Assembly: GCA_020353515.1 (NCBI GenBank)
Contig: CP070695.1
Coordinates: forward strand, 1,271,637 to 1,303,227
DNA from: Candidatus Heimdallarchaeota archaeon
GTDB lineage: Archaea; Asgardarchaeota; Heimdallarchaeia; Hodarchaeales; Hodarchaeaceae
Direction: 5' to 3'
Length of the DNA stretch: 31,591 bases
Position 1 is the first letter of the stretch, and every line of letters begins with the position of its first letter. This document shows, in pieces, positions 1 through 31,591 of this stretch. The notes below the pieces were generated by a model. That model was not told the origin of the DNA. It saw only the letters and a list, made by a program, of their open reading frames with translations, and ran no database searches. Made by a program: the position numbers and the translations under genes.

Positions 1-43
1 TAAACTGCTCTTAGTAGCTGGAATTATCATAATAAGTATTAGC

Positions 44-1444
44 TTGCCAATTATGGGAATCATGGGAGGTGGAGAATCAGAAAAAGAAATAATAGCTGTG
101 TTCTTTGGTTCAAGTATGGATAAAAAAGTGAGTCAAGAGGTTGTGGCATCAACAGGAATATCAGCACGTTATTACAACATTTCTAAGATACAAGAGGACC
201 CATCATTTAAATTTGATAATGAGAGTATTGCAGCGATTTGGTGGATCAACGAATTACCTTTATCAATAGATTTAACCTTTGCAGGTGAAATAAATGAATG
301 GGAACAAGCAGGAAAAGGGTTATTTGTACTGAATCGTTATTTTAATAAAACACCACTCCAAGTATTGAAAAATTTCGGCATAAAAGCTTATGCACCAGTA
401 GTATATCCTATTAATGGGTCTTTCGTAAAACAAGAGTTGAATATAGTAGAAAACGAATCAATATTAACTTCAAATATCACTACTTTTGAAGTCAACTGTA
501 GCACAGCATGGGTAGAGGTTGATAATCAAATACAGATGCTGATGGAAGTTAAAAAACCTGAAATGGAACCTTTTTTGAATGATTTGACATCAGGTATTTG
601 GTTTGTAGACAGCCGTGTCATTGTAGGTAGTTTTTCGATCGAAATACCAATAGAAATTCCAGACTCCCAATTTAATTTACATGAGATAGATCAAGCCACA
701 TCAACAGAGATGATTGATATCTTAGGTCAACTTGTACAATTAACAATAAGGAGTTTACCCTCCGATAATGGTATTCAAATTCAGTTTGGAGATGTGAATC
801 AATTAACAACAATGGGTCTCGTTGTAATCGCGAGTGTTTTATCCATTCTCGTTTTGATAAAGGTAGGAGTGATATCAAAAATACGTGAAATCGTGGTGGG
901 AGGTTTATTGAGTTTATTCTTATTTTTCGCCCATATTGCTTATTCACCACAAAGACGACGAATCAATGAAACCGAACTCTTAGAAAATGAATTACGAGGC
1001 CAGATTGTACATTTCTTAACAGTGAAGGGGGAACAAGGGGCGCACTTACGGGAGATTCAAAGAGAAATAGGATGTGGGATTTCTTCCTTATTATGGCATT
1101 TACAAGCATTAGATGATTTTAATTTGATAACCCATGAGAAGATTGGAAAATATCATATTTTTTACCTTGTTGGGGCGAAGTCTGTTCAAATTTCAGAGAT
1201 AGCCTTGGCTCTCAAAAGTGATGTGGCAAAAGAATTGTGTCGTGTGCTGATAAGGAAAGGAAAACCTTTATCATTATCAAAAATCTCACAAGAAATTGAT
1301 GTTCATCACTCAAGTATTCAACATCACATTAAAAGATTAGAAGAATTAGGAATTATAATTTCGTTGAAGGAAAAGAAACGATCTAAGTATATAGTTGGCC
1401 CAAAACGTTTATCTTGGTTAAAGAGTCATTTGGAGGTGGCTTGA
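44..1444 (+). CDS. Membrane-anchored protein with two C-terminal winged-helix (ArsR/MarR-like) DNA-binding domains. The reading frame is open back to window position 2, so the true N-terminus may lie upstream of the window.
   Basis: 466-aa ORF. Hydrophobic helices MGLVVIASVLSILVLIKVGVI and VVGGLLSLFLFFAHIAY are followed by a basic stretch (SPQRRR). Two wHTH-like segments follow: LREIQREIGCGISSLLWHLQALDDFNLITHEKIGKYHIFYL and LSLSKISQEIDVHHSSIQHHIKRLEELGIIISLKEKKRSKYIV. Codons 2-43 read KLLLVAGIIIISIS, a further TM-like segment. Confidence 0.6.
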   Translation: MPIMGIMGGGESEKEIIAVFFGSSMDKKVSQEVVASTGISARYYNISKIQEDPSFKFDNESIAAIWWINELPLSIDLTFAGEINEWEQAGKGLFVLNRYFNKTPLQVLKNFGIKAYAPVVYPINGSFVKQELNIVENESILTSNITTFEVNCSTAWVEVDNQIQMLMEVKKPEMEPFLNDLTSGIWFVDSRVIVGSFSIEIPIEIPDSQFNLHEIDQATSTEMIDILGQLVQLTIRSLPSDNGIQIQFGDVNQLTTMGLVVIASVLSILVLIKVGVISKIREIVVGGLLSLFLFFAHIAYSPQRRRINETELLENELRGQIVHFLTVKGEQGAHLREIQREIGCGISSLLWHLQALDDFNLITHEKIGKYHIFYLVGAKSVQISEIALALKSDVAKELCRVLIRKGKPLSLSKISQEIDVHHSSIQHHIKRLEELGIIISLKEKKRSKYIVGPKRLSWLKSHLEVA

Positions 1445-1498
1445 ACGAAGGATAAAGGCCTACACAGACGGAAAACATGGCTTCTGGGAATTTGTTTA

Positions 1499-3076
1499 GT
1501 GACAATAGCCATGGGAAGTACAATATCAGGTGTGGGAATAACAGGGTATCAGTTCAGCCAACTGGATCCATTTTTTGAGAAGAAATTGTTTGGTTTAGTA
1601 TTTGATTACAATCCTAACGCACCAATAGATCAGAATCTGTGCCTAAAAACAGATCTAATGAATCAGACACAGTATAAGAATGATGATCCAGATGGAGAGG
1701 AAGATAATATCATTGCTTTAGTAGGACATAACTCTCAAGAGATCAAATCTGCCTTTTTAGCATTACAACAGGTGAAACGGACACAAGATATCATAATTGA
1801 TACTATTGAGTGGCAAACCATAGTCCCATTTGCGAAATATTTACACCAGTTTACTCTCCCCTCTGGGGAAGAGGTCATCTTAGGACAAGACTTCCTTGGA
1901 ATGGCACTGAAGCTTAATGGAAGCGGTTTTAATCCTACAGATTATCAACTCGGATACGCTAATGTCCCGTTGGATTTTTTAGAGTTTATAGTACCAGAAA
2001 GTGGAGATTCTTCTCTTAATTTATCAGTAGAGACATCTATCACGATCCAAGAAACCACAAATGAGCTCCAAATTAATCTAATTTATTCCAACGTGACTTT
2101 TTTATTCCAAACAGATAATATTGATTTAGAAAATATTTTTGCCTTAGAATTTGCAGACCATTTAATAATAGTCCAGTTTGATAGGATCGAATTTTCCAAC
2201 ATTTTTAGAAAATATTCTCACCATGGGACTTCTGGCGTGGAGACTCTATCCGAAATTAGAATAGGAAACACTTTGAATCTGATAATTAATGAGGAGCTTC
2301 CACAAGATCAAAATTGGACCAACGCTTTTGATTATGAAATTCAAGAGGATTTTAGAGGTTTAATACCAATACAAGAGACATTCTCATTGTATCAAGGTTC
2401 AGATATTAAGAATCGTCTACAACAGTTCTCTGATATTTCATTCTCTATTATCACAGCACAAAATATTGGTGTACTGAACGGAACTCAGGCTGTAGACAAT
2501 TTTAGAGTATTGATTGATGATCAGAACAGAACTTCAAGAGAGATTGACCGTAATAGTTATCCTGTAAAAGAAGAGATTACAGTGCTTCATGATGAGCAGC
2601 TGCTATTTTCAACCCAAGTTAAAGGACGAAATTTTGCACAGCAGGATGATATTCTCTCTTTAGTTCCAATAGAAACACAAGTAATTGCATTAGATCAGCA
2701 AAGTGGGTTTGCAGAGAATCTTTTATTCCTACAAGAAACCTCTTTACTAAAAGAACTGGTTGCTGAATGTGTTAAACGATTTATAAGCAATCCAACAGTA
2801 TCTACATTAGGAACCAATGAAATTATTAACAAGGGAGGATTGGATCTTATGTCAGCACTATATTATCAAGATTTTCAACTTAAAGGATGGACTGGGTCGG
2901 GTTTTAAGATAAATTTAATTCAATACGCAGTCAAGACTCGTTCATCATCTTCTATCAATACAAAATTAAGTCAACTCACACTTAGTCCAACTGTGTCAGA
3001 ATTATTAGGGTTTCTAATTCTAGGAGTTATTATTATACGAAGAATGAGAACAAAAAGAAAGCGTAAAAATCTCTAA
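1499..3076 (+). CDS. Surface or secreted protein of unknown family with a C-terminal TM anchor and a polybasic tail. The start codon is uncertain.
   Basis: 525-aa ORF with many N-x-S/T sequons (NQT, NGS, NLS, NVT, NWT, NGT, NRT). The C-terminus reads LLGFLILGVIIIRRMRTKRKRKNL. A signal-peptide-like n-region (HRRKTWLLGICLV) lies upstream of the GTG start, in the same frame. Confidence 0.55.
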   Translation: MTIAMGSTISGVGITGYQFSQLDPFFEKKLFGLVFDYNPNAPIDQNLCLKTDLMNQTQYKNDDPDGEEDNIIALVGHNSQEIKSAFLALQQVKRTQDIIIDTIEWQTIVPFAKYLHQFTLPSGEEVILGQDFLGMALKLNGSGFNPTDYQLGYANVPLDFLEFIVPESGDSSLNLSVETSITIQETTNELQINLIYSNVTFLFQTDNIDLENIFALEFADHLIIVQFDRIEFSNIFRKYSHHGTSGVETLSEIRIGNTLNLIINEELPQDQNWTNAFDYEIQEDFRGLIPIQETFSLYQGSDIKNRLQQFSDISFSIITAQNIGVLNGTQAVDNFRVLIDDQNRTSREIDRNSYPVKEEITVLHDEQLLFSTQVKGRNFAQQDDILSLVPIETQVIALDQQSGFAENLLFLQETSLLKELVAECVKRFISNPTVSTLGTNEIINKGGLDLMSALYYQDFQLKGWTGSGFKINLIQYAVKTRSSSSINTKLSQLTLSPTVSELLGFLILGVIIIRRMRTKRKRKNL

Positions 3077-3290
3077 AAAAAGATTAATTTCACATTCTCA
3101 AATCAAAATGAAGCAATTACGATCATTACAAACAAATAAGGCTGGAATTAACATTATACACTAATTAATCTCAGGATTTCGTGAATACAAAGGTTTAAAG
3201 GGAATTAAAAATCATTTTTTACTTTTTTTGGCGGATTTTTGTTTCGCACATTTTTTTAAAGGATGATAAATGCATAGTTCTTAGGCTAAT

Positions 3291-3345
3291 TTCTCGACTT
3301 TTGAGGTAACTCAGAAACTTGACTTATGAGTTTCATAGTCGAGAA
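3291..3345. promoter_or_regulatory. Nested inverted repeat upstream of the PGF-CTERM protein gene, possibly an operator or a 5'-UTR hairpin.
   Basis: TTCTCGACT (3291-3299) is the exact reverse complement of AGTCGAGAA (3337-3345). An inner 6-bp repeat pairs AACTCA (3308-3313) with TGAGTT (3327-3332). The element lies 44-98 nt upstream of the ATG at 3389. Confidence 0.3.
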
Positions 3346-3388
3346 TTCAATTAAATTCATTTAAAAGTTATTTAGGTGAAATCTAAAA

Positions 3389-5086
3389 ATGAAAAAACAA
3401 AAAATATTGATTATACAGTTGGCATTGTCTACAATTGCTATCTTAACTAGTTCGATAATTTTTTCAGCTGCTAATACAACGTCTCCTACTGAATTCATTC
3501 TCTCTCATGACTTTAGTGAAGATTATTTCTCTGAAACAATCGATGTTCCACTTAAACCATACTTCCCTGATGATAACGCCTCTGTCTTTATATCTTATGT
3601 TAATTCATCAGGTATTGAATTGTTGTACTCTGGATTAGAAAAAGTAGAAATGGATCTTTATCTCAGTGATGTTTTTTCCACTACAGCTATGGAAGCCATA
3701 AAAAATGCTGGTTTTAGTGACCAACCGATTGCAAATGTAAATGCGACATCACCCTTTCAATTTCTAATTGAACATTGGACAACAACAGAAGATGGTTCAA
3801 CTTTTTCAGAGAAATTCGTTACAAATGATTTTGTTGGAATTATTGCATACTCCACTACTCCAGAAGATAAAATCTTGGATCCTGAAGACACTATCTACGT
3901 TGGATACACACTTGCTCTCAATCAATTAACTGAAGCTCTTAACACAGTAATCACAGACCCCTCCCATGGTTATGATCCTATTCCTCGCTATGATGTTGAA
4001 ACTACCTTTGATGTTGTGAACACAAACGAAATTCATTTTGGAATCAAATATACCAATATGGTGACATTTTGGCAAAAAGTAGACGAAAGTGCTTTTGATC
4101 CACTTAAAGATGTTCCAAGCATATTATTAAGAGATGAAATAGAAAAATTAAAAGCAATGACTGCTGGATTTCACGCAGCAACAGTATTTGACTACCTAGC
4201 TTTTGACTACGAAGTAACGTGGTCCGAGGACACAAGTGGGGAACTTCCAGAAGTTACAACCGACGTTATCACCCATTACAATATTGGGGAAGTAAGTTGG
4301 TTATTCACAATGGACTCTGGAACACCAATTGACCCAGAGTACTCTGACTCGTTCAAGGAATCATTGATTTATGAAATCGATCTTCCTGGTAGTGGAATAT
4401 CCGTCCCTTATCTAGGAACAATTCCTGATAAACTATCTCATACATTTGATATCGAAGCTTATCCATTTGATGATGCACAAGCACGTATAAATGATTCGAA
4501 TGGTTTTGGTTTTGCAGTAATGACACAGACTAATTCTTATGGATTATCATTTGAAGAAACCATCTGGGATGATGGAAGTCTCACGATTTCAGCAGGAGAC
4601 GATTTTCAAACTTCTTTTGTTGGAAAAAACACCTATAAATTGAAAGGTGTTGAAGAGCTAGGTTTCAATCCTGATACGGATCGTGAAGTCACTCTTCTTG
4701 CTGAGAAGCAAGCAGATATGAGTCATGTAACTACTCCCTTGGTGAAAGGATATTTAGATATTTCTCACGGACTCTATCACGACTTTATAAAGTGGATACT
4801 GGACGTTGGATTTGGTTATACACAAACCTATGAATACAGGGTTGGCCAAGCAAATTACTTGACTCTCACTCAATTCGGTGATTGGGTAGGCGGAGAAATC
4901 ATCCACGATCCCACCTATTCCGCTGTTGCCGCTATGGCTGCTGAACCTCCAGAATCGAGCTCTACACCAGAAGAATCTAGTGAAGAACACGAAGAATCTA
5001 GTGATGGTGTTCCTGGATTCGAGATTCTCTCAGTATTGCTAGGAATTCTTCCTGTCTATGCGTTGTACCGTAAACGACGCCGATAA
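3389..5086 (+). CDS. Cell-surface (glyco)protein with an N-terminal signal peptide and a PGF-CTERM-type archaeosortase sorting signal.
   Basis: N-terminus MKKQKILIIQLALSTIAILTSSIIFSAANTT has the shape of a signal peptide, and the protein has many N-x-S/T sequons. An acidic Ser/Thr/Pro/Glu linker (EPPESSSTPEESSEEHEESSDG) is followed by VPGFEILSVLLGILPVYALYRKRRR. That is a PGF motif (nt 5012-5020), a TM helix and a basic tail. Confidence 0.75.
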   Translation: MKKQKILIIQLALSTIAILTSSIIFSAANTTSPTEFILSHDFSEDYFSETIDVPLKPYFPDDNASVFISYVNSSGIELLYSGLEKVEMDLYLSDVFSTTAMEAIKNAGFSDQPIANVNATSPFQFLIEHWTTTEDGSTFSEKFVTNDFVGIIAYSTTPEDKILDPEDTIYVGYTLALNQLTEALNTVITDPSHGYDPIPRYDVETTFDVVNTNEIHFGIKYTNMVTFWQKVDESAFDPLKDVPSILLRDEIEKLKAMTAGFHAATVFDYLAFDYEVTWSEDTSGELPEVTTDVITHYNIGEVSWLFTMDSGTPIDPEYSDSFKESLIYEIDLPGSGISVPYLGTIPDKLSHTFDIEAYPFDDAQARINDSNGFGFAVMTQTNSYGLSFEETIWDDGSLTISAGDDFQTSFVGKNTYKLKGVEELGFNPDTDREVTLLAEKQADMSHVTTPLVKGYLDISHGLYHDFIKWILDVGFGYTQTYEYRVGQANYLTLTQFGDWVGGEIIHDPTYSAVAAMAAEPPESSSTPEESSEEHEESSDGVPGFEILSVLLGILPVYALYRKRRR

Positions 5087-5093
5087 TCTCCCC

Positions 5094-5113
5094 TCTCTCT
5101 TTTTTTCCTTTTT
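5094..5113 (+). terminator. Oligo-T tract downstream of the surface-protein gene, a putative archaeal intrinsic terminator.
   Basis: CTCTCTTTTTTTCCTTTTT begins 8 nt after the stop codon. Confidence 0.35.
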
Positions 5114-5410
5114 AATTAAATAATCTTCTTCAGAGTTTTCTTTTTTGATGCTAATACTCTTGTTGAATCGATCTTAAGGATCATAAATGGGATTATATAA
5201 AGTATAGATTTCGAACCTAGTCTGAAATTAGGCAATAAACATTCGACTAGGTGGAAAATTAATAATTTCTTTAAACTATAGAATATCTTAAAATTTATAA
5301 AAATGAACATAAGTATAATTTTTAATGTACTATTTAAAAAGGAATGAACACACTTCAATTCCGACAAAGGACCAATTAATAATAAGGTATCTCAAGTAGG
5401 ATGAACAATC

Positions 5411-8026
5411 ATGGCTTTAATAGATCCATTATTAGATCCAGTTAACCTTTTTGTCTCTTTACTTCTGACATTCTCTCCCATAATCATTCTATTCGTACCA
5501 TATCTCTTCACGCGGCGAAAGGATGAAAATTTTTTCGCTGTCATCTTTAATCGTGCTTATCTCGGGTTTATTGTGTTTTATTTGGCATACTTCATTATTC
5601 CCAGCATTTTGAACGCTATAGTACCAAATCCAACTCAGTATATGGATCAAGAATATTATCCAGTTACAGGAACAAATGAATACAGTAGCATTTGGGATTC
5701 ATCTGCTGTTGATGAGGAAACACTAAATGACTTTCTAACATTAATTGGTTTGCCAGGAATACCTTTATTAGTTAAATACATGTTCCAACATTTTGTAAAT
5801 TCAATTGTTAATTATTTATATTATCCAATCATAATTCTAGCGTTTGTTTTTGGCATTTCACCAGTTATTTCAATGATTATTTTGTTATACCAAACATGGG
5901 GTGAGAGTCGAAATGAAAAAAAGCCACTGAAACGGCTAATAAAACAAAATCAGGCTGAAATAAAACTTCTTCAAAACAAACGAAAATTAGCTAGCGAAAC
6001 TGAGATTCCAGAGATAACCCATGAAATAAATACACTTGAAAATGATGTCAATAATTTGCAACAGCAGCTAACAGAAGGACGGAGTGTCACTGAAAGATTA
6101 CAAGAAATACAATTTGAAATGGAAGTTTCACCTTTTCAGGAAATTACAAAACGGGTGAAGGAAAAGGAGTGGGGGAATGAAAGAGAATTACTGAAAGTAC
6201 TCATTGCAATCCTACCCATTACCTTATTTCTTCTGATGACAATCCTTCAACTACTAGGAGAAACTGAAAATCCAAGTTTACTACAAGGAACAGCGATGGG
6301 ACATTTTCTAGAAATATTCTTTGCTTATATTGCTTCAATAGTATTCAGTGTTTATCTTATAAAAGCAAGTCGGTTATCAAGAAAAGGTAAGTTCTTAGGA
6401 AATCAACTCTATGTTGCAATGGTTCAGAGCTTATCGACTGTAGGTGCATTTATGTCAGGACTCGCAGTTATTCTCTTTCTGGTTCAATATTTTGACCAAA
6501 TCTTTGTAGTTTCTTATTTCGTTGCATATTTTATTATGGTTTCAATATTTTTTGTACTTTTTTTGGATATTTTTGAACCTTTCTCGATTTATTTGTTGAT
6601 CAAACTCATTGAGACATTTAAAAATTTCAAATTGGCAGTTGAACGGATCAACTCTGCTAATATAGCGAAATCAGCTGTATTGGGGATAATTATTGGTTTC
6701 CTTTTAGCTATAGGTTTTCTTGTTTATCGTGTCATAGTTTCAGGATTGTTTCCTCGAAATATTGATACAGTACAATATAGTACTTTCTTTTGGTTTACTT
6801 TGAATTACGTAAGTTTTCTTTTAAGTGCAGCATTAATTCTATTTATAAGAAGATGGAATTGGAGTATTTTTACAACCACGTTGATTGCATATTTGTCAAT
6901 ATCCTCAGTCAGCCTCTTACTCTTTTTGTGGTATGATGAAGCTCTTTATAGATTAATACCATTTCTAAATTTAGATAATCCAATTTTCATCATTGACGCT
7001 GTTCCTTTAATACCGCCGTTTATCACACTTACGTCAGGGCTCGCTGGAGGAGGAGAACGGCTCCAATGGTACACAAATATCTGGAAGGAAGGTGTCTATG
7101 GTGATATACATTTTATTATTCCAGAATTACATCGGATTCCAGTAATTTGGAAAGGAGAGGGCGGCATTTTCCTTGGTCTTTTGTCCATTCCTTATAATCT
7201 CCTTCATCCTCTAGCAATAATATTGACATATGGCAGCATTCTATTTTTGGTAAGACGGAAGTTTCATATTAGAACACAGAAAAGTGATTTAGAAGGAGAA
7301 GAAAAAATTCAATACAGGTCAGTCTATTCTGATATAGGAAGACTTCCCAGTTTAAATGAACTAGAAAGGAAATCAGACATAATTTCAATCGGAGCAACTC
7401 CAGTTGATGATCCAGAAATAAACCAAAAATTAGAAGAAGCATGGGTAGAGATTGAAAGAGGGCATCAGTTACGTGATGCAATAACTGGAAAAGTAGAACC
7501 TCTTAATGAGTTAACGAGGAAAAGTGGATTAAGTACTGTGGAGATTCATCAAATCTTAGATAATCTGACCTTTGATATCGATATCCCATTCAACCAAGTT
7601 TTGACTGTCTTGCATAGAGAATTTTCGTATTCATTTGAAGAGGTAACAATAGACTCCCTTCATGTTATGATGCTGGATGGACGGGCAGTATTATCACATA
7701 CTTTTGCAACCGAATCACAGGTTGAACCAGCGTTGGTAGCTGGTCTTTTTTCCGCAATTACTTCTTTCGCGAAAGAAGCGGTACGAAGTGAACAGTTATT
7801 AAAGACAATAGATCATGGTGATGTTGTTCTAACCATTGAATATGCAAAATGGGTCTTTGCTGCGATTTTTGCAGATAGTACATCTACTGAATTACGAAGA
7901 AAACTAGGAGATTTTTTGACAAGCTTTGAGGCAAGACATGCAAAAACCCTCCCAATATGGTTAGGAGATCTTGACATATTTAAGAGCGATGTTAAAATCA
8001 TTGATGACGTTTTCTCTGCTTTATAA
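5411..8026 (+). CDS. Large polytopic membrane protein with an internal coiled coil and a cytosolic C-terminal roadblock/longin-like domain.
   Basis: 871-aa ORF with more than 12 hydrophobic helices. A charged coiled-coil segment is present (KKPLKRLIKQNQAEIKLLQNKRKL...LQEIQFEME). The C-terminal ~250 aa are soluble. They end in LHVMMLDGRAVLSHTFATESQVEPALVAGLFSAITSFAKEAV...VVLTIEYAKWVFAAIFAD (nt ~7649-7948). Confidence 0.7.
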   Translation: MALIDPLLDPVNLFVSLLLTFSPIIILFVPYLFTRRKDENFFAVIFNRAYLGFIVFYLAYFIIPSILNAIVPNPTQYMDQEYYPVTGTNEYSSIWDSSAVDEETLNDFLTLIGLPGIPLLVKYMFQHFVNSIVNYLYYPIIILAFVFGISPVISMIILLYQTWGESRNEKKPLKRLIKQNQAEIKLLQNKRKLASETEIPEITHEINTLENDVNNLQQQLTEGRSVTERLQEIQFEMEVSPFQEITKRVKEKEWGNERELLKVLIAILPITLFLLMTILQLLGETENPSLLQGTAMGHFLEIFFAYIASIVFSVYLIKASRLSRKGKFLGNQLYVAMVQSLSTVGAFMSGLAVILFLVQYFDQIFVVSYFVAYFIMVSIFFVLFLDIFEPFSIYLLIKLIETFKNFKLAVERINSANIAKSAVLGIIIGFLLAIGFLVYRVIVSGLFPRNIDTVQYSTFFWFTLNYVSFLLSAALILFIRRWNWSIFTTTLIAYLSISSVSLLLFLWYDEALYRLIPFLNLDNPIFIIDAVPLIPPFITLTSGLAGGGERLQWYTNIWKEGVYGDIHFIIPELHRIPVIWKGEGGIFLGLLSIPYNLLHPLAIILTYGSILFLVRRKFHIRTQKSDLEGEEKIQYRSVYSDIGRLPSLNELERKSDIISIGATPVDDPEINQKLEEAWVEIERGHQLRDAITGKVEPLNELTRKSGLSTVEIHQILDNLTFDIDIPFNQVLTVLHREFSYSFEEVTIDSLHVMMLDGRAVLSHTFATESQVEPALVAGLFSAITSFAKEAVRSEQLLKTIDHGDVVLTIEYAKWVFAAIFADSTSTELRRKLGDFLTSFEARHAKTLPIWLGDLDIFKSDVKIIDDVFSAL

Positions 8027-8059
8027 CCCCAGATTCAAGACATTCCTTGAAATTAAACC

Positions 8060-10690
8060 TTATATCGCTTCACCAATTATGAAAAGATATTCTCCAGAGT
8101 CTAATTGGGCAATTGAACAAAGAATTGTTGTAAAATCCGTTTTCAAAACGATTTTTAGCCCATTTAAAGGATTTATAGCTTTTTGATGAAGCAAAAATCC
8201 CTTTTGAGTCATCAAAGCAGCCCACTGTAATAATTCTGATTCCGAATATGTCAATATTCTGATTGATTTGGAGTTTATTCCAATTCCTGATTCAAAGATT
8301 AAATCCCGTTCTAAAATGTCAGATATAAGAGTTTTTGGAAGAGAATTTTCCTGTAACTCGCTAATTAACTCAGTAAACCATCTGGTATCCTCTTCAGTTA
8401 CATCTTGTAATCTTTCCTCAGAAATATAATCAGCTATATCAGCTTCAGGAACAGTAGAAGCTTGATCTTCAGCTATGGTTTCTTCAAGCTTGGCTTCATC
8501 AGGAGGAAGTAGAGAGATGAAATGTGGTAATTCACGATTTTGGTCAGCAAGTACGAGAATCCCATCACGAAGATATGAAATAATAACCTCTGTAATCTTT
8601 CGATAACTATAATCTGAATCTAAAAGACATTGATTAACGATCTCCAATGCAAAGAGGCCCTCGGATAAGGCAAGTTGATCAATTTGCTTATTAATAATCT
8701 CGTACAATATCGGATGAGATATTTCTTCTTTATAGGATCGATTCATCTGTAAGGGAGAAATTAAGGATAATCCTAGAAAACAATCAAGAAGCTTAATTGT
8801 TGGAGCGAATTCATCAATCAATCCAACAAATTCTTCGAGATTTTGCTGAAATTCCGTTTCGAATTGATAAGAGAAATTTCTAATTCGTCTCTTAAAATTG
8901 TTTAAGTACTTGGGAGTTCGATTGAGGATGACGGCAGTGACAGAACTGGCTCCTTCTACAGTAATGATTTCAAAAGCCCTGTCTCCTATCTCTTCCTTAA
9001 ATATGCGCAGTATTGACCGTTCTTTCACAAGATCCGTCTTAAGCTCGCTAAAAAGACCTGAAATTGCGCTTAAGAACCCTGAAACTAGTTGAGGGTCTAT
9101 TTTTAACATCGTAATGCCTAGTTCAAAAATACAAATTCCAGTTTTTTTATGGACTACTAGAATGTGATTACAGGTTAGTAAATTTGTCAAATCTTTATAG
9201 TTAAATGGTTCTATCTCTATCCCAGAAGGTGTGTCTTCATCCTGTTCAATCACGGAGGATTCTAACTTAGGTATATGTAATTCATCAGAGATTACAGGTC
9301 TACCAATTTTTGCAACCCCTCTATACCGAGGGATAGAACTAGGCATTAAATCTTCTTGAGGGTCTATATGTTTTGATAAACGAGGACGAATATGGATTTT
9401 TATTGGCCCTTGACTTCCTAATCCTACAATTAACGCTTCCCCCCGCGCGAGATGAGGTAAATTTGACACTACTTCAGAACTTATTCCTTCCATCAATCGA
9501 ATCTTGTTAATGTCTTTATCAGATCTTATCCTTAACGCAATTAATGTGTTCATATTAGCAATGATGTTATCTGGAAAATCTGCAGGTCTTTGAGATATCA
9601 GAATTTCATAAATTCCAAATTTTCGACCTTCTCGAGAAATTCGTGATAAGATTTCATTTGTAGTAGAGAAGCGGTGTGCTTCTTCGACAACCAGAACGAC
9701 TTCCTGCTCTCTTGCTATTTCTCCCTGAATTTTCATGTCGAATATTAGAGTTAAGACTTCGTTAACAAATAAATTTCGTTTTTTCTCGTCAGTAAACTCA
9801 TCTAAACGGATAATGGATATTTGGCCTGGACGAACAAGAGCATTCAAGTCAAATTCTTCTTCAAATAGGTTCAAGTTTTGTAAAGAATAGATCTTTGATA
9901 CAAGAGTTTCTCGAGTTGAGGTATGAAAATCAGACTTTTGAATTAATGAGACTAATTCATCTAGCAAGATTGGTTTTTTAATTAAATTTGATAAGGAGTT
10001 CTCTTGCGCAGCTGTTAAATCAATCAATCTACGAATTCGTTGTAAATCAAATTTGCTCCCGAGTCCTAAAGAGTCTTTTTCAAAAATGAGTATATTATCT
10101 TTGAACTCACGAGGGGAATATTCTTCGTAATTTAACTGTTCAATTTCTCCACCATCATTTGGTTGAGCTAAACCCCAATATTCGTTATGAATGTCAAATA
10201 ATAAGACTGATGCTGACTTAAATTTCATAATAATTTCTTCTAGCATCACCCCCACGCTGTAAGATTTTCCTGCACCTGTGCTTGCAACACACAGAACATG
10301 TCGTTCTATAAACTTGGGTGATATAAGAAAGGGATCTGTATGATCCTGATATGTTACGACATCTCCTAAATAAATTCCTTGATCCCCCCTATATGAGATA
10401 ATCTTAGAAACTAGTCCTTTAGGTGGGTGTTCGATTTGTGCTTGTGATGAAATGGGGAACCTACATGGGGAGAGTGAAAAATCTTCAGAGTTTATTTCTC
10501 CTAGAATTGTTGCGGTTCCTCTTATTTCTTCTCCCCTGGTTTGAATGAGGTGCGCTACTTGCGCTAAATACTGTTTTTCAGGTGTTTTTTCTGAATCTGT
10601 AATCAAAACAAAATCTTGTTCATGAATGGTTGCTTTACTTTCATCTATATAGAAAGAAATTTCCCCTGTTGAAGATTTTATTACTTCCAT
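8060..10690 (-). CDS. HerA/FtsK-superfamily (DUF87-type) P-loop ATPase fused to a roadblock/longin-like domain and a further ~260-aa C-terminal extension.
   Basis: Walker A is CVASTGAGKSYS (nt 10262-10285). Walker B is EVVLVVEEAHRF. REGRKFGIYEILISQRPADFPDNIIANMNTLIALRIRSDKD is typical of HerA-like ATPases. Residues ~505-615 read NHILVVHKKTGICIFELGITMLKIDPQLVSGFLSAISGLFSEL... Confidence 0.8.
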   Translation of the reverse strand: MEVIKSSTGEISFYIDESKATIHEQDFVLITDSEKTPEKQYLAQVAHLIQTRGEEIRGTATILGEINSEDFSLSPCRFPISSQAQIEHPPKGLVSKIISYRGDQGIYLGDVVTYQDHTDPFLISPKFIERHVLCVASTGAGKSYSVGVMLEEIIMKFKSASVLLFDIHNEYWGLAQPNDGGEIEQLNYEEYSPREFKDNILIFEKDSLGLGSKFDLQRIRRLIDLTAAQENSLSNLIKKPILLDELVSLIQKSDFHTSTRETLVSKIYSLQNLNLFEEEFDLNALVRPGQISIIRLDEFTDEKKRNLFVNEVLTLIFDMKIQGEIAREQEVVLVVEEAHRFSTTNEILSRISREGRKFGIYEILISQRPADFPDNIIANMNTLIALRIRSDKDINKIRLMEGISSEVVSNLPHLARGEALIVGLGSQGPIKIHIRPRLSKHIDPQEDLMPSSIPRYRGVAKIGRPVISDELHIPKLESSVIEQDEDTPSGIEIEPFNYKDLTNLLTCNHILVVHKKTGICIFELGITMLKIDPQLVSGFLSAISGLFSELKTDLVKERSILRIFKEEIGDRAFEIITVEGASSVTAVILNRTPKYLNNFKRRIRNFSYQFETEFQQNLEEFVGLIDEFAPTIKLLDCFLGLSLISPLQMNRSYKEEISHPILYEIINKQIDQLALSEGLFALEIVNQCLLDSDYSYRKITEVIISYLRDGILVLADQNRELPHFISLLPPDEAKLEETIAEDQASTVPEADIADYISEERLQDVTEEDTRWFTELISELQENSLPKTLISDILERDLIFESGIGINSKSIRILTYSESELLQWAALMTQKGFLLHQKAINPLNGLKIVLKTDFTTILCSIAQLDSGEYLFIIGEAI

Positions 10691-11060
10691 TGCACGTTAC
10701 AACCATTTCAAGTTGAACTCAATCTACTGAGCGCTCTATATTAAGGTACTATTTGAATTAATGGACTAAGGGCACTCATTCTAGTCAGATAATGAGTTTC
10801 TTGTACCAAATGCTTTTTACCTTCTTCATTAGATATAGAATTTTGATTAGTATAAAAATTACGTTATTGTATATAACTCAATTAATAATATTGAATCTCT
10901 GGGAAAGAATACCTATGATGTTTTTTTTGGCTAATAGCATGAAATTAATTTGATGATTGATTACATAATTATGATAAACTTCGCAAAAACTTAATATTTC
11001 ATTCTTAACAGGATAAGTATTAAATCACCTAATTCACTTTTAGGTGGAGAGTAAGCTATC

Positions 11061-12032
11061 ATGGCAAGTACCCCTCAAAATAATGAGTATGATATGGTAA
11101 TAGTTGGTGCTGGACCAGCAGGTATGGCTTCTGCGATCTATGGTTCACGTATGGGTTGGAAAACATTAGTACTCGAAAAAGAGGCGGTAGGGGGCCTGGC
11201 AGCGGTCACTCCAATAATAGAAAACTATCCTGGGTTCTCTGAAATCACTGGTCTTGAGTTTGCAGAGAAATTACGAAAACAGGCGGAAAAATTTGGTGCT
11301 GAGATTCAAGAACTAGTAGAAGTAACTGACATAAAAACAGACCAAGTTCCATTTGAAGTAGTATCTACTTCGGGTGTCTACAAAGCAAAAGTGGTCATAT
11401 TTGCTACTGGTACTTCTCATCGTCATTTGAATGTCCCAGGTGAAAAAGAATTTGAAGCGAAGGGTGTATCTTACTGTGCAACATGTGATGGGCCTTTATA
11501 TAAATCTAAAAAGGTAGCTGTAGTTGGAGGGGGGAATTCTGCAGTCACAGAAGCTCTGTATCTGGATAATGTTGTCCGAGAAGTGTATTTAATTCACCGT
11601 CGAGACCAATTACGAGCAGAACAATCATTACAGAAGGAAATTCTTAATAATTCTAAAGTCAACTTCATTTGGGATTCTGTGGTTTCTGAAATCCATGGAA
11701 GCGAGGCGGGTGGAGTCAAGAAATTAACTCTGAAAAATGTAAAAACAGGAGAAGAAGATTCTCTTCGTGTAAAAGCAATATTTATAGCTATTGGTATTAT
11801 TCCTAATAATGAATTAGCAAAAAAAGTTGGCATTGAGTTGGCTGACGAAGGGTTGATCAAGGTCGATGATAAACAGCGAACCAATATTCCTCGAATTTAT
11901 GCCTGTGGCGACATTACTCCTGGCCAAGGACAGATTTCGGTAGCTGTAGGTGAGGGTACAACTGCTGCGATTTCCGCTTTTCTTGATATGAGAGGTGGGG
12001 ATTGGTATGGAGAAGAAGATAGCACTGGTTGA
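11061..12032 (+). CDS. trxB: Thioredoxin-disulfide reductase (low-molecular-weight, NADPH-type).
   Basis: FAD motif VGAGPAG, redox-active CATCDG, NADPH motif GGGNSA plus HRRDQLRA, and a C-terminal GD motif (ACGDIT). The length is 323 aa. Confidence 0.95.
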   Translation: MASTPQNNEYDMVIVGAGPAGMASAIYGSRMGWKTLVLEKEAVGGLAAVTPIIENYPGFSEITGLEFAEKLRKQAEKFGAEIQELVEVTDIKTDQVPFEVVSTSGVYKAKVVIFATGTSHRHLNVPGEKEFEAKGVSYCATCDGPLYKSKKVAVVGGGNSAVTEALYLDNVVREVYLIHRRDQLRAEQSLQKEILNNSKVNFIWDSVVSEIHGSEAGGVKKLTLKNVKTGEEDSLRVKAIFIAIGIIPNNELAKKVGIELADEGLIKVDDKQRTNIPRIYACGDITPGQGQISVAVGEGTTAAISAFLDMRGGDWYGEEDSTG

Positions 12033-12040
12033 TTTAGGTC

Positions 12041-12544
12041 TTGAATCAGAAAGAAGTTTCAAGCACGGTTGCAATTGATAGAATTTCAGCTCACTTCAGT
12101 GCCTCACATGCTCTAATTTCTGAAAATTACGAAGAAGGACTTCACGGTCATAATTATCAAGTTGAAATTGAGATTGAAGGGAATTTAGGTACCGATAATG
12201 TTATCATTGACTTTATTTTTTTAGAAAACCTCCTCTCCCAAACCCTTTCAAATTGGGATCATTTTGTATTATTACCATCAAATAATAAAAACATGAAAAT
12301 TCGTGAAAATAAGAATAATATCGAAATCAAATACGGAAGACGATTTTACTCTATTCCTAGGACTGAGGTCAAGTTTTTGGAATGCTCAAATGTTACCACA
12401 GAAGCCTTAGCCCAATTATTAGGTGAGAAGATGAGGAGTTTTTTAAAAAAAGAGAGTTTTTGGAAAAGGATACAGACGATAAAGATCACAATTTGGGAAA
12501 CATCCGTCTATCGCGCTAGTTATTCTGTTAGATCCAATTTTTAA
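12041..12544 (+). CDS. 6-pyruvoyl-tetrahydropterin synthase / QueD family (COG0720) protein with Glu in place of the QueD motif Cys (PTPS-III-like).
   Basis: SAHFSASHAL...YEEGLHGHNYQVEIEIEG matches the PTPS/QueD zinc-binding HGH core. The TTG start lies 9 nt after the trxB stop. Confidence 0.8.
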   Translation: MNQKEVSSTVAIDRISAHFSASHALISENYEEGLHGHNYQVEIEIEGNLGTDNVIIDFIFLENLLSQTLSNWDHFVLLPSNNKNMKIRENKNNIEIKYGRRFYSIPRTEVKFLECSNVTTEALAQLLGEKMRSFLKKESFWKRIQTIKITIWETSVYRASYSVRSNF

Positions 12545-13397
12545 GAAAAGTAGCAATATCCATTTTTGGAAATCCAGGTATTTGTTGTCCTTCGGAAGTT
12601 AAATTGTAGCGAAGTCCAGAATGTTGAGAATGAAAAGCTGTTATGAGATCAATAGCAATATGGAATTTCTCTAATTTCTTCTTCTTTCTCTTTTTAAGAG
12701 GAGATTTAAGTATACTATATTCACCAATTTGAGTTCCAAAATCAAAACCAATAAGTCCAATAAGAGGAGATTGAAAGTGGAATGCTAAAAAAATTGCTCG
12801 ATCTCCATCAGTAAACCCCCCAAAATTGAAAAGAAATTGTCCAGGTTCACACTGAGCTGTTCCCCATACATCAGTTTTAAAGATAAAATCAGAGTTTTTC
12901 TGGAAGAAAGAGGAAATCTGTTGTTGATTGTCCCCATGGGCATGAATTAATGCTAAAGTACCTTTCTGAATGGCCCAACTGATTGCATCTAAATCACCAT
13001 CGAGATCAGTTACCACTAAGGAGGGAACGACATTATTTTCCTTAAATAATGTTGTTGCTCCATCAACAGTAATTATCTTAAAATCTCTTAAAATCTTCTT
13101 CAAATAAGGGCCAATGAAAACTCTTGAAAAGTCTTTTTTCAAGGATGGCCCTGCTCCAGCGATAATCACAGGTTGTTCTTGAAATATTTTTAATTTTGAA
13201 AGGATATCTTTTTTCTTATCAGAGTTAAATTTGATTAAATATTTCTCTAATAGTTTTACTGATTGAATATCTGCCTCCGTGTCAAAGTCTAACTTTTCCA
13301 TAATCTGATAGTAGCTTTCCTTCCAATCTGGCCAATTCATTCTGAATATCTCTGGTAATAGACTATTATATTTACAATGAAGTAGGGTTCTGACCAC
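12528..13397 (-). CDS. mptE: MptE-like (DUF115/COG1634) protein, a probable archaeal 6-hydroxymethyl-7,8-dihydropterin pyrophosphokinase.
   Basis: Motifs IIAGAGPSL, VVTDLDGDLD and LIHAHGDN match what I recall for the DUF115/MptE family. GTG start. Its 3' end overlaps the PTPS gene by 17 nt (convergent). Confidence 0.6.
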   Translation of the reverse strand: MVRTLLHCKYNSLLPEIFRMNWPDWKESYYQIMEKLDFDTEADIQSVKLLEKYLIKFNSDKKKDILSKLKIFQEQPVIIAGAGPSLKKDFSRVFIGPYLKKILRDFKIITVDGATTLFKENNVVPSLVVTDLDGDLDAISWAIQKGTLALIHAHGDNQQQISSFFQKNSDFIFKTDVWGTAQCEPGQFLFNFGGFTDGDRAIFLAFHFQSPLIGLIGFDFGTQIGEYSILKSPLKKRKKKKLEKFHIAIDLITAFHSQHSGLRYNLTSEGQQIPGFPKMDIATFLKNWI

Positions 13398-13469
13398 AAA
13401 TAAAATATTTAAGGATTCTTGAAACCGCTCCTTTTGGTTTGTTTTACAAACTTGACGCTTATTACATGC

Positions 13470-13614
13470 GAGACTCTGCCGAAAGTTAAGTTAGGTTCCG
13501 TTTCGGTCTGTACTGTTGTGCGCGAGCCAACGGGAACATCGAGAAGCTGAGTATTGCTCGGCCAGAGGGCCTAGGTTACACCCGGTCTCATTCCGAACCC
13601 GGAAACAGAGTCTC
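13470..13614 (+). rRNA. 5S rRNA gene in circularly permuted order (3' domain, then capped helix I, then 5' domain), including the flanking 9-bp leader/trailer helix.
   Basis: A GC-rich island in an AT-rich spacer. ACACCCGGUCUCAUUCCGAACCCGGAA (13579-13604) is the conserved helix III/loop C. GUUAAG..GUACUGUUGUGCGCGAGCCAACGGGAA (13485-13536) is the conserved loop B, loop E and helix IV region, but it lies upstream of the former. The GCUGAG-UAUUG-CUCGGC hairpin (13546-13562) replaces the free ends. GAGACUCUG (13470-13478) pairs with CAGAGUCUC (13606-13614). Confidence 0.7.
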
Positions 13615-13639
13615 CTTCGTCTTAGGCCCTGGAATTTAC

Positions 13640-13659
13640 TCTTTTAATATTTTATTTTT
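13640..13659 (+). terminator. T-runs downstream of the 5S locus, a putative terminator.
   Basis: TCTTTTAATATTTTATTTTT contains three oligo-T runs within 45 nt of the trailer helix. Confidence 0.4.
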
Positions 13660-13896
13660 GTTGCTTAACTACTTTTCTTATTAATTTTTATTATTACATC
13701 TTGATTCCAGTAATACAGGGATAATTAATATATTATTAATTAAAATAAACTATTTTCAATCTTTATCTTAGTGAAAGTTAAAATAAAGTAAATACAAGCA
13801 TTCGATATGATGGCTATATTCTTTGTATTGCACAAATCTCGTGATTTTTCCTCCACATATTCCCAAAAAGAAATTTTACTCCATTGGAGGCGTTAA

Positions 13897-14808
13897 ATGG
13901 TATTCTCTTCAATAGCCCAGAGCTACTTTGACGAATTCCCATTCCGCCGGGGTACTCCACGGAAACCATCTTCAGGCTTTTTTTTCTTATCTCACGCTCA
14001 TTCAGACCATACATCAGGTCTCCGATCAAGCTTATCTGATCCTGATGCTACAATAGTCTGCTCCAAAGAAACAGCAGCCGTCATCAAGGTACTATATGGA
14101 ATTCCTAGAGAAAAATGTCTTGAAATCAAATCTAGTCAGTCTCTAGACTTCGACAATTTCATAGTTCATGCAATCGATGCCAATCATTGTGTTGGTAGTC
14201 TCTCTTTTGTGATTGAATCAAAAGATGGTTTGAGAGAGGTTTATACTGGTGATTTTAGGTTAGGGGTTCCGATTTTTGATGAACTTAGGTTAATTCAAGA
14301 AACAGATCATCTCTGGGTTGATTATACTTATGGAATTGATCCAATATTTCGGTTTCCTTCAAGAGAAGAAATAATTTCAGAAATAATTACATTAATCCTA
14401 TCTGAGGGGAATTTTCCAGAAAGGGATGTATGGATTTCTTCATATCAAATTGGTAAAGAAAAGCTTCTTAAAACCATCAGTGACGCGCTAAAAGTTAAAA
14501 TTTGGGCATCAGATCTCAAAGTGAAAACCTATAAAGAAATTGGAGGAGAATGGGACATTTTTACGAATGATAGAGATTCAGGAGTTTTTGTTGGTAGCCG
14601 TCGAATGGTAGAAAGGTTACATGGAATAGATAAACAATATCATGATAAGATGACTGAAGCCCTAAGAATCTCTCCCACTGGGTGGGCCTCACGCTTACAC
14701 CAAAAGCATTTAGATGTGAATTTTTTTCCTTACTCAGATCACTGTTCATATTCTGAGGTTCATAAATTCATTAAGCTAGTTAATGCAAAAAGAATCAAAA
14801 AAATCTGA
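13897..14808 (+). CDS. SNM1/PSO2/Artemis-family beta-CASP metallo-beta-lactamase nuclease (DNA repair, DRMBL-type C-terminus).
   Basis: The ordered motifs run FFFLSHAHSDHTSGL, IDANHCVGSLS, YTGDFR, VDYTYG..FRFPSREEII, YQIGKEKLL, ISPTGWA, PYSDHCSYSEVHKFI. They parallel human SNM1A (FLTHFHSDHYAGL, LDANHCPGA, HTGDFR, IGKEK, RPTGW, YSEHSSY), as recalled from memory. Confidence 0.85.
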   Translation: MVFSSIAQSYFDEFPFRRGTPRKPSSGFFFLSHAHSDHTSGLRSSLSDPDATIVCSKETAAVIKVLYGIPREKCLEIKSSQSLDFDNFIVHAIDANHCVGSLSFVIESKDGLREVYTGDFRLGVPIFDELRLIQETDHLWVDYTYGIDPIFRFPSREEIISEIITLILSEGNFPERDVWISSYQIGKEKLLKTISDALKVKIWASDLKVKTYKEIGGEWDIFTNDRDSGVFVGSRRMVERLHGIDKQYHDKMTEALRISPTGWASRLHQKHLDVNFFPYSDHCSYSEVHKFIKLVNAKRIKKI

Positions 14809-14890
14809 AGAAATAAAAAACTTTCAAAAAAGGCAAAAAAGCCATTCTAAATTCTCTCATATCGATAATCTAACATGAAAGGGATCTCCT

Positions 14891-17086
14891 TTGAGCATAA
14901 AAAATCTTCGAGATATACGTGGAATTGGCCCATCAGTGGAAGACAAGCTGAAGGCATATTTTAAAAGCGAAAATGACGCTCTCACCGCATTACGTGAATC
15001 TCGAATAGCAGAAATATCATCTATCGAGGGAATTGGGGAAAGATTTGCTCTGAGTATGTGTCGTAACCTCCATTTTCAAGAAACTGGGGAGCAGATTCAA
15101 AATTTCTTGAAAACAGAGGATGCGATCTTACTTTATAATCGAGTAATAGATATCATCTCAAAATTTGCTAATACTGCATACTCAAGGTCAAAACTATATT
15201 TATTCTTTCCATTACCAATTACAGCTTTAAATAAAATAAAAACGAGGCAAAAAACGACCCAACGTGCACAAAAATTGGTATCATTAATAAAAAACTCTCC
15301 TCATTCCTTCGAAGATTATGACAAACTGCTCAGGAACCTTTCACCTCTAAAGGAACAAATATCTCAGTTAGATACAGCTTCACGTGTAATAGCAACTGCA
15401 GATAGGCAAATCCATGAAGAGCTTATAGCTAACGAGATAGCAAATTATTGTGAAATCCTTTTTATCGAAGAAATTGAACAAATTTCAGGTTTCATTGGGA
15501 GCTATGATGAAGTTATTTGGATTGGATCAGATATTTTACTTGAAGAAGGAGTTACTAATGCAATTACCATTTCCGAGACTCAACGAAAAGATTTAATTAG
15601 AATAATCCCAGAAAAAACCCTCGTCTTCTTTGCAAATAATAAGAAAATCCTCGAATCAATATCTGGAATAGCTAGATTACTTAAAACAATTTCTCCATCG
15701 GAATTGACTGTATTCATTAGGGAATTAGATCTAGATATACTTATCGAGATGGGTAATGAGCTTTCAAACCTAGAAGAGTCAGGTGAACCAACACAACTTT
15801 TTAACGAAGAATATGCCCGTCTTTTAAACGCAGAACAGAGCTTTGATAACAGCTTAAGTGAAGTTCTTCTACTATTAAATGAAGAACTAGAAAAAACACT
15901 TCAGGACACCACTGTTCACTTAGAAGGAGAAAAAATTCTCGCTCTCTTAAAAGGTATGGGAGAGGAGGAACATAGATACTCCAGGGATAGTGGAAAAGCA
16001 GAACTACGTGAATATCTGGATGATGAACTATATTTAGCAGTTGAAGAGATCGTAACTAAAGCAGAGGAAAACCTTATTCAAAAATTAGCTTTGAGAAGTG
16101 ATGAAACAGATTACATCACAGGAATTTTCCCAAGAGAACTTCAATATCCAGTCGATCCTGTTGATGACGTAGTTAATCGCGTAAAAACCTATTTACGACA
16201 ATCAAGAGCAGTTAAATCTTTTGAACTTAAAGTAGCATTAGCTAAATCTCTTGAGCGATTTGAAATCATTGCTAAAACTGCATTGAATTATATATTTGAG
16301 TTAGATTTTCTTTTAATGATTGGAAAGTTTGCCCTTAGTTATAATCTGGTTCTCCCACAACTTGTTGAAGATCAGGGTACTGGAATCCTTGTGGAAGAAA
16401 GCCGAAATCTATTTTTAATACAACAAGAGCAACGGGGGATGTTGAAAGTTGAATCCGTCTCATATGCAGTAGGAGAAATTGGACAGATTGCTGGTAGTGT
16501 AGATGGTGAACGGATTATCCTTCTTTCAGGTGCAAATAGCGGAGGAAAGACAACACTGATAGTTTCTATTGCAGTATTGGTCATTCTAGGCCAAATGGGG
16601 CTGCCAATTCCGTGTAAACAAGCTATATTCGGGGGTTTTAACGAATTACATTATTATCGAAAGGCCTCAGGACAAATGGATGCTGGAGCTTTTGAAACTA
16701 CATTACGGACATTATCTCAAATGATAATGAGTCCAAATTCACGATTGGTGTTAGCTGATGAAATGGAAAGCATGTCGGAGCCAGGCGCATCCGCTCGGGT
16801 GATAGCAGCCTTTTTAGACCTATTAGGTCGCTCACCAAATTCAGTTGGAGTATTCGTAACCCACTTAGCCCAATTAATAGCAAAATATACTAAGGGAAAA
16901 CTGCGTATCGATGGGATTGAGGCACAAGGTCTATCTAAGGATTTAGAACTCATTGTAAATCGGACACCTGTATACTATCAATATGCGAAATCAACACCAG
17001 AATTAATTGTGAGAAGATTACAACAAATCTCGAAAGGCGATGAAAAAGAAATCTATTCTTACATACTAGAAGCCTTTGAATCTTAA
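14891..17086 (+). CDS. Archaeal MutS-like ABC-type ATPase (MutS domain V) with N-terminal helix-hairpin-helix motifs.
   Basis: HhH-like segments IRGIGPSVEDKL and IEGIGERFA. Walker A is LLSGANSGGKTTL, Walker B region is LVLADEMESMSEPGA, and FVTHL follows downstream. 731 aa, TTG start. Confidence 0.75.
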   Translation: MSIKNLRDIRGIGPSVEDKLKAYFKSENDALTALRESRIAEISSIEGIGERFALSMCRNLHFQETGEQIQNFLKTEDAILLYNRVIDIISKFANTAYSRSKLYLFFPLPITALNKIKTRQKTTQRAQKLVSLIKNSPHSFEDYDKLLRNLSPLKEQISQLDTASRVIATADRQIHEELIANEIANYCEILFIEEIEQISGFIGSYDEVIWIGSDILLEEGVTNAITISETQRKDLIRIIPEKTLVFFANNKKILESISGIARLLKTISPSELTVFIRELDLDILIEMGNELSNLEESGEPTQLFNEEYARLLNAEQSFDNSLSEVLLLLNEELEKTLQDTTVHLEGEKILALLKGMGEEEHRYSRDSGKAELREYLDDELYLAVEEIVTKAEENLIQKLALRSDETDYITGIFPRELQYPVDPVDDVVNRVKTYLRQSRAVKSFELKVALAKSLERFEIIAKTALNYIFELDFLLMIGKFALSYNLVLPQLVEDQGTGILVEESRNLFLIQQEQRGMLKVESVSYAVGEIGQIAGSVDGERIILLSGANSGGKTTLIVSIAVLVILGQMGLPIPCKQAIFGGFNELHYYRKASGQMDAGAFETTLRTLSQMIMSPNSRLVLADEMESMSEPGASARVIAAFLDLLGRSPNSVGVFVTHLAQLIAKYTKGKLRIDGIEAQGLSKDLELIVNRTPVYYQYAKSTPELIVRRLQQISKGDEKEIYSYILEAFES

Positions 17087-17469
17087 GATCTGAAAACTGG
17101 TATATAATGGTGTGAAAACCATCCAGTAGGATGTTTAAAATGACAAATCGTGAGGGAAAAAGAAGAATTCAAAATTTCGAAAAAGAATAGAATTCAGATA
17201 AAAGAGAACCGTCGAAATGGTGTTTAATTCTTTGTTGTGTATACCGCCCATTGGTCTACCAGCTCTCATAATACTATATATCAAAAAGTTTGGAAAAACG
17301 CGTGAACATAAATATCCTTACTAGAAGATGCAAAGGTTCTTAGGCAGTATGACTTTGCAACGATCATTATCGATCGTTGATCTTACTCCGTGCACTAGTT
17401 TAATATCGTTTTTATAAGGACACATGGATTGAATTTTAATATTTAATTCTTTAAAATGAAAACTAAGAA

Positions 17470-17543
17470 TGGGCCGGGACGGATTTGAACCATCGACATC
17501 CAGTGTGTGAGACTGGCATCATACCGGGCTAGATCACCGGCCC
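17470..17543 (-). tRNA. tRNA-Val (anticodon CAC), no intron, CCA not encoded.
   Basis: The reverse complement folds as a cloverleaf. Acceptor stem GGGCCGG pairs with CCGGCCC, and the discriminator is A. The anticodon stem is CCAGU/ACUGG with loop CUCACAC. The variable loop is AUGUC. The T arm is GAUGG-UUCAAAU-CCGUC. The D arm is AUCU/UGAU with a GG-containing loop. Coordinates are +/-1. Confidence 0.92.
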
Positions 17544-17650
17544 ATGGTATTTTCAGATTAGAAAATTCTTTTTTTGGACGAATAAAAGAATAATTTCGAG
17601 TTTTAATAAGAATTTTGAGTTTTATTATCAGATAAAGGTAGAAAAGGTAT

Positions 17651-18361
17651 TTATCTTAGGGGTTCAATTTTCAAGATTAACTGGTTCTCTGCAATTCCCA
17701 CGACTACGATCGGTTCATCCTCATCAATTTGGATGTCTGATTGGGCTTTCCAAATAGCTCCCCCTATCTTTACTCGTCCCTCTGTTTTCGGGGAGACCAT
17801 GGAAATTGTTTTTCCATTTTGTCCAATTAAATGCGTTTTATCTCCAGCCACAGGTGTTTTCTGTTGTGAACTCCTAACTCTAAACCAAATTAGCATGATG
17901 AAAACACCTAATACACCAATACTATAAGCTAACCCACGAATGGGATCCTGCCAAAGTACCACACCTCCAATGATTCCCAAAAGACCAATACCAATTACAA
18001 TTGGTAAAAAGGGGACGATAAAGCTCAAATCACCCCCCTGTGAACTAAAGAAAGCGATAATGAAAATCAATACGATTATTATTAGGGGCCATGTAAAAAC
18101 TTGGGTTTCATTTGACTGAGATACAAAATCGCTGCTTAGTGTTAGGATTATTGCGAGGATTATAATTATTGGAAGCCAGTTGAGTAGTTCAACAGCACCT
18201 CCACTCGCCAACCATTGTACAAACACAAGTACGACAGAAATTATGAAAATAATGAAGCCAAGATTATAAAGGACAGGAATTTCAAGTAGTGACCCAAGAA
18301 ACATTAAGAAAATACCGATAGGTATTCCTGAAAGGGGAACTTGTTGAGGATCTACAGCCAT
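17651..18361 (-). CDS. NfeD-family membrane protein (multi-TM N-terminus plus C-terminal OB-fold).
   Basis: About six hydrophobic helices are followed by TEGRVKIGGAIWKAQSDIQIDEDEPIVVVGIAENQLILKIEP, the typical NfeD C-terminal beta-barrel signature. Confidence 0.7.
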   Translation of the reverse strand: MAVDPQQVPLSGIPIGIFLMFLGSLLEIPVLYNLGFIIFIISVVLVFVQWLASGGAVELLNWLPIIIILAIILTLSSDFVSQSNETQVFTWPLIIIVLIFIIAFFSSQGGDLSFIVPFLPIVIGIGLLGIIGGVVLWQDPIRGLAYSIGVLGVFIMLIWFRVRSSQQKTPVAGDKTHLIGQNGKTISMVSPKTEGRVKIGGAIWKAQSDIQIDEDEPIVVVGIAENQLILKIEPLR

Positions 18362-18584
18362 CTTTATTCGATATATTCAATGCCTCAAATGAGCTTTTAG
18401 GCTTTTCCTTAGAGGAACAGTTTTCATGGATTCTACTCAGGAAATTAGTCTGATCCAGTACAACATCTACATACATCAATTTTCGGTAACTTTCTGTTTT
18501 CTGAAAGCAAAAATACAAAATTTCTTTCTTCAAAGGGAGGTTGATGTTTCCCTTCAAATAACATTCATGGAGACCAATTAAAGT

Positions 18585-19967
18585 ATGTTAGAGATCACAG
18601 TATTCGGCGCAGCAGAATCGGTGGGAAAGTCTTGTATCATGATTTCCGATCGTGACCATAAAATTCTTTTAGATGCTGGAATACAACTCCACCCTCGTAG
18701 GACTGGATTACTTTCAACACCTCCTGAAGGAGTGGATGTGTATAGCGACGAGATCGACTCAGTATTGCTCTCTCATGCCCATATTGATCATTCTGCCTAC
18801 ATTCCTGCTCTGTACAGGGCGGGATATCAAGGATTGGTACACTGTACAACTCCAACCAAGGATATTACAGAAATATTGTGGAAGGATCATTTGAAAATTG
18901 AAGGCCCACATCATTATGGTATCTCTCACTTACACTCAGCTCTTGCGAAAACTAAGACACATGAGTATCAACGGAAATTCTCGATAACTGATGGGATCAC
19001 AGCTGAGTTTTTTGATGCTAGCCATATCTTAGGGAGCGCTACAATTCTCCTTGATTGGAAGGGGACATTGATTCTATATACTGGGGACTTCAATAATGCA
19101 AAAACCCCTTATCATGATCCTATTGTGTATCCCGACCCAGATGAACCCATAGATATATTATTGACTGAAACAACGAATGCTAATCGAAAAATAAGCAGTA
19201 GTAGAAAACTTGTTGCATCGAACTTGACAAAGGCATTGTTAAAATGTTATTCCCGTGGTGGAAAGGCAATTATCCCTTCTTTTGCATTAGGTAGAAGTCA
19301 GGAAATCCAAGCATACCTCACTAGTGATTTTGATTCCTTTCTTTATAAGTTTCCCCTCTATATAGATGGAATGATCCTTGATATGAACATGATTTATCAA
19401 AAATATTTGAATGAGAAATGGGTTTCACCACGTATTCTTATGGAACTGAAAGAAAAAGGTTATCGGACTCCATTCGAGCATGAAGGACTTAAAACAATTG
19501 ATGAAGTCTCCTATACGGGAAAGAGGGGGAAGAAAAGAGAAAAGTTGATAACCCAAGAACAACGGAGTATAATTTTGACGACATCAGGAATGCTTGAGGG
19601 TGGCCCTGTTTATGACTACCTCCGACATGGAGGAAGTAGTTCTCTAAATGGGTTATATATCGTTGGATATCAAGTCAAAGGAACTCTTGGGGCAGATATT
19701 ATATCTGGGAAGAAAGAATTAACCCTGAATAATGGATTTGGGCAATTGTTTGATGTATCATTAGCTTTGGAGGTAAAACGGTTTGAATTTTCGGGTCATG
19801 CTTCGCTAGATGGATTAATTCAAATGGTACGCTACAGCTCACCCTCTTTAGTTTATGCTTTACATGGAGAACCTGAAGCTCAACAAGCTTATTCCCGAGC
19901 GCTTGAGGGATTTAACCAGAAAATCTCAATATTATCTCCTAAAGAAGTACTTTACAACTACCCATGA
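18585..19967 (+). CDS. beta-CASP metallo-beta-lactamase RNA-metabolising hydrolase (aCPSF2/RNase J-like, no KH domains).
   Basis: Motifs LLSHAHIDHSAY (HxHxDH), DASHILGSA, YTGDFN, LLTETT (motif A), FSGHAS (motif B), ALHGEP (motif C). Confidence 0.85.
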   Translation: MLEITVFGAAESVGKSCIMISDRDHKILLDAGIQLHPRRTGLLSTPPEGVDVYSDEIDSVLLSHAHIDHSAYIPALYRAGYQGLVHCTTPTKDITEILWKDHLKIEGPHHYGISHLHSALAKTKTHEYQRKFSITDGITAEFFDASHILGSATILLDWKGTLILYTGDFNNAKTPYHDPIVYPDPDEPIDILLTETTNANRKISSSRKLVASNLTKALLKCYSRGGKAIIPSFALGRSQEIQAYLTSDFDSFLYKFPLYIDGMILDMNMIYQKYLNEKWVSPRILMELKEKGYRTPFEHEGLKTIDEVSYTGKRGKKREKLITQEQRSIILTTSGMLEGGPVYDYLRHGGSSSLNGLYIVGYQVKGTLGADIISGKKELTLNNGFGQLFDVSLALEVKRFEFSGHASLDGLIQMVRYSSPSLVYALHGEPEAQQAYSRALEGFNQKISILSPKEVLYNYP

Positions 19968-20446
19968 TGGATTACTTATTAAATCAGAAAAAGAGGGAGT
20001 CTCTAATGCAACAAAAAGAAGCAGTGTTATCTGGAATTGTTTATAATCAAATAATGCGCCTCCTTGCAAAAAATCCGAAAATTGAAGTTGTAGGTCTCTG
20101 TTTCGGAATTCGTTGTCATGAAAAAATCGAACTCAAATCATTTGTATCATTAGTAAATTTAGATAATTCTTCAACTAGTTTTTCATTAGATTATGAAGCA
20201 ATGTATCAAGAGATCCAATGCCATGAAGAAAGGGACGAAATCCTTGTTGGGATATTTCACAGTCATCCTAAAGGAACAAAAGTATATCCATCACAAAAAG
20301 ATCTTTATTATATGCGTTATTGGCCCCACCCGTACTTATGGTTGATTGGTGGTTGTGGAGAAGAAGAGACTGACTCCTTGCTATCGATTTTTTCCCTCCT
20401 AAACGAAAAGATTGTTGAGATTCCTTATTCAATATTAAATGCCTAA
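19964..20446 (+). CDS. JAB/MPN (JAMM) domain metalloprotease.
   Basis: EVVGLCFG provides the upstream Glu, and HSHPKGTKVYPSQKDL is an H-x-H...S-x-x-D JAMM motif with a spacer one residue longer than the classic x7. The ATG overlaps the beta-CASP stop (ATGA, 19964-19967). Confidence 0.8.
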   Translation: MMDYLLNQKKRESLMQQKEAVLSGIVYNQIMRLLAKNPKIEVVGLCFGIRCHEKIELKSFVSLVNLDNSSTSFSLDYEAMYQEIQCHEERDEILVGIFHSHPKGTKVYPSQKDLYYMRYWPHPYLWLIGGCGEEETDSLLSIFSLLNEKIVEIPYSILNA

Positions 20447-20463
20447 TATATGAATTTAAAGGA

Positions 20464-21492
20464 TTAAGAATAAACCCCAGGTATGGGGGTCTGACATTTT
20501 GAACACTTCCCGTCTGATAAGTCTCGTATCTCTGGATAAAAACCTGTTCTTTGGATTAAAAGAACGTTACATTTGTGACAATATGTGTCATTCCCCATAT
20601 GACTCCTTACATTTCCTAGATAAATGTAGTTCAATCCAACATCTTTTGCTACCTTGTAGGCAGCTTCTAAAGTTTTAATCGGTGTTAGAGGTAAATTTCG
20701 TAGTTTATGATCAGGATGAAATCGCGAAAAGTGTACAGGCACATTCGGATCCAGTTTGTTCGAGATCCATTCGCACATCTCTTTTATCATCTCCATGGAG
20801 TCATTTTTTGTCGGAATAACTAAATTAGTTATCTCTAAATGAACACCCAACTTATGAAAAATCTCACAAGTCTTAAGTACTGGTTTCCAGGATGGTGAAC
20901 TGCAGATTTCCTTGTAAAATTCAGATGAAAATCCCTTCACATCGATATTAGCTGCATCGATGAGATGACCTAATTTTTCAGCTAGTCCCTTTGTGATATA
21001 TCCATTATCTACGACTACCATCTTCAAATTATGTCTATGTGCGATTTCTGCAATATCTCGTACGTATTCAAATGCTATCATTGGTTCATTGTAAGTCGAG
21101 GCAATCGAATACAGCTTCCTAGTTAGTGCTACTTGTACTAGATCCTCTGGCATCATCTCTCTCAAAGAGGAGATCTTATGATTCGTAGAAATTGAGTAAT
21201 TTTGACAATGGAGACAACCCATGTTGCATCCATGGGAACCAAACGATAAAATCCCCGTTCCAGGCAGAAAATGATAAAGTGGTTTCTTTTCAATCGGATC
21301 AATCGCTAACGATGATATTAAGCCATATGTACGAGGAATTATCTTCCCATTTTTACTAATTCGTGCCCCACACCAACCAATTTCGTTATCCGAAAGTTGA
21401 CAATGTCTGGGACATGCTAAACATTGTAATTTTCCTGATTTCAGTAGTCTATAAAATTCCCATTCTTTCTCCTGCGTTAATACTTTCGACAA
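20464..21492 (-). CDS. AmmeMemoRadiSam-system-type radical SAM enzyme (PflA-like activase family, COG1180).
   Basis: N-terminal Cys cluster CLACPRHC...WCGAR, DPIEKKPLYHF, radical SAM motif GCNMGCLHCQN (CX3CX2C), and a C-terminal zinc-ribbon-like CHKC...CSKC. Confidence 0.85.
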   Translation of the reverse strand: MSKVLTQEKEWEFYRLLKSGKLQCLACPRHCQLSDNEIGWCGARISKNGKIIPRTYGLISSLAIDPIEKKPLYHFLPGTGILSFGSHGCNMGCLHCQNYSISTNHKISSLREMMPEDLVQVALTRKLYSIASTYNEPMIAFEYVRDIAEIAHRHNLKMVVVDNGYITKGLAEKLGHLIDAANIDVKGFSSEFYKEICSSPSWKPVLKTCEIFHKLGVHLEITNLVIPTKNDSMEMIKEMCEWISNKLDPNVPVHFSRFHPDHKLRNLPLTPIKTLEAAYKVAKDVGLNYIYLGNVRSHMGNDTYCHKCNVLLIQRTGFYPEIRDLSDGKCSKCQTPIPGVYS

Positions 21493-21516
21493 AAGGAATA
21501 TTTCACCCTTGGCTTT

Positions 21517-22251
21517 CTACTGAATCGAGATAACATCGGTAGATTCATCATAATTTAGTAGATTCTTTTCAGCCATTCGTCCAAGAGTACGAGTTATTAT
21601 TACTGGAGAAATCAGTCCTTCAAGCGTTTTCTTTAATTGTTCTTTCGATGTTTTTCCAAGTTTCATCACTGCTGCAAGAATGTCAACTTCAGGAATATCT
21701 TCTGCTGATTCCTCAAGTAGGAACGAAATAACAGCATTATTTGCTTTTAAGGTTTCTAATTCTTTTCTTAGCTCCTCATTCTCAACTTGTTTTGCCTCAA
21801 TTTCTGTTTTTAGTTTTATTTCCATCTCTTGATTTTCTTTTGTCAGAGAGGCAATTCTCTCTCTTTTTTGGGTAATTTCAGATTTCATGTTGTTTATTTC
21901 CTCATTGATTGTTTGAAGAGCTTCTGCAATGCTGTTACTCTCTGTTTGAATTTCTTCTGACCGATTTTTTTTCATTTGAAGTTCTTCTGCGGTACTCGTC
22001 TGCTTACGGACTAATTCTTCTTTTAAATTTGACTGAGAATTTATTTCTTCTTGAAGAGAAGAAATTTTAGCTTCTTGTTCTGTAATCTGAGTATCGACTG
22101 CTTCTTTTTCTTTAATAAGAGTTTCAAGATAATCTTTTGATTCTTTTAAGTCTTGAACTCTTGTGAATACTAGTTGTTTTGTATCGTCTCCCAAGCGACT
22201 CAGAGCTTCTTCACTTCTAATAAATTTCTCTCTTAAAGTATCTGTATCCAT
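21517..22251 (-). CDS. Coiled-coil protein with a C-terminal winged-helix domain, unknown function (paralogous architecture to its upstream neighbour).
   Basis: About 185 aa of E/K/Q-rich heptad sequence, then KTSKEQLKKTLEGLISPVIITRTLGRMAEKNLLNYDESTDVISIQ. Confidence 0.6.
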   Translation of the reverse strand: MDTDTLREKFIRSEEALSRLGDDTKQLVFTRVQDLKESKDYLETLIKEKEAVDTQITEQEAKISSLQEEINSQSNLKEELVRKQTSTAEELQMKKNRSEEIQTESNSIAEALQTINEEINNMKSEITQKRERIASLTKENQEMEIKLKTEIEAKQVENEELRKELETLKANNAVISFLLEESAEDIPEVDILAAVMKLGKTSKEQLKKTLEGLISPVIITRTLGRMAEKNLLNYDESTDVISIQ

Positions 22252-22253
22252 AG

Positions 22254-23018
22254 TCAGACCTCCTTGTCAAACAGATCAATCTTTACCAAGAGCGTGACGC
22301 CATCTTCTGATTCGTTGAATTCTAGAACCTTTCGTGCCTCTAACAACTTTAAAACTGAATTTAAGGTGGTTGGATCCATACCTAATGCTGATCGAATTTC
22401 AGTCAGTTTTGAATGGGGACTGGGTTTCTTTGCCAAGAATTTAATTAATCCAACTTCTGGACTTTGAATATATTCTTTTGAACAAAGAATTCGGATTGCC
22501 TGAAACCTATTTGCTAGTAAAGATTTTTCAGCTTCTAATCGTTCATACTCTTGTGTGATTGCTTTCATACGGGTTTCAAATTTAGGTTTCAATTCATCAT
22601 GAATATTCTCTAATGAAGCAAGCTCTACTTCAAGCGAACGAAGAGTCGTTGTATGATTCGTTTTTTCAGAGTCAAGAATACCAAATTTATTTTTATCTGC
22701 CAATAAATCTGATTGGTTTTGAGATACTTGAGTATTTATCAAATCAATATTACTTTGAATTGAAGAAATTTCATTCTCAATTTGGCCAATTTCACTACGG
22801 AAAGTCTGAAGATCATTTATTAAATCAGAGATCTCTCGTGTATAATCATTAGACATTCGACGTCGTTCATTTATATAATTTCTAAGGGATTCAATATCAC
22901 TAATAAGAGATTTTAAATCTTCTCGTATTAGTTGAACTCGACTCTGAAACTTATTTACTAATTCCTCTAAACTAAGCGCCAATTTTCTAATTTCTTCTGC
23001 AGATTTAGGGGTACTCAT
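22254..23018 (-). CDS. Coiled-coil protein with a C-terminal winged-helix domain, unknown function.
   Basis: About 180 aa of heptad-rich sequence, then HSKLTEIRSALGMDPTTLNSVLKLLEARKVLEFNESEDGVTLLVKID. Its stop is 2 nt from the start of the next gene. Confidence 0.6.
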   Translation of the reverse strand: MSTPKSAEEIRKLALSLEELVNKFQSRVQLIREDLKSLISDIESLRNYINERRRMSNDYTREISDLINDLQTFRSEIGQIENEISSIQSNIDLINTQVSQNQSDLLADKNKFGILDSEKTNHTTTLRSLEVELASLENIHDELKPKFETRMKAITQEYERLEAEKSLLANRFQAIRILCSKEYIQSPEVGLIKFLAKKPSPHSKLTEIRSALGMDPTTLNSVLKLLEARKVLEFNESEDGVTLLVKIDLFDKEV

Positions 23019-23483
23019 AATGGTATCTCCGTTTTTCTTTCTATTCAGAGATCTTTACGTTACTATCCTCTTGATTAAATGTTAAGTGTTAATTTACTAT
23101 CATTTTAGAATGAAACAGTCTTTTATCGTCTTATATAAAGATGACTTCAAGCTATATTTCACCTTTCCCTTTTCGAAGTTATTCTGTCCTTAATAAATAG
23201 CTAGAAAAAAGACTAATGAGGGGCCATTCTGTTGAGGATATTGATTGTATAACACATTAACCTCTCTAAACTCATAAAAAACACAGCTGTATTAATAGGG
23301 GTTACTTAAGAAATTAATTTTGTCATCTTTCATACTATAGATGTACTTTCAATTATAATTTTCTTATTAGATTTTTAGCATTTAATTTCAAGCGTTGTGA
23401 ATTTAAATCTTTTCGCAATATTTCACCTTATTTTAGCCGAAAATCTTTCTTCCTAAGGATTAAAAACTTCTAAATGTTTTTAT

Positions 23484-23509
23484 TCACATAAAGCGAAAAC
23501 TTTATGTGA
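23484..23509. promoter_or_regulatory. Perfect 10-bp inverted repeat in the hsp20 promoter region, a candidate Phr-type operator.
   Basis: TCACATAAAG-cgaaaa-CTTTATGTGA. It sits immediately downstream of, and overlaps by 1 nt, a TATA-like TTTTTATT (23477-23484). It lies 56-81 nt upstream of the hsp20 ATG. A GGAG ribosome-binding site is at 23552-23555. Confidence 0.45.
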
Positions 23510-23564
23510 TTTTTCTTACATTGCTATATACGAATTATTCAAGTGAAATTAGGAGTAAATTATA

Positions 23565-24191
23565 ATGTCTGATCCCACTGGTGACAATTATGATGATGAG
23601 GAACGTCATCCACGCCGACGTCCTCGAGAAAATCCATTTGATGACTTTTTTCGGAACTTTATGAATCAATTTGGTGGATTCAACTTCGAAAACATCTGGG
23701 ATCAAATGGATTACTTTCTTGAAGATATTTTCCGTCGTTTCAATGTGCGAGATTTGATGGACGAAAGTGATAGTTCTAAATTCCCAGGATTTGTTTGGGG
23801 ATTTAGAATGACTAAAGGACCTGATGGTCGTCCTCATGTTGAACGCTTTGGAAACAATCCTCGAAAAGTATCAGGTAGTGGTCCTGGGTTACAACCATCT
23901 TATGAAAGAGAACCATTAGTTGATATAATTGATGATATAGATTTCTTACGTGTCATCGCTGAAATTCCAGGTGTTTCGAAAAAAGATATTGATCTCTCTG
24001 CAACAGAAAATAGTCTATTGATTCAAGCTGAATCAATTGATAAGAAACGAAGATATTACAAAGAACTGGATCTTCCGTGTATTATTTTTCCAGAATCAGC
24101 TTCTGCTAAGTTTAAAAACGGTGTTCTTGAAGTTGAATTAAAGAAGAATACTGTTTTAAACAAAACGGGAAAGAAAGTGCAAGTTGATTAA
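23565..24191 (+). CDS. hsp20: Small heat-shock protein (Hsp20/alpha-crystallin domain) with a charged N-terminal extension.
   Basis: The alpha-crystallin core reads PLVDIIDDIDFLRVIAEIPGVSKKDIDLSATENSLLIQAES...YYKELDLPCIIFPESASAKFKNGVLEVELKK. Confidence 0.9.
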   Translation: MSDPTGDNYDDEERHPRRRPRENPFDDFFRNFMNQFGGFNFENIWDQMDYFLEDIFRRFNVRDLMDESDSSKFPGFVWGFRMTKGPDGRPHVERFGNNPRKVSGSGPGLQPSYEREPLVDIIDDIDFLRVIAEIPGVSKKDIDLSATENSLLIQAESIDKKRRYYKELDLPCIIFPESASAKFKNGVLEVELKKNTVLNKTGKKVQVD

Positions 24192-24227
24192 TTCTAATCT
24201 GAAATAGTTTGGAGACCCGACTTTTTA

Positions 24228-26405
24228 ATGAAATCTGCAGAAATTCGGTTAAAGGTCAAAGAAGCGCATTACCGTGATGTTGGCCGAGGTATGGCGAGGA
24301 TCTCAAAAGCACATATGAAAGAATTAAAGATTTCTTCCGGTGATGTCCTGTTAATTGAGGGAGCTTTGGGAAAAAAAACAACTGCAATCGCCTGGCCTGC
24401 TTATAGTAGTGAAGAAAAAGATTTGATGATTTCAATTGATGCAACAACCCGATCAAATGCAGGAGTTCGATTGGATGAGTTAGTAACTATTCGAAAGGCA
24501 TCTACGGCTGCAGCAGAAAAGATTGTTTTTGCTCCCACTACAGGAAATATCTTGAAGGGCATTGAAGGATATCTTCACCGCGAACTTCAGGGGAGAGCCT
24601 TTTCTCTTGATGATAAAATTCGTTTAGAGTACATGGGTAATCTTTTTGAATATAATGTCTTGAGTATCTCACCAAAGCAGGATTCTGTTTTCATAGATCA
24701 AGGTACTGTCATTAAAATTACTTCTACCTCTACCATCTCTGAAGGGGTATCCGCTGATTATAAACTCATACCAAAAATAGCTTATGAGGATATTGGAGGA
24801 TTAGATGATACGATTCAGAAATTAAGAGAAATGGTTGAGCTCCCCATGCGATATCCTGAATTGTTTCAGCGTTTGGGAGTAGAACCACCAAAAGGGGTTC
24901 TTCTTTACGGCCCTCCTGGTACTGGAAAAACTTTATTGGCAAAAGCAGTTGCAAATGAAACTGAATCTCATTTTATTGATGTATCTGGCCCCGAGGTTAT
25001 GTCAGTTTACCACGGGGGAAGTGAGAAAAGGATCCGTGAGATTTTCCAAGAAGCGGAAGAAAAATCTCCTAGTATCTTGTTTATCGATGAAATTGATAGT
25101 ATCTCTCCTAAACGTGATGAGAAGTCCTCTGGTGAGATGGAACGACGAGTAGTTGCACAAATGCTCGCTTTGATGGATGGCCTAGAAAGTCGTGGTGAAA
25201 TAATCGTAATTGGAGCTACAAATCGTCCTAATGCAATTGATCCAGCTCTACGTCGTCCTGGCCGATTTGATCGTGAAATTGAAATCGGAATTCCTGATAA
25301 AAATGGTCGGTTGTCAATATTAGAAATCCATACACGATCTATGCCTCTTGCTGACACAGTTAATCTAGAAGACCTTGCAACCCGAACTCATGGTTTCGTA
25401 GGAGCAGATTTGTTATCATTAACCAAAGAAGCTGGAATGCATGCAATTAGGCGAGTTTTTCCAAAAATTGTATGGGGGGAAGAAATCTCTATGGATATAA
25501 TTAATCAAATATTGGTATTACCTGAAGATTTTGATATTGCTTTGACAGAAGTCAAACCTAGTGCCCTCAGAGAAGTCTTTGTAGAAGTACCTACCGTAAC
25601 ATGGGATGAAGTTGGAGGGTTAGATGAGATAAAACGTGAATTGAAAGAAATTATTGAATGGCCTTCAAAATACCCTATGATATTCAATTATTTAGAAGCA
25701 GAAATACCACGGGGAATTCTGTTGACAGGCCCTCCGGGAACAGGTAAGACGCTATTGGTTCGAGCTATTGCAAGTGAGTCTTCGAAAAATTTTATTTATG
25801 TGAAAGGTTCGGAAATTCATTCAAAATGGGTAGGAGAGAGCGAAAAAGCAATTCAAGAAACATTTCGTAAAGCTAGAATTAGTGCTCCATGTATAGTATT
25901 TTTTGACGAGATTGATGCTTTACTTCCATCACGAACGTCTAATGTTTCCGATTCTGGTGTCACTGATAGGATTGTGACTACTTTCTTGACTGAAATGGAT
26001 GGTTTGGAAGAATTAATCAATGTTATAGTTATCGCAGCTTCCAATCGTCCAGATATTCTTGATACAGCCTTATTAAGACCAGGTAGATTTGAACGAGTCA
26101 TTGAACTCCCATTACCAGATGAAAAAGCCCGTGAAGAAATACTAAGGGTCCATATAAAGAATAAGCCCATATCCTCTCGTGTTTTACTATCTGACATAGC
26201 AAACAGAACAAATGGGTTCAGCGGTGCTGATCTTAAAGGAATTATAAATCGTGCAACTTTCCTATCTATTAACCAGTTTCTTGAAAAAAATAAAGAGGCT
26301 TTTGATAAAATACCTCCTTTAGAAAGAACCGAATTTATTAAAGATCAACAGCTTGAAATAAAATTATCCCATATAAACGAGGCTCTTGAGTATTATAAAT
26401 CTTGA
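24228..26405 (+). CDS. cdc48: Cdc48/VCP-type AAA+ ATPase (N domain plus D1 and D2).
   Basis: N-domain DVGRGMARISKAHMKELKISSGDVLLIEG. Two GPPGTGKTLL Walker A motifs. Two Walker B motifs (ILFIDEIDS, IVFFDEIDA). SRH regions ATNRPNAIDPALRRPGRFDREI and ASNRPDILDTALLRPGRFERVI. Confidence 0.95.
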   Translation: MKSAEIRLKVKEAHYRDVGRGMARISKAHMKELKISSGDVLLIEGALGKKTTAIAWPAYSSEEKDLMISIDATTRSNAGVRLDELVTIRKASTAAAEKIVFAPTTGNILKGIEGYLHRELQGRAFSLDDKIRLEYMGNLFEYNVLSISPKQDSVFIDQGTVIKITSTSTISEGVSADYKLIPKIAYEDIGGLDDTIQKLREMVELPMRYPELFQRLGVEPPKGVLLYGPPGTGKTLLAKAVANETESHFIDVSGPEVMSVYHGGSEKRIREIFQEAEEKSPSILFIDEIDSISPKRDEKSSGEMERRVVAQMLALMDGLESRGEIIVIGATNRPNAIDPALRRPGRFDREIEIGIPDKNGRLSILEIHTRSMPLADTVNLEDLATRTHGFVGADLLSLTKEAGMHAIRRVFPKIVWGEEISMDIINQILVLPEDFDIALTEVKPSALREVFVEVPTVTWDEVGGLDEIKRELKEIIEWPSKYPMIFNYLEAEIPRGILLTGPPGTGKTLLVRAIASESSKNFIYVKGSEIHSKWVGESEKAIQETFRKARISAPCIVFFDEIDALLPSRTSNVSDSGVTDRIVTTFLTEMDGLEELINVIVIAASNRPDILDTALLRPGRFERVIELPLPDEKAREEILRVHIKNKPISSRVLLSDIANRTNGFSGADLKGIINRATFLSINQFLEKNKEAFDKIPPLERTEFIKDQQLEIKLSHINEALEYYKS

Positions 26406-26445
26406 CACTCTAAATATTAGTTAATCAATCACTGGAAGTTTTACT

Positions 26446-27243
26446 TTGCAACTCGAAAATCTAACTGGAGAAATTGAAGATTGGCTTGAAAGAGTGGAAG
26501 AAGAAGAAAATCTCAAATTTATAAGGCAGATGGAATCTAAACCTCTTGAGGGGACTGTTGCAATCGAAATGCTAGGGTATTACGGATCTGTAGACCGAAT
26601 GATTACAAAAGAAATTCAAAAATTGAGTCAAAATACAAGAAAACTTGCTGGTTTTTTTTCAAGTTACTTTAATGAAATGGTGCAAATGTATTCCGGTGAA
26701 ATTTTACTCCCTATCACCATTCTTCAAACACAAATTGGTTCAAAAGACTTCATTTTAACCACAAGCAATTTTGCAATACCTGATGTGATTAGTTATAGGC
26801 TGGCTGAGGAATTATATAGATTTTATAAGAAACAAAGAGTTTCAAAGATATATCTAGTAGATGGTGCATATAATTACAAACGTAACATTAAACAGAAACC
26901 ACAAGTTCATAAAATTACTTCGTCAGAGTTTCAAATCAGGGTTACAAATGAAAAATTAGCCAATTTTACTCTTATGGGTCAGATAGCCAGTTCATTCCTA
27001 ACTTATTGGAGTTATAATGGAGACATTCCCATTGAGATTTTAGTTGTAGATGCTTTTTCCGATTATGACCCAATTTCTTCACTTGAGTTGCTAAAGGTTT
27101 TAACCAAACAATGGGAGATAGAAGCGGATTTTAATGAATTAGAAAAGAGATCACAAGAATTTATACATTTATACAAACAATCCAAAAAAGAAATCCATGC
27201 AGAGGAGCAAAAAGTGGACTTTGATCCACGTTTCTTTGTCTGA
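26446..27243 (+). CDS. PAC2-family (proteasome assembly chaperone, PbaA/B-like, COG1938) protein, tentative.
   Basis: TVAIEMLGYYGSVDRMITKEI resembles the PAC2 N-terminal IEGLPGIGLVGKLA block. ILVVDAFSDYDPISSLELLKVLTKQWEIEADFNELEKRSQEF resembles the C-terminal PAC2 block. Both comparisons are from memory. TTG start; an internal ATG (MESKPLEG) is an alternative start. Confidence 0.5.
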   Translation: MQLENLTGEIEDWLERVEEEENLKFIRQMESKPLEGTVAIEMLGYYGSVDRMITKEIQKLSQNTRKLAGFFSSYFNEMVQMYSGEILLPITILQTQIGSKDFILTTSNFAIPDVISYRLAEELYRFYKKQRVSKIYLVDGAYNYKRNIKQKPQVHKITSSEFQIRVTNEKLANFTLMGQIASSFLTYWSYNGDIPIEILVVDAFSDYDPISSLELLKVLTKQWEIEADFNELEKRSQEFIHLYKQSKKEIHAEEQKVDFDPRFFV

Positions 27244-27256
27244 GAGATGAAAAAAG

Positions 27257-27820
27257 ATGAGTAGAGATCCCTTAAATGAAATTGACTTGATACTGAAGAT
27301 CCTTTCCTACCAAATTGAGAATAAGAATGTTCTCGCGATGAACGAGATTGATGATATTCTTCATTTATTGGCAAATCGTACACGAAGACGAATGCTGGCA
27401 GAATTAGCACTCGGTGAGGGATTTGTGAATGAACTAGTAAAACGCTTGGATGATCACCCACAATCAATCATTAGACATTTAGAAGTTTTGAAGAAACATA
27501 ACTTGGTCGTTGGAAAACAACGTCCAGGTTCAGGAAGAGGGAGACCGAGACTATATTACACATTATTTCCAGAGGTTGCAGAGTTATTCCGAAAACCAAG
27601 TCAAAAAGTTTCAGAGTTAGAGGGAATTCATGATTGTAGTAGCTTTCCTCGCTTGAATACCATTAAAATACGTCTCAATGAAAAAATATCTCACTCTGAA
27701 CAAAGAAAAATAATTTCTGAAGTTGAGAGTATTAAGAAAGAGCATGAAATAGCACTTCAAGTGTGTAACGAGATTCTCGAGAAAGTGAAGGAAAGAGTTA
27801 AAAAAATAGAAGTAAAGTGA
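27257..27820 (+). CDS. phr: Phr-type archaeal heat-shock transcriptional regulator (wHTH, COG1777) with a C-terminal helical/coiled-coil domain.
   Basis: LLANRTRRRMLAELALGEGFVNELVKRLDDHPQSIIRHLEVLKKHNLV...GRGRPRLYY parallels Pyrococcus Phr (GNETRRRIL...RGRPRKYY, recalled from memory). The C-terminal ~70 aa are helical and charged. Confidence 0.75.
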   Translation: MSRDPLNEIDLILKILSYQIENKNVLAMNEIDDILHLLANRTRRRMLAELALGEGFVNELVKRLDDHPQSIIRHLEVLKKHNLVVGKQRPGSGRGRPRLYYTLFPEVAELFRKPSQKVSELEGIHDCSSFPRLNTIKIRLNEKISHSEQRKIISEVESIKKEHEIALQVCNEILEKVKERVKKIEVK

Positions 27821-27968
27821 AAAGAAAGGTTGATAGAAACTGTCTCAGGGCCATACCCAGAGTTATCAAAGAACGCTTTTCCTTTTTAAGAATGAAAATG
27901 AAGCCAATTCTATTTTATCAGAGTTTCTACAATATTGCTTAGAAATAAAATATACAGATCTAACTGGA

Positions 27969-30101
27969 TTGATCATATTAGCTGATAAACTAAACCAGTC
28001 AGAAATTCCTCAAAGCCTAAATAATTTTTTGCCATTACTTAATGGTGTCAAAAGGATAAATTCTCGTGAAATTTCTACTATATTAGGCCAAACTGTGGAT
28101 TTCCTTTTTATAGACCTACGTGAAGATTTTGTTCCTAATAAGATAAATATCCTATTGGAAGCTGTTCGTGGAGGTGGTGTGATTTTTATTCTTGGTCTTC
28201 CTTATTCTGAATGGATTTACTCAGTCAATCAGAAGCAGGATTCCATTGAGAAAGGATCTTCTACAGAGATAAAAAGAAGAAAATCTATCTTCTTAAGTTG
28301 GTTTTATGAGAATCTTAAGAATAATACGCAATGTAATACCAAAAAAGTTTGTTCTACTGAAGTCATTGCCAGCTTCAAGCCAATGCCATATAACATTAAT
28401 CTAGCAGCTCATATCAAGGATATTCTTGTTACGATTGAACAAAAAAAGGTGATTAACGGCCTTAATGACATTTTTTTTGATTCTACAAATTCTAATAGCT
28501 GTACCACTTTGTTAGCTAATAGGGGAAGAGGAAAATCGGCTTCTATAGGACTATTTATTTCTCAAGTTCTTTCAAAAATAAGTAAACGTACATTCACAGC
28601 AACAATCTCTTCTCCCCATCCAACAAATGTTCAAGTACTATTTGATTTTCTTTCAAGAGGTTTAATCTCAGAAAACATTAAGTTTCGTAAAATCAAACAA
28701 GAGGGTTTGGTTTCTGGAATATACACTTCATCTAATTCTAATTCAAAAATTACATATATTTGGCCGAGCGAAATAAAAACTAATTTAAAAACTGATTTAT
28801 TTGTTGTTGATGAAGCAGCAGCAATACCTATAGAAATTTTGAAGAAAATTACAAAAATAAGCGCCAAAAAAATATTTTTATCAACAATTCATGGGTATGA
28901 AGGAGCAGGAAGAGGTTTCCAACACAAATTTCTTCATTACTTAAGAAAGCAGAAACAGATCAATTATATAGAGTACAATTTAACTCAACCAATAAGATAT
29001 ATGAAAGGAGATTCTATAGAGAAGCTGCTAAATCATACCTTTCTTTTGGATGTTGAACTAGAACCGTTAAAAGTTGATTCTCGATCCATCGAGAGAAATA
29101 CATTAAAATTGCAAGTGCATAAGGATCCAAAATACTTGTTTTCAAAGGATGGACTACCCCACCTCAAACAACTCTTCAGTCTACTAATTTATGCACATTA
29201 TCGAAATCAACCAAACGATTTAATAGTGCTAGCTGATTCAGGAAAACACTTTCTAGCTGGTGTTTATGGAAAAGATAATCAAAAAAACGAATTATTATTG
29301 GTGTCCAGTCAATTAGCTGAAGAGGGGATGATGAAAAGTGAAGAGATTCAAGAAATTACTTCTGGTAAATTTATAAAAGGAAACCTCATCTCAACTATTT
29401 CCATACGTCATTTTTCAGAGAAATTAGCTAAATTACGTGGCTTAAGAGTTGTTAGAATAGCTGTTCATCCAAGTTTAATCGATAAAGGATTTGGACGTTT
29501 AGCTATAGAGCTGCAAGATCAAATCTTTTCATCTTATGAATGGATTGGTGTTAGTTATGGTGCAACAGTTAAACTAATGAAATTCTGGAGGAAATTTAAT
29601 TTCGTTTCAGTCCATATTCGCCCGATCAAAACATTGGAAACGGGTGAATGGAATATTATTGTGATACGACCATTAGGGCCTTCCGCTAAGGACATTATTA
29701 GTCAAGCTTCTGCTGATTTTCTTTTACAGTTTATAGCTTTACTCAAACAATCAATACATTCAATGAAACCAGAATTAGTCGTCCAAATTCTCAAGAGTTG
29801 CAATCCTATTCCTGATTATAAGCCTAAAATTACCTCTAGTGGTACTATCAGGTTAAAGAATTATTTAAAAGGGCATTTGAACTTTTTACTTGCAGTAGAT
29901 GTAATATATGAGTTAACTGTAAAATATTTTGTATCACCACAGACAATCAAACTCAGTCCAAGTCAAGAAGCATTATTAATTACTCGTATCCTTCAAGGAA
30001 GGACATGGGGTCAAACATTAAGCAAAACAGGGTTAAAATGGAAAACAGCTAATAGTTTACTAGAGAAAGCTGTTGCTAAAATCGCACAAGAGTATTTTTA
30101 A
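27969..30101 (+). CDS. tmcA: tRNA(Met) cytidine acetyltransferase TmcA (NAT10/Kre33 homologue). The real N-terminus probably lies upstream (27830-27968).
   Basis: Helicase-like P-loop ANRGRGKSAS, FVVDEAAAIP, STIHGYEGAGRGF, and GNAT segment VRIAVHPSLIDKGFGRLAIE. The frame is open from 27837, with TmcA-like sequence (QRTLFLFKNENEA) but no canonical start. Confidence 0.9.
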   Translation: MIILADKLNQSEIPQSLNNFLPLLNGVKRINSREISTILGQTVDFLFIDLREDFVPNKINILLEAVRGGGVIFILGLPYSEWIYSVNQKQDSIEKGSSTEIKRRKSIFLSWFYENLKNNTQCNTKKVCSTEVIASFKPMPYNINLAAHIKDILVTIEQKKVINGLNDIFFDSTNSNSCTTLLANRGRGKSASIGLFISQVLSKISKRTFTATISSPHPTNVQVLFDFLSRGLISENIKFRKIKQEGLVSGIYTSSNSNSKITYIWPSEIKTNLKTDLFVVDEAAAIPIEILKKITKISAKKIFLSTIHGYEGAGRGFQHKFLHYLRKQKQINYIEYNLTQPIRYMKGDSIEKLLNHTFLLDVELEPLKVDSRSIERNTLKLQVHKDPKYLFSKDGLPHLKQLFSLLIYAHYRNQPNDLIVLADSGKHFLAGVYGKDNQKNELLLVSSQLAEEGMMKSEEIQEITSGKFIKGNLISTISIRHFSEKLAKLRGLRVVRIAVHPSLIDKGFGRLAIELQDQIFSSYEWIGVSYGATVKLMKFWRKFNFVSVHIRPIKTLETGEWNIIVIRPLGPSAKDIISQASADFLLQFIALLKQSIHSMKPELVVQILKSCNPIPDYKPKITSSGTIRLKNYLKGHLNFLLAVDVIYELTVKYFVSPQTIKLSPSQEALLITRILQGRTWGQTLSKTGLKWKTANSLLEKAVAKIAQEYF

Positions 30102-30129
30102 TGCGAATATTTGAATCTAAATCCGATTT

Positions 30130-30438
30130 CTACCGATCAAGAATAGTATCTAAGGAGAAGAGATTTGAGTCATTTTTTCCTGATAAAGCAGTTTCTACTC
30201 TTTCAGAAATTGTGAGACCGTTGTTAAAAGCGTATACACGATGTTTATCAATTTGAATAGCACAACAAACCAAATTCAACGAACATTTACCTTGATGATG
30301 ATAATCATCACCATTGAATGATAGACTCCCTTCATCACAATGACAGAGTTTGTTTAAAATAGATGTTGAGTCATTTATATTGACAGGTTTTGAAAGTTGA
30401 TTGAAGAATGATTGCCATGTGGTCATATAAAACAACAC
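30130..30438 (-). CDS. Hypothetical small Cys/His-rich protein.
   Basis: 102-aa ORF with CHCDEG...HHQGKC...CC. It sits alone between tmcA and a 500-bp AT-rich spacer. No family recognised. Confidence 0.35.
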   Translation of the reverse strand: MLFYMTTWQSFFNQLSKPVNINDSTSILNKLCHCDEGSLSFNGDDYHHQGKCSLNLVCCAIQIDKHRVYAFNNGLTISERVETALSGKNDSNLFSLDTILDR

Positions 30439-30941
30439 TTTCTATATTTTCAAGATTTTGACTAAGTAAGTGGACAAATAGAAATGTATCAAGTTGGTTT
30501 TAATAGAAAGATATTATACAGATGGTAACCATTATGAGATCTGTCCGATAAAAAGCTCAAATTGTAAAATTAATCCTTTTGTCGGATTGCTACAAATTTA
30601 ACTAAATTTAGGTTTATTTATCTAAAAATAGACTTTAACGAGTTTTTTGAATCATATCTCAAGAATAAGCCTTTTCTATGAGAATTACTTAAGATTTAGA
30701 AAATAAGAAAATATTCGACTAATGAGATAAATGGCGTAATTAGTAGTGGTTTTTTTTTGAGAACTTCAGTTGAAGTGATCAGGTAATAGAAAGAAGAAGA
30801 TAATCAATATTAAAAAGCAGTTTCTTACTCATTATAGGTTTAATGAATACCGAAAACGAAATCTATTTACAAGGATCCAAAATAAAAAATGTGAAGACAA
30901 TGTACCATTAAGCTACGATCTTAACTCCTTGGGTGATAGTT

Positions 30942-31591
30942 ATGAACGGAGAAAGTCTTTTTTTGATAATTATCGTATTGATTGTTATAATCATTATTAT
31001 TATCACCACGAGGAAAGGTTCTGCAAAACACGTTCAAAGAGCATACGAATTAGAACAACAAGGAAAATATATTGATGCCCTTGATTATTTTGCACGTGAT
31101 TCATTAGAACAAGCAGCAAATTTAGTATTAAGAACTCCTGAAGCTTCGCAAGTTCTGGTTTTACGTCGCCTAGAAAAGAAATATTCTCCTAAACAAATTG
31201 AAAAGATATTTCTCCAGTTAGCTCGAACTAATATGGAGAGTAATGATCCACATGCTGCTGCTTCAGCCTTTGTATTAGCGAGAAAACCATTCGCTGCTGC
31301 CAAAGTATATATTGATTCAGGAACTTTAGAGGATATTCCTGCTGCGATACAGATCGTTGATCGAAATATTTCACTTATTCATAATCGAGATCAAGCCATT
31401 CGTAATTTAGCAAGACATGCGTATAATATTCAAAAATATGTAAAAGCAGCAGAGCTTTTACGTACAATTGGAGCAGATGAGGAAGCCAATGCAGTATTAA
31501 TTGCAGCTGCTACAGAAATGAAAAAACAAGGACGAATTGATGAAGCTGAACACTTTCTGACAACTATACGTAGGCCAACCATTGCTATAGA
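30942..31591 (+). CDS. 3'-truncated ORF with an N-terminal TM helix followed by an Ala-rich helical-repeat (TPR-like) region. It continues beyond the window.
   Basis: ATG at 30942, with 216 codons and no stop up to the window end. N-terminus MNGESLFLIIIVLIVIIIIIITTRKG. Repeated A-rich helices follow (YIDALDYFARDSLEQAANL, PHAAASAFVLARKPFAAAKVY, YVKAAELLRTIGADEEANAVL). It is absent from the ORF track only because it lacks a stop. Confidence 0.6.
   Translation, partial: MNGESLFLIIIVLIVIIIIIITTRKGSAKHVQRAYELEQQGKYIDALDYFARDSLEQAANLVLRTPEASQVLVLRRLEKKYSPKQIEKIFLQLARTNMESNDPHAAASAFVLARKPFAAAKVYIDSGTLEDIPAAIQIVDRNISLIHNRDQAIRNLARHAYNIQKYVKAAELLRTIGADEEANAVLIAAATEMKKQGRIDEAEHFLTTIRRPTIAI

Follow-up and report, generated by a model that had tools for sequence, protein, structure and literature searches.

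HerA-family proteins form hexameric rings with ATPase and translocase activity, and the HAS barrel of characterized HerA binds NurA, its partner in DNA end resection (PMC9960219). HerA/VirB4-type ATPase genes are also found next to polytopic membrane-protein genes in the Ced (Sulfolobales) and Ted (Thermoproteales) systems, in which CedA and TedA have 6-7 helices and are accompanied by a pilin (PMC9905601). Longin and roadblock proteins act as dimeric platforms (PMC10933270), and Asgard archaea hold 130 Roadblock/longin-type gene clusters, with extensive and narrowly distributed domain shuffling (Liu et al., bioRxiv 10.1101/2020.10.19.343400).

We analyzed a stretch of 31,591 nucleotides (the window) from a Hodarchaeales genome held on a single contig of 4.94 Mb. 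Hodarchaeales is an Asgard lineage that has been proposed as the closest to eukaryotes. Both open reading frames of the original prediction were present: a polytopic membrane protein of 871 aa at 5411-8026 (plus strand) and, tail to tail with it, a HerA-type ATPase of 876 aa at 8060-10690 (minus strand), the stop codons lying 33 nt apart. The remaining window genes are of housekeeping type (thioredoxin reductase-like, PTPS, MptE, metallo-beta-lactamases, MutS-like, JAB, Cdc48, and TmcA). Homologs of the two proteins, full-length ones in the case of the ATPase, are mostly labeled Hodarchaeales or Heimdallarchaeota, and some records carry other Asgard labels.

Like archaeal HerA, the ATPase possesses a DUF87 core with Walker A and B, arginine finger and SQRP motifs behind a HAS-barrel-like N-terminus, and its core is 36% identical to the NurA-linked HerA of the same genome. 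Unlike HerA-NurA, it has no adjacent nurA, falls in a separate clade, carries a 380-aa tail, and has a core that is exchangeable with two other HerA-type clades; its score against NF040819 was 119 bits, for a cut-off of 970. The locus resembles Ced and Ted in pairing a HerA/VirB4-type ATPase gene with a polytopic membrane-protein gene, but it differs from them by scores far under the cut-offs, more helices, convergent genes, longin domains, and a membrane protein that is usually alone. The longins closest to those of the locus are Sec22b, VAMP7, synbindin/TRAPPC4, the AP mu and sigma N-terminal domains, Fuzzy/Mon1-Ccz1, and the Asgard longin 8yqg, whereas the longins of the locus lack a sequence-level Pfam or PDB longin match and are fused to a membrane region and a HerA motor. 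The ATPase fusion fits the pattern of lineage-specific multidomain Asgard eukaryotic-signature proteins (10.1101/2020.10.19.343400), a text that mentions neither HerA nor FtsK. The prediction that the domain combination matches no described system held, as we found none with a HerA core, a longin and this tail architecture. Our literature search likewise retrieved no paper joining Asgard, longin and HerA, none on the gene pair or the orthologue locus tags, and no description of repeated in-place motor-core exchange.

The two proteins carry longin domains

The ATPase and the C-terminus of the membrane protein had been predicted to share a roadblock/LC7-longin-like domain. The two segments do align (BLASTP, 25% identity over 107 aa, pairwise E 3e-9), profile-profile comparison gave a probability of 97.6% with an E of 3.9e-12 over 119 columns, and the motifs were located at ATPase aa 508 (NHILVVHKK, nt 9169-9143) and membrane-protein aa 750 (LHVMMLDG, nt 7658-7681). 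The longin part of the name was borne out, with a five-stranded sheet ordered strand-strand-helix-strand-strand-strand-helix-helix and a core without an N-terminal helix. The roadblock/LC7 part was dropped, as that fold has a helix ahead of the first hairpin and only one at the C-terminus. The domain had been placed correctly and drawn too short: it spans aa ~500-645 of the ATPase (8756..9193, minus strand) and aa 746-871 of the membrane protein (7646..8023, plus strand). Neither longin, nor the ATPase tail, nor the membrane region had a match in sequence searches of Pfam, NCBIfam, PADLOC, and the PDB.

The likeness of the two longins exceeds chance as homology, yet it is unexceptional within the genome. 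An iterated profile picked out 42 proteins with a longin-type domain in this genome, and the pair ranks 40th by score among the 861 in-genome domain pairs (top 5%). With about 4,200 genes, ~0.4 neighboring pairs of longin genes are expected by chance and four were seen, the three others being same-strand tandems of similar size. The membrane-protein longin scores 156 and 119 against two other membrane proteins and 90 against the ATPase. The ATPase longin profile, in turn, ranks a 2039-aa protein over the membrane-protein neighbor, and it reaches E ~1e-40 against the longin/winged-helix cassette of large Asgard proteins vs ~1e-6 to 1e-12 against the membrane longin. Neither copy is clearly the closest relative of its counterpart, and local duplication as their source was rejected. 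The step from a shared domain copy to docking of the ATPase on the membrane protein, which the original prediction took, therefore loses most of its force, as 42 proteins carry the domain and each copy is closer to other proteins. A shared longin alone is ordinary: neither domain is of a new kind, and Asgard archaea commonly carry longin fusions. Modeled as a complex, the two longin domains scored 0.02 (mark 0.32), a result counted neither for nor against docking.

The closest in-genome relatives of the membrane-protein longin are two tandem membrane proteins of 560 and 549 aa (genome positions 3142665-3146198), each with 9-11 helices and a longin at its end; by eye, they look transporter-like and have a DRFGRK loop motif. 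A further longin of the genome is encoded at 3373679.

The ATPase has an intact motor core and a composite tail

As predicted, the HerA-type core is intact, with Walker A ASTGAGKS at aa 136, Walker B VVLVVEEAH at aa 331, and ISQRPADF at aa 365. This core, here called type A, covers aa ~108-445 (9356..10369, minus strand) and matches DUF87 (PF01935) with 71 bits for a cut-off of 23 (E 1.5e-19). Together with the arginine finger REGRK and the SQRP sensor motif, these features place the protein among the HerA-type members of the FtsK/HerA superfamily, and the motifs are invariant in 41 homologs. The core is preceded by a degenerate HAS-barrel-like domain at aa ~7-102 (10385..10672, minus strand), which was missed by Pfam and aligned by hhalign with 91% probability to the N-termini of NurA-linked HerA proteins. 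This domain is confined to the type A core.

The "long acidic C-terminal extension" of the original prediction is acidic only in a disordered linker of ~40 aa, and the rest consists of a probable winged helix and a folded domain of ~107 aa. Along the minus strand, the longin is followed by the probable winged helix (aa ~660-714, 8549..8713, assigned by DSSP), the linker (aa ~726-764, 8399..8515, pLDDT under 50, unalignable between homologs), and the C-terminal alpha/beta domain (aa ~770-876, 8063..8383, pLDDT 84-94). The longin and winged helix form a cassette common to many large Asgard proteins (profile positions 5-225, in many genomes); it stands at the end of many proteins of 700-1900 aa and was also seen in Atlas models of 734-764 aa proteins. 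The C-terminal domain was found in 23 of 400 genomes, all of the order Hodarchaeales, and an ESM Atlas feature search with it gave only sub-0.9 leads. The architecture of the ATPase as a whole is likewise specific to Hodarchaeales. A possible link of this domain to the tail ends of unfused relatives of type C (see below), noticed by eye, was not borne out by HMM comparison (E 0.04 or worse).

One homolog (L014:3628-6045, genome G021) is an 805-aa ATPase with an open frame in which profile positions ~472-587 are unmatched; it apparently lacks part of the stretch preceding or inside the longin. A separate, second HerA-longin fusion (P0063, L154:8001-10979) has its longin at the N-terminus and a core that scores like type A, followed by winged-helix-type repeats (Pfam E3_UFM1_ligase match); it has no neighbor from the membrane family.

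The motor core has been exchanged under a constant tail

One tail, made of the longin, winged helix, linker and C-terminal domain, can be aligned over its full length in all these ATPases and sits on three separate HerA-type core types (A, B, and C). In a maximum likelihood tree of 51 cores, whose long branches leave the deep order unsure, unfused Asgard proteins join type B at 100/100 support and other unfused relatives join type C at 100/99, while the type A core of the 876-aa ATPase forms its own clade, sister to P0062 at 99/99 and outside the NurA-linked HerA clade. Monophyly of the cores on this tail was rejected for all of them together (p-AU 3.75e-22), for A with C (0.0017), and for A with the core of lineage L025 (0.0011). 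Types B and C have no HAS barrel. These trees indicate that the HerA-type core was exchanged between lineages at least twice while the docking tail was kept.

The L025 ATPase is itself a mosaic. Its core is 65% identical to that of L022 and 23% identical to that of the 876-aa ATPase, whereas its tail is nearer to the window genome (40% vs 31%), as is its membrane neighbor (52% vs 42%), and the identity switch falls at aa ~450-500. L025 joins the genus of the window at 100% in both the tail tree and the membrane-protein tree. As type B is the most widespread core at the locus, type A probably replaced it in the genus of the window. It should be noted that the timing of this swap rests on one assembled contig (L025), unchecked against reads; the three-core result is independent of it. 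In genome G022, the whole tail is a stand-alone protein of 502 aa without a core, encoded close to an MptE-like gene and at a distance from the membrane gene.

Among unfused proteins, the type C core is closest to HerA-type proteins of ~890 aa with a 300-aa helical N-terminal extension, encoded in one family of the class (L148:6561-9248 and L149-L152).

The membrane protein belongs to an Asgard-wide family

The model of the membrane protein (pLDDT 81, pTM 0.81) begins with a membrane region of about 11-13 hydrophobic helices at aa 1-613 (5411..7249, plus strand), as judged from hydropathy and DSSP. Polar residues conserved in this region among 54 sequences are R48, Y60, E301, Y306, Y373, E389, K398, and W553, of which E301, E389 and K398 hint at ligand or ion handling. 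The region also contains a beta-hairpin (aa 552-577) and a lineage-specific coiled-coil hairpin insert (aa ~166-225, 5906..6085), seen in the alignment and as helices in the model, with a column conservation of 0.06 and absent from most of the distant members. A probable winged helix at aa ~668-743 (7412..7639) was assigned from its secondary-structure pattern and has weak PDB profile matches to HTH proteins only (E 0.59 and 1.7). No Pfam, NCBIfam or PDB sequence match was found for the protein as a whole, the ESM Atlas feature search gave nothing usable for the membrane region, and fold searches with the full model, longin included, returned longins only.

With the N-terminal membrane core as a query, the family was found in 145 of 400 Asgard genomes from several families, in essentially one copy each, and in none of the other searched families of the class of the window. 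A search of 1.84 billion proteins retrieved 55 representatives, and those that could be placed were Asgard. The same longin stands at the C-terminus of each of the 20 distant members examined. Orthologs, annotated as hypothetical proteins, include Promethearchaeum syntrophicum DSAG12_01663 (QEE15836.1) and Lokiarchaeum ossiferum NEF87_001530 (UYP45245.1), two species in which no tail protein was found, and others occur in Odinarchaeum and Atabeyarchaeum. The family is apparently ancient, single-copy, unnamed, and restricted to Asgard archaea. The top conservation of the protein lies in the longin helix-to-strand segment (0.90 within Hodarchaeales and 0.73 outside), including in lineages without the ATPase. 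As this segment is best conserved outside Hodarchaeales too, the main partner of the longin would be older and more widespread than the ATPase.

Conservation of the gene pair

The expectation that the two genes would be conserved as neighbors was confirmed in the genus and only partly beyond it: the convergent pair is present in 22/22 genomes of the genus and at 5/10 Hodarchaeales loci or lineages outside it (present in L022, L024/L088, L025, L089, and L163; no fused ATPase beside the membrane gene in L020, L021, L023, L083, and L087). None of the 20 non-Hodarchaeales loci examined has a fused ATPase beside the membrane gene. Small convergent genes next to the membrane gene in L020 and L023 were considered as split ATPase pieces and rejected, as they are MoaE and an unrelated gene. 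The membrane proteins of the five non-genus lineages with the pair are just 34-52% identical, and the pair persists through local rearrangements (L024/L088, L089, and L163) and core exchanges. In two genomes, the genes of the pair are separated by a B12 radical SAM gene. The entire ten-gene block around the pair is likewise kept across 22/22 genomes of the genus, and the gene for PTPS, an unrelated enzyme, is at most three genes away in the genus and in 4/5 of the other lineages with the pair. The linkage is therefore old and real and only modestly above background, as pterin genes travel with the pair almost as well. Both the survival of the pair through rearrangements and core exchanges and the top-5% longin similarity fit a real functional link.

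Upstream of the membrane gene, three genes on the same strand (44-5086) encode a membrane-associated double-HTH regulator, a 525-aa secreted protein, and a 565-aa Heimdall-CTERM surface protein (3389..5086, plus strand; NF045529 above cut-off). Several Hodarchaeales lineages keep this trio next to the membrane gene, no less often than they keep the ATPase there. The surface-protein gene is a frequent upstream neighbor of the membrane gene in Hodarchaeales: BLAST detected it in L021, L022, L023 and L025, and a gene of similar size occupies that place in L087 and L089. Outside Hodarchaeales, the neighbors vary and include a histone deacetylase family gene, profilin, and PAP2. In L063, L065-L068 and L073, which belong to other Asgard families, the membrane gene and a histone deacetylase-family gene point away from each other, and next come genes for profilin, a short FtsX-like permease, and an ABC ATPase.

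Possible functions of the pair

We lean toward the view that the longin adaptor tail positions an exchangeable motor, the membrane protein being a scaffold that is older, also bears a longin, and has a partner of its own. The locus would then bring together two separately evolved uses of a common Asgard longin module, placed tail to tail in an old Hodarchaeales gene block. The membrane protein would be an ancient Asgard scaffold or receptor whose cytoplasmic longin helix and edge strand bind an Asgard-wide partner and not specifically the ATPase; this partner might be a second copy of the protein, a different longin or roadblock protein, or a small GTPase. The ATPase gene would be an adaptor-motor fusion in which the tail is the inherited unit and sets the site of action, probably at or near the membrane. 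The ring motor on this tail, presumably a hexamer as in its family, has been swapped no fewer than two times, and one genome lacks it; it would most likely hydrolyze ATP and move along or pump nucleic acid.

Direct docking, in which the Hodarchaeales ATPase tail heterodimerizes with the membrane longin and the ring motor serves as a lineage-specific accessory under the membrane protein, seems doubtful to us. The longins of TRAPP Bet5/Trs23 and Mon1/Ccz1 heterodimerize in this way. Docking would agree with the dimeric platforms known for longin/roadblock proteins (PMC10933270), with the retention of the pair, through rearrangements, in half of about ten sampled lineages, and with the fact that the part staying beside the membrane gene is the tail and not the motor. 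However, most Asgard lineages with the membrane protein do not have the tail protein, the genes are convergent and hence not co-transcribed, two genomes have a B12 radical SAM gene in between, and the G022 tail gene is near MptE and apart from the membrane gene; the proximity of PTPS further suggests that gene-order inertia explains much of the linkage. A fuller version, in which the ancient membrane protein recruits, via a longin-longin heterodimer as in TRAPP or Mon1-Ccz1, an adaptor whose plug-in HerA motor tethers or moves DNA at the membrane, we regard as unlikely.

A variant DNA-repair or defense helicase of the HerA-NurA or Sir2-HerA style, in which the tail replaces the nuclease or effector partner and the membrane neighbor is irrelevant, would account for the top family matches (HerA helicases), for the HAS-barrel-like domain of the type A core, and for the winged helix, a fold that often binds DNA. 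We judge it improbable, as the two NurA genes of the genome (at 921 kb and 2812 kb) adjoin two other HerA genes, the core is outside the NurA-linked clade, the HAS barrel is missing from type B and C cores, and, in contrast to most defense loci, the gene is inherited stably in a housekeeping neighborhood. The analogy to conjugation or DNA import drawn in the original prediction, with the membrane protein as a channel through which the ATPase pumps DNA, fared worst and is very improbable. An intact HerA/FtsK-type motor does adjoin a polytopic membrane protein and a surface protein, and the CedD and CedB models do match weakly; yet CedD reached 82 bits for a cut-off of 600 and CedB at most 39 for 700, the VirB4 model was also far below its cut-off, the helices number about 11-13 vs 6-7 in CedA/TedA, no pilin gene or pilin-sized conserved neighbor was seen among ORFs of at least 80-90 aa, and the membrane family mostly occurs without the motor.

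That motor cores from three HerA clades have been exchanged in place while the tail stayed the same shows where the function is encoded. The membrane family, with its strongly conserved longin surface and its orthologs in cultured species, is a candidate for the way in which longin adaptors were attached to membranes before the rise of eukaryotic trafficking.

Two other parts of the window drew our attention. At 21517-23018 (minus strand), two adjoining coiled-coil proteins of 244 and 254 aa have no family match above cut-off, and one shows a weak C-terminal winged-helix match. A 731-aa MutS-V/KamC-like ATPase with an N-terminal helix-hairpin-helix is encoded at 14891-17086, and its gene adjoins a DNA-repair metallo-beta-lactamase gene in an arrangement conserved in the genus.

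What the first reader, a model, noticed from the sequence alone, without database searches (positions are those of the whole stretch)
13470..13632. Circularly permuted 5S rRNA gene bracketed by a bulge-helix-bulge-like leader/trailer helix
Every conserved archaeal 5S element is present on the + strand, but in rotated order.

1. Positions 13485-13551 carry the 3' two-thirds. In order these are GUUAAG, the helix II 3' strand UUAGGUUCC, helix V UUUCGGU, loop E GUACUG, helix IV/loop D UUGUGCGCGAGCCAAC, GGGAA, helix V' AUCGAGA, and the helix I 3' strand GCUGAG.
2. A 5-nt cap UAUUG (13552-13556) joins this directly to the 5' third at 13557-13604. That part runs helix I 5' strand CUCGGC, loop A CAGA, helix II GGGCCUAGG, and helix III/loop C ACACCCGGUCUCAUUCCGAACCCGGAA.
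3. So the normal termini are covalently closed by a hairpin, and the gene is opened between ...CCCGGAA and GUUAAG....

The opening is bracketed by a perfect 9-bp helix, GAGACUCUG (13470-13478) with CAGAGUCUC (13606-13614). Next to it, CCG(A) 13479-13482 can pair with (C)CGG 13599-13602. This leaves two 3-nt A-rich bulges on opposite strands (13482-13484 or 13483-13485, and 13603-13605). An inner GUU:AAC helix pairs 13485-13487 with 13596-13598. That is the flank-H-bulge-flank order of the motif cut by the archaeal splicing endonuclease, although H has only 3 bp plus an A.C mismatch.

Cutting after the second bulge nucleotide on each strand and ligating would join A13604 to G13485 (or to A13484). 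This recreates the consensus ...CCGAACCCGGAAGUUAAG... and gives a 120-nt (or 121-nt) circle, which is normal 5S size.

There is one further oddity. Trailer 13621-13630 (CUUAGGCCCU) is a 10-bp complement (one G.U pair) of the helix II 5' strand (13566-13575). It is stronger than the mature helix II partner. It could be a precursor-only helix, or a vestige of the tandem duplication that would generate a permuted gene.

Alternative model: no ligation occurs, and a linear permuted 5S keeps the 9-bp helix as a new terminal stem.

Permuted tRNA genes, SRP RNA and 23S rRNA are known in a few archaea. I am not aware of a BHB-flanked permuted archaeal 5S gene.
Basis: partly seen in the sequence, partly recalled or inferred. 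Interest (0 to 1): 0.9.

Follow-up and report, generated by a model that had tools for sequence, protein, structure and literature searches.

The report
Circularly permuted Asgard 5S rRNA gene
This Asgard archaeon encodes its 5S ribosomal RNA with the two parts in swapped order, flanked by a splicing-type motif that should cut and rejoin the transcript into a 120-nt circle, which would explain why ordinary searches could not find a 5S gene in closed genomes of this lineage.

Summary
Window 13485-13604 (+) is a complete 5S rRNA in rotated order.

- **It is a 5S.** Rfam's colinear 5S model finds only fragments here. A covariance model built from 14 ordinary archaeal 5S genes, rotated in silico at CGGAA|GUUAAG, gives one full-length hit at exactly 13485-13604 (112 bits, E 2e-24).
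- **It is conserved.** The same permuted gene is found in about 40 Asgard genome loci titled Hod-/Heimdallarchaeota, Lokiarchaeota-type, Jord-/Freyarchaeota and one "Thermoproteota". The 5S helices covary strongly: 96% of cells are paired and 24 of 33 pairs show compensatory changes.
- **The flanks look like a splicing site.** They form a covarying outer helix, a 4-bp H helix and a 3-nt bulge on each strand, in the bulge-helix-bulge topology.
- **The predicted cuts fit.** Cutting after the second bulge nucleotide gives a 120-123-nt circle with the canonical 5S junction in all 25 loci tested.
- **H is selected, not a relic.** It changes by compensation between lineages, and a Loki-like metagenome group has moved the break into loop C.

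Most likely mechanism (inferred, no RNA data): cleavage by the splicing endonuclease and RtcB ligation to a circular 5S.

I found no prior report. Wu et al. 2022 could not predict a 5S gene in closed Heimdallarchaeum genomes.

The parts
13405..13412 (+). TATA-box-like promoter element ATATTTAA
   Evidence: A (T/A)ATATTTAAA / TATATAAA element sits at the same distance upstream in all 15 group A relatives printed. Its promoter function is inferred from archaeal promoter architecture (established knowledge), not tested.
13414..13431 (+). Conserved block GATTCTTGAAACCGCTCC just downstream of the TATA element; probably the promoter-proximal region and transcript start
   Evidence: The consensus GACTCTTGAAWGCGCTCC is recognisable in most group A loci. 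The transcription start is not mapped.
13437..13451 (+). Leader hairpin GUUUGU-UUU-ACAAAC
   Evidence: Read directly from the sequence. Relatives carry a hairpin at the same leader position (for example GGUUUGUAGCUGCGACUACAACC in L022 and L024), and the Loki-type loci also have a leader hairpin. Its role is unknown.
13454..13457 (+). 5' strand (GACG) of a weak distal leader/trailer helix
   Evidence: In relatives a 5-7-bp helix at the same position covaries: GCGCC/GGCGC, UGUGCU/AGCACA, GUUACGC/GCGUAAC, GUUGCG/CGCAAC. In the window only 4 bp remain (GACG with CGUC 13618-13621), and the per-locus shuffle tests are not significant. Assignment is tentative.
13470..13478 (+). Outer helix h, 5' strand (GAGACUCUG)
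   Evidence: Forms 9 perfect bp with 13606-13614. In 16 distinct relatives 91% of cells are paired and 5 of 9 pairs show changes on both sides. The helix is part of the minimum-free-energy fold of the precursor.
13479..13482 (+). Central helix H, 5' strand (CCGA)
   Evidence: Pairs with CCGG 13599-13602 (3 bp plus A13482.C13599). Relatives have CCGG or CUGG, which gives 4 bp. The Jord/Frey lineage has CGUG/CACG, a compensatory replacement.
13483..13485 (+). 5' bulge AAG; predicted endonuclease cut between A13484 and G13485
   Evidence: Placed by BHB geometry. The two discarded nucleotides vary between lineages (AA, AC, AU), while the retained G is invariant. Cleavage was not tested.
13485..13551 (+). 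3' two-thirds of the 5S rRNA: GUUAAG, helix II 3' strand, helix V, loop E, helix IV/loop D, helix V', helix I 3' strand
   Evidence: Aligned to positions 1-67 of rotated model R1 with no non-standard pair. Matches Rfam RF00001 positions ~49-120. The helices covary.
13552..13556 (+). Cap loop UAUUG closing helix I where an ordinary 5S has its two ends
   Evidence: The helix I stem covaries (GCUGAG/CUCGGC against GCUGGG/CCCGGC and GCUGAAG/CUUCGGC). Loops differ between lineages, and many Loki-type genes have UUCG.
13557..13604 (+). 5' third of the 5S rRNA: helix I 5' strand, loop A, helix II 5' strand, helix III and loop C, ending ...CCCGGAA
   Evidence: R1 alignment. Rfam RF00001 positions 27-51 match 13580-13604 at 20.8 bits.
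13599..13602 (+). Central helix H, 3' strand (CCGG); the same four bases are the 3' strand of mature helix III
   Evidence: The H pairing and helix III (13582-13585 with 13599-13602) are mutually exclusive. The BHB conformer lies 3.0 kcal/mol above the minimum free energy here.
13603..13605 (+). 3' bulge AAA; predicted cut between A13604 and A13605
   Evidence: Placed by BHB geometry. The retained AA is invariant, and the discarded third nucleotide is A, U or G across lineages.
13606..13614 (+). Outer helix h, 3' strand (CAGAGUCUC)
13618..13630 (+).
   Evidence: The 10-bp complementarity to 13566-13575 is real in the window. It is absent in 14 relatives, where the best matches are 4-7 bp and mostly runs of U. 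It is probably fortuitous.
13642..13659 (+). T-rich stretch (TTTT, TTTT, TTTTT); probable transcription terminator
   Evidence: Oligo-T runs occur 35-50 nt downstream of the core in nearly all relatives. Termination at oligo-T is established for archaeal RNA polymerase but was not tested here.

Best explanation
Window 13485-13604 is the functional 5S rRNA gene of this Asgard (Heimdall/Hodarchaeales-type) archaeon, encoded in circularly permuted order.

**Proposed pathway**
1. An independent transcript of about 200 nt is made, from a TATA-type promoter near 13405 to an oligo-T stretch near 13645.
2. The transcript folds so that leader and trailer form a processing stem. This comprises a weak distal helix, the 9-bp helix 13470-78/13606-14, and the 4-position H helix 13479-82/13599-602. 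A 3-nt bulge follows H on each strand.
3. This is a relaxed bulge-helix-bulge site. The archaeal splicing endonuclease EndA cuts after A13484 and after A13604.
4. The RtcB ligase joins A13604 to G13485. This creates the universal ...CCGAACCCGGAA-GUUAAG... junction and releases CCGG 13599-602 to form helix III.
5. The product is a covalently closed 120-nt 5S rRNA. Helix I is capped by UAUUG instead of having free ends. This circle, or less likely a re-opened derivative, is built into the 50S subunit.

**Shown:** 5S identity, permuted order, conservation, covariation of the 5S helices and of the flanking helices, and exact agreement of the predicted cut sites with the canonical junction across lineages.

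**Inferred:** transcription limits, EndA cleavage, RtcB ligation, circularity of the mature RNA, and absence of a colinear 5S elsewhere in the genome.
For: **Identity**
- Rotated model R1, built only from colinear archaeal 5S genes, gives a single full-length hit at 13485-13604 (112.1 bits, E 2e-24).
- Rfam's colinear model finds only two fragments in swapped order.
- The rotated sequence folds into the three-arm 5S.

**Function and selection**
- The gene lies in the same gap between an MptE-like gene and an MBL/DRMBL gene in species whose MBL protein is only 61-80% identical.
- 47 Asgard loci give full-length R1 hits of 56-123 bits.
- In 37 distinct sequences 96.1% of cells are paired, against 27-44% when partners are slid. 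24 of 33 pairs show changes on both sides.
- The promoter-like element and the oligo-T stretch are conserved.

**Processing motif**
- The outer helix covaries (5 of 9 pairs).
- In all 25 non-redundant loci of four flank designs, the best BHB within +/-3 nt has H >= 3/4 and h >= 3 bp. It predicts a circle of exactly the length of the model hit. The same holds in 1.4% of trials after shuffling the leader.
- H is CCGG/CCGG in Hod- and Loki-type genes but CGUG/CACG in Jord/Frey genes. There both cuts shift by one nucleotide and still give ...CACGGA-AGUCAAA.... H is therefore kept for pairing and is not merely a duplication relic.
- The bulge nucleotides predicted to be discarded vary, and the retained ones are invariant.
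- H competes with mature helix III. That makes sense for a transient processing structure, not for a permanent one.
- A Loki-like metagenome group (L055, L132, L164) has the break inside loop C. Its BHBs use three different registers and give 119-121-nt circles. A permanent nick with a stem in the conserved loop C is hard to reconcile with function, whereas ligation removes the problem.

**Context from papers**
- Asgard EndA is the (alpha-beta)2 type with the L1 loop that confers relaxed-BHB specificity (PMC5829648).
- Circular 16S and 23S transcripts occur in Asgard archaea, and circular 23S sits in mature archaeal ribosomes (PMC12918454).
- Wu et al. [quoted passage not shown]
- Rfam at its gathering score misses the permuted genes in L001, L010, L009, L047 and L164, but finds the colinear controls.
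Against: - No RNA data were available, so no junction-spanning read, transcript end or RNase R result was examined.
- The motif is not a canonical hBHBh'. In the window H has an A.C mismatch. The inner helix h' is at best GUU/AAC with a 2-nt bulge, or absent with a 3-nt bulge.
- The BHB conformer is not the predicted minimum-free-energy fold. It lies 0.2-7 kcal/mol above it.
- CCGG is a palindrome that also repeats the 5S sequence. Within the Hod and Loki groups alone, H could therefore be a duplication relic.
- I could not scan the rest of the 4.9-Mb genome for a colinear 5S.
- Some Asgard genome bins are reported to contain a 5S gene, including a Jordarchaeum, so the permuted state is not universal or annotation is inconsistent.
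- The loci are phylogenetically related, so the counts of loci are not independent events.
Confidence: 0.8

Rival explanations
1. Linear permuted 5S. The transcript is only trimmed, with no ligation. The 9-bp leader/trailer helix persists as a new terminal stem that holds the two halves together. The ribosome then carries a 5S with its ends in loop B.
For: - The outer helix is strong, covaries and is part of the minimum-free-energy fold.
- Brown-algal mitochondria use a linear 5S with relocated ends (PMC4267664).
- Engineered permuted 5S works in E. coli (PMC7283268; abstract).
Against: - It does not explain a conserved, compensating H helix that competes with helix III.
- It does not explain the fixed 3-nt bulges, or the exact match between BHB-rule cut sites and the canonical junction in every lineage, including the one-nucleotide register shift.
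- In the loop C group it would leave a permanent nick plus an extra stem inside the most conserved loop.
- In the Loki-type genes the helix next to H is only 3-6 bp.
Confidence: 0.09
2. Circular intermediate, linear product. EndA and RtcB make the circle, as in the best explanation. A second nuclease then opens the helix I cap (13552-13556), giving an ordinary linear 5S with conventional ends. This is how permuted tRNAs of Cyanidioschyzon are finished.
For: - Permuted tRNA genes mature in this way (Soma 2007, as cited in PMC4267664).
- Circular pre-16S and pre-23S RNAs are re-opened in several archaea (PMC10515664 abstract; PMC12918454 background).
- The UAUUG cap is well conserved among the closest relatives.
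Against: - Cap loops differ between lineages and carry no shared motif.
- Many Loki-type genes use UUCG, which in my own knowledge is a UNCG-class stable tetraloop and typical of a permanent cap.
- Helix I is only 6-8 bp including the cap, so opening the cap would leave a short terminal helix.
Confidence: 0.09
3. Non-functional relic or rearranged pseudogene. The working 5S is a colinear gene elsewhere in the genome.
For: - The rest of the genome could not be scanned.
- Some Asgard genome bins are reported with a 5S gene.
Against: - Purifying selection with compensatory changes acts on every 5S helix across dozens of species and at least four flank designs.
- Synteny, the promoter-like element and the terminator are conserved.
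- Loop sequences are identical to canonical 5S.
- No 5S could be predicted in closed genomes of this clade.
Confidence: 0.02

Closest known systems
Circularly permuted SRP RNA gene of Thermoproteus
   Same: - An essential, structured non-coding RNA gene in an archaeon whose 3' part is encoded upstream of its 5' part.
- Leader and trailer form a bulge-helix-bulge site.
- The tRNA splicing machinery cuts and ligates it.
- The functional product is a covalently closed circle.
   Different: - A different RNA family (SRP RNA, not ribosomal) and a different phylum (Thermoproteota).
- There the circle was shown experimentally; here it is inferred.
- Here the break point differs between lineages (loop B side against loop C).
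Circularly permuted tRNA genes (Cyanidioschyzon merolae, Soma et al. 2007, as cited in PMC4267664; Thermofilum pendens, from my own knowledge)
   Same: - Swapped gene halves.
- The normal termini are joined by a short linker.
- A BHB-like motif lies at the flanks.
- Maturation goes through a circular RNA made by the splicing endonuclease and a ligase.
   Different: - tRNA circles are re-opened at the acceptor stem by RNase P and tRNase Z to give a linear product.
- For this 5S no re-opening signal is evident, and the cap looks permanent.
BHB-dependent circular pre-16S/pre-23S rRNAs, circular 23S in ribosomes, and the permuted 23S of Pyrococcus/Thermococcus (PMC12918454, PMC7758197, bioRxiv 10.64898/2026.03.23.713588)
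   Same: - rRNA processing stems carry a BHB that EndA cuts.
- Ligation gives circular rRNA, which in many archaea stays circular in the ribosome.
- Circular 16S and 23S transcripts have been seen in Asgard archaea.
   Different: - Those genes are colinear, so circularisation joins the natural ends and is not needed to restore sequence order.
- The background of PMC12918454 explicitly excludes 5S from this pathway.
Permuted mitochondrial 5S rRNA of brown algae and other stramenopiles (Valach et al. 2014, PMC4267664)
   Same: - A natural 5S rRNA in which helix I is a closed hairpin and the ends lie elsewhere.
- Standard 5S models miss it or mis-annotate it.
- A dedicated permuted covariance model finds it.
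   Different: - It is organellar.
- The ends sit at the junction of the alpha and gamma domains.
- The product is linear and permuted, with no BHB and no ligation.
- Here the break lies between helix III and helix II (or in loop C) and is predicted to be sealed.
Low-level circular forms of colinear 5S rRNA in Sulfolobus and Halobacterium (Danan et al. 2012, PMC3326292)
   Same: A 5S-sized (123-nt) circular RNA was detected by circRNA-seq in archaea.
   Different: - Those genes are colinear.
- The circles were minor and not confirmed by RT-PCR.
- The authors considered them possible intermediates or degradation products.

Membership tests
5S rRNA (Rfam RF00001, clan CL00113) | All sequence and structure elements of a ~120-nt 5S are present: helices I-V and loops A-E, including CCGAAC in loop C and GUACUG...GGGAA around loop E | tested here: met
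   Rotated covariance model R1 built from colinear archaeal 5S genes gives a full-length hit at 13485-13604 (112.1 bits, E 2e-24, no non-standard pair). The rotated sequence folds into the three-arm shape.
5S rRNA (Rfam RF00001, clan CL00113) | Colinear order 5'-I-II-III-III'-II'-V-IV-IV'-V'-I'-3', scoring above Rfam's gathering score of 38 bits | tested here: not met
   There is no hit at the gathering score. Only fragments of 20.8 and 15.6 bits appear, in swapped order. Other permuted loci behave the same way, while colinear controls score 55-92 bits. The failure is due to the permutation, not to a missing element.
5S rRNA (Rfam RF00001, clan CL00113) | Helices maintained by compensatory substitutions among homologues | tested here: met
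   96.1% of cells are paired and 24 of 33 pairs change on both sides. No shuffle out of 500 reaches the observed values, and slid controls give 27-44%. Caveat: the alignment was fitted to the model.
5S rRNA (Rfam RF00001, clan CL00113) | Incorporation into the large ribosomal subunit | not testable with these tools
   Needs ribosome purification, RNA-seq or cryo-EM.
Bulge-helix-bulge substrate of the archaeal splicing endonuclease | Central helix H of 4 bp | tested here: inconclusive
   The window has 3 bp plus an A13482.C13599 mismatch. 8 of 16 close relatives have 4 bp. The Loki-type and Jord/Frey-type loci have 4 of 4.
Bulge-helix-bulge substrate of the archaeal splicing endonuclease | Two 3-nt bulges on opposite strands, each directly 3' of its H strand | tested here: met
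   The bulges are 13483-13485 and 13603-13605. The same geometry is found in 25 of 25 loci. The same reading rule applied to the L061 insert gives the canonical loop C, which serves as an internal check.
Bulge-helix-bulge substrate of the archaeal splicing endonuclease | Outer helix h flanking the motif | tested here: met
   9 bp in the window, covarying. 3-13 bp in other lineages.
Bulge-helix-bulge substrate of the archaeal splicing endonuclease | Inner helix h' (needed for the canonical hBHBh' form) | tested here: not met
   With a 3-nt 5' bulge no pair follows (h' = 0 for the expected motif wherever it tops the search). Only GUU 13485-87 with AAC 13596-98 can pair, and only if the bulge is 2 nt. 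The site is therefore a relaxed form. According to PMC5829648, such forms are cut only by EndA types that carry a specific loop, which Asgard EndA has.
Bulge-helix-bulge substrate of the archaeal splicing endonuclease | Actual cleavage by EndA at the second/third bulge nucleotide | not testable with these tools
   Needs an in vitro assay or RNA end mapping.
Circularly permuted non-coding RNA genes matured through a circular RNA (permuted tRNA, Thermoproteus SRP RNA) | The 3' part is encoded upstream of the 5' part, with the natural termini joined by a short linker | tested here: met
   the cap is 13552-13556.
Circularly permuted non-coding RNA genes matured through a circular RNA (permuted tRNA, Thermoproteus SRP RNA) | Flanks form a splicing-endonuclease site whose cuts restore the canonical sequence on ligation | tested here: met
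   The predicted junction ...CCGAACCCGGAA-GUUAAG... is identical to that of colinear archaeal 5S genes. The circle is 120 nt.
Circularly permuted non-coding RNA genes matured through a circular RNA (permuted tRNA, Thermoproteus SRP RNA) | Junction-spanning (back-spliced) transcripts exist | not testable with these tools
   No RNA-seq access.
Stramenopile mitochondrial permuted 5S (mtPerm-5S) | Ends located at the junction of the alpha and gamma domains, with a linear permuted product | tested here: not met
   Here the break lies between helix III and helix II (13604|13485), inside the beta domain, and carries a BHB. The family is described in PMC4267664.

The most novel reading that the evidence does not exclude
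Ribosomes of several Asgard lineages contain a covalently closed circular 5S rRNA made from a permuted gene by the tRNA-splicing machinery. These lineages include the Hodarchaeales-type group closest to eukaryotes, a Lokiarchaeota subgroup and the Jord/Freyarchaeia. The permutation would be old (shared across classes) or recurrent. Its break point has migrated at least once, from the loop B side to loop C. It may derive from a BHB intron such as the one seen in loop C of the colinear 5S gene in L061.
Probability: 0.55. Interest if true: 0.9.

Novelty: new variant of a known kind. Interest (0 to 1): 0.85.

Why it matters
- **Scope.** 5S rRNA is treated as universally colinear and 'easily identified' in archaeal genomes. 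A permuted, probably circular 5S would be the first case for a cellular (non-organellar) ribosome. It would add 5S to the RNAs whose order is restored by the archaeal splicing endonuclease and ligase.
- **A practical puzzle.** It explains why 5S genes could not be predicted in closed Heimdallarchaeum genomes (PMC8813620). The absence of 5S from Asgard genome bins therefore should not count against their completeness.
- **A tool.** A rotated covariance model finds these genes at 56-123 bits.
- **Testable predictions.** Exact junction sequences are now available for organisms that sit next to the eukaryotic stem and exist in enrichment cultures.
- **Evolutionary question.** Break points that differ between lineages, together with a possible 5S intron at one of those sites, touch on how introns, split genes and permuted genes interconvert.

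Tried and rejected
1. **Direct scoring of the rotated sequence with Rfam RF00001.** I ran the inverse test instead, rotating real colinear 5S genes and searching the native window.
2. **Search for circular-junction transcripts or colinear close relatives** with one metagenome scan. No Hod-type junction contig was seen, so this says nothing either way. It did supply the colinear set, the loop C group and L061.
3. **Viral-contig scan for the colinear junction.** No hits.
4. **Unconstrained BHB search** over +/-45 nt. It was too permissive, because AU-rich spurious motifs outscored the real one in loci with an H mismatch. I replaced it with a search anchored within +/-3 nt of the model boundaries and a shuffle control.
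Rejected as not conserved.
6. **Distal leader/trailer helix.** It is consistent in position and compensating between relatives, but the per-locus shuffle tests are mostly not significant. It is kept only as tentative.
7. **tRNA introns for a same-genome BHB comparison.** ARAGORN listed only ordinary-length tRNA-Val genes (74-77 nt), none with an intron, in 37 loci.
8. **Exact-protein look-up of the MptE-like neighbour.** No record, probably because the called start differs.
9. **Cultured Lokiarchaeia.** Homologues of the gene downstream of the Loki-type 5S gave no named cultured organism, so whether Promethearchaeum syntrophicum MK-D1 has a permuted 5S remains unknown.
10. **Identity of the closed-genome loci.** PMC8813620 gives only BioProject PRJNA721962 and no CP070 accessions. 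I could not establish whether the closed-genome loci I fetched (CP070760.1, CP070665.1) are the Wu et al. genomes.
11. **Whole-genome check for a colinear 5S.** Not possible, because only the 31.6-kb window and flanks of up to 10 kb are accessible.
Full report
**1. What is in the sequence**

The elements are:
- GAGACUCUG (13470-78) and CAGAGUCUC (13606-14), which are perfectly complementary;
- CCGA (13479-82), which faces CCGG (13599-602);
- AAG (13483-85) and AAA (13603-05), which are left unpaired;
- 13485-13551, which carries GUUAAG, the helix II 3' strand, helix V, loop E, helix IV/loop D, GGGAA, helix V' and the helix I 3' strand;
- UAUUG (13552-56), which caps helix I;
- 13557-13604, which carries the helix I 5' strand, loop A, the helix II 5' strand and helix III/loop C.

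The window is AT-rich (about 35% G+C). It comes from an Asgard genome bin. The ORF at 13897-14808 is 100% identical to a protein of a 'Candidatus Heimdallarchaeota archaeon' on a 4.94-Mb contig. Its nearest homologues are labelled Hodarchaeales, Hodarchaeota or Promethearchaeota.

**2. Is it a 5S, and is it permuted?**

Rfam at its gathering scores finds only tRNA-Val (17470-17543, minus strand) in the whole window, and no 5S.

With a permissive threshold the 5S model gives two sub-threshold pieces. Model positions 27-51 match 13580-13604 at 20.8 bits. A forced global alignment at 13448-13555 is genuine only for model positions ~49-120. So the 3' part lies upstream of the 5' part.

- I took 14 non-redundant ordinary colinear archaeal 5S genes recovered from metagenome contigs.
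- I rotated each at CGGAA|GUUAAG, aligned them (A1) and checked that RNAalifold recovers helices I-V.
- I built model R1 from that alignment.

R1 finds one hit in the window, at 13485-13604 on the plus strand. It covers model positions 1-125 of 125 at 112.1 bits and E 2e-24, with no non-standard pair.

The rotated sequence also folds by minimum free energy into the textbook three-arm 5S.

As a control, Rfam's own model at its gathering score detects colinear genes in L062 (92 bits), L073 (71 bits) and L061 (55 bits). It detects nothing in five loci with permuted genes.

**3. Conservation**

*Syntenic relatives.* Homologues of the downstream MBL/DRMBL gene led to syntenic loci: HerA-like, thioredoxin reductase-like, PTPS, MptE-like, a gap, MBL/DRMBL, MutS-like. 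These include species whose MBL protein is only 61% identical. Every gap holds the same permuted gene of 120-121 nt.

*Genome scan.* One scan of species-representative genomes used a pattern that can only match the permuted order: GTACTG..GGGAA..YCCGAACNCGGAA. It returned 45 loci. Five bacterial ones are chance matches that R1 rejects. The rest give full-length R1 hits of 56-123 bits.

*Flank designs.* By sequence and flanks the hits fall into four groups:
- **A:** titles Heimdallarchaeota, Hodarchaeota or Promethearchaeota. The window belongs here.
- **B:** includes Hel_238_bin105 and DZG_bin1.240, which Yin et al. 2020 treat as Lokiarchaeota genome bins (PMC8027215).
- **C:** titles Jordarchaeia or Freyarchaeota.
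- **D:** a single 'Thermoproteota' genome bin with a GC-rich gene.

NCBI titles from some submitters are clearly unreliable. For example, L039 and L002 carry identical precursor sequence under different phylum-level names, and L029 is a Loki-type locus in a 'Nanopelagicaceae' bin.

*Covariation.* On the 37 distinct sequences:
- 96.1% of cells form standard pairs, against 27-44% when partners are slid by 1-3 columns;
- 24 of 33 pairs show changes on both sides;
- no shuffle out of 500 reaches the observed values.

The alignment was fitted to the model, which favours the structure somewhat, but the effect is far larger than that bias.

A TATA-like element with an adjoining conserved block lies upstream, and oligo-T runs lie downstream, in group A. 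This indicates a free-standing transcription unit.

**4. The flanks**

*Within group A* (16 distinct sequences, A3), the 9-bp outer helix is 91% paired and 5 of 9 pairs change on both sides. Examples are GAGACUCUG/CAGAGUCUC, GAAUCUCUG/CAGAGAUUC and GAGAUAUUG/CAAUAUCCC. Three H pairs are kept. The fourth is G-C in eight sequences and A.C in eight, including the window.

*Topology.* On each strand, read 5' to 3', H is followed by a 3-nt bulge, and the outer helix abuts H on the other side. That is the geometry of the archaeal bulge-helix-bulge motif: two 3-nt bulges separated by a 4-bp helix (PMC5829648). Cleavage after the second bulge nucleotide is established knowledge that I did not re-read here.

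*Internal check of the reading rule.* The colinear 5S gene in L061 carries a 30-nt insert flanked by UCUC|AU^A and GAGA|AG^U, with both h and h'. Applying the same rule joins ...GGUCUCAU to UCCGAAC.... That is exactly the loop C sequence of the window.

*Anchored search.* I searched for the best BHB within +/-3 nt of the model boundaries. Every locus of groups A-D has H >= 3/4 and h of 3-13 bp. Each predicted circle (120-123 nt) equals the length of the R1 hit. That holds for 25 of 25 non-redundant loci, against 1.4% after shuffling the leader.

Three observations go beyond what a duplication relic would give:
- **H changes by compensation.** It is CCGG/CCGG in groups A and B but CGUG/CACG in group C. 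There H sits one nucleotide further 5' on the 3' strand, and both cut sites shift together, still producing ...CACGGA-AGUCAAA....
- **Variation falls on the discarded nucleotides.** These vary (5' bulge AA, AC or AU; third nucleotide of the 3' bulge A, U or G), while the retained nucleotides are invariant.
- **H conflicts with the mature fold.** It uses the same four bases (13599-602) as the 3' strand of helix III, so it can only be a precursor structure. The BHB conformer lies 0.2-7 kcal/mol above the minimum free energy (3.0 kcal/mol in the window).

*What is missing.* A convincing inner helix h' is absent, so the site is a relaxed BHB. According to Kaneta et al. 2018, relaxed forms need an EndA with a specific loop. 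Asgard archaea have the (alpha-beta)2 type with the L1 loop (PMC5829648).

**5. A second break point**

Among the metagenome contigs, three (L055, L132, L164) have a Loki-like 5S. Its leader architecture matches group B: AACCAUAUAA, a hairpin, then the motif. Here, however, the gene starts at ...AUUCCGAAC and ends at ...CCCGGUC(NC), so the break lies inside loop C.

Their BHBs use three different registers against the helix III 5' strand. One example is L164: AAGG|GACC|AA^A with GGUC|AC^U|CCUU. All three give circles of 119-121 nt with a normal-sized loop C.

A permanent nick bearing a stem in the most conserved 5S loop is implausible. A ligated junction makes the position of the break neutral, which would explain why it can differ between lineages.

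**6. Mechanism and rivals**

*Best explanation (confidence 0.8).* The transcript forms the processing stem. EndA cuts after A13484 and A13604. RtcB joins the ends. The result is a 120-nt covalently closed 5S with a capped helix I.

Supporting context from papers:
- Circular 16S and 23S transcripts were seen in Asgard archaea, and circular 23S sits in mature ribosomes (PMC12918454).
- Colinear 5S circles exist at low level in Sulfolobus and Halobacterium (PMC3326292).
- E. coli tolerates a 5S with closed natural ends (PMC7283268; abstract).

*Rivals.*
- A linear permuted 5S held together by the outer helix (0.09).
- A circular intermediate re-opened at the cap (0.09). The varied cap loops, UUCG among them, argue against a cleavage signal.
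- A pseudogene (0.02).

None of the processing steps is shown by data.

**7.

The complementarity of trailer 13621-13630 to helix II is 10 bp in the window. It is 4-7 bp, mostly runs of U, in 14 relatives, including the closest ones.

In relatives that part of the trailer is the 3' strand of a distal leader/trailer helix. This helix changes by compensation between species but is weak in the window, where only GACG 13454-57 and CGUC 13618-21 pair.

I regard the helix II complementarity as fortuitous.

**8. Known or new?**

Six full-text searches found no report of a permuted or BHB-flanked archaeal 5S. What the papers do say:
- Valach et al. 2014 describe 5S as 'easily identified' in archaeal genomes. 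Their permuted mitochondrial 5S is linear, with ends at a different site.
- The background of PMC12918454 states that circularisation concerns 16S and 23S 'but not 5S'.
- Wu et al. [quoted passage not shown]

The principle, a permuted gene repaired by BHB splicing into a circle, is known for tRNA and, from my own knowledge, for Thermoproteus SRP RNA. I therefore file this as a new variant of a known kind.

**9. Limits**
- No RNA evidence was available.
- No whole-genome scan for a colinear 5S was possible.
- Taxon labels are NCBI titles.
- The loci are related, so counts of loci overstate the number of independent events. There are at least four independent flank designs and two break points.
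- Some Asgard genome bins are reported to have a 5S gene, so the trait is not universal in the phylum.

Noticed in passing
L061:3721-3866 (minus strand; metagenome contig Ga0209541_10004646): A colinear 5S rRNA gene (Rfam 55 bits, 146 nt) carries a 30-nt insert in loop C, bounded by a canonical hBHBh' motif (CGG|UCUC|AU^A ... GAGA|AG^U|CCG). Splicing by the standard rule gives CCCGGUCUCAU-UCCGAAC, identical to the window's loop C. This looks like an intron in a 5S rRNA gene, a few nucleotides from the break point of the loop C permuted group. The organism was not identified; the flanking proteins are AT-rich and Ile/Lys/Asn-rich.
   Followed up: partly
L055:10499-10620, L132:1838-1950, L164:1467-1586 (all minus strand): These Loki-like permuted 5S genes have the break inside loop C rather than after CGGAA. 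Each has a BHB in a different register. This is a second permutation break point in the same RNA family.
   Followed up: partly
L172, L166, L161, L109, L131, L127, L059, L079 (metagenome loci; 5S region around the pattern match): These colinear archaeal 5S genes have a structured insertion of roughly 100 nt a few nucleotides after GGGAA, before the helix V'/helix I 3' strands (for example GGGAAGC[CUAUCCCCCUGAGGGG...GUCGGUGGA]ACGCUGUCGGCC). It is conserved among several contigs. It could be an expansion segment or an intron.
   Followed up: no
window 13897-14808 (+): The gene just downstream of the 5S encodes a 303-aa MBL plus DRMBL protein. Beyond a few more distant unnamed homologues at 31-37% identity, its next named relatives are eukaryotic SNM1/Apollo/Artemis-type nucleases (30-33% identity, E 4e-20 to 6e-18). 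It is followed by a MutS-like ATPase (14891-17086), and the pair is conserved across the Hod-type loci.
   Followed up: no
L029 (contig DATKTW010000142.1, titled Candidatus Nanopelagicaceae bacterium): This contig carries a typical Loki-type permuted 5S (63 bits with R1), nearly identical to those of Promethearchaeota genome bins. It is probably an archaeal contig binned into a bacterial genome. Likewise, L039 ('Hermodarchaeota') carries the same precursor sequence as L002 ('Promethearchaeota').
   Followed up: no
window 13414-13431 and the same position in L001-L051: An 18-nt block (consensus GACTCTTGAAWGCGCTCC) directly after the TATA-like element is recognisable in most Hod-type loci. It is more conserved than the rest of the leader. 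It could be a promoter-proximal element, the transcript start, or a binding site.
   Followed up: no
window 18585-19967, 24228-26405, 26446-27243, 27969-30101: The neighbourhood also encodes a beta-CASP/RMMBL nuclease (aCPSF-like), Cdc48, a PAC2-family proteasome-assembly-like protein and a NAT10/TmcA-type RNA cytidine acetyltransferase. No link to the 5S locus is evident.
   Followed up: no
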